From Thermoplasmataceae archaeon (GTDB lineage: Archaea; Thermoplasmatota; Thermoplasmata; Thermoplasmatales; Thermoplasmataceae), in the NCBI GenBank assembly GCA_031961165.1, contig JAVRLU010000001.1, positions 10,636-74,635 of the forward strand: 64,000 nucleotides of DNA. The letters run 5' to 3'. A model generated the notes under the pieces. It searched no databases and was not told the DNA's origin. It saw only the letters and a list, made by a program, of their open reading frames with translations. Position 1 is the first letter of the stretch, and every line of letters begins with the position of its first letter. Shown here piece after piece: positions 1 to 64,000 of this stretch. The position numbers and the translations under genes are program-made.

Positions 1-2
1 TC

Positions 3-311
3 ACTGAAAGCGAGGAAAGGAGGAAAAACCTTGAAGTCAAAACTGCGGGCCAGGAAAAAAAGGAAGGTACACCAAGGCATCAGCAGGCAGTCCAAGTTCC
101 TTTGCTGCCCCCAGATGCCCTCTGGATAAGAAGCACCTGCCCTGAATGCGGAGGCATGACATTCCATGTAAAGGACAATATGTACCTGGAATGCGATCAC
201 TGTCACCATGTCCTTTCCCCGGGCGATACCGGTCCGTTCAACGTTAAAATAGATATCAATGGAAGGCCGCATATGGATACATACCAGGACTATACCTCTG
301 GAGGAATTTAG
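3..311 (+). CDS. 3' part of a protein ending in a zinc-ribbon (CPECGG...CDHCHH); reading frame is open to the left edge, so probably partial
   Basis: The frame of the 102..311 ORF has no stop back to nt 3, and the track start is TTG. Two Cys/His pairs are spaced like a zinc ribbon. Confidence 0.4.
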   Translation, partial: TESEERRKNLEVKTAGQEKKEGTPRHQQAVQVPLLPPDALWIRSTCPECGGMTFHVKDNMYLECDHCHHVLSPGDTGPFNVKIDINGRPHMDTYQDYTSGGI

Positions 312-495
312 GGATTCACACATTTAGCGTTCTTATTTCACTTGAATTTTTTATACCAAAGCATCGTATTTTGGCATGTTTTTGTTCTGATACAGGTTAA
401 TTCAAAGTGACGGCCTTTCCCAGTATTGAAAAAATATAAAATTTGAATGCTAGGGATGTAACAAATGTATTTATTGGAAATAACTATCTGGGCTT

Positions 496-672
496 ATGGT
501 ATATTATTTCAGATGCAAGGATTACGGCTTTGACTGTTCATACGAAATAGAGGAGGAAAAGAAGGAAGATATTGTACCACCTGTAAAAATGCACTTCAGG
601 TACGCCCACGGGATATATGACTTTACGGACGAGATAAAGAAAAAAGTAGAAGAAAGCATAAAAACAAAATAA
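496..672 (+). CDS. Small DUF1059-like protein (58 aa), below the ORF-track size cutoff
   Basis: Hand translation gives MVYYFRCKDYGFDCSYEIEEEKKEDIVPPVKMHFRYAHGIYDFTDEIKKKVEESIKTK. The pattern F-[RK]-C-K-D-x-G-x-D-C, followed by H..aH G and a helical tail, is typical of DUF1059. Confidence 0.55.
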   Translation: MVYYFRCKDYGFDCSYEIEEEKKEDIVPPVKMHFRYAHGIYDFTDEIKKKVEESIKTK

Positions 673-1327
673 TAATCCAGCCTGGATCTGCGAATTTTCT
701 GCTATTTTTCATTGATGCGATAATTAATGCACGGATCATCAAATTATGAGTTAACGGGATATACCTGGATTCCGAAAAATAAAAACGATGGATGATAAGT
801 GCAAATTAAACATTAAAATCATTAACTAATGATATAACCTCTGGATTTTACAACGGCGCACTTTCTAAATCCCAGCAATCTGCAGAATGCGTAACAGGAG
901 CATATTTAAGTGGTACCGTTTCGGATATATCCGGCGTTCTATTTCCTATTAATAAAAAGATCAGGATTTAATGATGAAATAATGAATACGGCTAAAATTG
1001 CCTGTAAATTTTATATTCCGAAAGGTAAACATATGCCCGGCCAGAAGTAATTCCGTCGTGATTGCATCTTTGAAGAAGGAACTGTTGGCGAATCATGAAC
1101 TTCCAGTGTCCTAGCAATGAGATGACGTCATTTCCATCCATTATAGATCGTGAGGGTATCGATATTAACGAGTGTTAATTCCAGCCATAGATCATTAGGC
1201 ATATATAAGATTCCTTAAATATCGGAATAAAGAAGGAGGCAAATATTCTGGCCCGAGCAAGATACTGGAGGAATCATGCAATGTACCGGGTATTTGATCA
1301 GACCGGATTCTGTTAAGAACGATACGG

Positions 1328-2038
1328 TCAGAAATTGATGGTTATCCTGTTACTGATCTTTCCTTTAATTTTACTTGTTTTATACTTTATCTCCCCAATT
1401 TCCCCGGTTTTTTTAACATGCGTTCCATAATCCGGCTGATACGGGAGATCACCTATGCCAACGAGCCTTATCTTATCCGTATCAAAATCTTCATGGGCCC
1501 CCAGAATTTTAAGGTCCTTATCGCCATTATATTCTTCGCGGGTTACATATTTTGTCTTTATTTCAATGTTATTTTTTACTATCGAGTTTGCCTCTTCCAT
1601 TAATTCCCTGACTTCATCGTCATTCATATCATCTTTTTCCACATCTATCCATGCCCTGTCATCATAGGTCTCATTTATTCTCGACGGGACCCCGAATTTT
1701 TTGTATGCTATTCCCGATATCACCTTCAAAGCGCTCCTGAACCTCATATGGACATAACGTGTATCCCAGTTGATCACCTGATGTATGGTTTTGCCGGCAA
1801 TACCCTGCGGGTATGTGTCAAGTGATATAAGGTGTATATATTCACCGTCATATATGACATCAACAATGCCGTATTCCTTTCCATCGATTATTATCTTCCC
1901 CGTGTCATTTGGCTGCCCATGGGTTGTAGGGTAAAATACGGATCGATCAACTGTCATATCGGTAAATTCAGAAAATATAACTTTTCCATCGCTTTCCTTC
2001 AAATATGAATCTTCAAGATACAATGCCTGTGTCTTCAT
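1328..2038 (-). CDS. AlaX-like protein (alanyl-tRNA synthetase editing-domain / tRNA_SAD family) with substituted zinc-ligand positions
   Basis: The N-terminal LYLEDSYL..F and C-terminal GTHVKKTGEIGEIK match the AlaX/AlaRS editing-domain pattern. ATG at 2038 is preceded by GGTGG; the track start at 2047 is GTG. Confidence 0.6.
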   Translation of the reverse strand: MKTQALYLEDSYLKESDGKVIFSEFTDMTVDRSVFYPTTHGQPNDTGKIIIDGKEYGIVDVIYDGEYIHLISLDTYPQGIAGKTIHQVINWDTRYVHMRFRSALKVISGIAYKKFGVPSRINETYDDRAWIDVEKDDMNDDEVRELMEEANSIVKNNIEIKTKYVTREEYNGDKDLKILGAHEDFDTDKIRLVGIGDLPYQPDYGTHVKKTGEIGEIKYKTSKIKGKISNRITINF

Positions 2039-2547
2039 TATAGCCACCGATTGATTAAATCCTTTGAATCACGATATACCCTGATTATATAAAAGTTAGT
2101 TATCATAAACACTTATTTTACGTTATTACGGATTTAGCTTAAAAGAAGCTGTTAACGAATTCATTTCAGGTTGCAGATAAAGAAAATTTTCAACTAAGGC
2201 TAAATTTCAAGCTTATTATTTATTTCTTAATTGCGGCGTAATCCTGAATCATGGCCTGCCTAGGGCCGCTGGTACATGAAAAATAAGCCCAAAATAAGGA
2301 CAGGCCAGTAAAACGGCAAAGCATCATGTATGCCAGGATATAGGAACTGCCCTTATGATCGTTTACAGTACTTATAATAGCAAAGGCAGTTTTGCATTAT
2401 TTTTCATCCTGCTTTATGCCCGGAAATTTGGAATAGATCATATATCCTTGAAGCGAAATTCCAGAAATAAGAAAAATGGATATGATACAGTGAAAACATG
2501 CACTGGTCATTGATTAACGTAATATATTACTTAGATATTCAATCCTT

Positions 2548-3822
2548 GTGTTTTCAAATCTTCAGTACCTGTATGATTTAAAGCGTGAAGGAATCAAATA
2601 CGATCTCTCAATAATGAGAAGATTTGCCGATGAGATGAATCATCCGGAGAACGATTTTAAAAGCTTTCATGTGACCGGATCGAATGGAAAAGGCTCGGTT
2701 TCAGCGTTCATATTTAACATAATGCGATCCTATGGCAGCACGGGGCTGTACACCTCTCCCCACCTTGTCAGGTTCAATGAGAGGATAATACTTGATGAGA
2801 GGCAGATACCGGACGAATACATGGATTCGTTTGTAGAGAACCTCAAAGGGACCATTGAATCACTGGCAAAGGAAAACCGGAATCCCACATTCTTTGAGGT
2901 AACCACGATGATGGCCTTCAAGTTCTTTTCAGAAATGAAGGCGGAATACGGATCGATAGAGGTTGGCCTCGGAGGCAGGCTTGATGCAACAAATATAATA
3001 AACCCCCTTGTGAGTGTTATAACACAGGTTGGATACGAGCATGCCGACAAACTCGGCTGTTCACTGTCGGCCATAGCAACTGAAAAGGCCGGGATAATCA
3101 AGCAGGGAAGGCCTGTGGTACTCCAGGACGATAAACCAGAAGTTATTTCAGCGGTCAAGCGAATAGCCACGCTGAAGAACTCGAATATGATAAGGCTGGA
3201 TCGGTCTAAAATAAAAAATTTGATCACAGACGAGAACGGTACGGCTTTCGACTTCGTAACGGATAATGACGAATACCATCTCAGCACCAGGGCCATAGGG
3301 GATTATCAGGCGCTTAATGCTGCAACGGCTATACTTGCAGTCGAGAATTCCGGAGTAAATTTCAGCAGAAAGGGCATTGAAGACGGCATTTCAAGGACCA
3401 TATGGCCTGGAAGGCTGGAAATACTGAGCAGGAACCCGCTAATCGTTATCGATGCTTCCCATAACCCGCCTGCAGCGAACCAGATGGTCAGATCCTTCAG
3501 GCGTGTATTCACAAGAAAGCCGATCCTGGTTATGGGCATGCTGTCAGACAAGGATGCCTATTCGTACCTTCACGTTTTGAGGCAGATATCAGACAGGATC
3601 ATATTCACAACGCCGGATGAAAAGGAAAGGGCGGTGGACCCGAGCGAACTGAACCGTCTTTACGGCCATCTCTTTTCTGAATCATCCGTCGTAAATGATC
3701 CTGTCGAGGCCCTGAAGAAAGCCGAAGAAAAAAGCGACTTCGTGTTTGTAACTGGATCAATTTATCTGATAGGTACTATAAAAGGATTGTATACAAATGA
3801 GGTCATGCCATTTATCTTATAA
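2548..3822 (+). CDS. folC: Folylpolyglutamate synthase / dihydrofolate synthase (Mur ligase family)
   Basis: Contains the P-loop VTGSNGKGSV and the motifs TSPHL..FNERI and EVGLGGRLDATN. The length of 424 aa fits. The start codon is GTG. Confidence 0.85.
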   Translation: MFSNLQYLYDLKREGIKYDLSIMRRFADEMNHPENDFKSFHVTGSNGKGSVSAFIFNIMRSYGSTGLYTSPHLVRFNERIILDERQIPDEYMDSFVENLKGTIESLAKENRNPTFFEVTTMMAFKFFSEMKAEYGSIEVGLGGRLDATNIINPLVSVITQVGYEHADKLGCSLSAIATEKAGIIKQGRPVVLQDDKPEVISAVKRIATLKNSNMIRLDRSKIKNLITDENGTAFDFVTDNDEYHLSTRAIGDYQALNAATAILAVENSGVNFSRKGIEDGISRTIWPGRLEILSRNPLIVIDASHNPPAANQMVRSFRRVFTRKPILVMGMLSDKDAYSYLHVLRQISDRIIFTTPDEKERAVDPSELNRLYGHLFSESSVVNDPVEALKKAEEKSDFVFVTGSIYLIGTIKGLYTNEVMPFIL

Positions 3823-4008
3823 AGCAGGGCGATGAAACGTATGATTTATTCCTGATCTGCACTCATAATGATGAACGTGGTTATGTATAACCGAAATATT
3901 TAAATACCATTAAATTGGATGGCAGATATATTATGAAGCCCTAAAAATCGCTTTGACGGTTAAAATTCAAAAGATTTTAGTAGTGTAGATCATTGATCAT
4001 GAATACCT

Positions 4009-5223
4009 ATGGTCAATCTCTTTTCAAAATTCTCTGGAACCCAAACTATCAAGGCCGATCTTTCGATGCTGGAGGAGAATTATATCCCCGATGAATTCCC
4101 GCACAGGGAAAAGCAGATAGAATCAATGGTAACGATTCTCAGCAGCATAATGAGAAATTCGAGGCCTTCAAACATAATCATCTATGGAAAGACAGGAACA
4201 GGAAAAACCTCCACTGCGAAGTATGTAACAAAAATGCTTACTGATGCAACGAGTTCAGTGAAGGTGCTCTATGTAAACTGTGAAATATATGATTCTCCTT
4301 ATTCAATTCTTGTTTACATTTCGAACGAGCTTCAGGGGGAAAAGGTACCGGAACTGGGGTGGCCTCTTGACAGGATATACCGGGAGATAGTTGAACGGCT
4401 GAACGCAAGTGGAAAATTCTTGATCATAGTGCTTGATGAAATGGACAGGCTTATAAAGAAAAGCGGTGGCGATTCCCTCTACGTGCTCCTGAAACTCATA
4501 AGCGACGTAAACGATGTGAAGGCATCGCTTATAGGCATAACAAACGATACAACATTGCTGGAGAACATAGATTCAAGGATCAAGAGCAGGCTCAACCAGG
4601 AGAGCATCATATTTCCCCCCTATAACGCACCTGAAATAAAGGATATAATAAAATCCAGGCTTGAGAAGGTCATCGATTTCAATATCATAGATGAAACTGC
4701 TATCAATCTCTGTGCCGCTATAGGCGCACAGGAACATGGTGATGCCAGGAAAGCCCTGGAACTTATAAGGATATCTATTGAAATAGCCATCAGGAATGGA
4801 AAGGAAAAGGTCTCGGAAAAAGAGGTGTACGAGGCAAGGGAAAAATATGAGATGAACGTTCTCCGCGAAGCAATCAATACCCTTCCGCTGCAGTCAAAGA
4901 TCGTGCTCCTGAGTGCCATAGTAACCCAGGAAATTGAACCGAATACGACGGTAACCGGGGAGATATATGAGAATTACAGGAGCATCTGCTCTGAACTTGG
5001 CTTTTCACCCCTTACCCCCAGGCGAATAAGTGATCTTCTTACGGAGCTCGCTGATTACGGCCTGATAATAATAAACGATAAAAATATGGGAAAATACGGA
5101 AGGACCCGTTCCATATCTGTTACAAGGGAACTGGGTTCAATGAAAAAATACCTTATCGAGGACGAGAACCTGTCCATGTTCAACGGTTCAAAGATAACGA
5201 AGCAGGCCAGGTTTGAAACCTGA
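4009..5223 (+). CDS. cdc6: Orc1/Cdc6 replication initiator, paralog 1
   Basis: Has AAA+ Walker A YGKTGTGKTS and Walker B IIVLDEMD, plus a C-terminal winged-helix region. Length is 404 aa. Confidence 0.9.
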   Translation: MVNLFSKFSGTQTIKADLSMLEENYIPDEFPHREKQIESMVTILSSIMRNSRPSNIIIYGKTGTGKTSTAKYVTKMLTDATSSVKVLYVNCEIYDSPYSILVYISNELQGEKVPELGWPLDRIYREIVERLNASGKFLIIVLDEMDRLIKKSGGDSLYVLLKLISDVNDVKASLIGITNDTTLLENIDSRIKSRLNQESIIFPPYNAPEIKDIIKSRLEKVIDFNIIDETAINLCAAIGAQEHGDARKALELIRISIEIAIRNGKEKVSEKEVYEAREKYEMNVLREAINTLPLQSKIVLLSAIVTQEIEPNTTVTGEIYENYRSICSELGFSPLTPRRISDLLTELADYGLIIINDKNMGKYGRTRSISVTRELGSMKKYLIEDENLSMFNGSKITKQARFET

Positions 5224-5433
5224 TCCAAACGGGAACGGCGGAATTTTTATGATGGCGATCGGGAATGCTTTTCCGATCATTATCAGCGTATCCGGTTCTC
5301 TTTACCCATGATTCCTGAACCAGGATATTATTAAAAATCCAATATCTGTACAGTTATATACAAATGCAGTTTCTATATGATGTATCAATCATCCATGCAT
5401 ATTCGATCTCCTTTAAATAACAGGTACGCCAGG

Positions 5434-5465
5434 ATAACGGATTTATCAGAAAAATGATCCGTTAT
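5434..5465. terminator. Perfect 9-bp inverted repeat (ATAACGGAT / ATCCGTTAT, 14-nt loop) followed by a T-run, lying between the convergent cdc6 and gdhA genes
   Basis: Read directly from the sequence. It sits in the 378-bp spacer between the two convergent 3' ends. Confidence 0.3.
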
Positions 5466-5601
5466 TTTATTAAGGAAAAGATCTTAAGGCCTTTTTGCCG
5501 GATCTGATATGGCTATACTATTGTAAAATCAATAAATAATGCGAAAAGGAATATCAAAACCAGAATTAAACTACTTTAAAAAATTGGAAATGGGAATGGT
5601 T

Positions 5602-6852
5602 TCAGAACCATCCTCTTATCTTCATTGCGTCAACGACTTTCTTTACAGATATGGAGTATGCCGCAGTCCTCGGGTTCACTTTGAATTTATCCATTACGTC
5701 AAATACTTCGTGGGCTGCCTTCGTGAGCTTGCGGTCAAGCTTGTCGTATACCTCGTCGACTGTCCAGTATTCCCCGTAGTTGTTCTGCACCCATTCAAAG
5801 TACGATACGATAACGCCGCCGGAGTTTGAAAGGAAGTCCGGGAGATCAAGAACGCCTTTCTTGTAGAGTATTTCATCTGCATCAGGTGTTGTAGGCCCGT
5901 TTGCAAGCTCAAGAACTATCTTAGCCTTGACATTTGCGGCATTCTTCCCGGTTATCTGTTCTTCAATAGCAGCCGGTATAAGAACATCAACGTTTGTCTC
6001 CAAAAGCTGCTCGTTTGTTATTGCCTTCGCCCCGGGATACCCGGCAACAGTTCCGGCCTTCTTTGCGTAGGCAAGAAGATCCTCAAATTTGAATCCATCC
6101 TCGTTGTAAATTCCGCCCCTTATATCTGAAACGGCAACTACCTTTGCGTGGAACATTTCAGTCATGAATTTTACTGCGAACTGGCCGGCATTTCCAAAGC
6201 CCTGCACTGCAACGGTTGCCTTTGAAAGATCCAGGCCGATTCTCTTCGCTCCCTCACGTAGAACGTACATTCCTCCCTTCGCGGTGGAATCATTTCTTCC
6301 AAGGGATCCTCCGATTTCAACGGGCTTTCCTGTTATGAGATTTGGTGCTGAGTGCCTCACGATGTTTTCGTATTCATCGAGCATCCAGGCCATTATCTGC
6401 GGGTTAGTGTTCACATCTGGCGCCGGCACATCGACTTCAGGACCTATAAAATCTGCAATTGCCCTGATGTAACCCCTGCTGAGCCTTTCAAGCTCGGCTT
6501 TGCTGAGTTTTTCAGGATCACAGATGATCCCTCCCTTGGATCCTCCGAACGGCAGGTCTACAATTGCGGTTTTCCATGTCATCCAGGCCGAAAGCGCCTT
6601 TATTGTGGAAAGGGTCTCAGTCGGGTAAAACCTAATTCCGCCTTTTGCCGGTCCCCTGGCCGTGTTGTACCTGACCCTAAATCCGGTGAAAACTTTTGTT
6701 TCCCCGTTATCCATCTTTACAGGTATACTGACTTGCAATATCTTTTCCGGCTGGCTGAGCAATTCTAAAGCCGTCTTGTCCAAGTTCATAACCTTGGCTG
6801 CTTTGTTAAGCTGCTCAAGTGCAATTTCAAATGGGTCCATATTTTCTGCCAT
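5602..6852 (-). CDS. gdhA: Glutamate dehydrogenase
   Basis: Contains GGx[10 protein letters not shown] and GFGNAG (Rossmann) motifs. I prefer ATG at 6852 ([11 protein letters not shown]...) over the track's TTG at 6891. Confidence 0.93.
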
Positions 6853-6923
6853 ATATAAACCACTGCCTTTTAAGGCACCTGATAATCCCAACGATATAAT
6901 TTAAGTTTATTTGAGAATATTTA

Positions 6924-9620
6924 TCACGCTATTACGATTACAGGTCTCCCGGGTATCGCTATCTTTTTCTCATATACGCTGCCCTCGGAAACGTTTACCC
7001 TTGAATCAAATATACTCTCAATGTAGGCCTTATTTTTCATTATCATTTCGTATTCGCTGAATTCCTGGAACCTTATTTCCCTCCTGTGCTTTGCTATGAA
7101 CGGTACAAATTTTTTATCCTCTTCGTCCAGTTTTCCCTCGATGAAATCGTGGCATGCCTTAACTACGGATCTGTCAGCGGTAATTATCGTAATTTCCCTT
7201 GGCTTTATTTTAGCAACTTCAGCAATTTCCTTTATATCAGAGATCACCTGGTCAATGTAATCCAGGACACCATAAAATGAATCGGCGGACATACCGTATT
7301 TCTGTATCATTCTTTCGTAATTCGAGACAGGATTATCATCGATACAGGCTATGCTTACAAAACTGTCTTCGATATAATTATGCCATAATTCCTCCGTTGT
7401 ATGCGGAATCACCGGGGTCAGGGCGATAAGCCAGTCCCTGATTATGCAATCGATTACTAAATCGCGGTTTCCGCCCCTTGATTCGAGCGTTTTTATATCA
7501 TTCAGAACGCCATAAAATATGTCGATGTAGGCATCCCTTATAACGAAATGATCCATTGCAGACATATACCTTTTCAGTCTCACGGCAAACCTTGCAATGA
7601 ACCATGCATCAATGAAACTCATCTCCCCCTCGGTTCTCTTATGGGCGAACATTATTTCCTTAAACTCATTGAATCTTTTAACGACAGATGAAAGATCGCC
7701 CTCATTCCAGTCCATGGCTGAAGATATGTCTGCCTGCACGGCTACGTAAAGCCTGTACACATCCGCCGAGTATCTTTTAGCGATCTCAAGAAGCGATATC
7801 ACATTTCCCTTGCTTTTGGATATCTTTGCGCCGTTTGAAACCACAAGGCCGGATATGATGATGCCTCCCGGCCAGAATTTCTCAGGGAATATGGCCGCGT
7901 GGTTCATTATGTAAAACGATATGTGGTTTGATACGTGCGGTATTGCGGTGAGGCGTATGTCCACTGGGTACCAGTAGTTGAATTCTTCCTTTGCCATCAA
8001 GGAAACATCCTGGGGCTTTACAGTCCCGCCATCAAAGATAAAATCCAGAACTTTATCGTCCAGATTCCCGTTCCTGTATATCTCTTCAAGCTTCCTTGAA
8101 CATGTGTAAACCGCCGGGTATATTGTTGAATCCGAGAGAGATTCTATGACCCACCTCTCATCGAACGGGAGTTTTGTTCCCAGGCCCCTTCTCCTTGCGG
8201 CGGGCCTTTCCTTCAGCCAGTCTATGGCATCATGAAGGATCTTCCTGTACATTTCAGGATATACCGTTATTTCATCGATCATCCTGTGCGATTCATCTTT
8301 CAGCCACTTCTGCGAATAATCGATGAACCACTGGTCGGGCAGCACTGCAACTATGACCCTGGATCCGGATCTCGTGACAGCCTTGCGGGATGTCTCGTAG
8401 AATACGAATGCATTCCCTGCACTGATCATATCCGAAGCCATCTTCTTCCTTGCTTCCTGGACGGTGAGTCCCGTGTACGGTCCTGAGTTGATCAGCTTTC
8501 CGTAATAGAACTCGTCCCTGTAAAGATCCTTGGTTGCGGAATCGAGTCCTTCGGCCGTTTCCATGCTGTAGGACGACATGACCATGGATATCTTCGATCT
8601 AGACTGTATGACAACGGGCAAATCCTGATTTTTAAACATTTTATCATAATAGATGCGATCGTATACCGAGTGTGAAGGGACCGAATAAACTATCCCTGTG
8701 CCATTGTCAGGATCCACGAAGCTTGCCGCATATACCTTCAGGCTGCGGCCCGTTTCCGGAGAAATAAACTCCCTGCTGAGTATCTCTTCCCTGTTGATGT
8801 CCGCTATGAATTCAACTCCCGGGTTCTGGAGGGAAATTTTCTGGAAGCCCTCCCTCGATGATACCAGGACATTATTGCCCATCCTGAACTTGACATATTC
8901 GCCATGTTCGCTTATCCAGAGATTCGTTATTCCGTAAACAGTTTCCGGCCTGAGGGAGGCGGCGACCAGGCAGAAGGCATCGTTCCTGAATATTACTGCC
9001 GTGAATTCCTCAATCGTAACCTTGTCCGTGTCCCCGTCCTTTATGTCATCTTCACCGACGGCATTCTCATCGTTTATACTATATAGTATCGGATACCTGT
9101 CCTGCTTAATGAGCCCTTCAGAATGCAGTTTCCTGAATTGCCACTGCACGAATTTCTGGTAGAATTCGTCTGCAGATGTGAACTGCCTGCTCCAGTCAAT
9201 GGAATACCCGAGCCTCTTGAAATCGTGAACGATCGCGTTTGAAAAATAATCTGCTATGTTCTTTGGATCCTTGAAACTTTCTATAAGGGAATCAACGTTC
9301 TGATCATCATATTCGCCAACGTAGCTCCTGTAAAGATCGATAGTGGACTTATCACCGCTGCGTATCCTCTCCGAAAATGCAAGGATAGGTGTCCCGCTCT
9401 GGTGGAATCCCATAGGGAACAGAACATTGTAGCCTCTTGCCCTTTTGTATCTTGCAATGATATCGCCCAGGGTGTATGTCCTGCCATGGCCCACGTGAAG
9501 TGATCCGTTTGTGTAAGGCCACGGGACAGTTATCATGAATTTTTTCCTGTTTTTCACCTTCGGCTCAAATATCTTCGCTTCTTCCCATTTTTTCTCCCAT
9601 TTCTCTTCTATGTCGTCCAT
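6924..9620 (-). CDS. leuS: Leucyl-tRNA synthetase (archaeal type)
   Basis: Has HIGH-type HVGHGRTY and KMSKS-type KISKSKGN. I prefer ATG at 9620 (MDDIEEKWEKKW). The track start at 9677 would overlap pdaD by 40 nt. Confidence 0.93.
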   Translation of the reverse strand: MDDIEEKWEKKWEEAKIFEPKVKNRKKFMITVPWPYTNGSLHVGHGRTYTLGDIIARYKRARGYNVLFPMGFHQSGTPILAFSERIRSGDKSTIDLYRSYVGEYDDQNVDSLIESFKDPKNIADYFSNAIVHDFKRLGYSIDWSRQFTSADEFYQKFVQWQFRKLHSEGLIKQDRYPILYSINDENAVGEDDIKDGDTDKVTIEEFTAVIFRNDAFCLVAASLRPETVYGITNLWISEHGEYVKFRMGNNVLVSSREGFQKISLQNPGVEFIADINREEILSREFISPETGRSLKVYAASFVDPDNGTGIVYSVPSHSVYDRIYYDKMFKNQDLPVVIQSRSKISMVMSSYSMETAEGLDSATKDLYRDEFYYGKLINSGPYTGLTVQEARKKMASDMISAGNAFVFYETSRKAVTRSGSRVIVAVLPDQWFIDYSQKWLKDESHRMIDEITVYPEMYRKILHDAIDWLKERPAARRRGLGTKLPFDERWVIESLSDSTIYPAVYTCSRKLEEIYRNGNLDDKVLDFIFDGGTVKPQDVSLMAKEEFNYWYPVDIRLTAIPHVSNHISFYIMNHAAIFPEKFWPGGIIISGLVVSNGAKISKSKGNVISLLEIAKRYSADVYRLYVAVQADISSAMDWNEGDLSSVVKRFNEFKEIMFAHKRTEGEMSFIDAWFIARFAVRLKRYMSAMDHFVIRDAYIDIFYGVLNDIKTLESRGGNRDLVIDCIIRDWLIALTPVIPHTTEELWHNYIEDSFVSIACIDDNPVSNYERMIQKYGMSADSFYGVLDYIDQVISDIKEIAEVAKIKPREITIITADRSVVKACHDFIEGKLDEEDKKFVPFIAKHRREIRFQEFSEYEMIMKNKAYIESIFDSRVNVSEGSVYEKKIAIPGRPVIVIA

Positions 9621-9637
9621 TTCATCACTCAAGCAAT

Positions 9638-10183
9638 TTAAACAATCAGCACGGCAGCCGCCACTGTAGTTGTCCATTCACCCGGATCCAGAACAACCGC
9701 TGTGGCACATATGTTACCGGTAGTGAGTATCTTGTCCTCAAGAACGTATTCCTCCCGTTCCCTGTCATATTTCAGGTTTGATGCCGGCCCGAATGTGCTC
9801 GCCAGCATTTCAGCAGCAAGTTTTTCAGCAAAGGATCCCGCAACCTTTTCAGTTTCACCGAAACTATGATGCTCGCTCAGGTATCCCCACTTGCTCTTAT
9901 CCTTCGGTATGGCATATCCTATGGCCGAGGATATCATTCTGTTCAGCTCGTTTGACGTGTTTCTTGCAAGAACAGTAAAGGCAATTTCACCCGGGCTCAT
10001 CTTTTTGAGGCCGTCGTCCCTGTCAACCATCTTAGCATAAGGAGGGAAGATCGAACTTATACTTGAAAGGTTGAATTTAGCGATACCCGCATCCCTCAGT
10101 GCAGCTTCAAAGGACTCTAATTGCGTTTCACCTCTCCCTACACCCCGTGTAAAGAATATTTCAGTCGGAAGTAGACCTGGCAT
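9638..10183 (-). CDS. pdaD: Pyruvoyl-dependent arginine decarboxylase
   Basis: The sequence [39 protein letters not shown] matches the PdaD family, including the self-cleavage Ser region. Length is 181 aa. Confidence 0.88.
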
Positions 10184-10330
10184 AAAAGTTCATATTAAAT
10201 CTATTTATATTGTTTTGCATTTCTAATTCGGTTTATCTTTTAAACAGACCGCAGATAACTGAAATTTTCTTAAAGATAATTGTAGACGTAACAACAGGCA
10301 CGCATAAATGCTGAAATATGGCGATAATGC

Positions 10331-10750
10331 CTAAAGATCAAATATTATCCTGGCAAAGCCCTCCTCAGGTTTCACGGTGATTTCATCATAAGTTACTGCT
10401 TTTATCACATTTTTATACTCTACGTTTTCTGGAATGTCCGTACCGTACAGATAAGCATCAAGGCTTCCATCCTGGTATTTTGAAGAGGCATGATAATATA
10501 TAACGTAATATGTATCTATGAAAAACAGGACCCTTGAAAGAAGGTTCACCATAACTTCTTCGGGCGTTTTCCCTGTTATGATTTCGTGCATTTTCTTGTC
10601 TTCCTTCAGCGCGGAAACATCGAGAATAATATCGGCCATAGCATATACAGCATTTGAAAAAAGCTCATCATACGTCTTGCCGTAAACGAGAATGCCAACG
10701 TCACTTTCATGGTCGACTATTTTGTATGTCAATAAAAGGTAATGCTTCAA
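10331..10750 (-). CDS. Archease
   Basis: Contains DHESDVGILVYGKTYDELFSNA near the N-terminus (archease DHxADxG pattern) and ends in KAVTYDEITV. Length is about 139 aa. The start codon is TTG and is uncertain. Confidence 0.75.
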   Translation of the reverse strand: MKHYLLLTYKIVDHESDVGILVYGKTYDELFSNAVYAMADIILDVSALKEDKKMHEIITGKTPEEVMVNLLSRVLFFIDTYYVIYYHASSKYQDGSLDAYLYGTDIPENVEYKNVIKAVTYDEITVKPEEGFARIIFDL

Positions 10751-10851
10751 AAGAATAAAAGAATTTTCTTGGCTTGGGGATATAAGGATGAATGAAATTT
10801 AAAAAAATATTTGAAATTGCAGCCTAAATATGATGGAATCTATCAAAAAAA

Positions 10852-12672
10852 TTAGAGATCCGGGTTCTGGGAGGATATCACCGGAACCGGATCTTCAAGT
10901 TTCTGGCCTATTTCAAATTCCGTCAGCTTTCTTCCAATGCTTCTCTCATAGAAGTCGATGATCCTTCTCTTGTCTTCCATGCTGTATTCCCTGTAATATT
11001 TCTCTCTCTTCAGGCTTCTTCCGGTTTTTTCCTCGTAGAGCTTTGCAGGTATGGAGTACTTTCTCTGTGTTGAATCCCTGTAAAGTTCAGGAATTACGTT
11101 GAATGCGCAGAACGGTATCACCCTTCCGTCTGGCATTGCATAGTGTATATCGCACCTTTCAACACGGTCAACATCGTATGTGTACGGATCCTGGAAGTGC
11201 ATGAACCCTATGAACATGGACTTGTAGTGGAATGCCTTGAGGCCGTGGTAATCGCCTTCCGTAAACGCATTGTACACCATGTCCTTAAGCTTGAAGTCCT
11301 TTGGTGCCTTCTCGTAGTCAACGAACTTTTTGAGGCTCATATAAAGCTTCGCCAGGCTTTCGGCTTTCCTGAACGTCTTGAACGAAGCATCATCTATCTC
11401 CTCTGCCAGTTTCTGGACATACTCGAACATTCCCTTTACATCCACGAATCTCGTTACAGGTATAACTTTTTCATTATCCTTGAAAAGGTATGTCCCCATT
11501 CCGCATGCATAATGTATTGACAGCTTGTATGTGGGCCTGCCCTTAAGCGCGGCAACGAAGTTGGACACGGATGCAGTGGATGGAACTGTAAAGAAGTCCT
11601 CTCTCCCTATGAGTCCATCGGTCTGCTGCTCTATCTTCTTTATTGCTCCCGGAATCGTGATCCTCTGTCTCTGCCTTGCACGGTCCGGCATCCTTCCAAC
11701 CAGGCTTACCGGCTGGAAATTGACGGCCCTAACAACATCTATATTTGAAAGCCCGAACCTTATTATGTCACCGAGATAAAGATCGTTTACACCTCCGATG
11801 ACGGTAGGCACAAGGACAACTCCAAGGGGAGCCTTTTTGTAGTTTTCCAGTGCTGCAGGGATCTCCCAGAAGTTCTTAGGATTTGATCTTGGCGTGGGCC
11901 CGTCAAAGCTGGTATAGACAACGTTTGATCCGGCGGCCCTTACCTGCTTGACAAAATCAGGATCGAAGGCGGCCCTGATGCTGTTGGTATTCAGCTGCAC
12001 GTGATCGTATCCCTCCTCCCTTGCTATCTTGACGATGTCTATTATATCCTCCCTCATAGTCGGTTCTCCACCGGTTATCTGGACGGCATTTGCACCTACA
12101 GGACGCTCATTCTTCATCCTCCTGAGCATCATCCTGATCTGATCCTGTGAAGGCTCGTATATGGGCTCGTTTTCCTTTGCATAGAAGAAGCAGTACCAGC
12201 ACGACAGATCGCACCTGTTTGTCACCACGATGTTCCCGAGGCCGGTGTGCGATTTATGCTTAACGCAGAGACCGCAGTGTGTCGGGCATACTATCTTTGA
12301 TGCTGCATAGGCGATCTGCGGGTTCGTTATTATAACGCCGGTATCCTGCCATTTCTTTGCTTCCTCAAACATTTCGTAATCTTCCCAGTACTTCTCGATA
12401 GTAACACCGTGCTCCGGGCATTCCTTTATCTGCTTGACTTCGCCTGCTTCCTCATATATTATTGCAGGTATCCTCATCTGGTCGAATTTTTCCTCATCCA
12501 CACAGCCTGGGCACAGGCTCTCAGTTACGCGTATAACGAGCATGTCCTCTGTTATTAAATGCCCCATGTCCTTAACGAATTCATCAACACTCTTGAACGG
12601 AGCATTCTCACTTATGTCAAAATCACTTGCGAATCTTATATTCGGATATCTCTCTTTTTCAACTGAGATCAT
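10852..12672 (-). CDS. Radical SAM enzyme with N-terminal Cys-rich (rubredoxin-like) region; probable tetraether lipid synthase (Tes / GDGT-MAS family)
   Basis: The CxxxCxxC motif is in NRCDLSCWYCF, preceded by CPTHCGLC and the N-terminal CPGC...CPEHG. The length (606 aa) and architecture match my recollection of the MJ0619/Tes family. Confidence 0.55.
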   Translation of the reverse strand: MISVEKERYPNIRFASDFDISENAPFKSVDEFVKDMGHLITEDMLVIRVTESLCPGCVDEEKFDQMRIPAIIYEEAGEVKQIKECPEHGVTIEKYWEDYEMFEEAKKWQDTGVIITNPQIAYAASKIVCPTHCGLCVKHKSHTGLGNIVVTNRCDLSCWYCFFYAKENEPIYEPSQDQIRMMLRRMKNERPVGANAVQITGGEPTMREDIIDIVKIAREEGYDHVQLNTNSIRAAFDPDFVKQVRAAGSNVVYTSFDGPTPRSNPKNFWEIPAALENYKKAPLGVVLVPTVIGGVNDLYLGDIIRFGLSNIDVVRAVNFQPVSLVGRMPDRARQRQRITIPGAIKKIEQQTDGLIGREDFFTVPSTASVSNFVAALKGRPTYKLSIHYACGMGTYLFKDNEKVIPVTRFVDVKGMFEYVQKLAEEIDDASFKTFRKAESLAKLYMSLKKFVDYEKAPKDFKLKDMVYNAFTEGDYHGLKAFHYKSMFIGFMHFQDPYTYDVDRVERCDIHYAMPDGRVIPFCAFNVIPELYRDSTQRKYSIPAKLYEEKTGRSLKREKYYREYSMEDKRRIIDFYERSIGRKLTEFEIGQKLEDPVPVISSQNPDL

Positions 12673-13462
12673 CTTTATTGGTCACCAAAAACTATAAAAG
12701 CTATAAGTATTAAAACTGTTTTGTTTTTTTCAGAGCTAATTACTGGAACACTGAGTTAGCTGGAAAGTATACATTCACAGGCATAACTGTTCAAAATTTA
12801 TCCAATTATACAGCATATAATCCCGTTCTTAGCTACAAAAAATGTAGTTTTATGATCATGGAAAATACCGGATTATTGAGAATCGATTACCATGTTTATA
12901 TAGGAAAATGATAGGAATAAACGCTGTTCGGTGAAAAATACCCAGCTGCATGTCTTAAAACCATCAAATAGTAAAACAAGCATCCATTAAACCGCCAGAA
13001 TGCGTAAACTATCCGGCCATCATGCTGTGAAATCCTTTATCCGTTTGAACGGAATCATTTTCATTTATTAAGTCTAAAAGAGATTCCGGGATTCCGTTTT
13101 TATTGTATAGGATACGTTAGCATCCTCATTGATGATCGTTCCATTCTTCGATCTGAACTGACAGGATAACCGGCAAAAGAATAGAATATAAATCACGTTT
13201 CTAAATCATGCGGATACCTAGAAACATAAACTGCGCATATGGTTGCAGGGAAAGTGCGTGATTTTTATTCACGGAATCTATCGTTACGTTTTTTATTGAT
13301 CCATGCTGATCCGTTACTTTCCAGCTTATACAGCAATAAAATGCTTGATTATTATAATGTATCCGGCAAACCGATCCTTAACGCTTACGAAAAAAATACA
13401 GGGTATGCTGCGCTTCAAGCTTCAAAAAAATTGTTGATATTCTGTTGATATTCAATACCTTA

Positions 13463-14788
<1,326 letters not shown>

Positions 14789-15739
14789 TTAATTTATGTT
14801 ATTATATTTTATAATCCCGTTATCATCCTTTTCATCGATCATGTCCTCCTTCAGCATGTGCTTCAGGTGTGATATCGTTTCCATAACCGCAAAATTAACC
14901 TCCATGAAGTTCATTGTATCCATTGTCCTTCCCTTGCTCCAGGGTATTTTCCTTGCAATATCGTAGGCTGTCGTCCACCCATCAATGGCCGATAATATAT
15001 TCCCCATCCGTAATTCATGATGTTTTATAATTTCGGATATCCTTGAATTTGGATCGTTTATTGGAGGGCCATGGCCAGGGTATATAATGCTTACATCCAT
15101 GTCCTTCACCTTTTTAAGGCTAGCAAGGTAAAGGCCAAGATCATCTTCGTCACCGTAGACACTGATGTTCGGCGTAATTTTTCCAAGGACATGGTCACCG
15201 GAAATCATGATTTTCCCGTTTCTGATATAAACGGCGCTTGAACCCGGGGAATGGCCGGGCAGGTGTATAAGTTCCATACCGCTATCCACCTTCAATTTTT
15301 CAAAGCTCTCAAGGAAGTCAAGAGAAGAATAATACTTGTGAAAATTTATGACCGGATGCATCCTAATGAGGTCGTCTTTTATCTTCTGGGGAACACCATT
15401 GGCCGAAAAGAGTTCGATATACCGGTTTATGTAATCCTTTTCGTTTTCAACAACGCTCCTGATTATTTTAAGATCAGCCTCATTTATATATGCCGGTATG
15501 CCGTAGTCATTCCACAGTGTCAGGGACCCGCCCAGGTGATCTATGTGAAGATGCGTAAGTATGAGTTTTTCAGGCCGGTATTTGCGGATTCCATCCTTCA
15601 CGAGTTCCACAGATTCAGCGGACATACCGGAATCGATAATGACGGATTCGTCACCATCCATGATGTATATGTTCGCTGTTTTAAGCGCCCTTATTGCTAT
15701 TGGCACTTCATATCTTTCAATGTTAACGTTTCTCGGCAT
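14789..15739 (-). CDS. MBL-fold metallo-hydrolase
   Basis: Contains the HxHxDH motif (THLHIDHLGG) and later HLPGHSPG and GHG. Confidence 0.8.
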   Translation of the reverse strand: MPRNVNIERYEVPIAIRALKTANIYIMDGDESVIIDSGMSAESVELVKDGIRKYRPEKLILTHLHIDHLGGSLTLWNDYGIPAYINEADLKIIRSVVENEKDYINRYIELFSANGVPQKIKDDLIRMHPVINFHKYYSSLDFLESFEKLKVDSGMELIHLPGHSPGSSAVYIRNGKIMISGDHVLGKITPNISVYGDEDDLGLYLASLKKVKDMDVSIIYPGHGPPINDPNSRISEIIKHHELRMGNILSAIDGWTTAYDIARKIPWSKGRTMDTMNFMEVNFAVMETISHLKHMLKEDMIDEKDDNGIIKYNNIN

Positions 15740-15923
15740 AATGGAAGTGAAACGTAATGCGTACTTATATTCTTCATTTTTTTTCGCTTGTCTTATTATT
15801 TTCTCGATCGTTTCCGGAAAATTATATGGAACGGATATCTTTTTTTTCGGGATTGCAGGAGGGCATTTTTATATTTTTAAGAGAAACATCAAACCATTTA
15901 ATATACGATCGTATGTTACATAA

Positions 15924-16163
15924 ATGATGGTCTCAATCGAATTCAAGTCCTTCTTCCGGGACCTGTCAGGAAAAGAAAAATATACCCTGGAAATTGAAAA
16001 CGGGACCAGGGCAAGGGATATACTTTGCACCATTCAAAAGAGATTTAGCAATATACCCATCAGAAACGCGATGCTAATGGTTGATTACCATCCCGTCGAT
16101 CCTGATTACGTCATTTCCAGCAACGATAGGATAATTATAATGCCCCATGTCGGCTGCCCGTAA
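15924..16163 (+). CDS. MoaD/ThiS-like beta-grasp (ubiquitin-like) protein lacking the C-terminal Gly-Gly
   Basis: The 79-aa length and overall pattern (V.IEF..FFRDL.G...; NDRIIIMPHVGCP versus the MoaD GDEVAFFPPVTGG) fit the family. The protein ends in -VGCP. Confidence 0.5.
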   Translation: MMVSIEFKSFFRDLSGKEKYTLEIENGTRARDILCTIQKRFSNIPIRNAMLMVDYHPVDPDYVISSNDRIIIMPHVGCP

Positions 16164-16249
16164 ATTTCCAATATTTTAGATTTAATAAGCAAATTCACGA
16201 ATGAAGCAGAACTCTCTATATAACCATTGATTATGGCCCAATTATTCGA

Positions 16250-16537
16250 TCATCCAAATATGAAGCCCATGCCCCCCTCGGCACTGTCATTTTCCTCCTT
16301 TATCTTTTCATATATTTCCCTTGATTTTCTATCGTCTATACGCTTCATTGTGCCCTCTTTTATACTATTTAAAGCCGAGATGTTTTCAGCGCTGCCCTCA
16401 AACATAATTATATTTCCATCAATGCCGTATGCGCTCCCATCCCTCTTGACAACAGTGAGCCTTGATATACGATCCTCGCCAAGTATTTCATTTACATCCT
16501 TCTCATTATCTTTTTTGTACGAATATACAACAAACAT
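16250..16537 (-). CDS. Hypothetical 95-aa protein with an acidic stretch plus GGMGFIFG C-terminal tail (ribosomal stalk P-protein-like tail)
   Basis: The ORF starts 27 nt downstream of the CoA-binding gene on the same strand. The overlapping + strand ORF 16227..16568 is low-complexity and looks like a shadow. Confidence 0.55.
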   Translation of the reverse strand: MFVVYSYKKDNEKDVNEILGEDRISRLTVVKRDGSAYGIDGNIIMFEGSAENISALNSIKEGTMKRIDDRKSREIYEKIKEENDSAEGGMGFIFG

Positions 16538-16564
16538 GTCAAAGATATTGCAAAGTCACATAAA

Positions 16565-16969
16565 TTAGATTCGTTTTTTGTGTTCCTTCATCATGCAGCG
16601 GTCCATAACCACATCAATTCCGTTATCTTCTGCCAGCTTGGCCGCATCCTCGTTTTTTATTCCCTCCTGCATCCATATGGCTTTTGGCTTCAAAGATAAC
16701 GAGTCCTCAACTATTCCGGTTACAGCCTCGCTTTTCCGGAATATATCAACGACATCAATCTTTTCATCAGGGCCGATGGATTTAAGATCCGGATATGCCC
16801 TTATACCATTCCACTCCGTAATACCGGGATTGACCGGAAATATCCTGTATCCGTGATTCATCAAGTATTCGGCAACACGGTAACTGTCCCTCTCCGGATT
16901 CGATGAAATGCCAACTACAGCTATATTCCTGGAATTTTTCAGAATATTTTCTATCATTTTCTGATCCAT
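16565..16969 (-). CDS. CoA-binding domain protein (YccU/YneT-like)
   Basis: Contains NIAVVGISSNPERDSYRVAEYLMNHGYRIFPVNP. I prefer ATG at 16969 over TTG at 16978. Confidence 0.8.
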   Translation of the reverse strand: MDQKMIENILKNSRNIAVVGISSNPERDSYRVAEYLMNHGYRIFPVNPGITEWNGIRAYPDLKSIGPDEKIDVVDIFRKSEAVTGIVEDSLSLKPKAIWMQEGIKNEDAAKLAEDNGIDVVMDRCMMKEHKKRI

Positions 16970-17133
16970 AGAACGCAAATTGGAAGTGCCTAATAATAAT
17001 TATTATTTCTGATTATTTGACCCGCGGGATGCGGATACTATTCCTTTTCACCTTAAAATCCCTTTTTTACGCCTTTATCATGTTACTCTAATAAAAAAAG
17101 ATTTTAAATAACTATTTGGAATACATATATTCT

Positions 17134-17433
17134 ATGTTTTGCCCAAAGTGTGGTACGCTGATGACACCTGTAAACGGAAAGTATGTATGCCCGTCCTGCG
17201 GATACGAGGTAAAGAAGAACAAGACCGAGGAGATCGTGAGCAAGAGCGACGGGAAGGAAACTATACTTATCAAGGAAGAACTTGCTGCGGAACCACTTGA
17301 TTCTGATGCAATATGCCCGAAGTGCCATCATAAGGGAGCAAGATACGTCCTGAAACAGACAAGATCAGCCGATGAACCCGAAACAAAATTCTATACATGC
17401 GAGGAATGCGGTTACAGGTGGAGAGAATACTGA
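17134..17433 (+). CDS. tfs: Transcription factor S (TFS / RpoM-like)
   Basis: Has the N-terminal zinc ribbon CPKCG...CPSCG and the C-terminal CPKC...QTRSADEPET.FY.CEECGYRW. I prefer ATG at 17134 over the track's TTG. Confidence 0.9.
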   Translation: MFCPKCGTLMTPVNGKYVCPSCGYEVKKNKTEEIVSKSDGKETILIKEELAAEPLDSDAICPKCHHKGARYVLKQTRSADEPETKFYTCEECGYRWREY

Positions 17434-17575
17434 TCGCTGAAAGCTCTCGAATATGCCTGGAATGGCTGATAGCCATAATGTATGCGTAAACTGTCATATC
17501 CAGGCTTTTACTGAATAATTTTTAATTATTTTTCATTTAGTAAAATTTAATATATCTTTTTGAATGACTTAATCA

Positions 17576-18208
17576 ATGCCAATATATGATGCAGACGAGC
17601 ACGAGCTTCTTAGCGAGAAATCCAGGATGACCCGGGGAGGCGATCAATACGATAAAGGCACGCTTTTTCTCACGGACAAGAGAATAATATACGAAGAGAA
17701 GGGCCATCGTGGCTTTCTAAGGGCGGCATCATCAAAGATACTCATGGATGTGCCCCTTTATGACCTGATAAATGTTTCCACTGCAATTCCAAAAATAAAA
17801 TTGTGGACAAAAAAGATGATCTCAGTCGAATTTGATACAAAGAACGGAAATGACAGGGCAACATTTACGGTCAAAGATCCGAAGAAGTGGTATGATGAAA
17901 TAATGAAATGGACCACGGATGCCAAAAGACGGCACGAACAGGATGAAAGGCTGAAGGAAGAGGAGGCAAAAAGAAGGGAAATAGAACTTGCCAGAGCCAA
18001 AGCGCCAACAGCCAACATCGGCATGTACATCAATGCGAAGAGGGATCAGAAAAAGGACGAGGGCAATTTTGTGGATGCCGCTTTCAACGAGATAGGGGAA
18101 CAAGGAGGCCAGATACAGCCTGCAGAAAGGACCAAAAAATGCAGTACATGCGGGAAAGAAATACCATACGATGCGGTTTACTGCCCTTACTGCGGATCAA
18201 AACAGTAG
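17576..18208 (+). CDS. Hypothetical protein: N-terminal PH/GRAM-like domain, charged coiled-coil, C-terminal zinc ribbon
   Basis: GTLFLTDKRIIYEEKG is a GRAM/bacterial-PH-like signature. RRHEQDERLKEEEAKRREIELARAK forms the charged segment. The protein ends in CSTCGKEIPYDAVYCPYCGSKQ. Confidence 0.6.
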   Translation: MPIYDADEHELLSEKSRMTRGGDQYDKGTLFLTDKRIIYEEKGHRGFLRAASSKILMDVPLYDLINVSTAIPKIKLWTKKMISVEFDTKNGNDRATFTVKDPKKWYDEIMKWTTDAKRRHEQDERLKEEEAKRREIELARAKAPTANIGMYINAKRDQKKDEGNFVDAAFNEIGEQGGQIQPAERTKKCSTCGKEIPYDAVYCPYCGSKQ

Positions 18209-18365
18209 CAGCGATAAATATACGATCAGTTATACCGCTATCCCGTTTTATTAATGTATTGCGTTAGTAAACCATAAATTCGATCAGGCGAAAAGGATTC
18301 TTGCACTGAAGGCAGTCTTCTGATAAAAGCATTCCAGCTAAATCGAGCTTTCGGAACAGTCTTGG

Positions 18366-19397
18366 TCATTCAATAAACGTTGCCCTTCCGGATGAAACCA
18401 TGTATATTGCAACGTATGCAGGAACACTGGAAATGCCCGTCTTAATGCTGAATTTTTCGCCGTTCAGCCTTATATCAAGTTTTTCCCTGGCATCTATTTT
18501 TAAATTCCCCTCAAGAAACAGCCCGGGTATGGCATCGGATAACGGATCGAATTCATCAATGTGATCGATCCGTACCTCCTTAACGATCAGGCCGCTCTTT
18601 CCGTGAAGGCTTCCCGGAAGCCTTATGAGCCTGTGAATATCGTATGATACCGGTGAATCAATGTATACGGCCCTGTCATCCATAACAGATTTTATGGCCT
18701 TTTTGAATATTGATTGCTGTTTTTTATAGAGATCGGAAAGATCCGTGCTATCCGTTACATTTATTTTTCGTTCCTTCGCGATCCCTTTTATGGAATTGTA
18801 TATATCACGTACCCATCCACCATTTTCAAGCGGCACTGAACGGTAAACCTGCAGAAAGCCGTCAATGGATATGGTGCTGCCGTCGATGTAATCCGCTATT
18901 TCCCTCCTGTTGTCTCCATTAAGCAGATACACGGACTCCGAGGATACGTGCACATGGTATCCCCTGCTGCCGGAAAAATACAGTTTTATATCGTTTCTGT
19001 TTATACCGAAATCATCTATAAGATAGAGGTTTATCAGCGTTTTCGTCTGTTTCTTTATTACTTCAAGAGTCTCCTCATAGCTCATCCTGTCTGCACCCGG
19101 AAGGTGATCTGCATCAAGGTCAAATATCAGGTCGGCGCCCTCCCATTTCTTCTCCAGCATTTTCCGGTCATCAGGCTTCTCATAATAAGCTGCAGAAGAG
19201 TATACATGCCTTGGCACTATTGTCCTCAGAAAATTATTCAGATCGAATTTTGTATCAATCTTATTATGCCTGACCATCTGCCCTGTAAAGAGAAGGTAAC
19301 CAAATTCCCTCTTATGCACAAGATCAGGCGTGCTTATCTCGTTCCCAGCGTAATAATCATGGAATAACTCCTGAAGGATCTCGTCCGAACGATTCAC
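18366..19397 (-). CDS. priS: DNA primase small (catalytic) subunit PriS
   Basis: Contains FDLDADH and FSGSRGYHVHV catalytic motifs. I prefer GTG at 19397, because the track start at 19499 would overlap the divergent S53 gene. Confidence 0.85.
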   Translation of the reverse strand: MNRSDEILQELFHDYYAGNEISTPDLVHKREFGYLLFTGQMVRHNKIDTKFDLNNFLRTIVPRHVYSSAAYYEKPDDRKMLEKKWEGADLIFDLDADHLPGADRMSYEETLEVIKKQTKTLINLYLIDDFGINRNDIKLYFSGSRGYHVHVSSESVYLLNGDNRREIADYIDGSTISIDGFLQVYRSVPLENGGWVRDIYNSIKGIAKERKINVTDSTDLSDLYKKQQSIFKKAIKSVMDDRAVYIDSPVSYDIHRLIRLPGSLHGKSGLIVKEVRIDHIDEFDPLSDAIPGLFLEGNLKIDAREKLDIRLNGEKFSIKTGISSVPAYVAIYMVSSGRATFIE

Positions 19398-19446
19398 ACC
19401 TGCATATACGATAATAATATTAATTATATTTGCAATATGTGGAGGG
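19398..19446. promoter_or_regulatory. 49-bp AT-rich divergent promoter region between priS and the S53 peptidase gene
   Basis: The sequence TGCATATACGATAATAATATTAATTATATTTGCAATATGTGGAGGG carries TATA-like runs on both strands. A GGAGG sits just before ATG at 19447. Confidence 0.3.
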
Positions 19447-22400
19447 ATGCTTACCAAGAAATTGCTGGTCATTTTCGTTCTCGGCGCTATGATAATCACG
19501 GTTTACGGCATGCCGTCCGCAGGCAGCGGTATGGATCGTGCCGTAACGGTTGCGGATAAAAATACAGCCGGGAATGCGAAGACGTATAATGTTGGCATCG
19601 TTCTTGAAAATGACCGGGCACAGGTAATTTCATTTCTGCGTGATTCTGGCATCTCCTTTTCAGTTGACGGCAACCTCATCTCATTTTACGCCAGCAACAG
19701 CACACCGCATTACATCTATAATTTTATAAACAGCACCGGAAATTCCTATTACGATATACAAAGCCAGCTGAACTTTACCGGTTATACGATGGTGAATCCG
19801 CTTGAGGCTCAGAATCCCTTTGTATATTACCCTTCGGACATATACTACGCCTATGATTATACATGGGCCCTCGATCACGGTATAACTGGAAAGGGCGAGA
19901 CAATAGCAATAGTTGACGCTTACGGTGATCCATCAATAAACTACGATATAAACGCATTTGACCAGATAACTGGTCTGCCACCATTGAACTTATCGGTAAT
20001 ATATATCAATAAATCGGAAACGTCATACAATTCACACTGGGCAGCTGAAACTTCCCTTGACGTTGAATGGGCACATGCATCCGCCCCCCTGGCCAGGATC
20101 GATCTTGTTGTGGCACAGAACTCCACAGTGGGGATACTCTCCGGTGCAATTTCTTTTGCCATTGAGAACCTGCATCCGAACATCATATCGCTTAGCTGGG
20201 GGATAGCAGAATACGGGCTTCCAATGACATACGTAGACAGCATGAATGCGATTTTCCGGAATGCGACAAGGGAAGGGATAACCATTGTGGCTGCGTCGGG
20301 CGATCAGGGAGCATATGACGGGACGAAAACACTAACAGTGAATTTCCCCGCTTCTTCACCATACGTCCTGGGTGTAGGCGGTACGTCGCTCTTCGTGAAT
20401 AATGGCGTATACTCACAATCCGGGTGGGGAGCATCAGCGTCCAGCAATAAAAGCCTTGGAAGCGGTGGAGGTTACAGCCAATATTTTGGGAAGCCTTACT
20501 GGCAGGATCCTGCGGGATACAACAGTACCATGAGGGGTGTCCCGGATGTTTCCATGCTTGCGAACCCTGACACGGGCGTCCTTATGATATCGCAGGGGCA
20601 GGCCTATGATGCGGGGGGTACAAGCCTGGCAGCTCCGCTGTGGGCTGGCGTGGTAGCCTTAACGGACCAGGCTTCAGGGAAAAGCCTCGGGCTCGTGAAT
20701 CCAATACTTTACCAGGCCTCAAACACACCGTTTTACAACTACAGTTTTGATCAGATATATAAGGGCTATAACGGATACTATTCTGCAGGGCCGGGATGGA
20801 ACCCTGTCACAGGCCTTGGGACCCCGAGGGTTAGCAATCTCATAAATGTAACAATGGAGATAACCGGCCCGTACGGTACAGTTGCGGTCTCGAATTACCA
20901 TTCCGAAAGGGTAAATGCGACAATATCCCAGAAAAATACGAATGATACTTACAATTTTGTCTCTCTCTACAACAGCGCGAACAATTCTGTTAAGGCCGGT
21001 ATATTTTACAACGGTTCCTCGTTATCGTACCTGATAATTGTCGAAGAGAACGGCATGATTTACGAAAAGAAGATTCATATCGGTAAAGAAAGCAGTTACG
21101 ACGTTGGTATACAGGAATATAATTCAACATTCAATTTTACGCTAAACTCATCGATAGAAATGTCAAAGAAATTTTACCTGACGTATGTCGGAAATGTAAC
21201 GCCTGCCTTTGGAACGGAGATGATAGGATCTTACAGCAACCTCACAAATGTATCGGCTTCGTTCACAGGCATATATTCCGGAAATGAAAGCATCACGAAT
21301 TTCACGCTGGATCAGGTTCACTTCCAGAGCATAAACTATAGCAGGTACGATTCAATAAATATTTTGAACGAAACATCATCATTCAACGCATCAAGATCCT
21401 ATTATTATCAAAAATATCTCAATAAAAAACCTGATAAAACGTATATCGTATACAATATAACCTATGCACTCAGGCCGGAAGTGAATCTGGCCCTTTCTAA
21501 CGGGAATTCGTCCGTGTTCTATGTCAATGGAAAGATGTTACCGGTTTCAAATTTTCCTGCATCCCCGGGAAAGGAGTATGTTGTGAATACGACTTATGAC
21601 GGCAAGAATATATCCACAAGAATAACGATCCCGGAAATTTACAGCCTGGATCTTCATGATTCCGGAGACGTATATCCTTCGAATATTTCAGCGATCGTAA
21701 ATTACTTCTATCCTTTTTACAACAATTCTGATAATATATCGATACCTGTGTTCCTTGGAAATAATAATATAAAGATCTATTCGGAGCATTTCTATAGCGA
21801 AACCAATGATTACAGTATCTATGGAAACGAAACACAAAAATTCTTCTTGAAGCCATACGACGGGAATTTTACGGTAATGGTCTATCCGTCGAATGTTTCA
21901 ATAAACATGTCAGGAGAATCGCTGAACTTCAGCATGGGCTACTACTACGGATCATTTGCCCCCGGAAACTATACACTTAATATAAACGCGACCGGCTTCT
22001 ATAATTACAGTGAAAAACTTGAAGTCATGCCGGGGACAGATTATCAGGACCAGGTAACCATGAAGAACAGTACGGCACTTTATGAGGCGGAAGGATACGT
22101 AAGTGATGGGCTGTTCAATTTCTCATTGCAGTACGTCAGGGTCAATGACAGCAAATACGTATCTTATACGAACAGCACAGGCTTTTACACGATTTTCCTA
22201 AATAGGACCTCTGCGACGATCAACTATTCAAGGCCTTACTATAAGAACACAAGCCTTAATTACAGCATGAACCAGGGCAAAATACCGGATGTGAAGATGT
22301 ATCCTGCCGGCATAACGATCACAAATCTCTTCGTTCCTGTTATCACAAACGTCCTCCCGTTCCTCTTCTCTGTCGCCTATATCTCATGGAAGCCATATAC

Positions 22401-22710
22401 AGGGAACTATTTTTCTGAATATGAGATAATGTACTCAACGAATCCATCCATGTCAAACGCCAGGACGATAACTATCAGTTCACAGTCCACAAGCGATCTT
22501 TTTATCCTTGGCATAACACCCGGATCAAATTACTATGTGCAGGAAACTGTGCGTCTTACAACTGGGCAGTACTTTCAGAGTGGTAAAATACTCATATCCT
22601 ACAGCAATCCCGTGTATCTCCTTCTGAATATCGTTATAGTTGTGGGAATTCTGGCTTATGCATATATGGCATTCAGAACATTCTACAGAAAAAAAGTAAA
22701 ATATGATTGA
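19447..22710 (+). CDS. Membrane-anchored S53 (sedolisin/kumamolisin-type) serine-carboxyl peptidase with a long glycosylation-sequon-rich C-terminal extension
   Basis: Has an N-terminal signal/TM segment. S53 motifs present are ETSLDVEW, ASGDQGAY and GGTSLAAP. The C-terminal half has carboxypeptidase-regulatory-like and FN3-like segments, then a terminal TM helix plus the basic tail RTFYRKKVKYD. Confidence 0.8.
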   Translation: MLTKKLLVIFVLGAMIITVYGMPSAGSGMDRAVTVADKNTAGNAKTYNVGIVLENDRAQVISFLRDSGISFSVDGNLISFYASNSTPHYIYNFINSTGNSYYDIQSQLNFTGYTMVNPLEAQNPFVYYPSDIYYAYDYTWALDHGITGKGETIAIVDAYGDPSINYDINAFDQITGLPPLNLSVIYINKSETSYNSHWAAETSLDVEWAHASAPLARIDLVVAQNSTVGILSGAISFAIENLHPNIISLSWGIAEYGLPMTYVDSMNAIFRNATREGITIVAASGDQGAYDGTKTLTVNFPASSPYVLGVGGTSLFVNNGVYSQSGWGASASSNKSLGSGGGYSQYFGKPYWQDPAGYNSTMRGVPDVSMLANPDTGVLMISQGQAYDAGGTSLAAPLWAGVVALTDQASGKSLGLVNPILYQASNTPFYNYSFDQIYKGYNGYYSAGPGWNPVTGLGTPRVSNLINVTMEITGPYGTVAVSNYHSERVNATISQKNTNDTYNFVSLYNSANNSVKAGIFYNGSSLSYLIIVEENGMIYEKKIHIGKESSYDVGIQEYNSTFNFTLNSSIEMSKKFYLTYVGNVTPAFGTEMIGSYSNLTNVSASFTGIYSGNESITNFTLDQVHFQSINYSRYDSINILNETSSFNASRSYYYQKYLNKKPDKTYIVYNITYALRPEVNLALSNGNSSVFYVNGKMLPVSNFPASPGKEYVVNTTYDGKNISTRITIPEIYSLDLHDSGDVYPSNISAIVNYFYPFYNNSDNISIPVFLGNNNIKIYSEHFYSETNDYSIYGNETQKFFLKPYDGNFTVMVYPSNVSINMSGESLNFSMGYYYGSFAPGNYTLNINATGFYNYSEKLEVMPGTDYQDQVTMKNSTALYEAEGYVSDGLFNFSLQYVRVNDSKYVSYTNSTGFYTIFLNRTSATINYSRPYYKNTSLNYSMNQGKIPDVKMYPAGITITNLFVPVITNVLPFLFSVAYISWKPYTGNYFSEYEIMYSTNPSMSNARTITISSQSTSDLFILGITPGSNYYVQETVRLTTGQYFQSGKILISYSNPVYLLLNIVIVVGILAYAYMAFRTFYRKKVKYD

Positions 22711-22719
22711 TCCGTAAGA

Positions 22720-23754
22720 TCATTTCAGCGATGCGGCAACCCTGTTCCTGGCCTCAGTCATGTTTCTTAGTTTTTCCTCGCCTATTTTTCTGCTTCTTGT
22801 CCTGAGGCCGCAGTCGGGGTTTATGCGCAGAAGTTCTGGGTCCTGGATTATTCCAAGTGCATACTGTATCCTATCCTCGATGAGGCCAACCGGCTCGATA
22901 TAGTCTATATGGACATCCGTTACTCCTATGCCGAGGTATTTCTTCTTCGTGAGGCTCTGATTTATATCGTTGAAATACCTTATATCCCTATAGCCCGGCC
23001 TCTCTGAATCTGATATGCCCCTTTCCAGCTTATCCCTGTTTGCATACTCCAGGTTGTATGCGTCTATATGAAGATCAGGTATCCTGTCATATACAAGGCG
23101 GTAGTCTGTGCTGTAACAGACATGCAGGCTTATTTCCCCCTCGATCCCGTCCACGCTTCTGTTTATAGCTTCCACAGCGATATCCATCTCCGAAGGATGC
23201 GTGGTGGTTGCCGGTTCGTCTATCTGGACTTCTAATTTGCGGCCGCCGGAAATTGACGGCCATACCTTCTGTATATCCCTGATCTCCTCGTTGATTATCC
23301 TGGCATATTCCATGGCAAGCGCTTCCCTGTCATCGTAATAATCGTTGAATGACCAGTCCATCATGGTGTACGGCCCGGTTATTGGTATCTTCAGGGGTTT
23401 TTTCGTTGCCTTTGCCACGAATTTAACCTCATCGAGATGTATCGGGCGGATTCTCTTCAGTTCCCCGGTAACACTTCCCTTCCTGTAATACCTGTTGTCA
23501 AATGATCTGACCATGCCGTAGAACTTTATGCCGTCTATTTGCGAGGCGGGATGCTCATACATCTCCCACCTGAACATCTCACCGCCTATGCCAACGTTGT
23601 CAATTCCGGTATTCTCGAAAATATTTATCGTTTCCAGAGTAGCTTTTTCAGCCAGTTTTTTAAATTCATCAGTTCCGTAAGCCTTATGGAACACCGATGA
23701 AAGATACTCTGGCTTCCTGAAGCTTCCTATTTCCTGCGTTTTCAATATACCCAT
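22720..23754 (-). CDS. metE: Cobalamin-independent methionine synthase, catalytic (MetE C-terminal-type) domain protein
   Basis: Contains ITGPYTMMDWSF, VQIDEPA, HVCYS and NPDCGLRT (zinc and substrate motifs). ATG at 23754 lies 1 nt after the upstream stop and is preceded by GGTGA. Confidence 0.85.
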   Translation of the reverse strand: MGILKTQEIGSFRKPEYLSSVFHKAYGTDEFKKLAEKATLETINIFENTGIDNVGIGGEMFRWEMYEHPASQIDGIKFYGMVRSFDNRYYRKGSVTGELKRIRPIHLDEVKFVAKATKKPLKIPITGPYTMMDWSFNDYYDDREALAMEYARIINEEIRDIQKVWPSISGGRKLEVQIDEPATTTHPSEMDIAVEAINRSVDGIEGEISLHVCYSTDYRLVYDRIPDLHIDAYNLEYANRDKLERGISDSERPGYRDIRYFNDINQSLTKKKYLGIGVTDVHIDYIEPVGLIEDRIQYALGIIQDPELLRINPDCGLRTRSRKIGEEKLRNMTEARNRVAASLK

Positions 23755-23755
23755 G

Positions 23756-24643
23756 TCATTCACCTATTTTCCCTATAACTTCCACCTTTTTTCCGGCTAC
23801 ATTTTCAGGAAGGAAATCCATGTAATCTGCCGTCGTAACAAGAATGTTTTCTTCATCCCCTATTTTTCCAGCTATTTCTTCAGGGGTTTCGATTTTCGTC
23901 CTGAAGACATCTACAACCTTGAGCCCGGGAATCCTTGAATGCCCTTTTGCCACATCCAAATAATCCTTTTCAGTTACTATCGAGGCAAAAGGATTCCTTA
24001 TCCCCTGAAAATTTTTTTCCGCGATCCTGCCCCGGGTTATCAGGCTTACGTTGAATTTCCCGTTGAAGCCGTCAAAGAAGCCAAGATCAGTACTATTGTA
24101 CGGCAACGCTTCGTAAAGGGCCACATCCCTGGTTTTGTATTCCGAAAGTATTTTTTCATACACCTGCAGAATCGATTCTGAAAATTTTTCCAGTGTTATC
24201 CCAGGTTTATGGACTGACATCATATAAAACGAGTATGGGGAAGGGAAAAACGCTTTCGATCCGTTATCGATCTTGAATAGCGGAAGGGGGAGGCTGTCCT
24301 CAATTTCGCTGAAATCCCTTACGTCTCTTCTCAGCCCTTTTATTGAAGAAACAATGGGCTGCCTGTAAAATGTATTTGTTTCCAGATACCTTGTCAGCGG
24401 GCCGAGTTCAATATCGTCAACTGTAATCGAAAGGGGCCTGAAAATATCGTACCAGTTGAAGAGAGGATCCGTATAATAATCTATATTATTCCTGGAAAAA
24501 AAGTCAGAAATCCTGTCCTTCTCCTCCTGTAACGCTTCGCTGATTTTTTCAGAACTTATGATCCCGCGTTCCCATTCACTTATTTTCCGTCTTAGCGATT
24601 CCTTCTTCGGATAAATCCCGTAAACCATTTTTTCTACTTTCAT
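23756..24643 (-). CDS. MetE N-terminal-domain-like protein (non-catalytic half of a split MetE)
   Basis: YGIYPKKESLRRKISEWERGIIS resembles the MetE N-terminal G.PR.G..REL+.A.E.YW.G. TRYLETNTFYRQP resembles KWFDTNYHY.VPE. Confidence 0.65.
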   Translation of the reverse strand: MKVEKMVYGIYPKKESLRRKISEWERGIISSEKISEALQEEKDRISDFFSRNNIDYYTDPLFNWYDIFRPLSITVDDIELGPLTRYLETNTFYRQPIVSSIKGLRRDVRDFSEIEDSLPLPLFKIDNGSKAFFPSPYSFYMMSVHKPGITLEKFSESILQVYEKILSEYKTRDVALYEALPYNSTDLGFFDGFNGKFNVSLITRGRIAEKNFQGIRNPFASIVTEKDYLDVAKGHSRIPGLKVVDVFRTKIETPEEIAGKIGDEENILVTTADYMDFLPENVAGKKVEVIGKIGE

Positions 24644-24655
24644 ATCTAACGCCTT

Positions 24656-25450
24656 TTAAATTGTCTCCAGAATTTCTCTGGCTATATCATTATGTCCAAG
24701 CGGCATGATGTGTATACCATCCACGTATCCATCAAGAGCTTCAAAAACGTTTCTTATCATCTTGATCGAATTGCCTCTTACATCATCACCGGCAAGGAGT
24801 TTTTCCTTTGCAGTCTCTGATATCTCTATCCCCATGCTGTCTGAGAACTGTATCTGTGCCTTCTTATGAAGCGGAAGGAAACCGGCAATTAGCTTAAAAT
24901 CTCTCCTTTTTATCCATTCCTTTTTCAGGTAATTCTCGGAAAATACAGCCTGGCTTATGAAAAAGTCAAAGCCGGCCCTTTGCTTGGCACGCACTATTTC
25001 CTCCTCCTTCTCCCTGTAAGGGTTGAGAGCTCCACCGATGGTGAAGTGCGGATCGAATTCTTTAATTTTTCTTGCGAGCTGGATGACATCGACCTCCCTT
25101 ACCTCCTTTGACGCGTACTTGCCATCTATCGGGTCTCCTCCCAGAAGCAGAAGGTTCGTTATTCCAAGCTTTTTTGCAGTCAGGAGCTGTGAATAGATGT
25201 AGAGGAGATTCTTATCTCTCGGGGTTATATGGGGCATAACTATTACATCCTTCTCCATTGATGCCATATACAGGGATATGATGGGATCGATCGCCGGGGC
25301 GCCCCTGGGGTTCTCAGGGCACGTCATTGCGTTCACTATCCCGCCGACCTCATCGCCGGCCCTTATGAGGTCCTCCACTCCGCCTGTCTTCTTTGGGACA
25401 ATTTCGACGGATTTCACAAAATCAATGCCCTTGATGCTAGTGCTTCTCAT
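24656..25450 (-). CDS. Methylenetetrahydrofolate reductase (MetF)-like protein
   Basis: VKSVEIVPKKTGG resembles the MetF SVEFFPP+T motif, and LLLLGGDP is present. Its position next to the metE genes supports the call. Confidence 0.65.
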   Translation of the reverse strand: MRSTSIKGIDFVKSVEIVPKKTGGVEDLIRAGDEVGGIVNAMTCPENPRGAPAIDPIISLYMASMEKDVIVMPHITPRDKNLLYIYSQLLTAKKLGITNLLLLGGDPIDGKYASKEVREVDVIQLARKIKEFDPHFTIGGALNPYREKEEEIVRAKQRAGFDFFISQAVFSENYLKKEWIKRRDFKLIAGFLPLHKKAQIQFSDSMGIEISETAKEKLLAGDDVRGNSIKMIRNVFEALDGYVDGIHIMPLGHNDIAREILETI

Positions 25451-25690
25451 TCAGGCGTAAATTATATTATTACTAAAGAACTTTTTTTATTAAAATATTA
25501 CTGGAAGTAATACCACTCACTCAATGTGCAATAAAAACTCTTATAAAATCATAAATAATCTTAACCTGCCTGAAACATAATCGCTGAAATGCCATGTTCC
25601 AGTGTTTTGATCCAGAAAAACACAGTTGTATAATAGGATTCATGGCAAAGCTTAAGGAAGAAAAATTTCATTAGGTATGCATATCTCCGG

Positions 25691-26092
25691 ATGAATAAAA
25701 TGAAAATTGAGATAACCGGGCAGACCGGGGAAAAACACATAATTGTCGGGGCCTATGCCGAAAGAATTTTTGTGAATGCATCAAAGGCAGGCATCGCCCT
25801 TCTTTCATATATCAGGGAATACACACCGTTCAGGAACGCCAGGGAAATTAACGTCCAGGGTGAGCCCTCACATTGTGGCGGCAACGCTGATTATAAAAAT
25901 GATATAACTGGGATTATTATCCATTTCAGGAACATCCCAATGATCGCCCGGGAATCGATTGTGATTAAGGGAAGGGAATGTGCAAGGATACTGGAAGAGT
26001 CCAGTGCACTGAATATGACTCCGGAGCAGTACCTTACCAGTGAATTCTCCCCCTTCATCTCCGTCAGCAAAATAGAGATCCTTAAAGTATAA
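25691..26092 (+). CDS. Hypothetical protein with two tandem ribbon-helix-helix-like segments
   Basis: There is an internal repeat: IIVGAYAERIFVNASKAGIALLSYIREY versus IVIKGRECARILEESSALNMTPEQYLTSEF. Confidence 0.45.
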   Translation: MNKMKIEITGQTGEKHIIVGAYAERIFVNASKAGIALLSYIREYTPFRNAREINVQGEPSHCGGNADYKNDITGIIIHFRNIPMIARESIVIKGRECARILEESSALNMTPEQYLTSEFSPFISVSKIEILKV

Positions 26093-26211
26093 TACGACTG
26101 TATTTCAATTTTGGATAGAAGCCAGGAAAAAAGTTTTGGATTTGCTTGCGAAGAGTTTATATGTGAATGTGGCAATAGGGAGGTGAAATTGTTTCGTCGA
26201 TCATTGATTGC

Positions 26212-26529
26212 ATGACACGAAGCTATTCACAGAAGGAGGTTATGATTGGCATGGCATTTCCCGGAGGAAATTATCCAGTTGATGGCGAGCTCGTTGAATT
26301 CGAGACAGAAGAGGAACCAAAATGGATCACGGTAAAACTGAAGGACGGTTCAATACTTCAGATAAAAATGGAAATTGTTTCAATACTAAGGAACGGAAAC
26401 GATCCGAATACAGGCATACCTAACTATATGATCCAGGCCACTAATATAATAAGGCTTGTCAAGGTGCCAAAAGATCTTATCGTGAAGCCAAAAAAAGGCG
26501 GTGAACAGGGACAGCCTCTCTACAGATAA
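26212..26529 (+). CDS. Hypothetical protein (105 aa), no recognisable family
   Basis: The ORF has coding-like composition, and GGGAGGTGA lies upstream. I recognise no motif. Confidence 0.45.
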   Translation: MTRSYSQKEVMIGMAFPGGNYPVDGELVEFETEEEPKWITVKLKDGSILQIKMEIVSILRNGNDPNTGIPNYMIQATNIIRLVKVPKDLIVKPKKGGEQGQPLYR

Positions 26530-26595
26530 AATTTTGATTCTATGCGTTTATTTTGCGGGATTTTTATTATCCGTGGATTAAGTTTTTAAGCAAGT

Positions 26596-27003
26596 TTGTT
26601 TTATTGCTCTGTGGATGAGAAAGACAAAATTATCGTAAATCTGCTGCAGGATAATTCGAGGATAAGCAATACCGAGATAGCCAAGGTTCTAAACGTTTCT
26701 GAAGGAACAATCAGGAAGAGGATCCGCAAGCTATACGATTCAGGAGTAATAAAGAAATTTACGATAGAGACATCACAGCCGGAAGTTGATGCGCTCGTTC
26801 TTCTGAAAATTGATTCCAAGCGTTACCGCGAAGTGCTGAAAATTATAAATTTAAAGTACTCTGAGATATATGAGTTTACAGGAAAAATAGACGTGGCAAT
26901 TCGAATAAAATGTAATTCTATTGATGAATTAAACGGCATAGTTGACGAGATCAGGGAAATTGATGGCGTTTTGGATACGGATACCCTCGTGAGACTGAAA
27001 TAA
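26596..27003 (+). CDS. Lrp/AsnC family transcriptional regulator
   Basis: The HTH is DEKDKIIVNLLQDNSRISNTEIAKVLNVSEGTIRKRIRKL, followed by a C-terminal RAM-like domain. The start is TTG at 26596 or GTG at 26611. Confidence 0.85.
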   Translation: MFYCSVDEKDKIIVNLLQDNSRISNTEIAKVLNVSEGTIRKRIRKLYDSGVIKKFTIETSQPEVDALVLLKIDSKRYREVLKIINLKYSEIYEFTGKIDVAIRIKCNSIDELNGIVDEIREIDGVLDTDTLVRLK

Positions 27004-27159
27004 CCGCATCATTACGAAAGGAATAGGATTTTTAATCGGCGGGCTTGAAATTTCTCTTAATATTTTAATGGCCAGCGAAATCCAAATCCACTCTATTTAT
27101 CAACCTGATATGGAAAATATATGGTGAAAAGATTATAAATGATATGCAGATCACGAAGC

Positions 27160-27244
<85 letters not shown>

Positions 27245-27403
27245 CTCCGCAAAATTTAATGGAAAATTTCACAGAAATTTATACGGAAATGCAGCGTTTC
27301 ATCCAATACTGCGATGTTAATACGATCATTTTCATTCTTTCCGTATAAAAACGGAATCAGTTCAACTGGAAAAAGATAATTAACTAAAAATGATTATATC
27401 ACC

Positions 27404-28015
27404 ATGGCATTTATTTTCAGGCCGTATGCAGAAGCATCTCCGGATGTTACCGTAAAATGGTCATGGTTTGATAAAGATCGGGGCCTTGTGGAATGGCTAT
27501 TCAAAAATACAGCTAACGTAAAGAAGAATGCTGTGCTTTACAGGAATGGATACTATTTTGGAAATGCTTTTTGGCCCGTTTATTTGGAAAACTCAGGGTT
27601 CAATACGCAATTTGCTGTCAGCGACGGAATCCTGAGGGATAAGGGCACAGAAAACAATTCCGCACCTCTTTTTGTGGCTGATTTTTCCGGAAGATATATT
27701 GTCGCTTTCCTATTTTCACTTGGACCCGGGCAGAAATGGAGCATCCTTGAGGGCGGGTTCAGCAGAGCAATGGAACCATCGGGATACGCTGCTTACGAGG
27801 TTTCAGGGATCAGGATCGAAGAGATCTGCGCGGGATACGCACCGCAACAGGTTACGGACTGGAACAGGCAGACCGGTACGGATATGGACGGCTATTCCCC
27901 GAATCCATCTACATTCAGATCAGTTGTGGGAAACGTAAATGCTATCTTCGTTCAGTTATTTAAAGATCCGGTGAGGCCAGGGCAATGCAATGCGGCTAAG
28001 GAAGAAGGGCTATAA
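27404..28015 (+). CDS. Hypothetical protein (203 aa), orphan, with a locally GC-rich 3' half
   Basis: It is a long ORF with no motif I recognise. It lies 160 nt downstream of tRNA-Leu. Confidence 0.5.
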   Translation: MAFIFRPYAEASPDVTVKWSWFDKDRGLVEWLFKNTANVKKNAVLYRNGYYFGNAFWPVYLENSGFNTQFAVSDGILRDKGTENNSAPLFVADFSGRYIVAFLFSLGPGQKWSILEGGFSRAMEPSGYAAYEVSGIRIEEICAGYAPQQVTDWNRQTGTDMDGYSPNPSTFRSVVGNVNAIFVQLFKDPVRPGQCNAAKEEGL

Positions 28016-28253
28016 ACTATGGCTGGCAAATAACCAGTTTGAAACTCCGTATATCAATATTTTGGCCTTTATTTTTATGATCTTCCGGACCGGGAATCTT
28101 TCTAGTATATATATTATTCGGATTGAAATTTGACGAGTAATGCTAATCATTATCATGATATATATATTTATTCAATTTCAAATATATATGCTTGATTTTA
28201 GCTTTCATGCGATATAAAAGGAAGCTTTATATCTTGAACAATTATAGCTCAAC

Positions 28254-29677
28254 ATGACGGAAAATGCTCACATTCATTTAAAAGCAAATGCTGTAGGGTT
28301 CTGGCCACTTCTAGGGCAGGCTATTGCAATGATATCGCCCCTTGGTGCCATGGCGGCAACTATGACGGGTTCTGCGAGCGTTGCTTTAGGATCTCTTCCG
28401 CTTGCTTATTTTATTGCAATATTCGCCGTTCTGTTCTGGATTAACACGCCGTACCAGTATTCAAAAAAATAGCCTCCGCTGGTGGTTTTTATACATATAA
28501 TTCACAGGGTGCGGGCCCATATTACGGCTCGATATCCGGATACGTACTTTTGTTTTCCTATTTCATGACGTATACAAACGCCATCCTGTTTATTTCAGCT
28601 GTTTTCATTCCAGGTCTTTTCTCAATATTCTTCGGAATAACAATTAATTCATACATATGGATCCCGCTCCTTATAGTAATTGGAGTGCTGGTTCTGATAC
28701 CTGCCTATCTCGGCATTCAGGGTTCGACACGTTACAGCCTTGCTTCATCAGTGATTCAGATCGCGCTCATGATTATACTTTCCCTTGTGATAATTTTCAT
28801 AAAAGGTTCTAGCAATACATGGGCACCATTCACTCCAGGTCCAGCCCATGGGTTTGGCCCGGTTTTCGTTGGCATGATACTGGCAATATTTTCAATGTCT
28901 GGATCATCGGCAGTTGTTGCCCTTGGAGAGGAAGCAAAACAGCCCAAGAAAAATATAAGAAATGCACTGCTGATAAGTTTTCTGATTACGGGAGTCGTAT
29001 TCGTCCTGACATCATATGCCCTCACGGTAGGATGGGGGATTAACAATATGGCTGCATTTGCAGCAAGCGGCGCCCCCGGGACAGGCCAGGGAGTTCCAGG
29101 GATAATTCTGGCGGAAAGATACATAGGGCTGCCTATGGCAATAGTTATGATGGTATTCGTAATAAACAGCCTTTATACAGGATCGCTGGCACCGCTTAAC
29201 AGCGCTGGAAGGATGCTCTTTGCAATGTCAAGGGACGGAATAGCGCCAAAATATTTCTTCGGCGTACACAAAAAGTTCAAGACGCCACATATGGCGCTGA
29301 TCTTTCTGGCGGTTATAGGAATACTTATTTCTCTCGCGGCTGGCCTTATATTCGGGCCATTTAATGGTTTCCTTTACCTTGTAACTGCTTCTGCCGTTGC
29401 GCTGTTTATAGGCCATATGATGACTGATCTCTCTCTTCCGCTGGAATATAAGAAAGTAAAGGAATTCGCAATCTCAAAGCACGCAATATTCCCTGCGGTC
29501 TCATTTGCATTCCTGATAATAGGAATATACTACAGTTTCTTCCCTATAACGTATCCAGAAGATATATCTATAATAACAGCAGTTGTCTTTATGGTTGCCA
29601 TGGCTGTCTTTCTAAAAATATACATAAATAGACACAGGGAGATCAGGGATAAAATCGGGTCCACGCCGATACAGTGA
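28254..29677 (+). pseudogene. APC-family amino acid permease interrupted by a frameshift in an A7 run (28463..28469)
   Basis: ORF 28254..28472 ends in ...YQYSKK*. Shifting one frame reads ..KKIASAGGFYTYNSQGAGPYYGSISGYVLLFSY, which runs into ORF 28550..29677. Together they give a full-length multi-TM permease. Confidence 0.75.
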
Positions 29678-29861
29678 CATAAGTATTTCAAAAAAACATA
29701 TTTATATTTAATTTAAATTTATTTATGTTTTCAAAATACTTCCAAAAAGTTTTACACTCTTATAAAAAACGGGTTGATGGATCAATTTAAAGAAGAGATC
29801 AATTAAGAGGCTGCGATATAATTATATATCAAACTGAAATGTAGAACTTACAGTGATTTGA

Positions 29862-30131
29862 ATGGCAGAGGAGAACACAATTTTTATCGGAAAAAAACCA
29901 ACAATGAACTATGTTCTTGCAGTAGTTACACAATTTAACAACAATGCCAGCAAGATAGTCATTAAAGCGCGTGGTAAAACGATCAGTAAAGCTGTTGATG
30001 TTGCAGAGATTACAAAGCACAAGTTTATCCAGGACGTCAAGTACGAGGAGATCAAGCTTGATACAGAAGTACTTCACGGTGATCGTGGAGATTCTAATGT
30101 TTCTTCAATAGAGATAACCTTAGCGCGTTAA
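29862..30131 (+). CDS. albA: Chromatin protein Alba (Sac10b family)
   Basis: NTIFIGKKPTMNYVLAVVTQFNNNASKIVIKARGKTISKAVDVAEI is the canonical Alba pattern. Length is 89 aa. Confidence 0.92.
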   Translation: MAEENTIFIGKKPTMNYVLAVVTQFNNNASKIVIKARGKTISKAVDVAEITKHKFIQDVKYEEIKLDTEVLHGDRGDSNVSSIEITLAR

Positions 30132-30284
30132 TTTTATAATTTTCTCTTTTAAATAGCATATGACTGCTTTTGTTCCTCAAATTTTCCATCGTAAATATAA
30201 GGCAGCAATTTTTTTCATTAATGCATATTTAAGGGACAGAAATTATTAAACGCTTGAATTAATATAGATGTAGAACTGGTTTTT

Positions 30285-31265
30285 ATGAAGAGTTTTCTTG
30301 AATGGGAGTCGGCCCTTCACCGAAAAGTCGAGGAGGTAAACGAAAGGCTTTATTCAATTATAAGGAGCAGCGAGCCTGATCTTGACAGGATGTCAAGATA
30401 TACCATCGAGGCAGGGGGTAAAAGATTCAGGCCGCTTCTCACAATTCTCGCTTACCAGTCAAGTACTGACGAATCATACGAAAAAATACTTGATCTGGCG
30501 GCTGGTTACGAACTTATACATACGGCAAGCCTGATCCACGATGATATAATCGATGATTCATCCATGAGGAGGGGCCGCGAAACGCTAAATTATAAGGATG
30601 GAATAAACAATGCAATTGTGGTTGGGGATTACCTTTTTGCGAAGGCATATGAACTCGGGTCCAGGTATGGCCCAAAGGTATCCAAGATAATGGCAGATGC
30701 TTCAAGCCGCCTGGCGGAGGGGCAAATCCTTGAGGCCATGAATCTTAAAAACCTCAATATTACGGAGGAGACATATTACAAGATCATAGAGAATAAGACC
30801 GCGCATTTTTTCGAGGCATGCGCCCTTGGAGCTACGGTTGCTGCGGGTGCTGAAGAAGCTGTTGTAGAATCGCTTTCAAAATTTGCATTTAACCTGGGCA
30901 TGGCCTTCCAGGTTACGGACGACATCCTTGACATAACCGGTGACGATAAATATACCGGAAAACCGACTTTTGTTGACATAAAACACGATGCGCTGACCCT
31001 TCCAATAATATACGCCCTGAAGAATTCCGGAGAAGATGATCGGAATACTATACTTGACATGCTGAACAATAAGGAAGAGATAGACAAGAAGAGGCTAAAG
31101 GAAATTTTTCTGAGAAGCGGATCGATCGACTATTCGTTTTCCATTGCCAAGAAATTCATAGAAACAGCGATGGGCTATCTGAAGAACGCAAAGAAATCTC
31201 CAGATATAGATCTTCTCATGGAGCTAGCCTTAATAGTCATTGAGAGGATAGAGATATTTGAATGA
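30285..31265 (+). CDS. idsA: Polyprenyl (geranylgeranyl-type) diphosphate synthase
   Basis: Has the first Asp-rich motif LIHDDIIDD and the second FQVTDDILD. Length is 326 aa. Confidence 0.88.
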   Translation: MKSFLEWESALHRKVEEVNERLYSIIRSSEPDLDRMSRYTIEAGGKRFRPLLTILAYQSSTDESYEKILDLAAGYELIHTASLIHDDIIDDSSMRRGRETLNYKDGINNAIVVGDYLFAKAYELGSRYGPKVSKIMADASSRLAEGQILEAMNLKNLNITEETYYKIIENKTAHFFEACALGATVAAGAEEAVVESLSKFAFNLGMAFQVTDDILDITGDDKYTGKPTFVDIKHDALTLPIIYALKNSGEDDRNTILDMLNNKEEIDKKRLKEIFLRSGSIDYSFSIAKKFIETAMGYLKNAKKSPDIDLLMELALIVIERIEIFE

Positions 31266-31277
31266 AGTGTGATCTTA

Positions 31278-32441
31278 ATGAAACCTAGAATTTTGTTATA
31301 TACCGGCAAAGGCGGTGTTGGGAAAACATCCATAGCAACTGCTACCGCAGCCTTTCTTGCAAAGAATGGCCATAAGACCCTGATAATATCCACGGATCCG
31401 GCACACAGTCTGGGAGACGCCCTAGGAATGGAGATAGGGCACACCATAAAGCAGATCGGCGATAATCTGTACGGGCAGGAGGTAAGTGTTGTAGAATCCA
31501 TAAACGAGCACTGGGGTGAACTTAAGGAGTACCTTAAGTCGCTTTTCCTCTCCCAGGGCCTCGATCCCGTTTCTGCAGATGAAATAGCGACGCTCCCGGG
31601 TTTTGAGGAGGCTTCTGAACTGCTGTATCTCAGAAGTTATTATTATGACGAGGAATACGACGCCATAGTCATGGACAGTGCCCCTACGGGTGCAGCCCTC
31701 CAGTTGCTTTCTTTTCCAGAGGTAATGACGTGGTACATGGACAAGCTGTTTCCCATAAGCAGGAAAACTGCCAAGATAGCAAGGCCTTTAATGAAGCCGT
31801 TCATGAATATACCGCTGCCCGATGATGAAGTGTTTGAAAATATTGATCTTTTATACAAGGAGCTCAGCGATATTCGAAAGATACTGACAAACGGAGATGT
31901 TACATCGATCAGGCTTGTTACGAATCCGGATAACATGTCTTTCAGCGAGACAAAGCGCGCTTATACGTATCTTCTTCTGTACGGCTATCCTGTTGACACG
32001 GCGATCATTAACAAGATACTTTCAAAGGATACGGGCGGCTTCTTTGACAAACTAAGGGATTCACAGAGTGAAATCATCCAGGAGATGGAAAGCGCTTTTA
32101 TCGATCTCAAGATATTCAAGTGTGATCTCCTCCAGGAGGAGCCAATCGGCCTGAAGAAACTCGAGGAATTAGGAAAACGTATCTACGGTGATGAAGATCC
32201 TTATAAAGCATTCAATAAAGGAATTCCGATAAAATACCTGAAATCCGGCGATAAATATATACTTAAGATAAAAATGCCCTTTGCGTCCAAGGAAAAGGTG
32301 AATCTCTTCAATCACGGCGGGGAGCTGACAATCGAGATATCTAACTGGAAACGCGTCTTTTACCTGCCGGAATCCATATCTGATAAACGGCCAACATCGG
32401 CGGAATATTCAAATGGATACCTGAACGTAGTTCTGGAGTGA
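31278..32441 (+). CDS. ArsA/Get3-family ATPase with C-terminal Hsp20/alpha-crystallin-like domain
   Basis: Has the deviant Walker A GKGGVGKTS and DPAHSL. The C-terminal DKYILKIKMPFASKEKVNLFNHGGELTIEISNWKRVFYLPESI...AEYSNGYLNVVLE fits an ACD pattern. I prefer ATG at 31278 over GTG at 31269. Confidence 0.82.
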   Translation: MKPRILLYTGKGGVGKTSIATATAAFLAKNGHKTLIISTDPAHSLGDALGMEIGHTIKQIGDNLYGQEVSVVESINEHWGELKEYLKSLFLSQGLDPVSADEIATLPGFEEASELLYLRSYYYDEEYDAIVMDSAPTGAALQLLSFPEVMTWYMDKLFPISRKTAKIARPLMKPFMNIPLPDDEVFENIDLLYKELSDIRKILTNGDVTSIRLVTNPDNMSFSETKRAYTYLLLYGYPVDTAIINKILSKDTGGFFDKLRDSQSEIIQEMESAFIDLKIFKCDLLQEEPIGLKKLEELGKRIYGDEDPYKAFNKGIPIKYLKSGDKYILKIKMPFASKEKVNLFNHGGELTIEISNWKRVFYLPESISDKRPTSAEYSNGYLNVVLE

Positions 32442-32447
32442 TGCAAA

Positions 32448-32636
32448 ATGGCAAAGAAAGATTTTGACATAAAGATTGAAATCAACATCCCAAAAAAGGA
32501 ATACGAAATGCTGAGGCGGTTTTATTATTTCAGCCTTCTCCCCCTGAATTTTATCCGTTTTGTAAACGAATTTAATTCTGAACAGAAGAAACCGGAAAGC
32601 GATAAGGACAAATTTAAAAAAATAAATATAAAATAA
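32448..32636 (+). CDS. Small hypothetical protein (62 aa), co-oriented 6 nt after the arsA-like stop
   Basis: The tight spacing suggests co-transcription. It is a Lys-rich protein with no recognisable motif. Confidence 0.35.
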   Translation: MAKKDFDIKIEINIPKKEYEMLRRFYYFSLLPLNFIRFVNEFNSEQKKPESDKDKFKKINIK

Positions 32637-32714
32637 CTGAAGCCCTAATCAGGGAATACAACATTTTATCATATTTGTGAATATTATTATAATATTAATA
32701 TATCTGTTTGATCT

Positions 32715-34262
32715 ATGGCCTTTATGAAATCTGGAACTAACATGGATCTATTTTCTGGTCTCGGCTTAGAATACTCGAACTCCGGTGTTTTTGACGGGGA
32801 ATGGAAGAAACCAGAGGGATCATTTATCAAGGTGTTCAGCCCCATAGATGGGAGCCAGGTAGCTGAGGTTTCGGCAATAACAAAGAATCAGTATGAAACT
32901 TTAATAAAGGAAGCAATTGACGCATTTAAAAAATGGAGGATGGTACCAGCACCGAAGAGGGGCCTGATAATAAGGGAAATAGGCGATGAACTGAGGAAAG
33001 AAAAAAAGAAGCTCGGCCAGATCGTTACAATTGAAACCGGGAAGACGCCCACAGAGGGTGAAGGCGAGATACAGGAAATGATCGACGTATCAGATCTTGC
33101 CGTTGGGCTGTCAAGGCAGATTTACGGCCTGACAATTGCCAGTGAAAGGCCATACCACAGGATGTACGAGCAGTGGATACCCCTCGGGCCGGTAGCTGTC
33201 ATAACCTCATTCAATTTCCCGGCGTCCGTATGGTCATGGAATTCTTTCATTGCTGCCGTTACCGGCGATGTCGTTATATGGAAGCCCTCATCAAAGGCAG
33301 TGCTGACTGCAGTTGCGGTCATGAAGGTAATCGATCGCGTTTTAAAGAGAAACGATATGCCGAACATATTCTTCCTCATGTCCGGAAACGGCGGAGAGAT
33401 CGGTGAATTGATTTCAAACGATCCCAGAATACCGCTGGTTTCATTCACAGGATCAATACCGGTCGGAAAGAGGATATCTGAAAATGTGGGAAAGAGGCTG
33501 GGAAAAACAATACTCGAACTTGGCGGTAACAACGGCGCCATAGTTTCGGACAGGTGTGACATGGACATAGCGCTTCGCGGTGTTGTATTCGGATCACTTG
33601 CAACTGCAGGGCAGAGATGCACAACGACAAGGCGGGTAATCGTAAGCGAAAAGATATACGATGAGTTCCTTCAGAAGCTTGTGCATGCGTATTCTACAAT
33701 CAAGGTCGGGGACCCGAGGGATCCCGGTGTCCTTGTCGGGCCGCTTATAGACGATGATGCTGTCAAAACCTTCGAAAAGGCCGTTGAAACAGCAGTAAAG
33801 CAGGGCGGCAAGGTTGTATACGGAGGCCGGAGGACAAAGGTTGAGGGCCATGAGGCCGGGCATTATGTAATGCCAACGATCATAGAGGCAAATCCTGATA
33901 TGGAAATTGTGAAGGAGGAAACATTTGCTCCCATAATATACGTGATGAAGTACAGAACCATCGAGGAGGCACTTGAAATACACAACAATGTTCCGCAGGG
34001 CCTTTCTTCGTCGATATTTACGACGGATCTCAGGGAGGAGGAGGCTTTTCTTTCCCCGTACGGATCCGACTGTGGCCTTGCAAATGTTAATACCAGCACT
34101 GCGGGTGCAGAGATAGGCGGAGCATTCGGCGGAGAAAAGGAAACCGGAGGCGGAAGGGAAAGCGGGAGTGATGCATGGAAGGCCTACATGAGGAGGCAGA
34201 CTGTTACCAAGAACTGGGGGCAAACTCTGCCACTGGCGCAGGATGTTGTCTTCGATTTCTGA
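32715..34262 (+). CDS. Aldehyde dehydrogenase, ALDH7 (alpha-aminoadipic/piperideine-6-carboxylate semialdehyde dehydrogenase)-like
   Basis: EGEGEIQEMIDVSDLAVGLSR resembles the ALDH7 GEVQEYVD..DYAVGLSR. Also present are ELGGNN and the catalytic Cys in GQRCTTTRR. Confidence 0.85.
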   Translation: MAFMKSGTNMDLFSGLGLEYSNSGVFDGEWKKPEGSFIKVFSPIDGSQVAEVSAITKNQYETLIKEAIDAFKKWRMVPAPKRGLIIREIGDELRKEKKKLGQIVTIETGKTPTEGEGEIQEMIDVSDLAVGLSRQIYGLTIASERPYHRMYEQWIPLGPVAVITSFNFPASVWSWNSFIAAVTGDVVIWKPSSKAVLTAVAVMKVIDRVLKRNDMPNIFFLMSGNGGEIGELISNDPRIPLVSFTGSIPVGKRISENVGKRLGKTILELGGNNGAIVSDRCDMDIALRGVVFGSLATAGQRCTTTRRVIVSEKIYDEFLQKLVHAYSTIKVGDPRDPGVLVGPLIDDDAVKTFEKAVETAVKQGGKVVYGGRRTKVEGHEAGHYVMPTIIEANPDMEIVKEETFAPIIYVMKYRTIEEALEIHNNVPQGLSSSIFTTDLREEEAFLSPYGSDCGLANVNTSTAGAEIGGAFGGEKETGGGRESGSDAWKAYMRRQTVTKNWGQTLPLAQDVVFDF

Positions 34263-34676
34263 AATCAAAATTTTTATAATTTTTTGTTCTTCAAATTTTA
34301 ATTTTGAAGGAATTTCGGCGCAAAATCTCATGATCGATAGGTACTTTCCGGGTTTTATTTCGTTTTCTATGTTTCCGGTAATGCACCAACCGGTTTCAAA
34401 TCGCAAATCTCCACGTTCGTCATCCCTTTTTTTCTAAGAATCTCAGGCTTTCTTCAAGGAAAACCCAATGTTAACGTTACGAAAGAGGATCACCGGTGAT
34501 CTACTGGAAATGGCTGATATTGCAATACTATACCTTAAAACGCTATGCCGGAAGTGATTATCGCATAACAAATCATGCGAAACTCAAGTTCAAATAAACT
34601 GCAGACGTCACAATACATCATCCCGGAATTTTTTAACAGTATCTATAAAGGAAGCTTTGTTTTTATAATTATCAGG

Positions 34677-35672
34677 TCATTTTTTTCCGGTGTACATATT
34701 GTATTGGATTATCGTATCCCCGGAATCCTTCTCATCCCTGGGTTCTTCATCTCCAGGCTTCCAGTAAGGTTCCCTGAGTGATACCGCCCTCCTGAAGAGA
34801 TTCTTAAGTTCAGCCTCATCTGATACGCCCCTGAACATTATATTCGTATCAGACCGCATCAGGCAGGTCTTGAATTCTCCTTTTGAAGTGATCCTTAGGC
34901 GTGTGCAGTTTGCACAGAAATCGGGATTGCGTTGCGGTTTTACAAATTCGATCTTTACCTTCCCGTGATCAGTCATAAGTGTGTACCTGGGCCTGTTATG
35001 AAGTGTGTTTCTCTCTTCGCCAATGGACCTGGCGCTTATCTCCTTCTCTATGCTGTCAAGGGGCATGTGATATCTCATGTACTCCTCCGTCTTCTCTCCC
35101 TCCCGGTCCGTTTCATATTCTATGAGCTGCAGTATTGCATTGTTTTCAGCTGCGATCTCAATCATTTTTGGAATATCATCAACGTTCAGGCCCTTCAACA
35201 CGACAAAATTTATCTTTACGGGAACAAGGCCCGCATCGTTAGCGGCCTTAACAGCATCTATTACCCTGTCCAGCATCCGTGTTCCCGTTATAGCATAGAA
35301 TCTTTCCCCGTCCGGGGAATGCATGGAGATATTAACCCTGTCGAGGCCGGCATTCTTTAATTCTGATGCAAGCTTCGGGATCATTGTACCATTTGTTGTC
35401 ATAGAAATATTTCCACTGATATGCTTTCTTATCCTTCTTACGATGTCAACTATATCCTTCCTTAGGGTTGGCTCCCCGCCAGTAAGTTTGACCTTGTTGA
35501 CGCCAAGGTCGTGGGCAACCTTAACGACCTTCTCTATCTCTTCAGCCGTTAATTCGCCTCCATTGATATCCGTCCCCTCCATGTGGCAGAAAAAACACTT
35601 GAAATTGCACGTTGTATTGACCTGTATCCTGAGGCTGAGTACCGGTCTCCCATAGCTATCGTAAATCGCCAT
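34677..35672 (-). CDS. moaA: GTP 3',8-cyclase MoaA (radical SAM, molybdenum cofactor biosynthesis)
   Basis: Contains CNFKCFFCH (CxxxCxxC), LTGGEPTLR and the C-terminal auxiliary cluster [18 protein letters not shown]. Confidence 0.88.
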
Positions 35673-36202
35673 ATATAACCAATAATTCGATTAGAATTAT
35701 AAGCTTATTGTAACGGAAAGGCATGCTTTGTGATCCTCCATTTTTAAATACGATGCCATGATAACATCGAAGTGAGATTCCGGATGCATTGAATGAATGT
35801 TAAGAGAATCGATTCCGGTACTCATCCGGATTTCATGCTAAACCGATAATCCTGAAAACGAAACGGTTACCAGGAAGCTATGTGCAATTTTCCTGAAACC
35901 TGCATTACGTATCGGTTGTCATTGATTTTTTCATGTGATTTACGGGGGAAAGAGATCAATAATATCATCCATATGGGAAAAACTACGGATCTAATGGAAA
36001 GTTATGAAGATCCCGTACGGGATTTTCTTAACCCTGCCGGTGCATAGGAAAAAAGAAGGGATTCTTATTCAAGCCCAATCCTGGATTACTTCAGATGTTT
36101 AAATTCCCGGATTGTTAAGAAAAAGCTAAATAAGGATCAATATATTAGGGTTTAGCTTAGGAGACATGATATGATTCTCCAGATAGATAAAAGGTGAAAA
36201 TA

Positions 36203-37477
36203 ATGGCATCTCAAAAACCACATCTAAACTTGGTAACGATCGGACACGTAGATCACGGGAAATCAACTCTCGTGGGCAGGCTCCTCTTTGAGCACGGTGA
36301 GATTCCGGCGCATATAATTGAAGAGTATAAGAAGGAAGCTGAGCAGAAGGGAAAGGCAACCTTTGAGTTTGCGTGGGTTATGGATAGATTTAAAGAAGAG
36401 AGGGAAAGAGGTGTAACTATAGATCTTGCCCACAGGAAATTTGAGACGGACAAGTATTATTTTACGCTTATAGACGCTCCGGGACACAGGGACTTTGTTA
36501 AGAATATGATCACCGGTACAAGCCAGGCTGATGCTGCTATACTTGTTATATCAGCCCGTGAAGGAGAAGGTGTAATGGAGCAGACCAGGGAGCACGCATT
36601 CCTTGCCAGGACTCTTGGCGTTCCACAGCTTGTAGTTGCGATTAACAAAATGGATGCAACTGAGCCACCTTACAGCGAAAAGAGATACAATGAGGTCAAA
36701 TCTGATGCAGAAAAGCTTCTGAAGTCGATAGGATACAAGGATATTTCATTTGTGCCTATAAGTGGATATAAAGGCGACAATATAACAAAACCCAGTCCCA
36801 GCATGCCATGGTACAAGGGCCCGACACTGCTTCAGGCACTGGACGCTTTCAAGGTACCTGATAAGCCTACCACAAAGCCACTCCGCATTCCTGTTGAGGA
36901 TGTATATTCAATAACCGGAATAGGAACTGTTCCAGTTGGAAGGGTCGAAACTGGAGTGCTGAAGCCCGGGGATAAGGTGATATTCCTTCCGGCTGATAAG
37001 CAGGGAGATGTAAAATCAATAGAAATGCATCATGAAGCTATACCCCAGGCCGAGCCAGGAGACAACATCGGTTTTAATGTAAGGGGAATAGCCAAGAATG
37101 ATGTAAAGAGAGGGGATGTATGCGGGCATACCGACACTCCACCTACGGTCGTAAAGGGTTTCACAGCACAGCTGGTTGTACTTAACCACCCGAGCGTTAT
37201 TGCTCCGGGATACAAGCCTGTATTCCACGTGCATACAGCCCAGGTTGCGTGCAAGATAGAAGAAATCGTGAAAACAATAAATCCGAAGGATGGAACAACC
37301 CTGAAGGAAAAACCGGATTTCATCAAGACAGGAGATATCGCTATTGTAAAAGTAGTGCCTGACAAGCCGCTGGTAATAGAAAAAATATCTGAAATACCGC
37401 AACTCGGCCGGTTTGCGGTAAGGGATATGGGCCAGACGGTTGCAGCTGGCCAGTGCATTGATGTAGAAAAGAGGTAA
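36203..37477 (+). CDS. tuf: Translation elongation factor aEF-1 alpha
   Basis: Contains [17 protein letters not shown] and NKMD. AGGTGA lies 6-8 nt before ATG at 36203. Confidence 0.97.
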
Positions 37478-37481
37478 TCCC

Positions 37482-37796
37482 ATGGCATCTTACAAAGCAA
37501 GAATTTCATTGAGTGGCACTGAACACAAAGTTGTTGACATGGTATGCGGTGAGATCAGGGAAATCGCAAGCAGGACCGGGGTTGAAATTCACGGTCCAAT
37601 GCCTCTTCCTACGAAGAAGCTTGTTGTGCCGGTCAGAAAGAGTCCTGATGGCGAGGGAACAAATACCTGGGATCACTGGGAAATGAGAATACACAAACGC
37701 CTGATCGATGTCGACGCTGATGAAAGAACATTAAGACAACTTATGAGAATACCGATTCCAGATGGAGTCCAGATAGAAATACAGATAAAGAGTTAA
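37482..37796 (+). CDS. rps10: 30S ribosomal protein uS10
   Basis: The 104-aa product has the pattern ARI.L.G......D.VC..I; GP.PLPT; ...WE.R.HKRLID. It starts 4 nt after the tuf stop. Confidence 0.93.
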
Positions 37797-37835
37797 TTTT
37801 TTTATTTTTAATATTTAAAAATATGGTGTTTATTT

Positions 37836-40034
37836 ATGGGAAGAAAAGAAGATAATATAGAGAAAGCGTTAAAGATTGTTGAGCATACCGAAATGATCAG
37901 AAATATCGGTATTGTGGCTCATATTGATCATGGTAAGACAACGCTGAGTGATAATCTTATAGCCGGCGCAGGCATGATGAGCGAAGATCTTGCGGGAAAA
38001 CAGCTGGTCCTGGATTACGATGAACAGGAACAGGCAAGGGGAATTACAATAAATGCAGCTGTTGCATCAATGGTCCATTCTTTCCAGGGAAAAGACTATC
38101 TGATTAACCTGATAGATACCCCCGGCCATGTTGACTTCGGAGGCGATGTTACAAGGGCTATGAGGGCTGTTGACGGAGTGGTTGTTGTTGTTGATGCAGT
38201 AGAAGGTGTTATGCCGCAGACAGAAACAGTCATAAGGCAGGCACTGAGGGAACACGTAAAGCCGGTTCTGTTCATAAATAAGGTTGACAGGCTCATAAAC
38301 GAGCTCCGCCTTAATAGCGATGAAATGCAGAAAAAATTCACGAAAATTATATCAGACGTCAACAGGCTTATTGTCAAATACGCCCCCAAGGAATTTACCA
38401 AGGACTGGCAGGTGTCGGTCCAGGACGGGCGCGTTGCTTTTGGATCTGCATATAATAACTGGGCCATTTCTGTGCCATCCATGGCAGAAACCAAGATAAC
38501 TTTCAAGGATATTGTTGATTATGTCAAGGCAGGGAAGCAGAAGGAACTTGCCCAGAAAAATCAGCTTCATAAAATAATACTCAACATGGTCATAAGACAC
38601 CTTCCGGATCCAAAGACTGCACAGGCTTACAGGATTCAGTCCATATGGAAAGGTGATATAAATTCTGAGGTCGGAAAAGCAATGATGACCTGCGACTATA
38701 AGGGCCCTGTAAGCATGATGATAACAAAAATAATAATTGATCCGCATGCAGGGGAAATAGCAATTGGAAGGCTTTTCAGCGGAACGGTCAGGAAAGGCAC
38801 CGACCTTTACATAGTGAATGGCGGAAAGGCAAAGGTCCAGACTCTGGCTATGATGGTTGGCGCTGACCGTATACCGGTTGAGGAGGTAACGGCAGGAAAC
38901 ATAGCCGCAATGGTTGGGCTTAAAAGTGCAATTGCGGGAGCTACAGTATCTTCTGTCGAAAACATGGAACCATTCGAACCCATGATACATTATTCGGATC
39001 CTGTGGTGACTCTTGCAATAGAGGCAAAGCACACCGCAGATCTTCCCAGGCTCATAGATGTGCTCCGTGACATATCCAAAGCGGATCCGTCGATCGAAGT
39101 CGATATAAACCAGGAAACCGGGGAGCATCTTATATCGGGTATGGGTGAGCTGCACCTTGATGTCACGCTGTACAGGATAAAGAATGATTATAAAGTGGAA
39201 GTTGAAACATCCGAACCAATTGTCGTTTACAGGGAAACTGTTGAAAAGAAAGGCGGTCCTTTTGAAGGAAAATCACCGAACAAGCATAACAGATTCTACT
39301 TTGAAGTTGAACCTTTGAAACCGGAAATAATACAGGCAATTGAGGATGGCGATATTCCACAGGGTTCAAAATTCAAGGATAAGAAGGCTCTAGTTGAGCT
39401 GCTCGTAGGAAAGGGCATGGACAGGGACGAGGCGAAGGGCCTTGTATGCGTTGACGGCACAAACATGATGTTTGACGTAACAAAGGGAATACAGTACCTT
39501 GACGAGACAATGGAACTCCTGATAGAGGCTTTTACAGAGGTAATGGCAAGGGGTCCTCTTGCCAATGAAAAGGTGTACGGCGTCAAGGCAAGGCTCGTTG
39601 ATGCAAAACTCCACGAGGACAGTATACACAGGGGCCCGGCCCAGGTAATACCCGCAGGCAGGAACTCATTATACGGCGCAATGTGCGAAGCAAAGCGTGT
39701 ACTGCTGGAACCAATACAGCGCGTATTCATATCTGTTCCCCAGGAGGAAATGGGCGCCGCTATAAACGAGGTACAGCAGAGGCGTGGAATAATAGAGGAT
39801 ATGAAGCAGGAAGGGGAAGAAGTTACAGTCATATCCAGAATACCAGTGTCCGGAATGTTTGGTTTCGCATCTGCAATAAGAAGCGCCACCGGTGGAAAAG
39901 TCCTCTGGAGCTTCGAAAACGCGGGATACCAGAGAGTTCCGCCCGATCTTCTTGATGGTGTTGTGAAATCAATAAGGGAAAGAAAGGGATTAAGGCCAGA
40001 GCCTTACGACGTGGATTATTATTCGTCTCTCTGA
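37836..40034 (+). CDS. fusA: Translation elongation factor aEF-2
   Basis: Contains AHIDHGKTT, DTPGHVDF, NKVDR and the diphthamide-site HEDSIHRGPAQ. Length is 732 aa. Confidence 0.97.
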   Translation: MGRKEDNIEKALKIVEHTEMIRNIGIVAHIDHGKTTLSDNLIAGAGMMSEDLAGKQLVLDYDEQEQARGITINAAVASMVHSFQGKDYLINLIDTPGHVDFGGDVTRAMRAVDGVVVVVDAVEGVMPQTETVIRQALREHVKPVLFINKVDRLINELRLNSDEMQKKFTKIISDVNRLIVKYAPKEFTKDWQVSVQDGRVAFGSAYNNWAISVPSMAETKITFKDIVDYVKAGKQKELAQKNQLHKIILNMVIRHLPDPKTAQAYRIQSIWKGDINSEVGKAMMTCDYKGPVSMMITKIIIDPHAGEIAIGRLFSGTVRKGTDLYIVNGGKAKVQTLAMMVGADRIPVEEVTAGNIAAMVGLKSAIAGATVSSVENMEPFEPMIHYSDPVVTLAIEAKHTADLPRLIDVLRDISKADPSIEVDINQETGEHLISGMGELHLDVTLYRIKNDYKVEVETSEPIVVYRETVEKKGGPFEGKSPNKHNRFYFEVEPLKPEIIQAIEDGDIPQGSKFKDKKALVELLVGKGMDRDEAKGLVCVDGTNMMFDVTKGIQYLDETMELLIEAFTEVMARGPLANEKVYGVKARLVDAKLHEDSIHRGPAQVIPAGRNSLYGAMCEAKRVLLEPIQRVFISVPQEEMGAAINEVQQRRGIIEDMKQEGEEVTVISRIPVSGMFGFASAIRSATGGKVLWSFENAGYQRVPPDLLDGVVKSIRERKGLRPEPYDVDYYSSL

Positions 40035-40293
40035 TCCCTTAAAATTTATTTTTAACCTTTTAATTATTTTCAGTTTTTTAATTGTAATTCATATCCGCAT
40101 TTCCGTCTATGCCATAGTCCGAGATCCGGATTTTCGTAATTTGATCTTGATTGCCTGATTCCTGGCTATCCGGGCGCATTGTTATTAATGCCGTATAACT
40201 TTTTAAACTCGTTGATCAATGCCTTTTTCCAGCATATTTTACATTTTTGTTTGTTTTAGAAACGGTCTTCTAGTATCCTGTTTATGTAAATGC

Positions 40294-40668
40294 ATGATCG
40301 GGCATCTTGAGGTATTTCAGACACCTAAAATTGACGAGGACCGTTTGAAGGATCTGCTCAAAAAATACTATTCATCGCATTTCCTGATATCAGACGGGAT
40401 AATGATTGATTTCAGGGGGTGGAATTTCAATGCGAAAATACAGAGGATACTTACCGTGTACCAGCTAAAGAGGATACTCATGGAAGCCGACGACATGCCG
40501 TTCATAATATCTGCAGCAGCTGAAATTGTCAATTCATGGCCTGTGAAGGATATAGTGTCCCTGAGCGAAATAATGCAGATCAGAAGCTATTACCGTGGCT
40601 GTGACATCTATTTTAATGTCGTTGGCAGCTACAATTTCTATAATTTCATGCTCAGGCCGGTGAGATAG
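40294..40668 (+). CDS. Hypothetical protein, first gene of the PolB2-type operon
   Basis: The ORF is open from 40219, but the first 25 codons are Cys/Phe-rich and junk-like, so I prefer ATG at 40294. Its TAG stop abuts the next ATG. I recognise no motif. Confidence 0.45.
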   Translation: MIGHLEVFQTPKIDEDRLKDLLKKYYSSHFLISDGIMIDFRGWNFNAKIQRILTVYQLKRILMEADDMPFIISAAAEIVNSWPVKDIVSLSEIMQIRSYYRGCDIYFNVVGSYNFYNFMLRPVR

Positions 40669-40908
40669 ATGGGCAGAAGCACACCAAGCGCAAGGCAAAG
40701 CATAGATTCGCTCGTTTCGGAAATCGAGGAAATGAAGAGGATAATGAGAAAAGGCGATTCCTCTATTGTTGATGATATAATAAGATATGGAAAGACCAAT
40801 TCTGCCAGCGTAACCTATTCAACCATAGACCCTGACATAGGGTTCATTATATCCGTACTGGTTGAGGTGGTCAAACGTATATCAATGCTGGAGGAACAGA
40901 TAAAATAA
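40669..40908 (+). CDS. Hypothetical 79-aa protein, second gene of the PolB2-type operon
   Basis: The start ATG immediately follows the upstream TAG (tagATG). The gene ends 11 nt before the polymerase start. Both ends look predicted-helical. Confidence 0.45.
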   Translation: MGRSTPSARQSIDSLVSEIEEMKRIMRKGDSSIVDDIIRYGKTNSASVTYSTIDPDIGFIISVLVEVVKRISMLEEQIK

Positions 40909-40919
40909 CACTTTATTCC

Positions 40920-42758
40920 ATGGAAAATGGAAGGACATACAGAAGAATTTATGAGAACAGATCATGGTTTTTTGTAACCGGCGATGCGTATGATCTTGAT
41001 TTCCTTGCAAGGCAGCTGGATGAAACCGGATTCAGATACGATTTTTCCAGAAGGAGGGATGTTTACGGGGAAATGCCAGGAATAACAGTATACGCTAAGC
41101 CCTCAAAAATACCCGGCATTGCAGGGATAATATACGATGGGATAGGTATGGGGAGAAAGTACAGGATATTCAATGCCGATATCAATCCGGTTCTCCGGTT
41201 CATGGCTGTTCACGGGCTGAGTTTTTTTGAAACAGCCAGCCCGTACGAAGGAGATCCCGATTTAAAAACGGTATTTTTTGACTGCGAAGACGGCATTTGT
41301 ACCATAGGAGGCAAAAAAGCCACGGACAGCGATATTGAAAACGAACTGAAGACCTCGGATATAATTGTTTATTCAAACGCTTACAATTTTTTCATGAAGA
41401 TAAGGGAATTAGGAATCCCGTCACGTTACTACGGAGGGAAAAGCTTCACATCATACGGCCAGATTCATTACAGGGATCCTTACGTCGATATTTATGGGAA
41501 GATAGCCATAAACTCGTCTTCATTTATCTACAGGGAAAGCGGTATAAGCGGTTTAATCGAGCTGTCCAGGATGTCAAGGATCCCGCCACTGCAGGCATCA
41601 ATAATAACACCTGGCACGGCGGTGTCATCCATGGAGATTGCGGATGCACTGGCAGAAGGCATACTGGTTCCGTCAAAAAAGGATGATAACGAGGATGAAA
41701 AGGGAATTCAGGAACTCATTGAAAACGATCGTGGAGGTCTCGTTCTTCAGCCACGTCCCGGCATATACGAGGACGTATACGAAATAGACTTCTCTTCAAT
41801 GTACCCGAGCATAATCGTGAGATACGGCCTGTCGATCGGAAACGATCACTTTTTATCAAGATCGCTTTCAAAGCTCCTTGAAAAAAGGCTTCTGTATAAG
41901 GCAATGGATGATATCAACGAGATATACCATAACAGAAATAAGGCGCTCAAATGGATGCTCCTGACCTCATTTGGATACACAGGATACAGGAACGCAAAGT
42001 TCGGAAAGATAGAGATACATGAGAAGATAACCGGGACAGGAAGGAAAATACTGGCTGAGGCAATCCGCATAGCCCATGAAAATGGTTTTGAGGTACTCCA
42101 TGGCATAGTTGATTCCCTCTGGATAAAGGGTGACGGTGACATAAACATGGTATTATCAGAAATTAAAGCAGAAACAGGTATCGACATTGTTGTGAGCGGG
42201 CACTACAGATGGATAGTTTTCCTTCCGGAACATGACGGAACAGGATCGCCGTCCCGATATTTTGGCCTTGGCTACGATGGAAAATACAAGGTAAGGGGCA
42301 TAGACCTGAGGAGGAATGATGTACCGGCAATATCAAGGAAATTCCAGATGGATGCATTGAAAATACTTGAAAGCTGCAAAAATGAATACGATATATACCA
42401 AAAATACAGAGATATAAAGGACCTGGAATCATGGTACATCCGTAACATCAGAAATTTTCCGGCGGAGTACTTCTCCATAAATCTTAAGATATCACGGTAT
42501 CCGGAATACTACTCGGTGGATACAATCGGAAAACATGTAACAGGTAAATGCATGGAGAATGGCAATGTATATCCCGGAAAAGAGGTAAGCTATGTTGTTT
42601 CGGATTATAAAAGAAAAATTATCGGTTTAGGAAGGGATTCAAATGTTGACTATAATTTTTACAGGCGTTACCTTGCAAGGGCATTTGAGCCCTTTGATTT
42701 TATATACAGGAATATGATCAAAAAAGTTCGTTTAGAAGATTTTCAACTTTCCGTATGA
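40920..42758 (+). CDS. Short family-B DNA polymerase paralog (PolB2 / Dpo2-like) with degenerate exonuclease motifs and altered motif C
   Basis: Motif A is YEIDFSSMYPSIIV. The motif B-like segment is KWMLLTSFGYTGY, and the motif C position reads HGIVDS instead of YGDTDS. VRGIDLRRNDV resembles TRGLEIVRRDW. At 612 aa it is shorter than replicative PolB, which is nearer 800 aa. Confidence 0.8.
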   Translation: MENGRTYRRIYENRSWFFVTGDAYDLDFLARQLDETGFRYDFSRRRDVYGEMPGITVYAKPSKIPGIAGIIYDGIGMGRKYRIFNADINPVLRFMAVHGLSFFETASPYEGDPDLKTVFFDCEDGICTIGGKKATDSDIENELKTSDIIVYSNAYNFFMKIRELGIPSRYYGGKSFTSYGQIHYRDPYVDIYGKIAINSSSFIYRESGISGLIELSRMSRIPPLQASIITPGTAVSSMEIADALAEGILVPSKKDDNEDEKGIQELIENDRGGLVLQPRPGIYEDVYEIDFSSMYPSIIVRYGLSIGNDHFLSRSLSKLLEKRLLYKAMDDINEIYHNRNKALKWMLLTSFGYTGYRNAKFGKIEIHEKITGTGRKILAEAIRIAHENGFEVLHGIVDSLWIKGDGDINMVLSEIKAETGIDIVVSGHYRWIVFLPEHDGTGSPSRYFGLGYDGKYKVRGIDLRRNDVPAISRKFQMDALKILESCKNEYDIYQKYRDIKDLESWYIRNIRNFPAEYFSINLKISRYPEYYSVDTIGKHVTGKCMENGNVYPGKEVSYVVSDYKRKIIGLGRDSNVDYNFYRRYLARAFEPFDFIYRNMIKKVRLEDFQLSV

Positions 42759-43824
42759 GGACGCTTACAGGAACATCATATATGGTTATGAGTTTCGAGA
42801 CCCCCCTCGCCCTGCCACGCCCCTCAAGCGTTGAATTTATTATCCCGATCCTCTCAAGATTTTTCAGATCCTCGTATATATCCGATTTTCCATTATAACT
42901 GTACTGCTCGGAAATTATGCCCTTAAAATGGGAAACGCATGCAACATCTGTCCTGCTGCTGTCAGAAAGGCAGCGGCACACGGCTAGCAGCGTTATCAGG
43001 CCATCTGCATCCAGTTCTGCAAGCCTGCTTTCTGTTACAAACGGTGTAACCATGGATTTTGCAGCACGGACATCATCGTATTCCACGCGATCCGCCTTCC
43101 TGTATTCGGCTATATACGAAGCCTTCTGAAGAATATCTATAGCATACCTTGCACTTCCGAATTCTGATGATATCTCTGAAATGTAATCAATAATTGAAGA
43201 ATCATATGCATTTTCAAAAAGTGATCTTTTCGCACGATCCTCAGCAATGTAATAAAGCTCGTCCTTTGAATACCTCCTGAACTTTATTTCATTGAATATC
43301 CCGTAGGATTTCCTGGTCTTGGAATCGAGAAACAGGATAGGATCCTCCATCATGACAAAAACCGTGGAAATATTGACGCCAAAGGAATCTTCAGCCCTTA
43401 AGAGGTAATAGATTCCCTCCGGATCATTCCTCAGTATGCTGGATGCCTCATCAATGACAATGATCATATTTTTTCCATATTTTTCAGTTAATTTTGCGAA
43501 TCTTGAAAATATGTTCGCATATGAGGCCCTTTCAGAAACGATAACACCCTCCCTTGAAAGTATGTCTGCAAGGACGCTCTTTATCGATCTGTATGAAATT
43601 GCATTTTCATAGATCGCATGCGGGGTCTTTGTTTCCCTTATTATATACCTCATCGTAACGGTCTTGCCTGTGCCGGAATCCCCGTATACTATAAAATTGG
43701 ACATTATGCCGTTCATCATAGGGTAAACGAGGTTTTTTCTGAAAGTTTCTATCTCATTGTCCCTGTAGAGCAACTTTTCAGGGATGAACGAATTTTCAAG
43801 AGCATCAGGCTTTCTTATGATCAA
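42718..43824 (-). CDS. cdc6: Orc1/Cdc6 replication initiator, paralog 2
   Basis: Has Walker A YGDSGTGKTV and Walker B IIVIDEAS, with a C-terminal winged-helix-like region. Its 3' end overlaps the polymerase gene by 41 nt. Confidence 0.85.
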   Translation of the reverse strand: MIIRKPDALENSFIPEKLLYRDNEIETFRKNLVYPMMNGIMSNFIVYGDSGTGKTVTMRYIIRETKTPHAIYENAISYRSIKSVLADILSREGVIVSERASYANIFSRFAKLTEKYGKNMIIVIDEASSILRNDPEGIYYLLRAEDSFGVNISTVFVMMEDPILFLDSKTRKSYGIFNEIKFRRYSKDELYYIAEDRAKRSLFENAYDSSIIDYISEISSEFGSARYAIDILQKASYIAEYRKADRVEYDDVRAAKSMVTPFVTESRLAELDADGLITLLAVCRCLSDSSRTDVACVSHFKGIISEQYSYNGKSDIYEDLKNLERIGIINSTLEGRGRARGVSKLITIYDVPVSVLIRKVENLLNELF

Positions 43825-44202
43825 CCCGTATGAAATATGAACATGAATATAATATTTTTTTCTTATACGGTTATGGGAATCGTTAAAACATGGATCTGGC
43901 TATTTCAAATATAGCGAAGTGAAGTGCAAACACCAGGTGAAAATTGATCATTTTCTGCGAAATAAAATTTATTCGTAATATTCATAAATTTTATCTTTAA
44001 CTTGCCTTCTTCAATTAAAAGTTCCATCCCCCTTCCGGCATCCAGTCTTTATATTCCTCCATTTATGGCGAGAAGAGCATCGATATGGTACACATATCAA
44101 GGATCCGCGTAAAAAACTAGCATGGCTAAGTGAAATTTTTACCGAATCCATTTTGAAGCGATTCAGCAATCATTTACGAACAATGGTTTAATTCATAAGG
44201 CC

Positions 44203-45399
44203 ATGGATGTTACGCATTTCATGAAGCTATCCGGGCGGCTTTCATCCGTTGCCCTCCTGTCACTGATCTTCATGACGCTTGGGAATTTTGACGTTTCAGC
44301 TTATTCACCGCTGGCCCCGTTCATAAAGTCAAGATTCCAGCTCAGCTCTGCGGAACTGGGCCTCATCACAAGCATAATATTCGCCGGTTCCTTCGTTATG
44401 TCCTCACTGGCAGGCTTCTTTGTCGACCGGATCGGGAAGAATTCCGCGATAAAAATTTCCTTTGCCCTGATGGCTGCAGGTTCCCTGACAGCTGCCATTT
44501 CAAAGAATTATATAGAACTCGTTTCTGGCTTTTTTATAATAGGCTTCGGTTACGGGATAGTGACCCCATCAACGAACAGCCTCGTCATGAGTGCTTACTA
44601 TCCAAGGCATGCACGGGCAATGGGCATAAAGCAGTCCGGTGTTCCCTTAGGCGCTGCAATTGCAGCTGTGTCGCTTCCTTTAATTGCAATCCATCTATCG
44701 CTTGAAGCTGCGCTTTTTGTTATTGCAGCGGTCTCATTGATAGTATCGTTATTAGTAAAGAAAGATGCGGCAAATTCGACCGGTGTAAGTACGAGGAAAG
44801 GATACTTCCATGATCTTTTCAGGGCATGGAAGAACACTGATCTTTTAATGATCAGCTTCCCTATAGCCTTTCTGTCGTGGGGCCAGCAATCTCTTCTCAC
44901 ATACTACGTTGTTTATATGAAGGCAGGCGGCATCCCTGTAATTTTTGCTGAACTGCTTCTGGCGATCCTGCTTGCCGGATCAGTCGCTGGAAGGCTTTTC
45001 TGGGTAAACCTATCATCCATAATCTTCCCGAAGAACAGATCGTACATGATATCGCTGATCATGGTCATGGCCGGGATCCTTTTCTTTGTTTTTTCCCGCA
45101 GGGGTTTTCCAGTATTTGTATCGGGCGTGATTACCTTCTTCATCGGAATGACTGCAATAGGCTGGAACAGTACTTACGTTACCATTATTTCTGAATTTGC
45201 GCCAAAGAAGGATATAGGACTCTACAGTGGAGTCAGCCTGATGATGGTAAGCCTCGGCACGATCCTTGGAACGCCTGTTTCCGGGGAGATCGTTGATATA
45301 CTGTCCTACGTGTGGATGTGGAGGTTCATAGGATCCGGCCTGATTGCCATGGCAGTCGCCGTCTTGATTATAAATCGTGTTCCCAGAACCGGGAAATGA
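44203..45399 (+). CDS. MFS transporter (12-TM type)
   Basis: The profile is hydrophobic with multiple TM segments, and the loop motif FFVDRIGKN is present. Confidence 0.8.
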   Translation: MDVTHFMKLSGRLSSVALLSLIFMTLGNFDVSAYSPLAPFIKSRFQLSSAELGLITSIIFAGSFVMSSLAGFFVDRIGKNSAIKISFALMAAGSLTAAISKNYIELVSGFFIIGFGYGIVTPSTNSLVMSAYYPRHARAMGIKQSGVPLGAAIAAVSLPLIAIHLSLEAALFVIAAVSLIVSLLVKKDAANSTGVSTRKGYFHDLFRAWKNTDLLMISFPIAFLSWGQQSLLTYYVVYMKAGGIPVIFAELLLAILLAGSVAGRLFWVNLSSIIFPKNRSYMISLIMVMAGILFFVFSRRGFPVFVSGVITFFIGMTAIGWNSTYVTIISEFAPKKDIGLYSGVSLMMVSLGTILGTPVSGEIVDILSYVWMWRFIGSGLIAMAVAVLIINRVPRTGK

Positions 45400-45402
45400 G
45401 GT

Positions 45403-46743
45403 TCATGCCAGTGGTTTTCCCTTCGTTTCAGGTGCAAGGAACAGGGTGACAAAGAAGCCTATAAATTCAAAGATCGCAAAGAACAGCAAACCGTATGAAA
45501 GCCCGTACGATTTGTTCAGCATATCGGTAATTATTGGAAATGCAACAACTCCAAGTATTGCCCCGATCCTGGACGCGGCTGTGGCTATTCCCATGGCAGT
45601 GCCTCTTATGCGCGTTGGAAATATTTCTACGGGATATACGTATGTGATATTTGTCGGGCCCATATTGTGGAAGAAATGCATCATAGCAAATGCAATGAAG
45701 ACAAAAATGAATGGGAGAGCGTGGTGCATGGATAAAAGAGCAAAGAAAAGAAGCGATACGCCGGCAAGTCCAAAACCGGCAGTTTCTAAGAATTTTCTTC
45801 CGATCCTCTCAATGAATATCAGGCATACGATAAAACCGATTACCACAGGTATTTCCTCAAGGAGTGTTTCCACAACAGTGCTAACATATGAGGCGCCAAC
45901 GGAGATGAATATCGATGGTGTATAGTTCCATACACCGTAACTTGAAACATCATATGAAAACCACGCTAGGGACACGAATATTATGAGTGGAAGGTAACGT
46001 CCTGTAAACACATCTGAAAATTTTGTTTTTCCCGGATCAACATGAGGTGGTTCCACATCGTTTACGCCAGCTTCCTGTCCAATTTCATTGGCGACTTTCT
46101 TTGCTTCCTCAACATTTCCAGACTTTACCAGGTAGTACGGGCTTTCGGGAAGTATGCGCCTTACTATGATCACGCTAATTGGAACAAGCGCCCCTACAAT
46201 ATACATGAGCCGCCAGGCAAATGATCCTGAATATAGAACTATCGGTATGGAAATGAGGTAAAAAACCATGGATCCAATCGTCCACATGAATATGTTGAAA
46301 ACAAGGAACGAACCCCTGCTCTTTTTCGGCGAGAATTCTGCCTGTATCGATGAACTTAGGGGATAATCCGCACCTATCCCGATTCCGGCCAGCAGTTCAA
46401 AGATAAAAAATTCCCATACATTGGTTGAGAAAGCCGTAAGAAGGAGAAAAACTGTGGTTATGAGAAGATCATAGACGTACATTTTACGCCTTCCTATGCT
46501 GTCAGATAAGCGCCCTATTACAAGGCTTCCCGCGAACATGCCTATATATATGCCGGCTGCTGCAAGGGAAACAAAATACGCTCTCGTCAGAAATATGTTT
46601 TCCATGTAAGGCAGTGCAATAGAAAATATTGAAAGGGCGAATCCGTCCATAAATACGCCCATTGATGAAAGAACGGTTATTACGTCAAGAAGAGGTGTCC
46701 TCCTGAGCTCATCAAACCTTATGTTATTGATTCCGGAGTCCAA
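45403..46743 (-). CDS. MFS transporter, sugar-porter/metabolite:H+ symporter-like
   Basis: Contains GRLSDSIGRRKMY and PESPYYL motifs and has a 12-TM profile. Confidence 0.82.
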   Translation of the reverse strand: MDSGINNIRFDELRRTPLLDVITVLSSMGVFMDGFALSIFSIALPYMENIFLTRAYFVSLAAAGIYIGMFAGSLVIGRLSDSIGRRKMYVYDLLITTVFLLLTAFSTNVWEFFIFELLAGIGIGADYPLSSSIQAEFSPKKSRGSFLVFNIFMWTIGSMVFYLISIPIVLYSGSFAWRLMYIVGALVPISVIIVRRILPESPYYLVKSGNVEEAKKVANEIGQEAGVNDVEPPHVDPGKTKFSDVFTGRYLPLIIFVSLAWFSYDVSSYGVWNYTPSIFISVGASYVSTVVETLLEEIPVVIGFIVCLIFIERIGRKFLETAGFGLAGVSLLFFALLSMHHALPFIFVFIAFAMMHFFHNMGPTNITYVYPVEIFPTRIRGTAMGIATAASRIGAILGVVAFPIITDMLNKSYGLSYGLLFFAIFEFIGFFVTLFLAPETKGKPLA

Positions 46744-46941
46744 ATTCCTTCGCCGTATGCTACATTTAATACTAGATAAAAAAGTTTAGCAATAAATTCA
46801 GGAACATGATTTATAATTCACTATGTTTGTTATAATCTATCAAATTATGCGAAACATGAAATTATTTTGTAACGTATCGTCCACTTTTGACAGAAATATT
46901 CATATCTTATTCATCAATAAACTGCCGAAAGTATACAGGTA

Positions 46942-47026
46942 GCGGAGGTTGTCGAGACTGGTCAAAGGCGATGGATTCAGGGTCCATTTTCGTAGGAATT
47001 CGGGGGTTCAAATCCCCCCCTCCGCA
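46942..47026 (+). tRNA. tRNA-Leu (anticodon CAG)
   Basis: The acceptor stem is GCGGAGG/CCTCCGC with discriminator A. The anticodon stem is ATGGA/TCCAT with loop TTCAGGG. It has a long variable arm and T-arm GGGGG-TTCAAAT-CCCCC. Confidence 0.9.
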
Positions 47027-47371
47027 TTGTTTCTTGTGTGTTATTATAGCCACATAAAATTCCGTATCAAAAATTAAAATGCCTTAAATAAAATTCCCTG
47101 CATAACTATCCCTTCCCTATCTGCATGATTGACCGTTAACATTCATTTTTTCAATATGCATAAATGATCATAACGGGCATTGTAAGTAATTGAATAAAAT
47201 TTACGATGTTTTAATTTATAATTGTCTTTTAGTAAATTTTTACACGTTTATCCTCTCTTAATTTTTTTGATAGAAGTGTATACAAATTGCTGTAATTTCG
47301 AAAAGATCCTGCTGATCAACACCTGGACCATCTGGAACTGAGATCATGATGTATATGTCATCGAGTTAATC

Positions 47372-47932
47372 CTAAGGAAGGAATATATCGACGGATCTTA
47401 TGACTCTGCAGAATTCTCCGTTGATTGACGCAAGATTCACTCTGTGAACAGTCTCTGCCGGAATCTCCTCCCCTTTCTCGTCCATCCGTGAGTAAGTTGC
47501 GCACGCATCCGAGATAACATACGTGGAGAATCCGAGATTTCCAGACATCCTTGCTGTAGTGCTGACACAATGATCAGTTGTGATGCCGCATATGAAGACG
47601 TTGACCAGGTGCATTTCCCTCAGTAAAGCTTCAAGTTTTGTCCCGATGAATGCACTGTTCACATGCTTTACTATTTCGATCTCACCAGCGATTGGCCTTG
47701 CTTCATCCTTGTATTCAAATCCGGGCTTTCCGACCCTGAGCGGTGAATCGGGATTCATCGAGTCATGCCTCACGTGTATTACGTGCAAATCTTGTTTTCG
47801 CCAGAATGTGAGAAGACGGTTTATTACAATTTCTGCATCAGGGTTGTTGCGCTTCCCCCATTTGCTGGAATCCCACGCCTTCTGTACATCTATCAGGATA
47901 AGGGCCGAGTCTGAAGGGACTTCGATAGCCAT
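47372..47932 (-). CDS. Isochorismatase-family cysteine hydrolase
   Basis: Contains ALILIDVQKAW, a conserved Lys region, and the catalytic Cys in ICGITTDHCV. Confidence 0.8.
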   Translation of the reverse strand: MAIEVPSDSALILIDVQKAWDSSKWGKRNNPDAEIVINRLLTFWRKQDLHVIHVRHDSMNPDSPLRVGKPGFEYKDEARPIAGEIEIVKHVNSAFIGTKLEALLREMHLVNVFICGITTDHCVSTTARMSGNLGFSTYVISDACATYSRMDEKGEEIPAETVHRVNLASINGEFCRVIRSVDIFLP

Positions 47933-48171
47933 TGTGCTAATATGTCATGCCGGCATATATAAATTATTCCGCTTCTCCCGGAAATTAAACCCGGAATAGG
48001 GCAACAGGCATTCGATTTTCCCGATCATCGTACCGATTATATAACTAATTTTTATGAAGCTATACAAATTGAACGGTTATATGTAATTGAAATCATGGAA
48101 TATGTATTGTCTAGAATTTTTATAAAACGTTTTCAGATCATTTTATGATCTCTTATACGTTTACGATTCTT

Positions 48172-49146
48172 TCACATGTTATTCAGGCTATTCGTTTCTC
48201 TTCTTTCGAGAGTGAAATCTCTTTCAATTGCCCATGGCTTCAGTGCTTTAAAGCAGGAGAGAAAAATATAGTTCTTCCTCTTCATTGCATAGGCTTTAAT
48301 GTAATCACTTATGGAACCGTGACATGCGCTGTCTTCATCTCCTACGTAAAGATTATAGAAAACCTTCTGGAGAGAAAGATTCATGCCTGCCTGAAAAGCA
48401 GCATCCGTACCTTCAGATATCCTTTTGATAATTTCCATATCCCTGCAGTATTGGGGAATGAACTTTCTTTTAAACTGTATAAAATCATCCAGGTTTTCGA
48501 TATTCCTTGATGTACTTTTTCTGAATATCCTGTATACAGAAAGCCGTTTGGAATCGTAATATAATGGCAGGCCCATGGAGGCGTATAGATAGAAATAGAA
48601 GGAATCCACCGCGAGTTTTATTTTCCTTAGATCGTTAACGTGATTAAGCAGCATTTCTTTTCTAACCGACATCGAACTGCTGTTGAAATCGGATCTGAGT
48701 TTTGCAAATTTCCTTACGATCTTTTTCGATGGATATTTCGCATAAATATCGCTCTTAATTACCGGCTGGAAGGAATATGCAACGTTTCCGTTGTAAACCA
48801 CCGGTGTGGTCGAATTTTTGTAAAACTGTATATCAAACGTCTTGAAGCTGGATTCTATTCTCTCAAGCTTTTCTTTTTCGAAGAGATCATCATCGTCCAG
48901 AAATGATATAATTTCGCCATTGGCCTCCTTTATGGCCCTGGCCACCCTGTCGCCGGATCCATTCGCCCTGTAGACCATATTCGTTACGCCGTTAGCATCT
49001 AAAAAACGGTCTATATTTTCATCGGTGAAGTCTTTGCTCACAATTATTTCATAGCTATCCCTGCTAACCGTCTGGTTTAAAGCTGATCGTACGGCCTCCA
49101 TAATGTAAGTTTTCCTCCCTTCCGCCGTTATCAGTACTGTTATCAT
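48172..49146 (-). CDS. Family 2 glycosyltransferase
   Basis: The N-terminal VLITAEGRKTYIMEAVRSALNQT and the SFLDDDD (DxD) motif fit GT2. Confidence 0.78.
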   Translation of the reverse strand: MITVLITAEGRKTYIMEAVRSALNQTVSRDSYEIIVSKDFTDENIDRFLDANGVTNMVYRANGSGDRVARAIKEANGEIISFLDDDDLFEKEKLERIESSFKTFDIQFYKNSTTPVVYNGNVAYSFQPVIKSDIYAKYPSKKIVRKFAKLRSDFNSSSMSVRKEMLLNHVNDLRKIKLAVDSFYFYLYASMGLPLYYDSKRLSVYRIFRKSTSRNIENLDDFIQFKRKFIPQYCRDMEIIKRISEGTDAAFQAGMNLSLQKVFYNLYVGDEDSACHGSISDYIKAYAMKRKNYIFLSCFKALKPWAIERDFTLERRETNSLNNM

Positions 49147-49410
49147 TACCGTAATTCATTATGGCCTATGATGCTATAAATCTTCAGAATACTTCACTTA
49201 TTTCAACCAGCGCCCAGATCGAGATGTTTGCTGGAAAGTGCGTATAAAAATTTTCATGTAAAATACTTTATAAATAAAAATGATGAGGAAGCAATAAGGC
49301 AGGCAATAGACATCCGGGAACCGGACTAAAAAATCGCTTCATATGCCAGGAATTATACGCGTTAATATAATTAATCCGTCATCGGGAAACCTGGATGAAA
49401 GATTCGCTTC

Positions 49411-50169
49411 ATGAAAAATAAGGATAATTACGGGATGATGAGAGTGGTATTTCGAAATTATGCTGTAATAGGTCACAGAGGGGATACAGAAAGATATCCC
49501 GAGAACACTTTAGAATCCTTCAAGGATGCATTTGCCAGGGGATGCGATGCTGTAGAAATGGATGTGCACCTGACCTCAGACGGTTACGTGGTTGTTCATC
49601 ATGATTTCAGCATCCGCAGAATGACAGGAGTAGAAAGAATCATAGAGGAATCCGAATATTCCGACATCAAGAAAGCGAAGATAAACGGAAAATACCGGAT
49701 ACCGCTGCTGGAAAACGTTTTCCGGGAATTTCCAGATCAGAAGCTTTTCGTTGAGCTCAAAACCGTAACGGATGACGGAAGGATGCTTGACAACGGCCTT
49801 GAAAATGCTGTTTATAAGCTTGTAAGGGAATTTGGAAGGTTTGAAAATACCATTGTAATTTCATTCAATCCCGTATCGCTTGAAAGCATGAAGGATATCA
49901 CGAAGGAAATAGCTCTGGGGCTGGATTTTGACAGGACCTCACTCAAATACATAGGGGAAGTCAATCCTTCGGACCTGAAGGAGATGGGCATAACAGCGTT
50001 CCTGCCCGAGGTCAATTCTGTGGAGATGAAGAGGTACAGGATTTTTGCGGAAAGCGGAATAGATGTTTTTCCCTGGCCTGTCGATTCAAGGGAATCTGCG
50101 ATCATCGCTGTGGAAAATGGTGCATCCGGAATAATAACAAACAGGTGCTACGATCTTCTTAGTCCCTGA
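49411..50169 (+). CDS. Glycerophosphodiester phosphodiesterase (GDPD family)
   Basis: Contains IGHRGDTERYPENTLESF, D.VEMDVHLT.DG and HD. The exact start is uncertain. Confidence 0.85.
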   Translation: MKNKDNYGMMRVVFRNYAVIGHRGDTERYPENTLESFKDAFARGCDAVEMDVHLTSDGYVVVHHDFSIRRMTGVERIIEESEYSDIKKAKINGKYRIPLLENVFREFPDQKLFVELKTVTDDGRMLDNGLENAVYKLVREFGRFENTIVISFNPVSLESMKDITKEIALGLDFDRTSLKYIGEVNPSDLKEMGITAFLPEVNSVEMKRYRIFAESGIDVFPWPVDSRESAIIAVENGASGIITNRCYDLLSP

Positions 50170-50266
50170 GAACGCCATTAAACCGCTAAGAACACGTGAT
50201 GATTATCGTTTGCTGGATTATAGAAAAGATTAACAACGGTTCTTAACTTTACCAACTGTGATATGA

Positions 50267-51076
50267 ATGATAATTTCAAATGGTGAATTAAAAGCTGAGA
50301 TATCTGAGAGGGGGGCACACCTGGATTCTCTTTTTTTCAAGGGCAGAAACATGCTTCTGGAAAATTACGATAATTCGCCGACTCACTATGGCGCTGCTTT
50401 TTTATTCCCCTATGCAGGAAGGGTGAAGGACGCAATATACCCATTTGACGGCATATATTACCAGCTGCCAAAGAACGACGGTGAAAACAGTATACACGGA
50501 CTTGTACTTGACAAGATATTTTCTTTCAGGAAGCCGGAGGAGAACAGGGCAGTTCTTTCCTACGTACTGGATGATAACGCCTATCCCTCGATACTTTCAG
50601 TGGACGTTGAATTTATGGTATCTGAGAACACTTTTGAAACGGATGTACGGGTAAAGAATGAGGGCCAGAAAAGGTCCCCGCTGCTCATAGGTTTCCATCC
50701 ATATTTCAACTTTGGTGGAAGCTGGATACTTAAGCCGGAGACAGAGACAAAGATCCTGGAATATGACGGGTATTTTCCGACCGGCAGGATGGAGAGGTAC
50801 AATTTTGACGATGATTCATTTAAGAAGCAATATGACAATGAATTCATGGGGGGTGGAAATCTTGTGCTCAGGGGGAGTTCATTCACCATGACAATGATCA
50901 GGAAGAATATGCCCTTTTTTGTAATTTACAACGGTAAATATTCAAAAGGATATTCACTAGCGGTGGAGCCAATGACCGGCGCGGTAGATTCGTTCAATAA
51001 CGGCATAGGCCTGATAAAGCTCGATCCGGATGGAGAATTTGAGTGCGGTTATTCAGTTTCATTCACGATGATGTGA
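50267..51076 (+). CDS. Aldose 1-epimerase (mutarotase)-family protein
   Basis: Contains IHGLV, GFHPYFN and the VEPMTG pattern. Confidence 0.75.
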   Translation: MIISNGELKAEISERGAHLDSLFFKGRNMLLENYDNSPTHYGAAFLFPYAGRVKDAIYPFDGIYYQLPKNDGENSIHGLVLDKIFSFRKPEENRAVLSYVLDDNAYPSILSVDVEFMVSENTFETDVRVKNEGQKRSPLLIGFHPYFNFGGSWILKPETETKILEYDGYFPTGRMERYNFDDDSFKKQYDNEFMGGGNLVLRGSSFTMTMIRKNMPFFVIYNGKYSKGYSLAVEPMTGAVDSFNNGIGLIKLDPDGEFECGYSVSFTMM

Positions 51077-51847
51077 ATGGCCTGCATAGATGAAATCCTG
51101 AATGACAGCACATCTGGTTCCACGGAACTTGCAATAAAGATATTCCATTTCTTCATGGAGAACGGGCTTACAATAGGCGAATTGCGGGAAGCATCGGAGA
51201 GAATCAATTCAAAATTCACAGGGATGGCGCTGATCAGGAACGTTACATCACTTTCACTGAAGATGGCAGAAGATCACAGCTTTTATGATATCCCGGCGAT
51301 CATCGAAAGGCAGAATGAAGAAGTTGCCCGCATTGCCGCTGATCATATAAAGGAAAGGAAAATTGTCACAATAAGCAACAGCTCAATGGTTTACGATACC
51401 CTTGCCGCTATGCGGGACCTGGAGGAGGTCACGGTTCTCGAAAGCCGGCCAAGGAACGAGGGAGCCATAATGGCATACAAGCTCAGGGACAGGGGAATTC
51501 GTGCCAGGATAACCACTGATTCCTCAATGTGCATAGCGGTTAGAAGCTGCGGGGCTGTTATCATAGGATCAGATTCTATTCTTTCCGATGGAACCGTGAT
51601 AAACAAGACCGGATCCATGCCACTTGCCCTCTGTTCGTCATACTTCGGGAAGAAATTTATAGTGCTGTCGACAGAAATGAAAATAGAAAAAAATTACAGC
51701 CCGGACAATTATCCGGAGTTTGCCAGTCATGATCCCGGGGAAATATCCCCTGATCTCGATGCCATCAATTACTATTTTGAGATGGTACCTCCAGGACTTG
51801 TATCGGAATACATACTGAATTCCGGAATAAAAAAGGGATGGAAATGA
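51077..51847 (+). CDS. Short eIF-2B alpha/beta/delta-family protein (sugar-phosphate isomerase-like)
   Basis: VLESRPRNEG...LRDRGI....TDS......V..VIIGSDSILSDGTVINKTGS is the IF-2B family core. The ATG immediately follows the upstream TGA. Confidence 0.7.
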   Translation: MACIDEILNDSTSGSTELAIKIFHFFMENGLTIGELREASERINSKFTGMALIRNVTSLSLKMAEDHSFYDIPAIIERQNEEVARIAADHIKERKIVTISNSSMVYDTLAAMRDLEEVTVLESRPRNEGAIMAYKLRDRGIRARITTDSSMCIAVRSCGAVIIGSDSILSDGTVINKTGSMPLALCSSYFGKKFIVLSTEMKIEKNYSPDNYPEFASHDPGEISPDLDAINYYFEMVPPGLVSEYILNSGIKKGWK

Positions 51848-51981
51848 TGCAATACGTTCTAGAACTTTTTCTCGTGACGATAAGTATCAATCAATAAAAT
51901 GCCTTATTTTTAACATGATATGAGACACGAAATTTCAATTCATGCGAAAGAATTTTAATACGTATATGTACATAGCAATGT

Positions 51982-52452
51982 ATGATGATAACTAAAAGAG
52001 AAGATAAAGCAGTATCGCCTATCATAGCAACAATACTCCTGATAGCCATAACAATTGTCCTTGCTGCTACTCTTTATTCACTTCTCGGAGGATATGTATC
52101 TATCATAAGCTCTCCTACGCCGATTGCATCAATGACGGTCAGCAACAGTTCGTCCCCTGCCGGTGATCTGGCTTCATACTCAATATACATATCCGGGATC
52201 AATGGCAACATATCGCTAAATAAGGTTGACCTGGAGATAGAAAATTCTTCGGGCGATGTTGCCATAGTTCCCCTGGCAACCGGTACATTTAACGTCCAGG
52301 ACTGGACAATTGTTGTGAACGGGCCCCCGTATCTGAGCAGCCTTACTATTATCAGTATAAAGGCAACAGCTTCAAACTATATAAAATATGTAAAGCTGAT
52401 CGATATAGTAACTGGAGGGACAATAGCAAGCCAGAGCATATCGTCTATATAG
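51982..52452 (+). CDS. Archaeal type IV pilin-like protein (class III signal peptide, DUF1628-like N-terminus)
   Basis: KREDKAVSPIIATILLIAITIVLAATLY is the canonical prepilin-peptidase-type signal plus hydrophobic helix. Confidence 0.8.
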   Translation: MMITKREDKAVSPIIATILLIAITIVLAATLYSLLGGYVSIISSPTPIASMTVSNSSSPAGDLASYSIYISGINGNISLNKVDLEIENSSGDVAIVPLATGTFNVQDWTIVVNGPPYLSSLTIISIKATASNYIKYVKLIDIVTGGTIASQSISSI

Positions 52453-52702
52453 GGCCGCTTATTCTGATCGATTCAGGATTCATGACTATGATAACTTCCC
52501 TTACGGCCGATATGTTAGCGATCGGTATTATGTATTTTCCATCTGAATCTTTGGGTATTCGGAACTGGGATTTCGGAGATGGTTTCACGATCATGGAGAG
52601 AACATTCCATTTGCTGTCTATGATAAAATTCTCAACGCTTCCTATAACGTCACCGGTTGAGGATACCACGGATCTGTTTATCAGTCTCGTAAGAAAATCC
52701 AT
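52445..52702 (-). CDS. PRC-barrel domain protein
   Basis: The 85-aa product has NRSVVSSTGDVIGSVENFIID....V.SMIV, a PRC-barrel pattern. Confidence 0.6.
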   Translation of the reverse strand: MDFLTRLINRSVVSSTGDVIGSVENFIIDSKWNVLSMIVKPSPKSQFRIPKDSDGKYIIPIANISAVREVIIVMNPESIRISGPI

Positions 52703-52853
52703 TGTATAGATAACGGAATCTTCTATATATTTTTATTTTCATGATATCCAGGTTCCTATTGTAAAATCGGTCTATTTATTGATCGATACAGTTATTTCAA
52801 AGGAAAAAAATGCCAGTCCAGATCGGAAGACCATTTAAAAAATTCAGGAGGGA

Positions 52854-55091
52854 TCAGAGGTACAGGCCCTGATCCTGGAGCTCCTTTCTCCTTTCCGATA
52901 CGCTCTTGCTCATATTTTCTCCAAGCTGCTGGTAAAATTTCAGGACATTATCATCAACGGACGGCCTGATAACTTTCATTGCATCAAGGAAGTTCTTCTG
53001 CGTAACTTCTGTTGCATCGGGGTTTTCCCTGTATGCATTCATTCCTGCCTCCCTGCAAAGGTTCTCAAGATCCGCGCCCACATACCCGTCGGTTTTTGAT
53101 GCAAGGCCCTCCAGATCAACATCCTTGGCCAGCGGCATATTCTTTGTGTGCACTTTCAGTATGCTCAGCCTGGCATCCCTGTCAGGTGGCGGTATATAGA
53201 TCAGCTTGTCAAACCTTCCGGCCCTGAGAAGTGCTGTGTCCATTATATCCGGGCGGTTTGTTGCACCAATTACGACCACTCCATTCAGCACCTCAATTCC
53301 ATCAAGCGAGGTCAGAAGCTGGTTAACTATCCTTTCGGTAACACCGGAATCGCTTGATGTACCCCTCCTTGGAGCGATAGAATCAATTTCGTCAAGGAAC
53401 ACTATGGTAGGTGCCACCTGTTTTGCCTTCTTGAATATCTCCCTTATGGCCTTCTCGCTCTCGCCAACCCACTTGCTGAGAACCTCCGGTCCCTTTATGG
53501 ATATGAAGTTGGCATTGCTCTCGGTTGCTACGGCCTTTGCCAGCAGCGTTTTTCCTACACCAGGCGGCCCGTAAAGCAGGAATCCTTTTGATGGCCTTAT
53601 GCCAAGCCTCTTGAAAACATCCGGCTTGAGAAGCGGAAGTTCAACGGTTTCTTTGACCTCCCTCTTGACATCCTCAAGCCCGCCGATATCCTCCCATCTG
53701 ACATTCGGAACCTCTATCATCACTTCCCTGAGGCTGCTGGGCTCTATGGCTTTCAGTGCCTCCTTGAAGTCATCTTCTGTAACAGTCATTTTTTCAAGTA
53801 TCTCGGTCGGGATTGGCTTATCCAGGTCTATTTCAGGGAGATACCTGCGAAGTGCATTCATGGCGCTTTCCCTGACGAGTGCCGCAAGATCTGCGCCGAC
53901 AAACCCGTAGGTGTATCCTGCAAGGTCATCAAGGAATTTGCTCTTCTCCTCCTCACTCATTCCGAATGGCATATTCCTGGTGTGTATGGCGAGTATCTCC
54001 TTCCTGCCGTTCTTGTCAGGTACACCTATTTCTATTTCCCTGTCAAAACGGCCCGGTCTCCTGAGGGCGGGATCCACCGCGTCTATCCTGTTTGTGGCTC
54101 CTATGACTATAACGTGCCCTCTTTCCTTCATCCCATCCATGAGGGTGAGAAGCTGTGCTACAACCCTCCTTTCAACTTCACCCTGCACCTCTTCCCTCTT
54201 CGGGGCTATTGAATCTATCTCATCGATGAAAATTATCGACGGGGCAGTTTCCTCTGCCTTGGTGAAGATTTCACGGAGTTTCTGTTCGCTCTGCCCGTAA
54301 TATTTGCTCATGATCTCCGGCCCGTTTATTGAATGGAAATTAGCGCCTGATTCATTTGCGACTGCCCTTGCAATAAGCGTTTTTCCTGTTCCTGGCGGCC
54401 CGAAAAGTATAACGCCCTTCGGAGGTGTTATGCCAAGCCTTTCAAAAAGCTCTGGATGTTTCAGCGGAAGCTCTATCATCTCCCTGATCTTCCCGAGCTG
54501 TTCAGAAAGTCCTCCAATATCCTCATAACTTATACGGGAAACCTCCTCAAGAATCTCCGAGGCAGGTTCCTCCCTGATCTCTATCTTTGTTTCATCCGCT
54601 ATCTCCACGGGCACATGGCTGGGCACTGTTTTGACGACCTTGAAAAGCAGCCCGGTCTGGCCTGCCAGTGTAAGCCCGGGAACACTTATATTGTCCTGCT
54701 CGATCATCGGCCGGCGTATAAGCGCCCTCTGGACGTATTCCTCAATTCCCTCGCCAAATTTAAGCCTCTGATCCTTTCTTATTATTGGCGCCAGCGTTAC
54801 TTTTTTTGCAATCTCTGTATGAACTTTTCTTACTTTTACCTTGTCTCCTATTGAAGCACCGCAGTTATTCCTCATAACGCTGTCTATCCTGACTATTCCC
54901 TTATTTTCATCTTCAGGCCTGGCCCTGTAGACCCTCCCGACTGTTTTCCTGACCTTTTCGATCTCAATTACATCCCCGATCTCTGCTTCAAGTAATCGCC
55001 TGGAGCTTTCATCCAGCCTTACTCTTGACATCCCGGGGTCAGTTTGATTTGCTTCAGCAACTCTGAGAATTATGCCGCCATTATTATCCAT
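52854..55091 (-). CDS. vat: VAT / CDC48 (VCP-like) double-ring AAA+ ATPase
   Basis: Has two Walker A motifs ([16 protein letters not shown]) and an N-terminal double-psi barrel region. The C-terminus is GLYL, a HbYX-type proteasome-docking motif. At 745 aa it is very close to my memory of Thermoplasma VAT. Confidence 0.97.
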
Positions 55092-55268
55092 GATCCCTTA
55101 TTGCCAATATACTATTTTAAAATTTTTAAAACTGGCAGAATTAAAGCAAATAAGGCAGATTTAAATTGCATCGTTTCCGGACAGCAGACCTGAGACCTGC
55201 AGGGTAAAAGAGTAATAGATTGGAAAAGGATTGAATGAAATTAAGAATTTTATAACACTGCTGACGGT

Positions 55269-55430
55269 TCAGGAAAATTCTTCCTCAAGCTCCATCATTA
55301 CCTGATTGAGGACGTCTTCAAAGGTTCTGCCGTTATACTCCCTGAGCCCGCCCATCTCAGTCCTGAGCTTTGCTGTGAATTCGCCGTCGGATTCTTTAGA
55401 AAATTCAATATTGCATATGAGTTCTTCCAT
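55269..55430 (-). CDS. Small acidic protein (53 aa) with HicB/UPF0150-like pattern, below the ORF-track cutoff
   Basis: Hand translation gives MEELICNIEFSKESDGEFTAKLRTEMGGLREYNGRTFEDVLNQVMMELEEEFS. It fits the pattern i.f..e.dG.f.a.......G..G.T.eev......l. Confidence 0.4.
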   Translation of the reverse strand: MEELICNIEFSKESDGEFTAKLRTEMGGLREYNGRTFEDVLNQVMMELEEEFS

Positions 55431-55669
55431 TGTTATCACCGTAACGACAATTGAATCTTTATTTAAATATTTCTAACAGTTTTTTCCGCATTTATTCGGG
55501 ATATGTGATCACATGTCCATCCTCTAAAATTTTAATACCGGAAATGCAAAATACATGCATGGCGTTTTATTCCAGCGGTAAGTCATACGTAAGGAGGATA
55601 GGCAGATTTCTATTCGTGAATCTGCTATGCCTGAATTGTATTCCATTTCTCATATTTCATGGATTCGAT

Positions 55670-56305
55670 ATGCAGGTTGATATATCATTCTTCGATATCC
55701 CAAACGTGCGTTTCAATATAAAGGACAGGGAAATCCTTGTCAGGAAGGGGAGCAGGGAAGATGCCATTCCATATTACGCTTTGTTAAGAGATCTCAGGGA
55801 AGACCCGGATTCTTTCATACTCGTAAATTACAGCAGGGAAATGCCATCCCTTGAAGACATAAAGAAGAGATCTGAAGGGTGGAATGTATCCCCCAGGTAC
55901 ATGCACCTCGCCACAGTAGATAACGGCGATAATGAAATTGCCGGATTCGTAGGATCAGTGATCGGTCCGGAATACGGCCCCGAAATACAGCCGCACATTG
56001 CTGAGATATATTACGGTGTATCTCCCAAATACAGGCATACGGGAATGATTTATGCCATGATCTATGCATCAATGATTGATATAAATGTAAAATACTATAC
56101 TGCAACAGCCTATATCGAAAATAAAGCATCCATTCACGTGCTTGAAAGCATAGGGATCATGAGAATTGCGAAGCTGGTAGAGAATGATTTCTATTTCAGG
56201 AACAAAACATATCACGATGATTACCTGTTCAGGGGATTGAGGGAAACTGCCCTTGAAAAACTGCCGGGCAAACTTGCCGATCATCATATAAAAATAATAG
56301 ACTGA
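55670..56305 (+). CDS. GNAT-family N-acetyltransferase
   Basis: IAGFVGSVIG....AEIYYGVSPKYRHTGMIYAMI....A.IENKASIHVLESIGI fits GNAT motifs A and B. I prefer ATG at 55670 because the track's 73-codon N-terminal extension looks non-coding. Confidence 0.65.
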   Translation: MQVDISFFDIPNVRFNIKDREILVRKGSREDAIPYYALLRDLREDPDSFILVNYSREMPSLEDIKKRSEGWNVSPRYMHLATVDNGDNEIAGFVGSVIGPEYGPEIQPHIAEIYYGVSPKYRHTGMIYAMIYASMIDINVKYYTATAYIENKASIHVLESIGIMRIAKLVENDFYFRNKTYHDDYLFRGLRETALEKLPGKLADHHIKIID

Positions 56306-56704
56306 ATTTCCAGGCAAATGTTCATCGAAGATGCATATAAACGGCATCTGCATTTGACTGCATTTACAGGTATATATTTTTTCAGGATCTTATTATCACA
56401 GGAAAATGATGAAATAAAGTGAACGTACTTTAAGGCGAATATGAAAATCGCTATATATCCGCCTAAAAGGCATAAAATCCAGGAACAGCGTAATGAAACA
56501 GCTCATGTTCATATGGAGAAGTCCAGGATCTTTCTGAAGGGCGATAATTTCGGGAGGCATATAATGGGATGGTTGATGTATGCCACGATAATTGAAAGCA
56601 ATGATAAATTTAAGAAACAAAAGAAACAGGATCAATCGCCTGCATCTGAATAATCCCGTATAAAATTACGTCTGGAAGGAAAGATTCTTAATTCCGGTAG
56701 CGAT

Positions 56705-57112
56705 CTATTCAGTGTTAATGGGTTTCCCGTGAGGGCATTTTTTTGGATTGCCAATAAGCATGGCTATTTTTTCAGCATCATCTGGCTTTATAAGATAATC
56801 AAATGAGCTGACTTTTCTGCATGCATCGTCAGCGTTCATGCCGCATTTTGAATAGAGCGCCTCTATGGTTCTGTGTACTTTTATGAGCTTTCTGTACTCT
56901 TCTTTTCCGCTCTCAGTCAGGACTATCATTCCCCTGCTTTTAGATATGAGCCCCTTGTTTTCAAGCCTGTCAAGTATCTCCAGCACTGAAGGGGGTTTTA
57001 TCTTCATTCTGGCGGCCAGATCCTTAAGCCTGATTGGAAAATCCCCGTTCCTGTATTCCTCTATAAATATCAGGCAGTCCCTCTCTTTTTTGGTAACTTC
57101 GAGTTCCATCAT
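56705..57112 (-). CDS. DtxR/MntR-family metal-dependent transcriptional repressor
   Basis: The winged HTH is IRLKDLAARMKIKPPSVLEILDRLENKGLI, followed by a dimerisation-helix region. Length is 135 aa. Confidence 0.8.
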   Translation of the reverse strand: MMELEVTKKERDCLIFIEEYRNGDFPIRLKDLAARMKIKPPSVLEILDRLENKGLISKSRGMIVLTESGKEEYRKLIKVHRTIEALYSKCGMNADDACRKVSSFDYLIKPDDAEKIAMLIGNPKKCPHGKPINTE

Positions 57113-57191
57113 AATTAGTATATTACTATTTTACTTAAATCTTTCTAAAATTATTTGTATTTTTTAGTAAATATGAAAAATTCCGCGCCCA

Positions 57192-58199
57192 TCAGAACTT
57201 TATCATTGTTCTTCCCAGTGTCTGCCCATTTTTCAGATACTCAAGCGCATCGTTTGCATCGTCTATCGGAACTTTCTTGTATATAATAGGTTTGATCTTT
57301 CCCTTCGAAACCATATCAAGGGCGGATTTCACATCTTCCTTCGTGGAACTTATGCTTCCCCTGATGGTGTTTCCCTTAAGTATTATAAGCCCGAGGGGGA
57401 GGTTTACAGGTTCCGGTGTAACATTTCCGATAACAATCATCTTCCCGCCGATTTTAAGGCTTCTCAATGATCTCTCGAATGTATGTATTCCAACGGCTTC
57501 CAGAACAATATCCGATCCCCCTTCTGATTTTACCTTTTCATTGAAGTTCGTGTTTCCGTCCACCACAACATCAGCGCCTATCCTGTAAAGCATTTCCTTT
57601 TTTGATTCGCTTGTCGTTTCTGCTATCACCTTTGATCCAAAAGCTTTTGCCATCTGGACTGCATGGGATCCCACACCTCCGCCGGCGCCGGTCACGAGGA
57701 CGGTTGATTTTTCATTTATTTTTCCGAGTTTAACCATGGCGTGGTAAAGCATTCCGGTTACGCATGCGGCCAGTGCAAGGGAAGAATCATCAACATTCCC
57801 GGGGGCCCTGACCAAGCTTATTTCCGGCACCGTTACATATTCCCTGTAAGCCCCCATCCTGGTTTCCCCAAACGATTCCTTGTAGGGGCAGAGATTCTCG
57901 TTTCCAGACAGGCAGTATTCGCATTTCCCGCATGGAACGTAAATAAGGCTTGACACCCTGTCCCCAACCTTGAAATTTTTAACATCCTTTCCGGCCTTAA
58001 CCACAGTTCCGCCAATCTCATGGCCGGGTATGATCGGAAGCTTCACCCGTGGGAAAAACCCGGTTGCTGTCAGAAGATCGCGATAACAGACTCCTGTTTC
58101 CCCCTGTTTAACAAGAACTTCATTATCTCCGGGATCGGGTATATCAACGTCCATCACCTCGAGAGGCTCATTTATCTTCTTCAAGAATGCAGCTTTCAT
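57192..58199 (-). CDS. Zinc-dependent alcohol dehydrogenase (MDR family)
   Basis: Contains GVCYRDL, GHEIGG, the structural zinc site CGKCEYCLSGNENLC and GAGGGVG. Confidence 0.88.
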   Translation of the reverse strand: MKAAFLKKINEPLEVMDVDIPDPGDNEVLVKQGETGVCYRDLLTATGFFPRVKLPIIPGHEIGGTVVKAGKDVKNFKVGDRVSSLIYVPCGKCEYCLSGNENLCPYKESFGETRMGAYREYVTVPEISLVRAPGNVDDSSLALAACVTGMLYHAMVKLGKINEKSTVLVTGAGGGVGSHAVQMAKAFGSKVIAETTSESKKEMLYRIGADVVVDGNTNFNEKVKSEGGSDIVLEAVGIHTFERSLRSLKIGGKMIVIGNVTPEPVNLPLGLIILKGNTIRGSISSTKEDVKSALDMVSKGKIKPIIYKKVPIDDANDALEYLKNGQTLGRTMIKF

Positions 58200-58395
58200 A
58201 ATCCAGTATGATCATTGTTCAATATATAACCTTGGTAACGTTTTAATTATCATTCCCAGTCAGATGCGTGCCTGAAATGTCACAATTGGTTCTGAACGGT
58301 TTAGCATCAAATTTTTGATCCCAGTGAATATCCCCGGGCCATAAACGGAGGGAATGGACTATTAATAATTTATACGATGTCAATATACGTAGGAT

Positions 58396-59178
58396 ATGGA
58401 TGATGACTATAAGTATGCACGACAGATGGCGTTGCGTGTTTTCAGCCAGGATGATATCGGCAAGATCCGGAATTCAAGTGTCCTTGTAGTTGGAGTCGGT
58501 GGTGTTGGCTCGCTCATAGCCGATCTGTTTGTCAGGTCCGGGATTAAGAAGATCATAATAATTGACAGGGATTACGTAACCTCATCAAACCTTTACAGGC
58601 AGACACTGTACGGAGAAGATGATATAGGCGATTCAAAGGTTAACGCAGCTAAAAGGAGGCTCTCAAAGGTCAACAGCGATGTTGAAATAGAAGCCATAAA
58701 CGGGTCATTCGACGCATCAAACGCCTATGAACTGGTCTCATCTGTTGATCTGGTAATGGATGGTACGGATAACCTCACCAGCAGGCTCATAATTAATGAC
58801 GCATGCGTTAAAGCATCAAAGCCATGGGTTATGGCATCTGCCATAGAGACATACGGCCAGGTCAAGGCTATAATACCGGAAAAAACATCGTGCTTCAGGT
58901 GCTATTTCAGCGGTGAACCATTTGTACAGCCCACATGCGCAGAAGTCGGCGTACTCAGCTCGGAAGTAACATTTATTTCGTCCGAGGCATGGACCATTGG
59001 CATGAAGATACTGACCGGAAAGGATGTTAATGGCAATCTCTACAATATAGATGTTTGGGGGCCTGAAATTGATGAAATCAGGATAGACAGGAGACCTGAC
59101 TGTGAAAGCTGCGTTAAGCACAACTACGAATATCTAAGTGACAAGTACAGGAATATTGATCTGGAGTTTTTGCCATGA
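58396..59178 (+). CDS. ThiF/MoeB/UbaA-type E1-like adenylyltransferase
   Basis: Contains VLVVGVGGVGS, IIDRD.V..SNL.RQ and two CxxC pairs (CFRC, CESC). Confidence 0.85.
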   Translation: MDDDYKYARQMALRVFSQDDIGKIRNSSVLVVGVGGVGSLIADLFVRSGIKKIIIIDRDYVTSSNLYRQTLYGEDDIGDSKVNAAKRRLSKVNSDVEIEAINGSFDASNAYELVSSVDLVMDGTDNLTSRLIINDACVKASKPWVMASAIETYGQVKAIIPEKTSCFRCYFSGEPFVQPTCAEVGVLSSEVTFISSEAWTIGMKILTGKDVNGNLYNIDVWGPEIDEIRIDRRPDCESCVKHNYEYLSDKYRNIDLEFLP

Positions 59179-59783
59179 TTAAAGGGATAATATTTGATTT
59201 TGACGGAACGGTCCTTGATTCAGTTAATGCGAGGGTAAGGGCATGGAAACTGGCTTTAGAGGACTACGGGGCTAATGTTGATGAAGAAGCCATAAGGAGA
59301 GACATAGGAATTCCAGGATCGGCTCTTGCCGGGAAATACGTTAGCGATCCTTACGGAGCTGAAATGGCCCAGGAGAGATATTTCATAAAGGAAATTGACA
59401 GTGTGAAGCTGTTTCCAGACGTTCTTTCAACATTTGATATCTTGAGGAGGAACGGTATTAAAATAGCGATAGTTACATCTACAAGGAGAATTGTTATGAA
59501 CAGGTTCAATCTCAATGTCGACACTGTAATAACAATAGATGATGTTACACATGGAAAACCCTCCACGGAACCCTACGAAAAGGCCGTTATGAATATTGGA
59601 ACTGCTAACGGAAACACAATGGTAGTTGGAGATATAGAAAATGATCTTGTTCCAGCAAGAAAAATGGGATGTGTACCAGTGCTTGTCAGGCATGGAAGAA
59701 AAATTTCAACAGCGTTCGAAGATTACGAGGTTGAAGAGATAGGTGATATTCTTGCTTTACCCGTTATGTCATTAAAAGTTTGA
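59175..59783 (+). CDS. HAD-superfamily hydrolase (phosphatase)
   Basis: Has IIFDFDGTVLDS (motif I), VTS (motif II) and GDIENDL (motif IV). The start overlaps the E1-like stop (ATGA). Confidence 0.85.
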   Translation: MIKGIIFDFDGTVLDSVNARVRAWKLALEDYGANVDEEAIRRDIGIPGSALAGKYVSDPYGAEMAQERYFIKEIDSVKLFPDVLSTFDILRRNGIKIAIVTSTRRIVMNRFNLNVDTVITIDDVTHGKPSTEPYEKAVMNIGTANGNTMVVGDIENDLVPARKMGCVPVLVRHGRKISTAFEDYEVEEIGDILALPVMSLKV

Positions 59784-60060
59784 TATTACCAGTAGTGAAA
59801 CGCAGAAGTCCAGGCATCCTGTATGGAAAACCAAAGCGAGACTCCTTAAAATATATGATATTGTGGCTATTATTATGTTAAGAGACAGGCATAGCTGTTA
59901 ACGGCCAGTTTATTAATGCCAGTCCCTATTGGGATTCACCTCAGGAATAATTTCATAAAATAGTGATTCTATACTTTTAGCAATTTTCCTGGTCTCTAGA
60001 GTGATACTGAATAGTAATATCTGCATAAAATTATGAAGAGATTAAAATTTAAAGAATTTT

Positions 60061-60780
60061 TTACATATCAAGGTTCAGCGATAACCCGTAAACGTTCATT
60101 ACTACGGGCTCTACAGATGATGGATCCTGAAAGCTCAGTGTATAGGTGTTATTTCTCTCTATGTTTTCATCTTTTGTTATTCCGTTGTAATGGAAGCTTA
60201 CAACGCTGCCTATCAGGGATTCTGATGGAATAAACGTTATAATCAGGTCTGAATTTTTCTCAAACATGCCATACGAATCAAATATCCTTCCGACATTTAC
60301 CTTATAATTCTCCGCGAAATTATAGTAGAAAGCCCTTTCCAGAGCCGATACGTTCAGCGATACATTACCTGTCAGCCATCCATGTTTTACAAGTTCGGTG
60401 ACGTTCACCTTCACGTATACTTCAGTGCTCACGGATGAGAGCCCTGAAAGATATTCTGTTTTATTCCCGATTTTCAATGAGACAGGAATATATCCGTTGT
60501 TTATGAAATCGACAGGAAAGATCAAGTATTGCTGATTCCCCGATACAGTAATATTTTTTATGCTTAAATCCGGTTGATATGATGCCGTCGTAAGACCCTG
60601 TTCCTGGATTGATATTCCCGTTGACACTATGATTATTGAGAGAACAACGGAAAAAATCATCAGAATGAGAGAGGTTGTCTGACGCATCATGAACTTACCG
60701 CTTTTAACTATATAAATATTATCAGCATCAATACGATCAAATAAAAAGATCTGGAATTTTCCCTCCGGGATGTCAGACAT
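60061..60780 (-). CDS. Membrane-anchored extracytoplasmic protein, unknown function
   Basis: It has a single N-terminal TM helix (LILMIFSVVLSIIIVSTGI), then a beta-rich region with several N-x-S/T sequons. Confidence 0.55.
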   Translation of the reverse strand: MSDIPEGKFQIFLFDRIDADNIYIVKSGKFMMRQTTSLILMIFSVVLSIIIVSTGISIQEQGLTTASYQPDLSIKNITVSGNQQYLIFPVDFINNGYIPVSLKIGNKTEYLSGLSSVSTEVYVKVNVTELVKHGWLTGNVSLNVSALERAFYYNFAENYKVNVGRIFDSYGMFEKNSDLIITFIPSESLIGSVVSFHYNGITKDENIERNNTYTLSFQDPSSVEPVVMNVYGLSLNLDM

Positions 60781-61433
60781 TCGACAAACTTTCTTTTGTG
60801 CTTTATTAAAATATCCGCAGAACGTTTGTTATATAAACATAATGACGATTTTCGATCCAGCATTTGCTGTTTATTAATGTTCGCTATGCCAGTTTCATGG
60901 ATCCCAGAAGTACGAATGGATGATCGGCTATACTATTCATGCTGCTTTACAGTACTCTTTTATTTCTTTCAGTATTCCTGAGTTTTACCGATATATACGA
61001 TTTCTGGGGCACATTCACGGATCATATGCACTGTTTTTTGATTACAGCGTACCCGTGCTGGATTATACCCTTTAAAAGATATTGACTCTTTTAATTCTGA
61101 TCGGGTTCATCAGTAACTGCCAGGAGAATCGTTTCAGGCAATGCAAAAGAAACCTATCACCTCATCTCTCTCTTTCTAAACGCCAGAATATCATTTACGG
61201 GACCCGGTGCCATGAATGTCATGGATTTAAAGGCCATTTACAGAAGCAAGTGGAGAGAATGAAATTCCACCCGATCCGCCAACTGTGTCTTTAAAACAAC
61301 GCACGGAAAAGTATATACCGGGGCATATGCCATCTATAAACATGTAAATCTTATGAATAGGCAAATTATTTATCATAAATTGAATAAAATTATTGCAGGA
61401 TTCGCTTGAGGAAAATTCTTATACTAATTAGAT

Positions 61434-62897
61434 ATGTCTAACAAGACCTATATGGAAAACCTCGAAAAGGGTGATATTTACCGGATAGTTGCGCTGATGG
61501 CATTCGCAGGAACGCTGATAGTTTATGTGGAAACAATGATAGTTCCGGCGATACCTGTATTTATTACCTTTTTCGATACAACTTATAACAACATATCCTG
61601 GATACTCACTGCATACCTTGTAACCGGAACTGTTGCAGCCGGGATTTTCGGAAAGCTTGGCGATGTATTCGGAAAGAGGCGTGTATTCCTGATCCTTTCT
61701 TTTATATACGCGGTTGCCGTGTCTCTCGGAGGTTTTGCGACAACACTTGACGAACTCGTTGCAATCCGCGTTGTTCAGGGCATAGGCTTCGGCATGTTTC
61801 CGCTCGCATTTGCAATAATCAACGATGTTGTGCCGAAGTCAAAGCTGGCACTGGCCCAGGGGCTGATGAGCGCAACATTTGCTGTGGGTGCAGGTATATC
61901 TCTTGTAATGGGTGCTTATATAACGGAATCATTCGGCTGGCAATGGTCTTTCCATACAATTGCCCCTGTTGCATTTGCCCTGTTTATCCTCTCATTTTTT
62001 TATCTGAAGGATGCCGCACCTCCCGTGAAGGAAAAAATAGATGTCTCGGGAGCGGGAATCATGGCGGTTGCCCTCGTGCCCTTAATATTCGCGCTTTCAG
62101 AAGGGAATCAGTACGGATGGGAATCCCCGCTGATCGTATCACTCTTCATTTTTTCCGCCATAGCTTTTTATTTGTTTGTTATTTACGAGGTGCGCAACAG
62201 TGATGCATTCATCGATATGCATCTTTTAAAAACAAGGAACATACTCATAGCAAATTTTGTAGGCCTGTTTACCATGGCTGGAATGTATTTCCTTCTCTTT
62301 ACCGTGCCAACGCTTCTCCAGGACCCTGCTCCCAGCGGTTTTGGCAGATCCATACTGGAATCGGGCTTGATAATGCTGCCCGCATCAGTTATGGCAATGG
62401 TTATAGCGCCTGTAGCAGCCAGGGTTACGGACGCAAAGGGACCAAGAACATCGATACTAACAGGGCTCTCAATAAGTTTCATGGCCTTTTTGATCCTCCT
62501 TCTGGACAGGTCTTCGGTAACGGATGTAATAATCGCAGCAACCATACTTGGCACCGGCTTTTCCTTTGTACTGGTCGGCATCATCAATTTGCTCCTGGTT
62601 TCGACGCCAAAATCCAAGGCTGGAGAGGCGACAGGCCTTAATACGGTATTCAGGGAACTTGGTATGACCGTAGCACCTGCTATTGGCGGGACATTCGAAA
62701 CAATGTTCTCTGTTCGAATTATCATAGGATTGATTCCTTACAGGTTCGGTGCGCTTACCTTCATTCCTGTTACATACGGTTTTCCGTCGCAGACAGCCTA
62801 CAATTTCACTTACATTACAGGGATCATATTCCTGCTCACTGCTATGCTGATTACGCTCCTTGTGAATAAGGAAGGTGAAAAGAATGAAAGTTTATAA
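61434..62897 (+). CDS. MFS transporter, DHA2 (EmrB/QacA-like, 14-TM) drug/H+ antiporter type
   Basis: Contains the GKLGDVFGKRRVF motif. The length (487 aa) and hydrophobic profile fit a 14-TM transporter. Confidence 0.82.
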   Translation: MSNKTYMENLEKGDIYRIVALMAFAGTLIVYVETMIVPAIPVFITFFDTTYNNISWILTAYLVTGTVAAGIFGKLGDVFGKRRVFLILSFIYAVAVSLGGFATTLDELVAIRVVQGIGFGMFPLAFAIINDVVPKSKLALAQGLMSATFAVGAGISLVMGAYITESFGWQWSFHTIAPVAFALFILSFFYLKDAAPPVKEKIDVSGAGIMAVALVPLIFALSEGNQYGWESPLIVSLFIFSAIAFYLFVIYEVRNSDAFIDMHLLKTRNILIANFVGLFTMAGMYFLLFTVPTLLQDPAPSGFGRSILESGLIMLPASVMAMVIAPVAARVTDAKGPRTSILTGLSISFMAFLILLLDRSSVTDVIIAATILGTGFSFVLVGIINLLLVSTPKSKAGEATGLNTVFRELGMTVAPAIGGTFETMFSVRIIIGLIPYRFGALTFIPVTYGFPSQTAYNFTYITGIIFLLTAMLITLLVNKEGEKNESL

Positions 62898-64000
62898 TAA
62901 GATGATAAGCGGAATGATAATATTTTCAATAGTAATGCTTGCTATAGCGTCGTCTGGAATGGTATCCCACGTTCCGGTCGCGGATAAAGCTGCACATAAT
63001 GCAGCTGCAGATCCAGATGCCGGGAACAGTGAAATGGTGGTTACCTCGGTTTCATGGTATTCACGTAATTCCACGGAGCTTCCGGCCCCGGGAAGTAATG
63101 GTATCCCGCTCTATGTTACCTTCGTTTCATATGAAACAATTTACGATGCAAACGTCTCATTGAATCTATCCGCATACAAATCTCCGTTTTCTTATACATA
63201 CATAAGCGGTCCGGATGCGCACGTGAGGACGTATAACACAATACCTGAAATTGTGCCAGGCCATTCATATACCATTATGCAGCTGGTCAATATAAGCAAG
63301 GACAGCACATATCAGTATTATGACGAGAACTTAACGTACAAAAATTCCACAATATCGGGAAATGTAACATTCACCATTCCGGTAGGGAATCCGCAGATAG
63401 GACTTATTACGTACATAACAAATCCCCCCGTTATATACCAGAATGAGAAGTTCATAGAACTGAGGGTATATACAGAGAACACAGGAACATCAGCCATGAG
63501 AGATGTCAATGTAAACATCACTTCCAGCTATTATGAAATCATTTCACCGGAGGGATACTCAATAGCCTATTATCCGGACGGTGATCTCCTGAACTTCACG
63601 TTTTACATCAACGCGTACAATGTAACGGGAAATGCGCCTATATACCTGCATATTGATAATAATACGTATACACTGGATACTTATATACACGTCAACGGGA
63701 ATGCTGGGCTATCCATATCGGTGCATAAAAAATCCCTTATCTCAGATACTAAGAAACAGGTAATGACATTCTACTTAAACGATACGGGAAACAAAACTTA
63801 TTTGGACGTGCAGGTGCATATGCTCTCCCCGAGCATAATATCGATACATGTATCTTCATCCAATCCTCTTGGCGCCCTGACGGCAAACAATATAACATTT
63901 GCACAGATTAAACCCGGAAACAGCATTACTGTTACGTACGTGGTTGATACATCGAATGCTCCCCCGGGGAATTATACGGTAGAGCTTCTGGTAGAATACC
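62884..64000 (+). CDS. Secreted/surface protein with repeated beta-sandwich (CARDB / COG1361 S-layer-domain-like) modules, rich in N-glycosylation sequons; runs off the right edge (partial)
   Basis: It is absent from the ORF track because no stop is reached. Hand translation gives MKVYNKMISGMIIFSIVMLAIASSG (signal) followed by repeated ...PG.SYT....V.....PPGNYTVELLVEY-type modules. It overlaps the MFS gene by 14 nt. Confidence 0.7.
   Translation, partial: MKVYNKMISGMIIFSIVMLAIASSGMVSHVPVADKAAHNAAADPDAGNSEMVVTSVSWYSRNSTELPAPGSNGIPLYVTFVSYETIYDANVSLNLSAYKSPFSYTYISGPDAHVRTYNTIPEIVPGHSYTIMQLVNISKDSTYQYYDENLTYKNSTISGNVTFTIPVGNPQIGLITYITNPPVIYQNEKFIELRVYTENTGTSAMRDVNVNITSSYYEIISPEGYSIAYYPDGDLLNFTFYINAYNVTGNAPIYLHIDNNTYTLDTYIHVNGNAGLSISVHKKSLISDTKKQVMTFYLNDTGNKTYLDVQVHMLSPSIISIHVSSSNPLGALTANNITFAQIKPGNSITVTYVVDTSNAPPGNYTVELLVEY

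Follow-up and report, generated by a model that had tools for sequence, protein, structure and literature searches.

In the window, by which we mean the whole 64,000-nt stretch of DNA analysed here, two small genes precede a PolB2-type DNA polymerase gene, which converges on an Orc1/Cdc6 gene; the locus raises the question of what these four genes do together. According to our analysis, the region most probably represents the archaeal PolB2 "mutasome" operon iRadA-PPB2-PolB2 in the form it takes in Thermoplasmatales, lying tail-to-tail with a non-initiator Orc1/Cdc6 paralogue, a reading to which we give a probability of roughly 0.8.

Layout and conservation of the locus

On the plus strand, orfA (40294..40668; 124 aa) ends with a TAG stop at 40666-40668, and the ATG of orfB (40669..40908; 79 aa) follows directly at 40669. 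An 11-nt spacer separates the orfB stop TAA (40906-40908) from the ATG at 40920 of the 612-aa polymerase (40920..42758), which closes with TGA at 42756-42758. Since the minus-strand orc1/cdc6 ORF (42718..43824; 368 aa, with TTG as the listed start) has its stop at 42718-42720, the two coding regions overlap by 41 nt (42718..42758), where the plus strand encodes the PolB2 C-terminal tail KKVRLEDFQLSV. The first-pass annotation had described the abutting small genes, the 11-nt gap, and the overlap, and its coordinates were verified here. Its length of 124 aa for the orfA product also agrees with our analysis, whereas its placement of the operon start at 40219 does not: the longest orfA ORF runs for 149 aa from 40219, but the gene itself begins at the ATG at 40294. 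The orthologues, as well as the gene calls in public records, start at the equivalent position, the 25 extra codons have a pN/pS of 0.71 versus 0.06 for the remainder (compared with the relative L001, and with only 4 differences), and a conserved promoter element sits within the extension.

The neighborhood survey that had been proposed along with that annotation covered 59 fetched Thermoplasmatales-type loci. Thermoplasma volcanium and the majority of these loci show the same succession of genes, with two small genes, the polymerase, and then an orc1/cdc6 that converges on it. By tblastn, most loci have both orfA and orfB immediately before the polymerase and in its orientation; the search detected a single small gene (orfA or orfB) in 10 further loci and neither in L032, L040, and L053. 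A convergent orc is present in 49 loci, and the 3' ends of PolB2 and orc overlap by 4 to 84 nt in 34 of the 48 loci with both ends measurable. The small ORFs are thus conserved beside orthologous polymerases, and they and cdc6 co-occur with PolB2 in most loci. Natural orfA-orfB (iRadA-PPB2) fusions occur in L025, L029, and P0129. All four genes are under purifying selection, with pN/pS values of 0.06 (orfA, with L001, 94 to 97% identical, as the reference), 0.20, 0.15, and 0.08. Together, orfA, orfB, and PolB2 form a dense unit with a single orientation that is kept throughout Thermoplasmatales, in an arrangement that is far beyond chance.

Thermoplasma volcanium GSS1 (BA000011.4, L081) and, in its counterpart, T. 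acidophilum carry the orthologous locus. That of T. volcanium GSS1 runs from EF-2 to a 137-aa gene, a 79-aa DUF8156 gene, a 619-aa PolB, a convergent 369-aa Orc (50-nt overlap), and an MFS gene, and its polymerase is 54% identical to that of the window. The window, which comes from an uncultured Thermoplasmataceae lineage, differs from it in several details: orfA falls 13 aa short of its T. volcanium counterpart and adjoins orfB without overlap, whereas in T. volcanium the two genes overlap by 41 nt, and there a periplasmic-binding-protein gene separates EF-2 from the operon.

Family B polymerases beside small ORFs are common in archaeal mobile elements, and the cluster could be read as the remnant of such an element, or of a virus, with its own family B polymerase. 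The horizontal transfers seen in the PolB2 phylogeny in the literature would fit that origin, which we nevertheless regard as extremely unlikely: the G+C content of the cluster shows no anomaly, synteny with T. volcanium is kept from EF-2 upstream to the MFS transporter downstream, practically every Thermoplasmatales locus has the cluster and divergence follows lineage, and no integrase, terminal repeat, or Cas1 was found among the neighboring ORFs.

Motifs and catalytic status of the polymerase

The polymerase scores 660 bits against NCBIfam NF004416 (cut-off, 516) and matches Pfam PF00136. Motif A is D290-FSSMYPS (from nt 41787), motif B is K344..SFGYTGY, and motif C is H394-G-I-V-D398-S (HxxxD; nt 42099-42116), with HGIVDS opposite YGDTDS in the PDB alignment. 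DFSSMYPS as motif A and HGIVDS as a motif C that lost its first Asp and kept the second had already been recognized. All the exonuclease carboxylates are lost as well, and D290, K344, H394, and D398, likewise the KxY-region residues, are invariant in 23 diverged members of the family. PolB2 keeps every polymerization residue (motif A Asp, motif B Lys, and second motif C Asp) beside a decayed exonuclease domain whose proofreading site is lost. The strings FFDCEDG and YRESG are both found in the polymerase; the former, previously taken for an Exo I that is still D-x-E-like, is absent from every orthologue (VECKNG and VSCTSS in Thermoplasma, for example) and is deemed a chance match because no orthologue conserves it.

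Assignment to the "inactivated" PolB2/Dpo2 clade, proposed earlier, is borne out by the HxxxD signature; the ambiguity about catalysis attached to it is reduced. According to the literature, HxxxD defines PolB2 and is the normal motif C of the clade, and Sulfolobus Dpo2 is an active translesion extender, robust and proofreading deficient on mismatches and lesions. The catalytic status of the clade is less open than the first-pass annotation assumed. Makarova et al. (2014) explicitly raised the possibility of a catalytically dead pseudo-polymerase, which with inactive RadA, PPB2, and Orc would contribute to replication initiation or to the choice of origin in a structural or regulatory capacity, and the missing first motif C Asp and exonuclease carboxylates, as well as the conserved linkage to an Orc1/Cdc6 gene, speak for it. 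We consider it very unlikely, since invariance of the metal-binding D290 and D398, the motif B Lys, and the KxY region across 23 diverged members would be unexpected in a dead enzyme, since Sulfolobus Dpo2 is a robust polymerase with the same HxxxD motif, and since a canonical Orc1-1-type initiator is already encoded in the window (4009-5223).

The small partners and comparison with known systems

Both upstream proteins had been left as orphans, and each can now be placed. From its sequence, orfB is assigned to PPB2 (arCOG07300, Pfam DUF8156), the small helical partner of PolB2: it carries the PPB2-diagnostic N-terminal MGR(S/T) arm with Arg3 and Arg9, 27 orthologues share M1, G2, R3, and R9 without exception, and it is 48% identical to the T. 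acidophilum member of arCOG07300 (E, 2e-30). Precomputed PF26485 matches exist for the T. volcanium orthologue as well as for close homologues, and the model, of low confidence (pLDDT 60), has three predicted helices. For orfA, whose orthologues in Thermoplasmatales loci are 30 to 42% identical, HMMER searches against the PDB and Pfam returned no family match, and no significant sequence similarity to RadA or to the longer iRadA proteins was found; hhalign with Methanoregula iRadA (E, 0.0026; probability, 11%) aligns one 23-residue motif only. AlphaFold2 predicts a folded protein (pLDDT 89.3; pTM 0.83), and Foldseek matches the model to RadA, Rad51 paralogues, RecA, UvsX, Shu/Csm2-Psy3, and the degenerate RecA domain of BcsE, with E values of only 4e-4 to 1e-2. 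As modeled, the orfA product has a RecA fold with a RecA/RadA-like core but neither a P-loop nor the N-terminal helical domain. Because it lacks the P-loop and has a confident RadA/Rad51/RecA-like model, it fits a strongly reduced version of iRadA, the inactivated RadA that partners PolB2; since sequence similarity is not significant, this assignment rests on fold and gene position.

The gene order is identical to that of the archaeal group 1a iRadA-PPB2-PolB2 operon (Timinskas et al. 2025), the set of PolB2, arCOG07300, inactivated RadA, and arORC2 of Makarova et al. (2014). Also shared are an HxxxD PolB2 with a dead exonuclease, a PPB2 arm of the MGRT type with Arg3 and Arg9, a P-loop-less RadA-fold partner, iRadA-PPB2 fusions in relatives, and an adjoining orc1/cdc6. 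What differs is the RadA-fold partner, which is unusually small (124 aa here and 116 to 163 aa in unfused relatives, whereas iRadA of S. islandicus has 161 or more superimposable residues), unrecognizable by sequence, and missing its C-terminal tail in this lineage. The nearest non-Thermoplasmatales relatives of the polymerase belong to Methanoregula, whose operons are catalogued as iRadA-PPB2-PolB2, and the PPB2-PolB2 pairing is conserved as far as Methanomicrobiales. The Dpo2 system of Sulfolobus islandicus and S. solfataricus (PPB2-PolB2-iRadA, regulated by Orc1-2) comprises the same three protein families, with an HxxxD motif C, no proofreading, and an Orc1/Cdc6 paralogue tied in, but in another gene order (group 3a); all functional data come from Sulfolobus. 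The Sulfolobus PolB1-PBP1-PBP2 holoenzyme likewise joins a family B polymerase to two small accessory proteins, but this polymerase is the replicative PolB1, of another clade and absent from Euryarchaeota. Literature analogies extend to the E. coli Pol V mutasome (UmuD'2C-RecA) and eukaryotic Pol zeta, with a damage-tolerance polymerase and a RecA/Rad51-family subunit, a small oligomeric subunit that extends its N-terminal arm to the active site, an extender role, and no proofreading; the Pol V polymerase, however, is of family Y, its small subunits are unrelated, and homology is confined to the RecA fold.

Gene order, abutting or overlapping frames, fusions, and purifying selection support the first-pass view that the small genes are dedicated partners of the polymerase and form, with the Orc paralogue, a replication or repair module. 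This view is not new, since the module and its Orc link were described by Makarova et al. (2014), a heteropentamer was modeled by Timinskas et al. (2025), and Sulfolobus Dpo2 is active; with a PolB2 damage-tolerance polymerase and two partners already described, the operon is a new example of a known system. The small genes might instead be co-transcribed without encoding polymerase subunits, as a small regulator and a stand-alone single-strand-DNA/recombination mediator acting elsewhere: purified Dpo2 is active alone in vitro, no experimental complex is reported in the literature, and orfA resembles the Rad51-paralogue mediators Shu1, Csm2, and Psy3. We hold this to be very unlikely in view of the strict three-gene linkage across phyla and into bacteria, the gene fusions, the invariant PPB2 N-terminal arm, and the published multimer models, which are of high confidence for 40 species.

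For the mutasome reading, the mechanism is transferred to this lineage from Sulfolobus experiments and in silico models of other species. One PolB2, one iRadA, and a PPB2 trimer would assemble, with one PPB2 N-terminal arm inserted between PolB2 and iRadA, beside the DNA. The complex would serve DNA-damage tolerance and may extend mismatched or lesion-paired primer termini once another polymerase has inserted a nucleotide. Because iRadA of this lineage is without the aromatic-acidic tail of most relatives, contact with PCNA is probably made by the PolB2 C-terminal tail VRLEDFQL.

The Orc1/Cdc6 paralogue and the upstream repeat

The convergent orc matches Pfam Cdc6_lid and AAA, its TIGR02928 score (153 bits) is below the cut-off, and it shares 25% identity with the Orc1-1-type gene at 4009-5223; its best PDB match has 86 bits, versus 299 bits for that paralogue. 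Across 48 orthologues, the residues of Walker A, Walker B, GSAR, and the winged helix are maintained. Judged by these comparisons, it is a divergent, fast-evolving paralogue of non-Orc1-1 type. In the literature, Sulfolobus orc1-2 is a global regulator acting via ANTTTC; by analogy, the orc product might control transcription of the operon in response to damage. The window differs from Sulfolobus in that its Orc gene physically converges on the operon and that the candidate element is CTCATTT repeated in tandem.

A degenerate copy of this repeat in the window, CATATTTTACATTTT (40233-40247), is followed by the A/T-rich, TATA-like stretch TTTTAGAAA (about 40255-40263), with the start codon some 30 nt further, and the plus-strand region 40233..40293 is the probable operon promoter. 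The 341-nt zone upstream of orfA holds 44 of the 68 matches to the repeat pattern, spread over 39 of 56 loci, where about 0.35 matches are expected. Throughout Thermoplasmatales the repeat is retained immediately ahead of the operon, and it is a candidate damage-response element; lying upstream of the TATA box, it might be a target of the Orc paralogue. In L001 it is still more degenerate and the pattern fails to match. In L006, L008, and L009, the same 14-mer also occurs 61 nt ahead of orc, and the CTCATTT repeat, a by-product of this analysis, may be new.

Gene order and conservation of the polymerase operon

According to our analysis, the operon composed of orfA (40294..40668, forward strand), orfB (40669..40908, forward strand), and the gene of a 612-aa family B polymerase (40920..42758, forward strand) would encode a PolB2 mutasome working as described here, a reading to which we assign a probability of roughly four in five. 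On the ORF map, a gene encoding a 368-aa Orc1/Cdc6 protein, orc, lies on the reverse strand at 42718..43824. When the junctions were read, the layout reported in the first-pass annotation was found to be correct: the TAG stop of orfA abuts the ATG of orfB, 11 nt separate orfB from the ATG of the polymerase gene, and the latter and orc overlap tail-to-tail by 41 nt. The positions that had been assigned to motif A (D290-FSSMYPS) and motif C (H394-GIVDS) of the polymerase were likewise borne out.

The longest ORF of orfA opens at 40219 and would give a 149-aa protein. We rejected this reading in favor of the ATG at 40294, where the orthologues and the public gene calls begin, since the stretch at 40219-40293 is unconserved, shows a pN/pS of 0.71 (from only four differences), and holds a promoter element; it almost certainly does not code for protein. 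The 25 codons that it would add at the 5' end specify a hydrophobic, Cys-rich extension.

The neighborhood survey that the first-pass annotation had proposed was carried out on one genome per species and yielded 80 loci, 59 of Thermoplasmatales/Thermoplasmata types (including Oxyplasma, Cuniculiplasma, and I-plasma) and 21 from Methanoregula and its relatives. Word-indexed protein searches yielded no more than two near-identical relatives for each of orfA and orfB, and homologues of both were recovered from the genome loci by tblastn with the window proteins, at identities of up to 42% and E values down to 1e-26 for orfA and of up to 46% and down to 1e-19 for orfB. In most Thermoplasmatales-type loci, orfA and orfB were found directly upstream of the polymerase gene and on its strand, and a convergent orc was detected, also by tblastn, in 49 loci. 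Many loci show an overlap of ~25 nt between orfA and orfB and one of 4 nt between orfB and the polymerase start. The 3' ends of the polymerase gene and orc overlap by 4 to 84 nt in 34 of 48 loci and lie at most 49 nt apart in the others. In-frame fusions of orfA and orfB occur at two of the loci, L025:5309-5923 and L029:5252-5902, and in the database protein P0129 (204, 216, and 224 aa, respectively), and these natural fusions keep an internal MGRT motif. In comparison with L001, a relative of 94-97% identity, pN/pS is 0.06 for orfA, 0.20 for orfB, 0.15 for the polymerase, and 0.08 for orc. The overlapping frames, the fusions, the proximity of the 3' ends, and the pN/pS values all point to a single unit of transcription and translation.

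The same locus is present in Thermoplasma volcanium GSS1, where it comprises EF-2, two small genes of 137 aa and 79 aa (the latter DUF8156), a 619-aa PolB, a convergent Orc (50-nt overlap), and an MFS gene. Together with the survey, this shows that the small ORFs are real genes which are permanently linked to the polymerase. In the window, genes encoding EF-1alpha and EF-2 (36194-40034) lie directly upstream of the operon and MFS transporters lie downstream; since EF-2 is found upstream in T. volcanium too, the location of the repair operon beside translation genes is conserved between both lineages. The EF neighbors are missing in more distant loci. A mobile-element origin of the cluster was considered and rejected on synteny and composition, the G+C content of the window being unremarkable. 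Two tRNA-Leu genes were also located in the window, at 27160-27245 and 46942-47026 (anticodons TAA and CAG).

Motifs of the polymerase and of orfB

The polymerase matches Pfam PF00136 and the NCBIfam model NF004416, 'type B DNA-directed DNA polymerase', the latter with 660 bits against a cut-off of 516. About 2,500 homologues were retrieved at E ≤ 1e-5, the best 120 of which are all Thermoplasmatales-type, and the Thermoplasma polymerases are 54-56% identical to that of the window. An alignment of 23 diverged members shows that motif A, D290-FSSMYP (D290, Y295, P296), and motif B, K344..SFGYTGY, are invariant, as are H394, G395, and D398-S399 of motif C. The best-matching solved structure is that of Pyrobaculum PolB (5mdn), in which YGDTDS is aligned opposite HGIVDS. 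Motif C, H394-G-I-V-D398-S, follows the pattern HxxxD: it has lost its first Asp but keeps the second. PolB2 enzymes feature HxxxD in place of the invariant YxDTD, with the second Asp serving as a metal ligand (Feng et al. 2022), and IVD and IID variants of motif C are listed among the catalogued PolB2s. As judged from its sequence, the window polymerase shows exactly this PolB2 signature.

The exonuclease motifs required a revision of the first-pass annotation, according to which Exo I was retained. In the 23-member alignment there is no conserved Exo I DxE: the D-C-E of the window occurs in no orthologue, and Thermoplasma polymerases carry VECKNG and VSCTSS at the same position. We therefore consider D-C-E to be a chance match, since it is absent from every orthologue. 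Exo III, YxxxD, reads Y-R-E-S-G in the window, with the Gly invariant, and the region ahead of the palm is ~140 residues shorter than in 5mdn; the exonuclease domain has thus decayed and lost its active-site residues. Outside the Thermoplasmatales, the closest relatives are polymerases of Methanoregula, at 33-35% identity and E values of about 1e-86 to 1e-91, and the published catalogue lists their operons as PolB2. The best PolB3/PolB1 structures reach only 63-96 bits with the window polymerase. Furthermore, the polymerase gene adjoins the genes for PPB2 (Partner of PolB2) and for an inactivated RadA homologue (iRadA), which is a feature of PolB2 membership.

PPB2, formerly arCOG07300, has been described as a small three-helix protein whose first four residues (MGRT), with Arg3/Arg9, make up an arm that enters between PolB2 and iRadA beside the DNA (Timinskas et al. 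2025). The N terminus of orfB reads MGRSTPSAR, and M1, G2, R3, and R9 are the four invariant positions among 27 orthologues. The protein shares 48% identity (E 2e-30) with the T. acidophilum member that Makarova et al. 2014 printed in their alignment of arCOG07300, and the family PF26485 (DUF8156) is precomputed on the T. volcanium orthologue and on the database proteins P0123 and P0124, which are 97% and 81% identical to orfB. The searches of orfB and its 27 orthologues against Pfam and NCBIfam gave nothing significant, PF26485 being absent from the Pfam set scanned. An AlphaFold2 model of the 79-aa protein, built from four sequences, places helices at residues 6-26, 31-44, and 55-78; the three-helix match holds at the level of secondary structure only, since the model is of low confidence (pLDDT 60). 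On these sequence relationships, orfB is assigned to the PPB2 family (arCOG07300, DUF8156).

The orfA product, the C-terminal tails, and the predicted complex

Sequence searches were far less informative for orfA. The window protein and its 27 orthologues gave nothing significant against Pfam and NCBIfam, nor did the family find any match in the PDB by HMMER profile. When 1.84 billion representatives were searched exhaustively with HMMER, only 20 relatives were recovered, 19 of them of 116-224 aa, the remaining one being a marginal match (E 4.5e-4) to an 812-aa protein; no longer iRadA is among them, only the short Thermoplasmatales type. With these relatives as the alignment, AlphaFold2 predicted an alpha/beta fold with good confidence (pLDDT 89.3, pTM 0.83), and the RecA superfamily dominates the top 50 Foldseek matches of this model in the PDB, with query-normalised TM scores of 0.5-0.66 and E values of 4e-4 to 3e-2. 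The matches include the degenerate RecA-like domain of BcsE, S. solfataricus RadA (2zud), Csm2/Psy3, and Shu1, as well as RAD51 paralogues, RecA, UvsX, Sak4, and FlaH.

The P-loop GxxxxGK[ST] was found neither in window orfA nor in any of its 27 orthologues, in all of which only D34, G35, R51, L53, Q57, and W82 are invariant. The model opens directly at beta-1, the first core strand, and the N-terminal helical domain is absent. Comparison with the iRadA of Methanoregula by hhalign gave a weak match (E 0.0026, probability 11%) restricted to a 23-column motif, (Q/R)R(I/A)(L/F)TxxQLxxIL, which is common to both. The Methanoregula iRadA did not match the PDB by HMMER either, and one form of iRadA was reported to be so deteriorated that HHpred alone detects its relationship to RadA (Makarova et al. 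2014). The predicted structure fits a minimal RadA-fold protein, in agreement with an iRadA encoded alongside PolB2. The earlier description of orfA and orfB as orphan small proteins can thus be replaced, since orfB is a PPB2 and the model of orfA has a RecA-superfamily fold. The unfused iRadA proteins of Thermoplasmatales, with 116-163 aa, may be the most reduced RecA-fold proteins that still act as polymerase subunits; an order-wide minimal subunit of this kind would show how little of RecA the role needs.

A C-terminal clamp-binding motif, which is a frequent but not a defining feature of iRadA, was not found in window orfA, which ends in ...FMLRPVR. In most Thermoplasmatales orthologues, the C terminus is an aromatic-acidic tail of the form GLYxWEE(Q/A) or QGRLW. 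The codons for this tail overlap the PPB2 start, and the tail is missing in the window (40600-40668), in L001, and in a few other loci. The window PolB2 has a PIP-like tail, VRLEDFQLSV, which is encoded within the overlap with orc (42720-42758) and is resembled by the tails SLEDWF, NLLDFFH, and DLSWWF of related PolB2s. The lack of the tail in the window iRadA and the PIP-like tail of its PolB2 together suggest that clamp contact in this lineage may run through PolB2.

In all, the three genes are conserved as a unit and are subject to purifying selection. Their products are a PolB2 whose catalytic core is intact and whose proofreading site is lost, a PPB2 that has the binding arm, and a P-loop-less partner with a predicted RecA fold. 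AlphaFold-Multimer and AF3 predicted a PolB2:iRadA:PPB2(3) heteropentamer for 40 species (Timinskas et al. 2025); in these models, iRadA is held by a Rad51-type oligomerisation motif of PolB2 and the clamp-binding motif is located on iRadA or PolB2. The Dpo2 of Sulfolobus polymerizes robustly and lacks exonuclease activity; it is poor at insertion opposite lesions and efficient at the extension of mismatched and lesion-paired termini. It is the only damage-induced polymerase and is needed for induced mutagenesis, and these properties are known for Sulfolobus Dpo2 alone. The window products would assemble as PolB2:iRadA:PPB2(3), as in the published models of other species, and the complex would act as an extender, as inferred from Sulfolobus Dpo2.

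The interpretation of the small proteins as partner subunits within a repair module, already put forward in the first-pass annotation, is essentially right, yet it re-derives published work: the module, the predicted complex, and the association with Orc have all been published, and the Thermoplasma PPB2 is present in the 2014 alignment. What may go beyond the published accounts is the order-wide extreme reduction of iRadA, the loss of its C-terminal tail in this lineage, and an order-wide promoter repeat. The annotation can also be corrected, as public records list the small genes as hypothetical or DUF8156 and the polymerase as 'type B DNA polymerase'. With this locus, an uncultured Thermoplasmataceae genome provides a clean and well-conserved example of the PolB2 damage-tolerance module.

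The convergent Orc1/Cdc6 gene and the putative promoter repeat

The orc product matches the Pfam model Cdc6_lid with 65 bits and shows a weak winged-helix match (15 bits). Among 48 orthologues, the Walker A GxxGxGKT, the Walker B DE, the GSAR sensor, and the C-terminal winged-helix residues G..GV.K are at least 90% conserved. It scores 86 bits with its best PDB match and 72 bits with S. solfataricus Orc1-1, and it is 25% identical to the other Orc of the window. The latter, encoded at 4009..5223 on the forward strand, is a canonical Orc1-1-type initiator: it matches S. solfataricus Orc1-1 with 299 bits and gives a strong Cdc6_C winged-helix match. The Orc1/Cdc6 proteins of archaea form two clusters, Orc1-1, which evolves slowly, and Orc1-2, which evolves fast. 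By its scores and identities, the PolB2-linked protein is classed as a second, fast-evolving paralogue outside the Orc1-1 initiator clade. The enrichment of orc1/cdc6 (arORC2) beside polB2 in euryarchaea was reported previously (Makarova et al. 2014; Timinskas et al. 2025). In L005, L007, L010, L013, and many other loci, a gene whose 559-aa product contains a radical-SAM-like motif, CxxxCxxC (e.g., L007:9100-10779), lies upstream of orc on the same strand and ends ~40 nt before its start; in those loci, orc may be co-transcribed with this gene, which the window does not contain.

When the DNA upstream of orfA was aligned across loci, a sharply conserved 16-nt element with the consensus cCATTTtCTCATTTTT emerged, its flanks being unconserved. 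The element, also written as CTCATTTTCTCATTTT, consists of two direct repeats of CTCATTT(T), and of three in the I-plasma clade. It is located ~480-500 nt upstream of the PPB2 start (loci L002-L058), and in many anchored loci a TATA-like box follows 17-22 nt downstream, with the start codon ~25-30 nt beyond. A loose pattern scanned over both strands of 56 loci (672,583 bases) gave 68 matches, of which 44, from 39 of the 56 loci, fall on the coding strand in the 341-nt zone upstream of orfA, where ~0.35 would be expected from the background rate. The window copy, CATATTTTACATTTT at 40233-40247, is degenerate, and that of L001 is weaker still. Two other matches in the window, 32662+ and 47166-, located before an aldehyde dehydrogenase gene and a transporter region, were taken as chance.

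In Sulfolobus, Orc1-2 is the master regulator of the damage response, binds ANTTTC in promoters, and is required for the induction of dpo2. Methanoregula PolB2 operons carry a conserved CACTTTC(G/A)C(A/C)CC at the equivalent place, ~60-70 nt upstream of the iRadA start (L063, L064, L073-L075, L077, L078, and L080), which is duplicated in L064; no orc gene was detected beside the operons carrying it. Both ACTTTC of Methanoregula and ATTTTC of many Thermoplasmatales copies fit the Sulfolobus ANTTTC, although a five-base match is weak alone. Given this fit, the pair of regulator and element could be ancient and widespread in archaea.

The conservation of the element supports, without establishing, regulation by the neighboring Orc paralogue. 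By analogy, the Thermoplasmatales might hold, through the CTCATTT repeat, a euryarchaeal counterpart of the Orc1-2 damage-response circuit of Sulfolobus, which we regard as a tentative and rather unlikely proposal. In such a circuit, the tandem CTCATTT(T) repeat, located ~20 nt ahead of the iRadA-PPB2-PolB2 TATA box, would be the binding site of the Orc paralogue, which would activate the operon in response to DNA damage. The authors of the Sulfolobus work explicitly asked whether damage-inducible translesion synthesis is under the control of Orc1-2-type proteins outside the Crenarchaeota as well, a question for which the promoter repeat offers a testable handle.

Related sequences also occur in front of orc itself. 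A 14-mer shared with the operon element, CATTTACTCATTTT, is found 61 nt ahead of orc in Oxyplasma meridianum, at L006:9113(-), and in two related MAGs, at L008:6819(-) and L009:9113(-), which hints at shared regulation or autoregulation in these three loci. In the window, the region upstream of the PolB2-linked orc (43825-44202) contains a short direct repeat, GCACTTCACTTCGC (CACTTCATTTC in L001), which loosely resembles the operon element.
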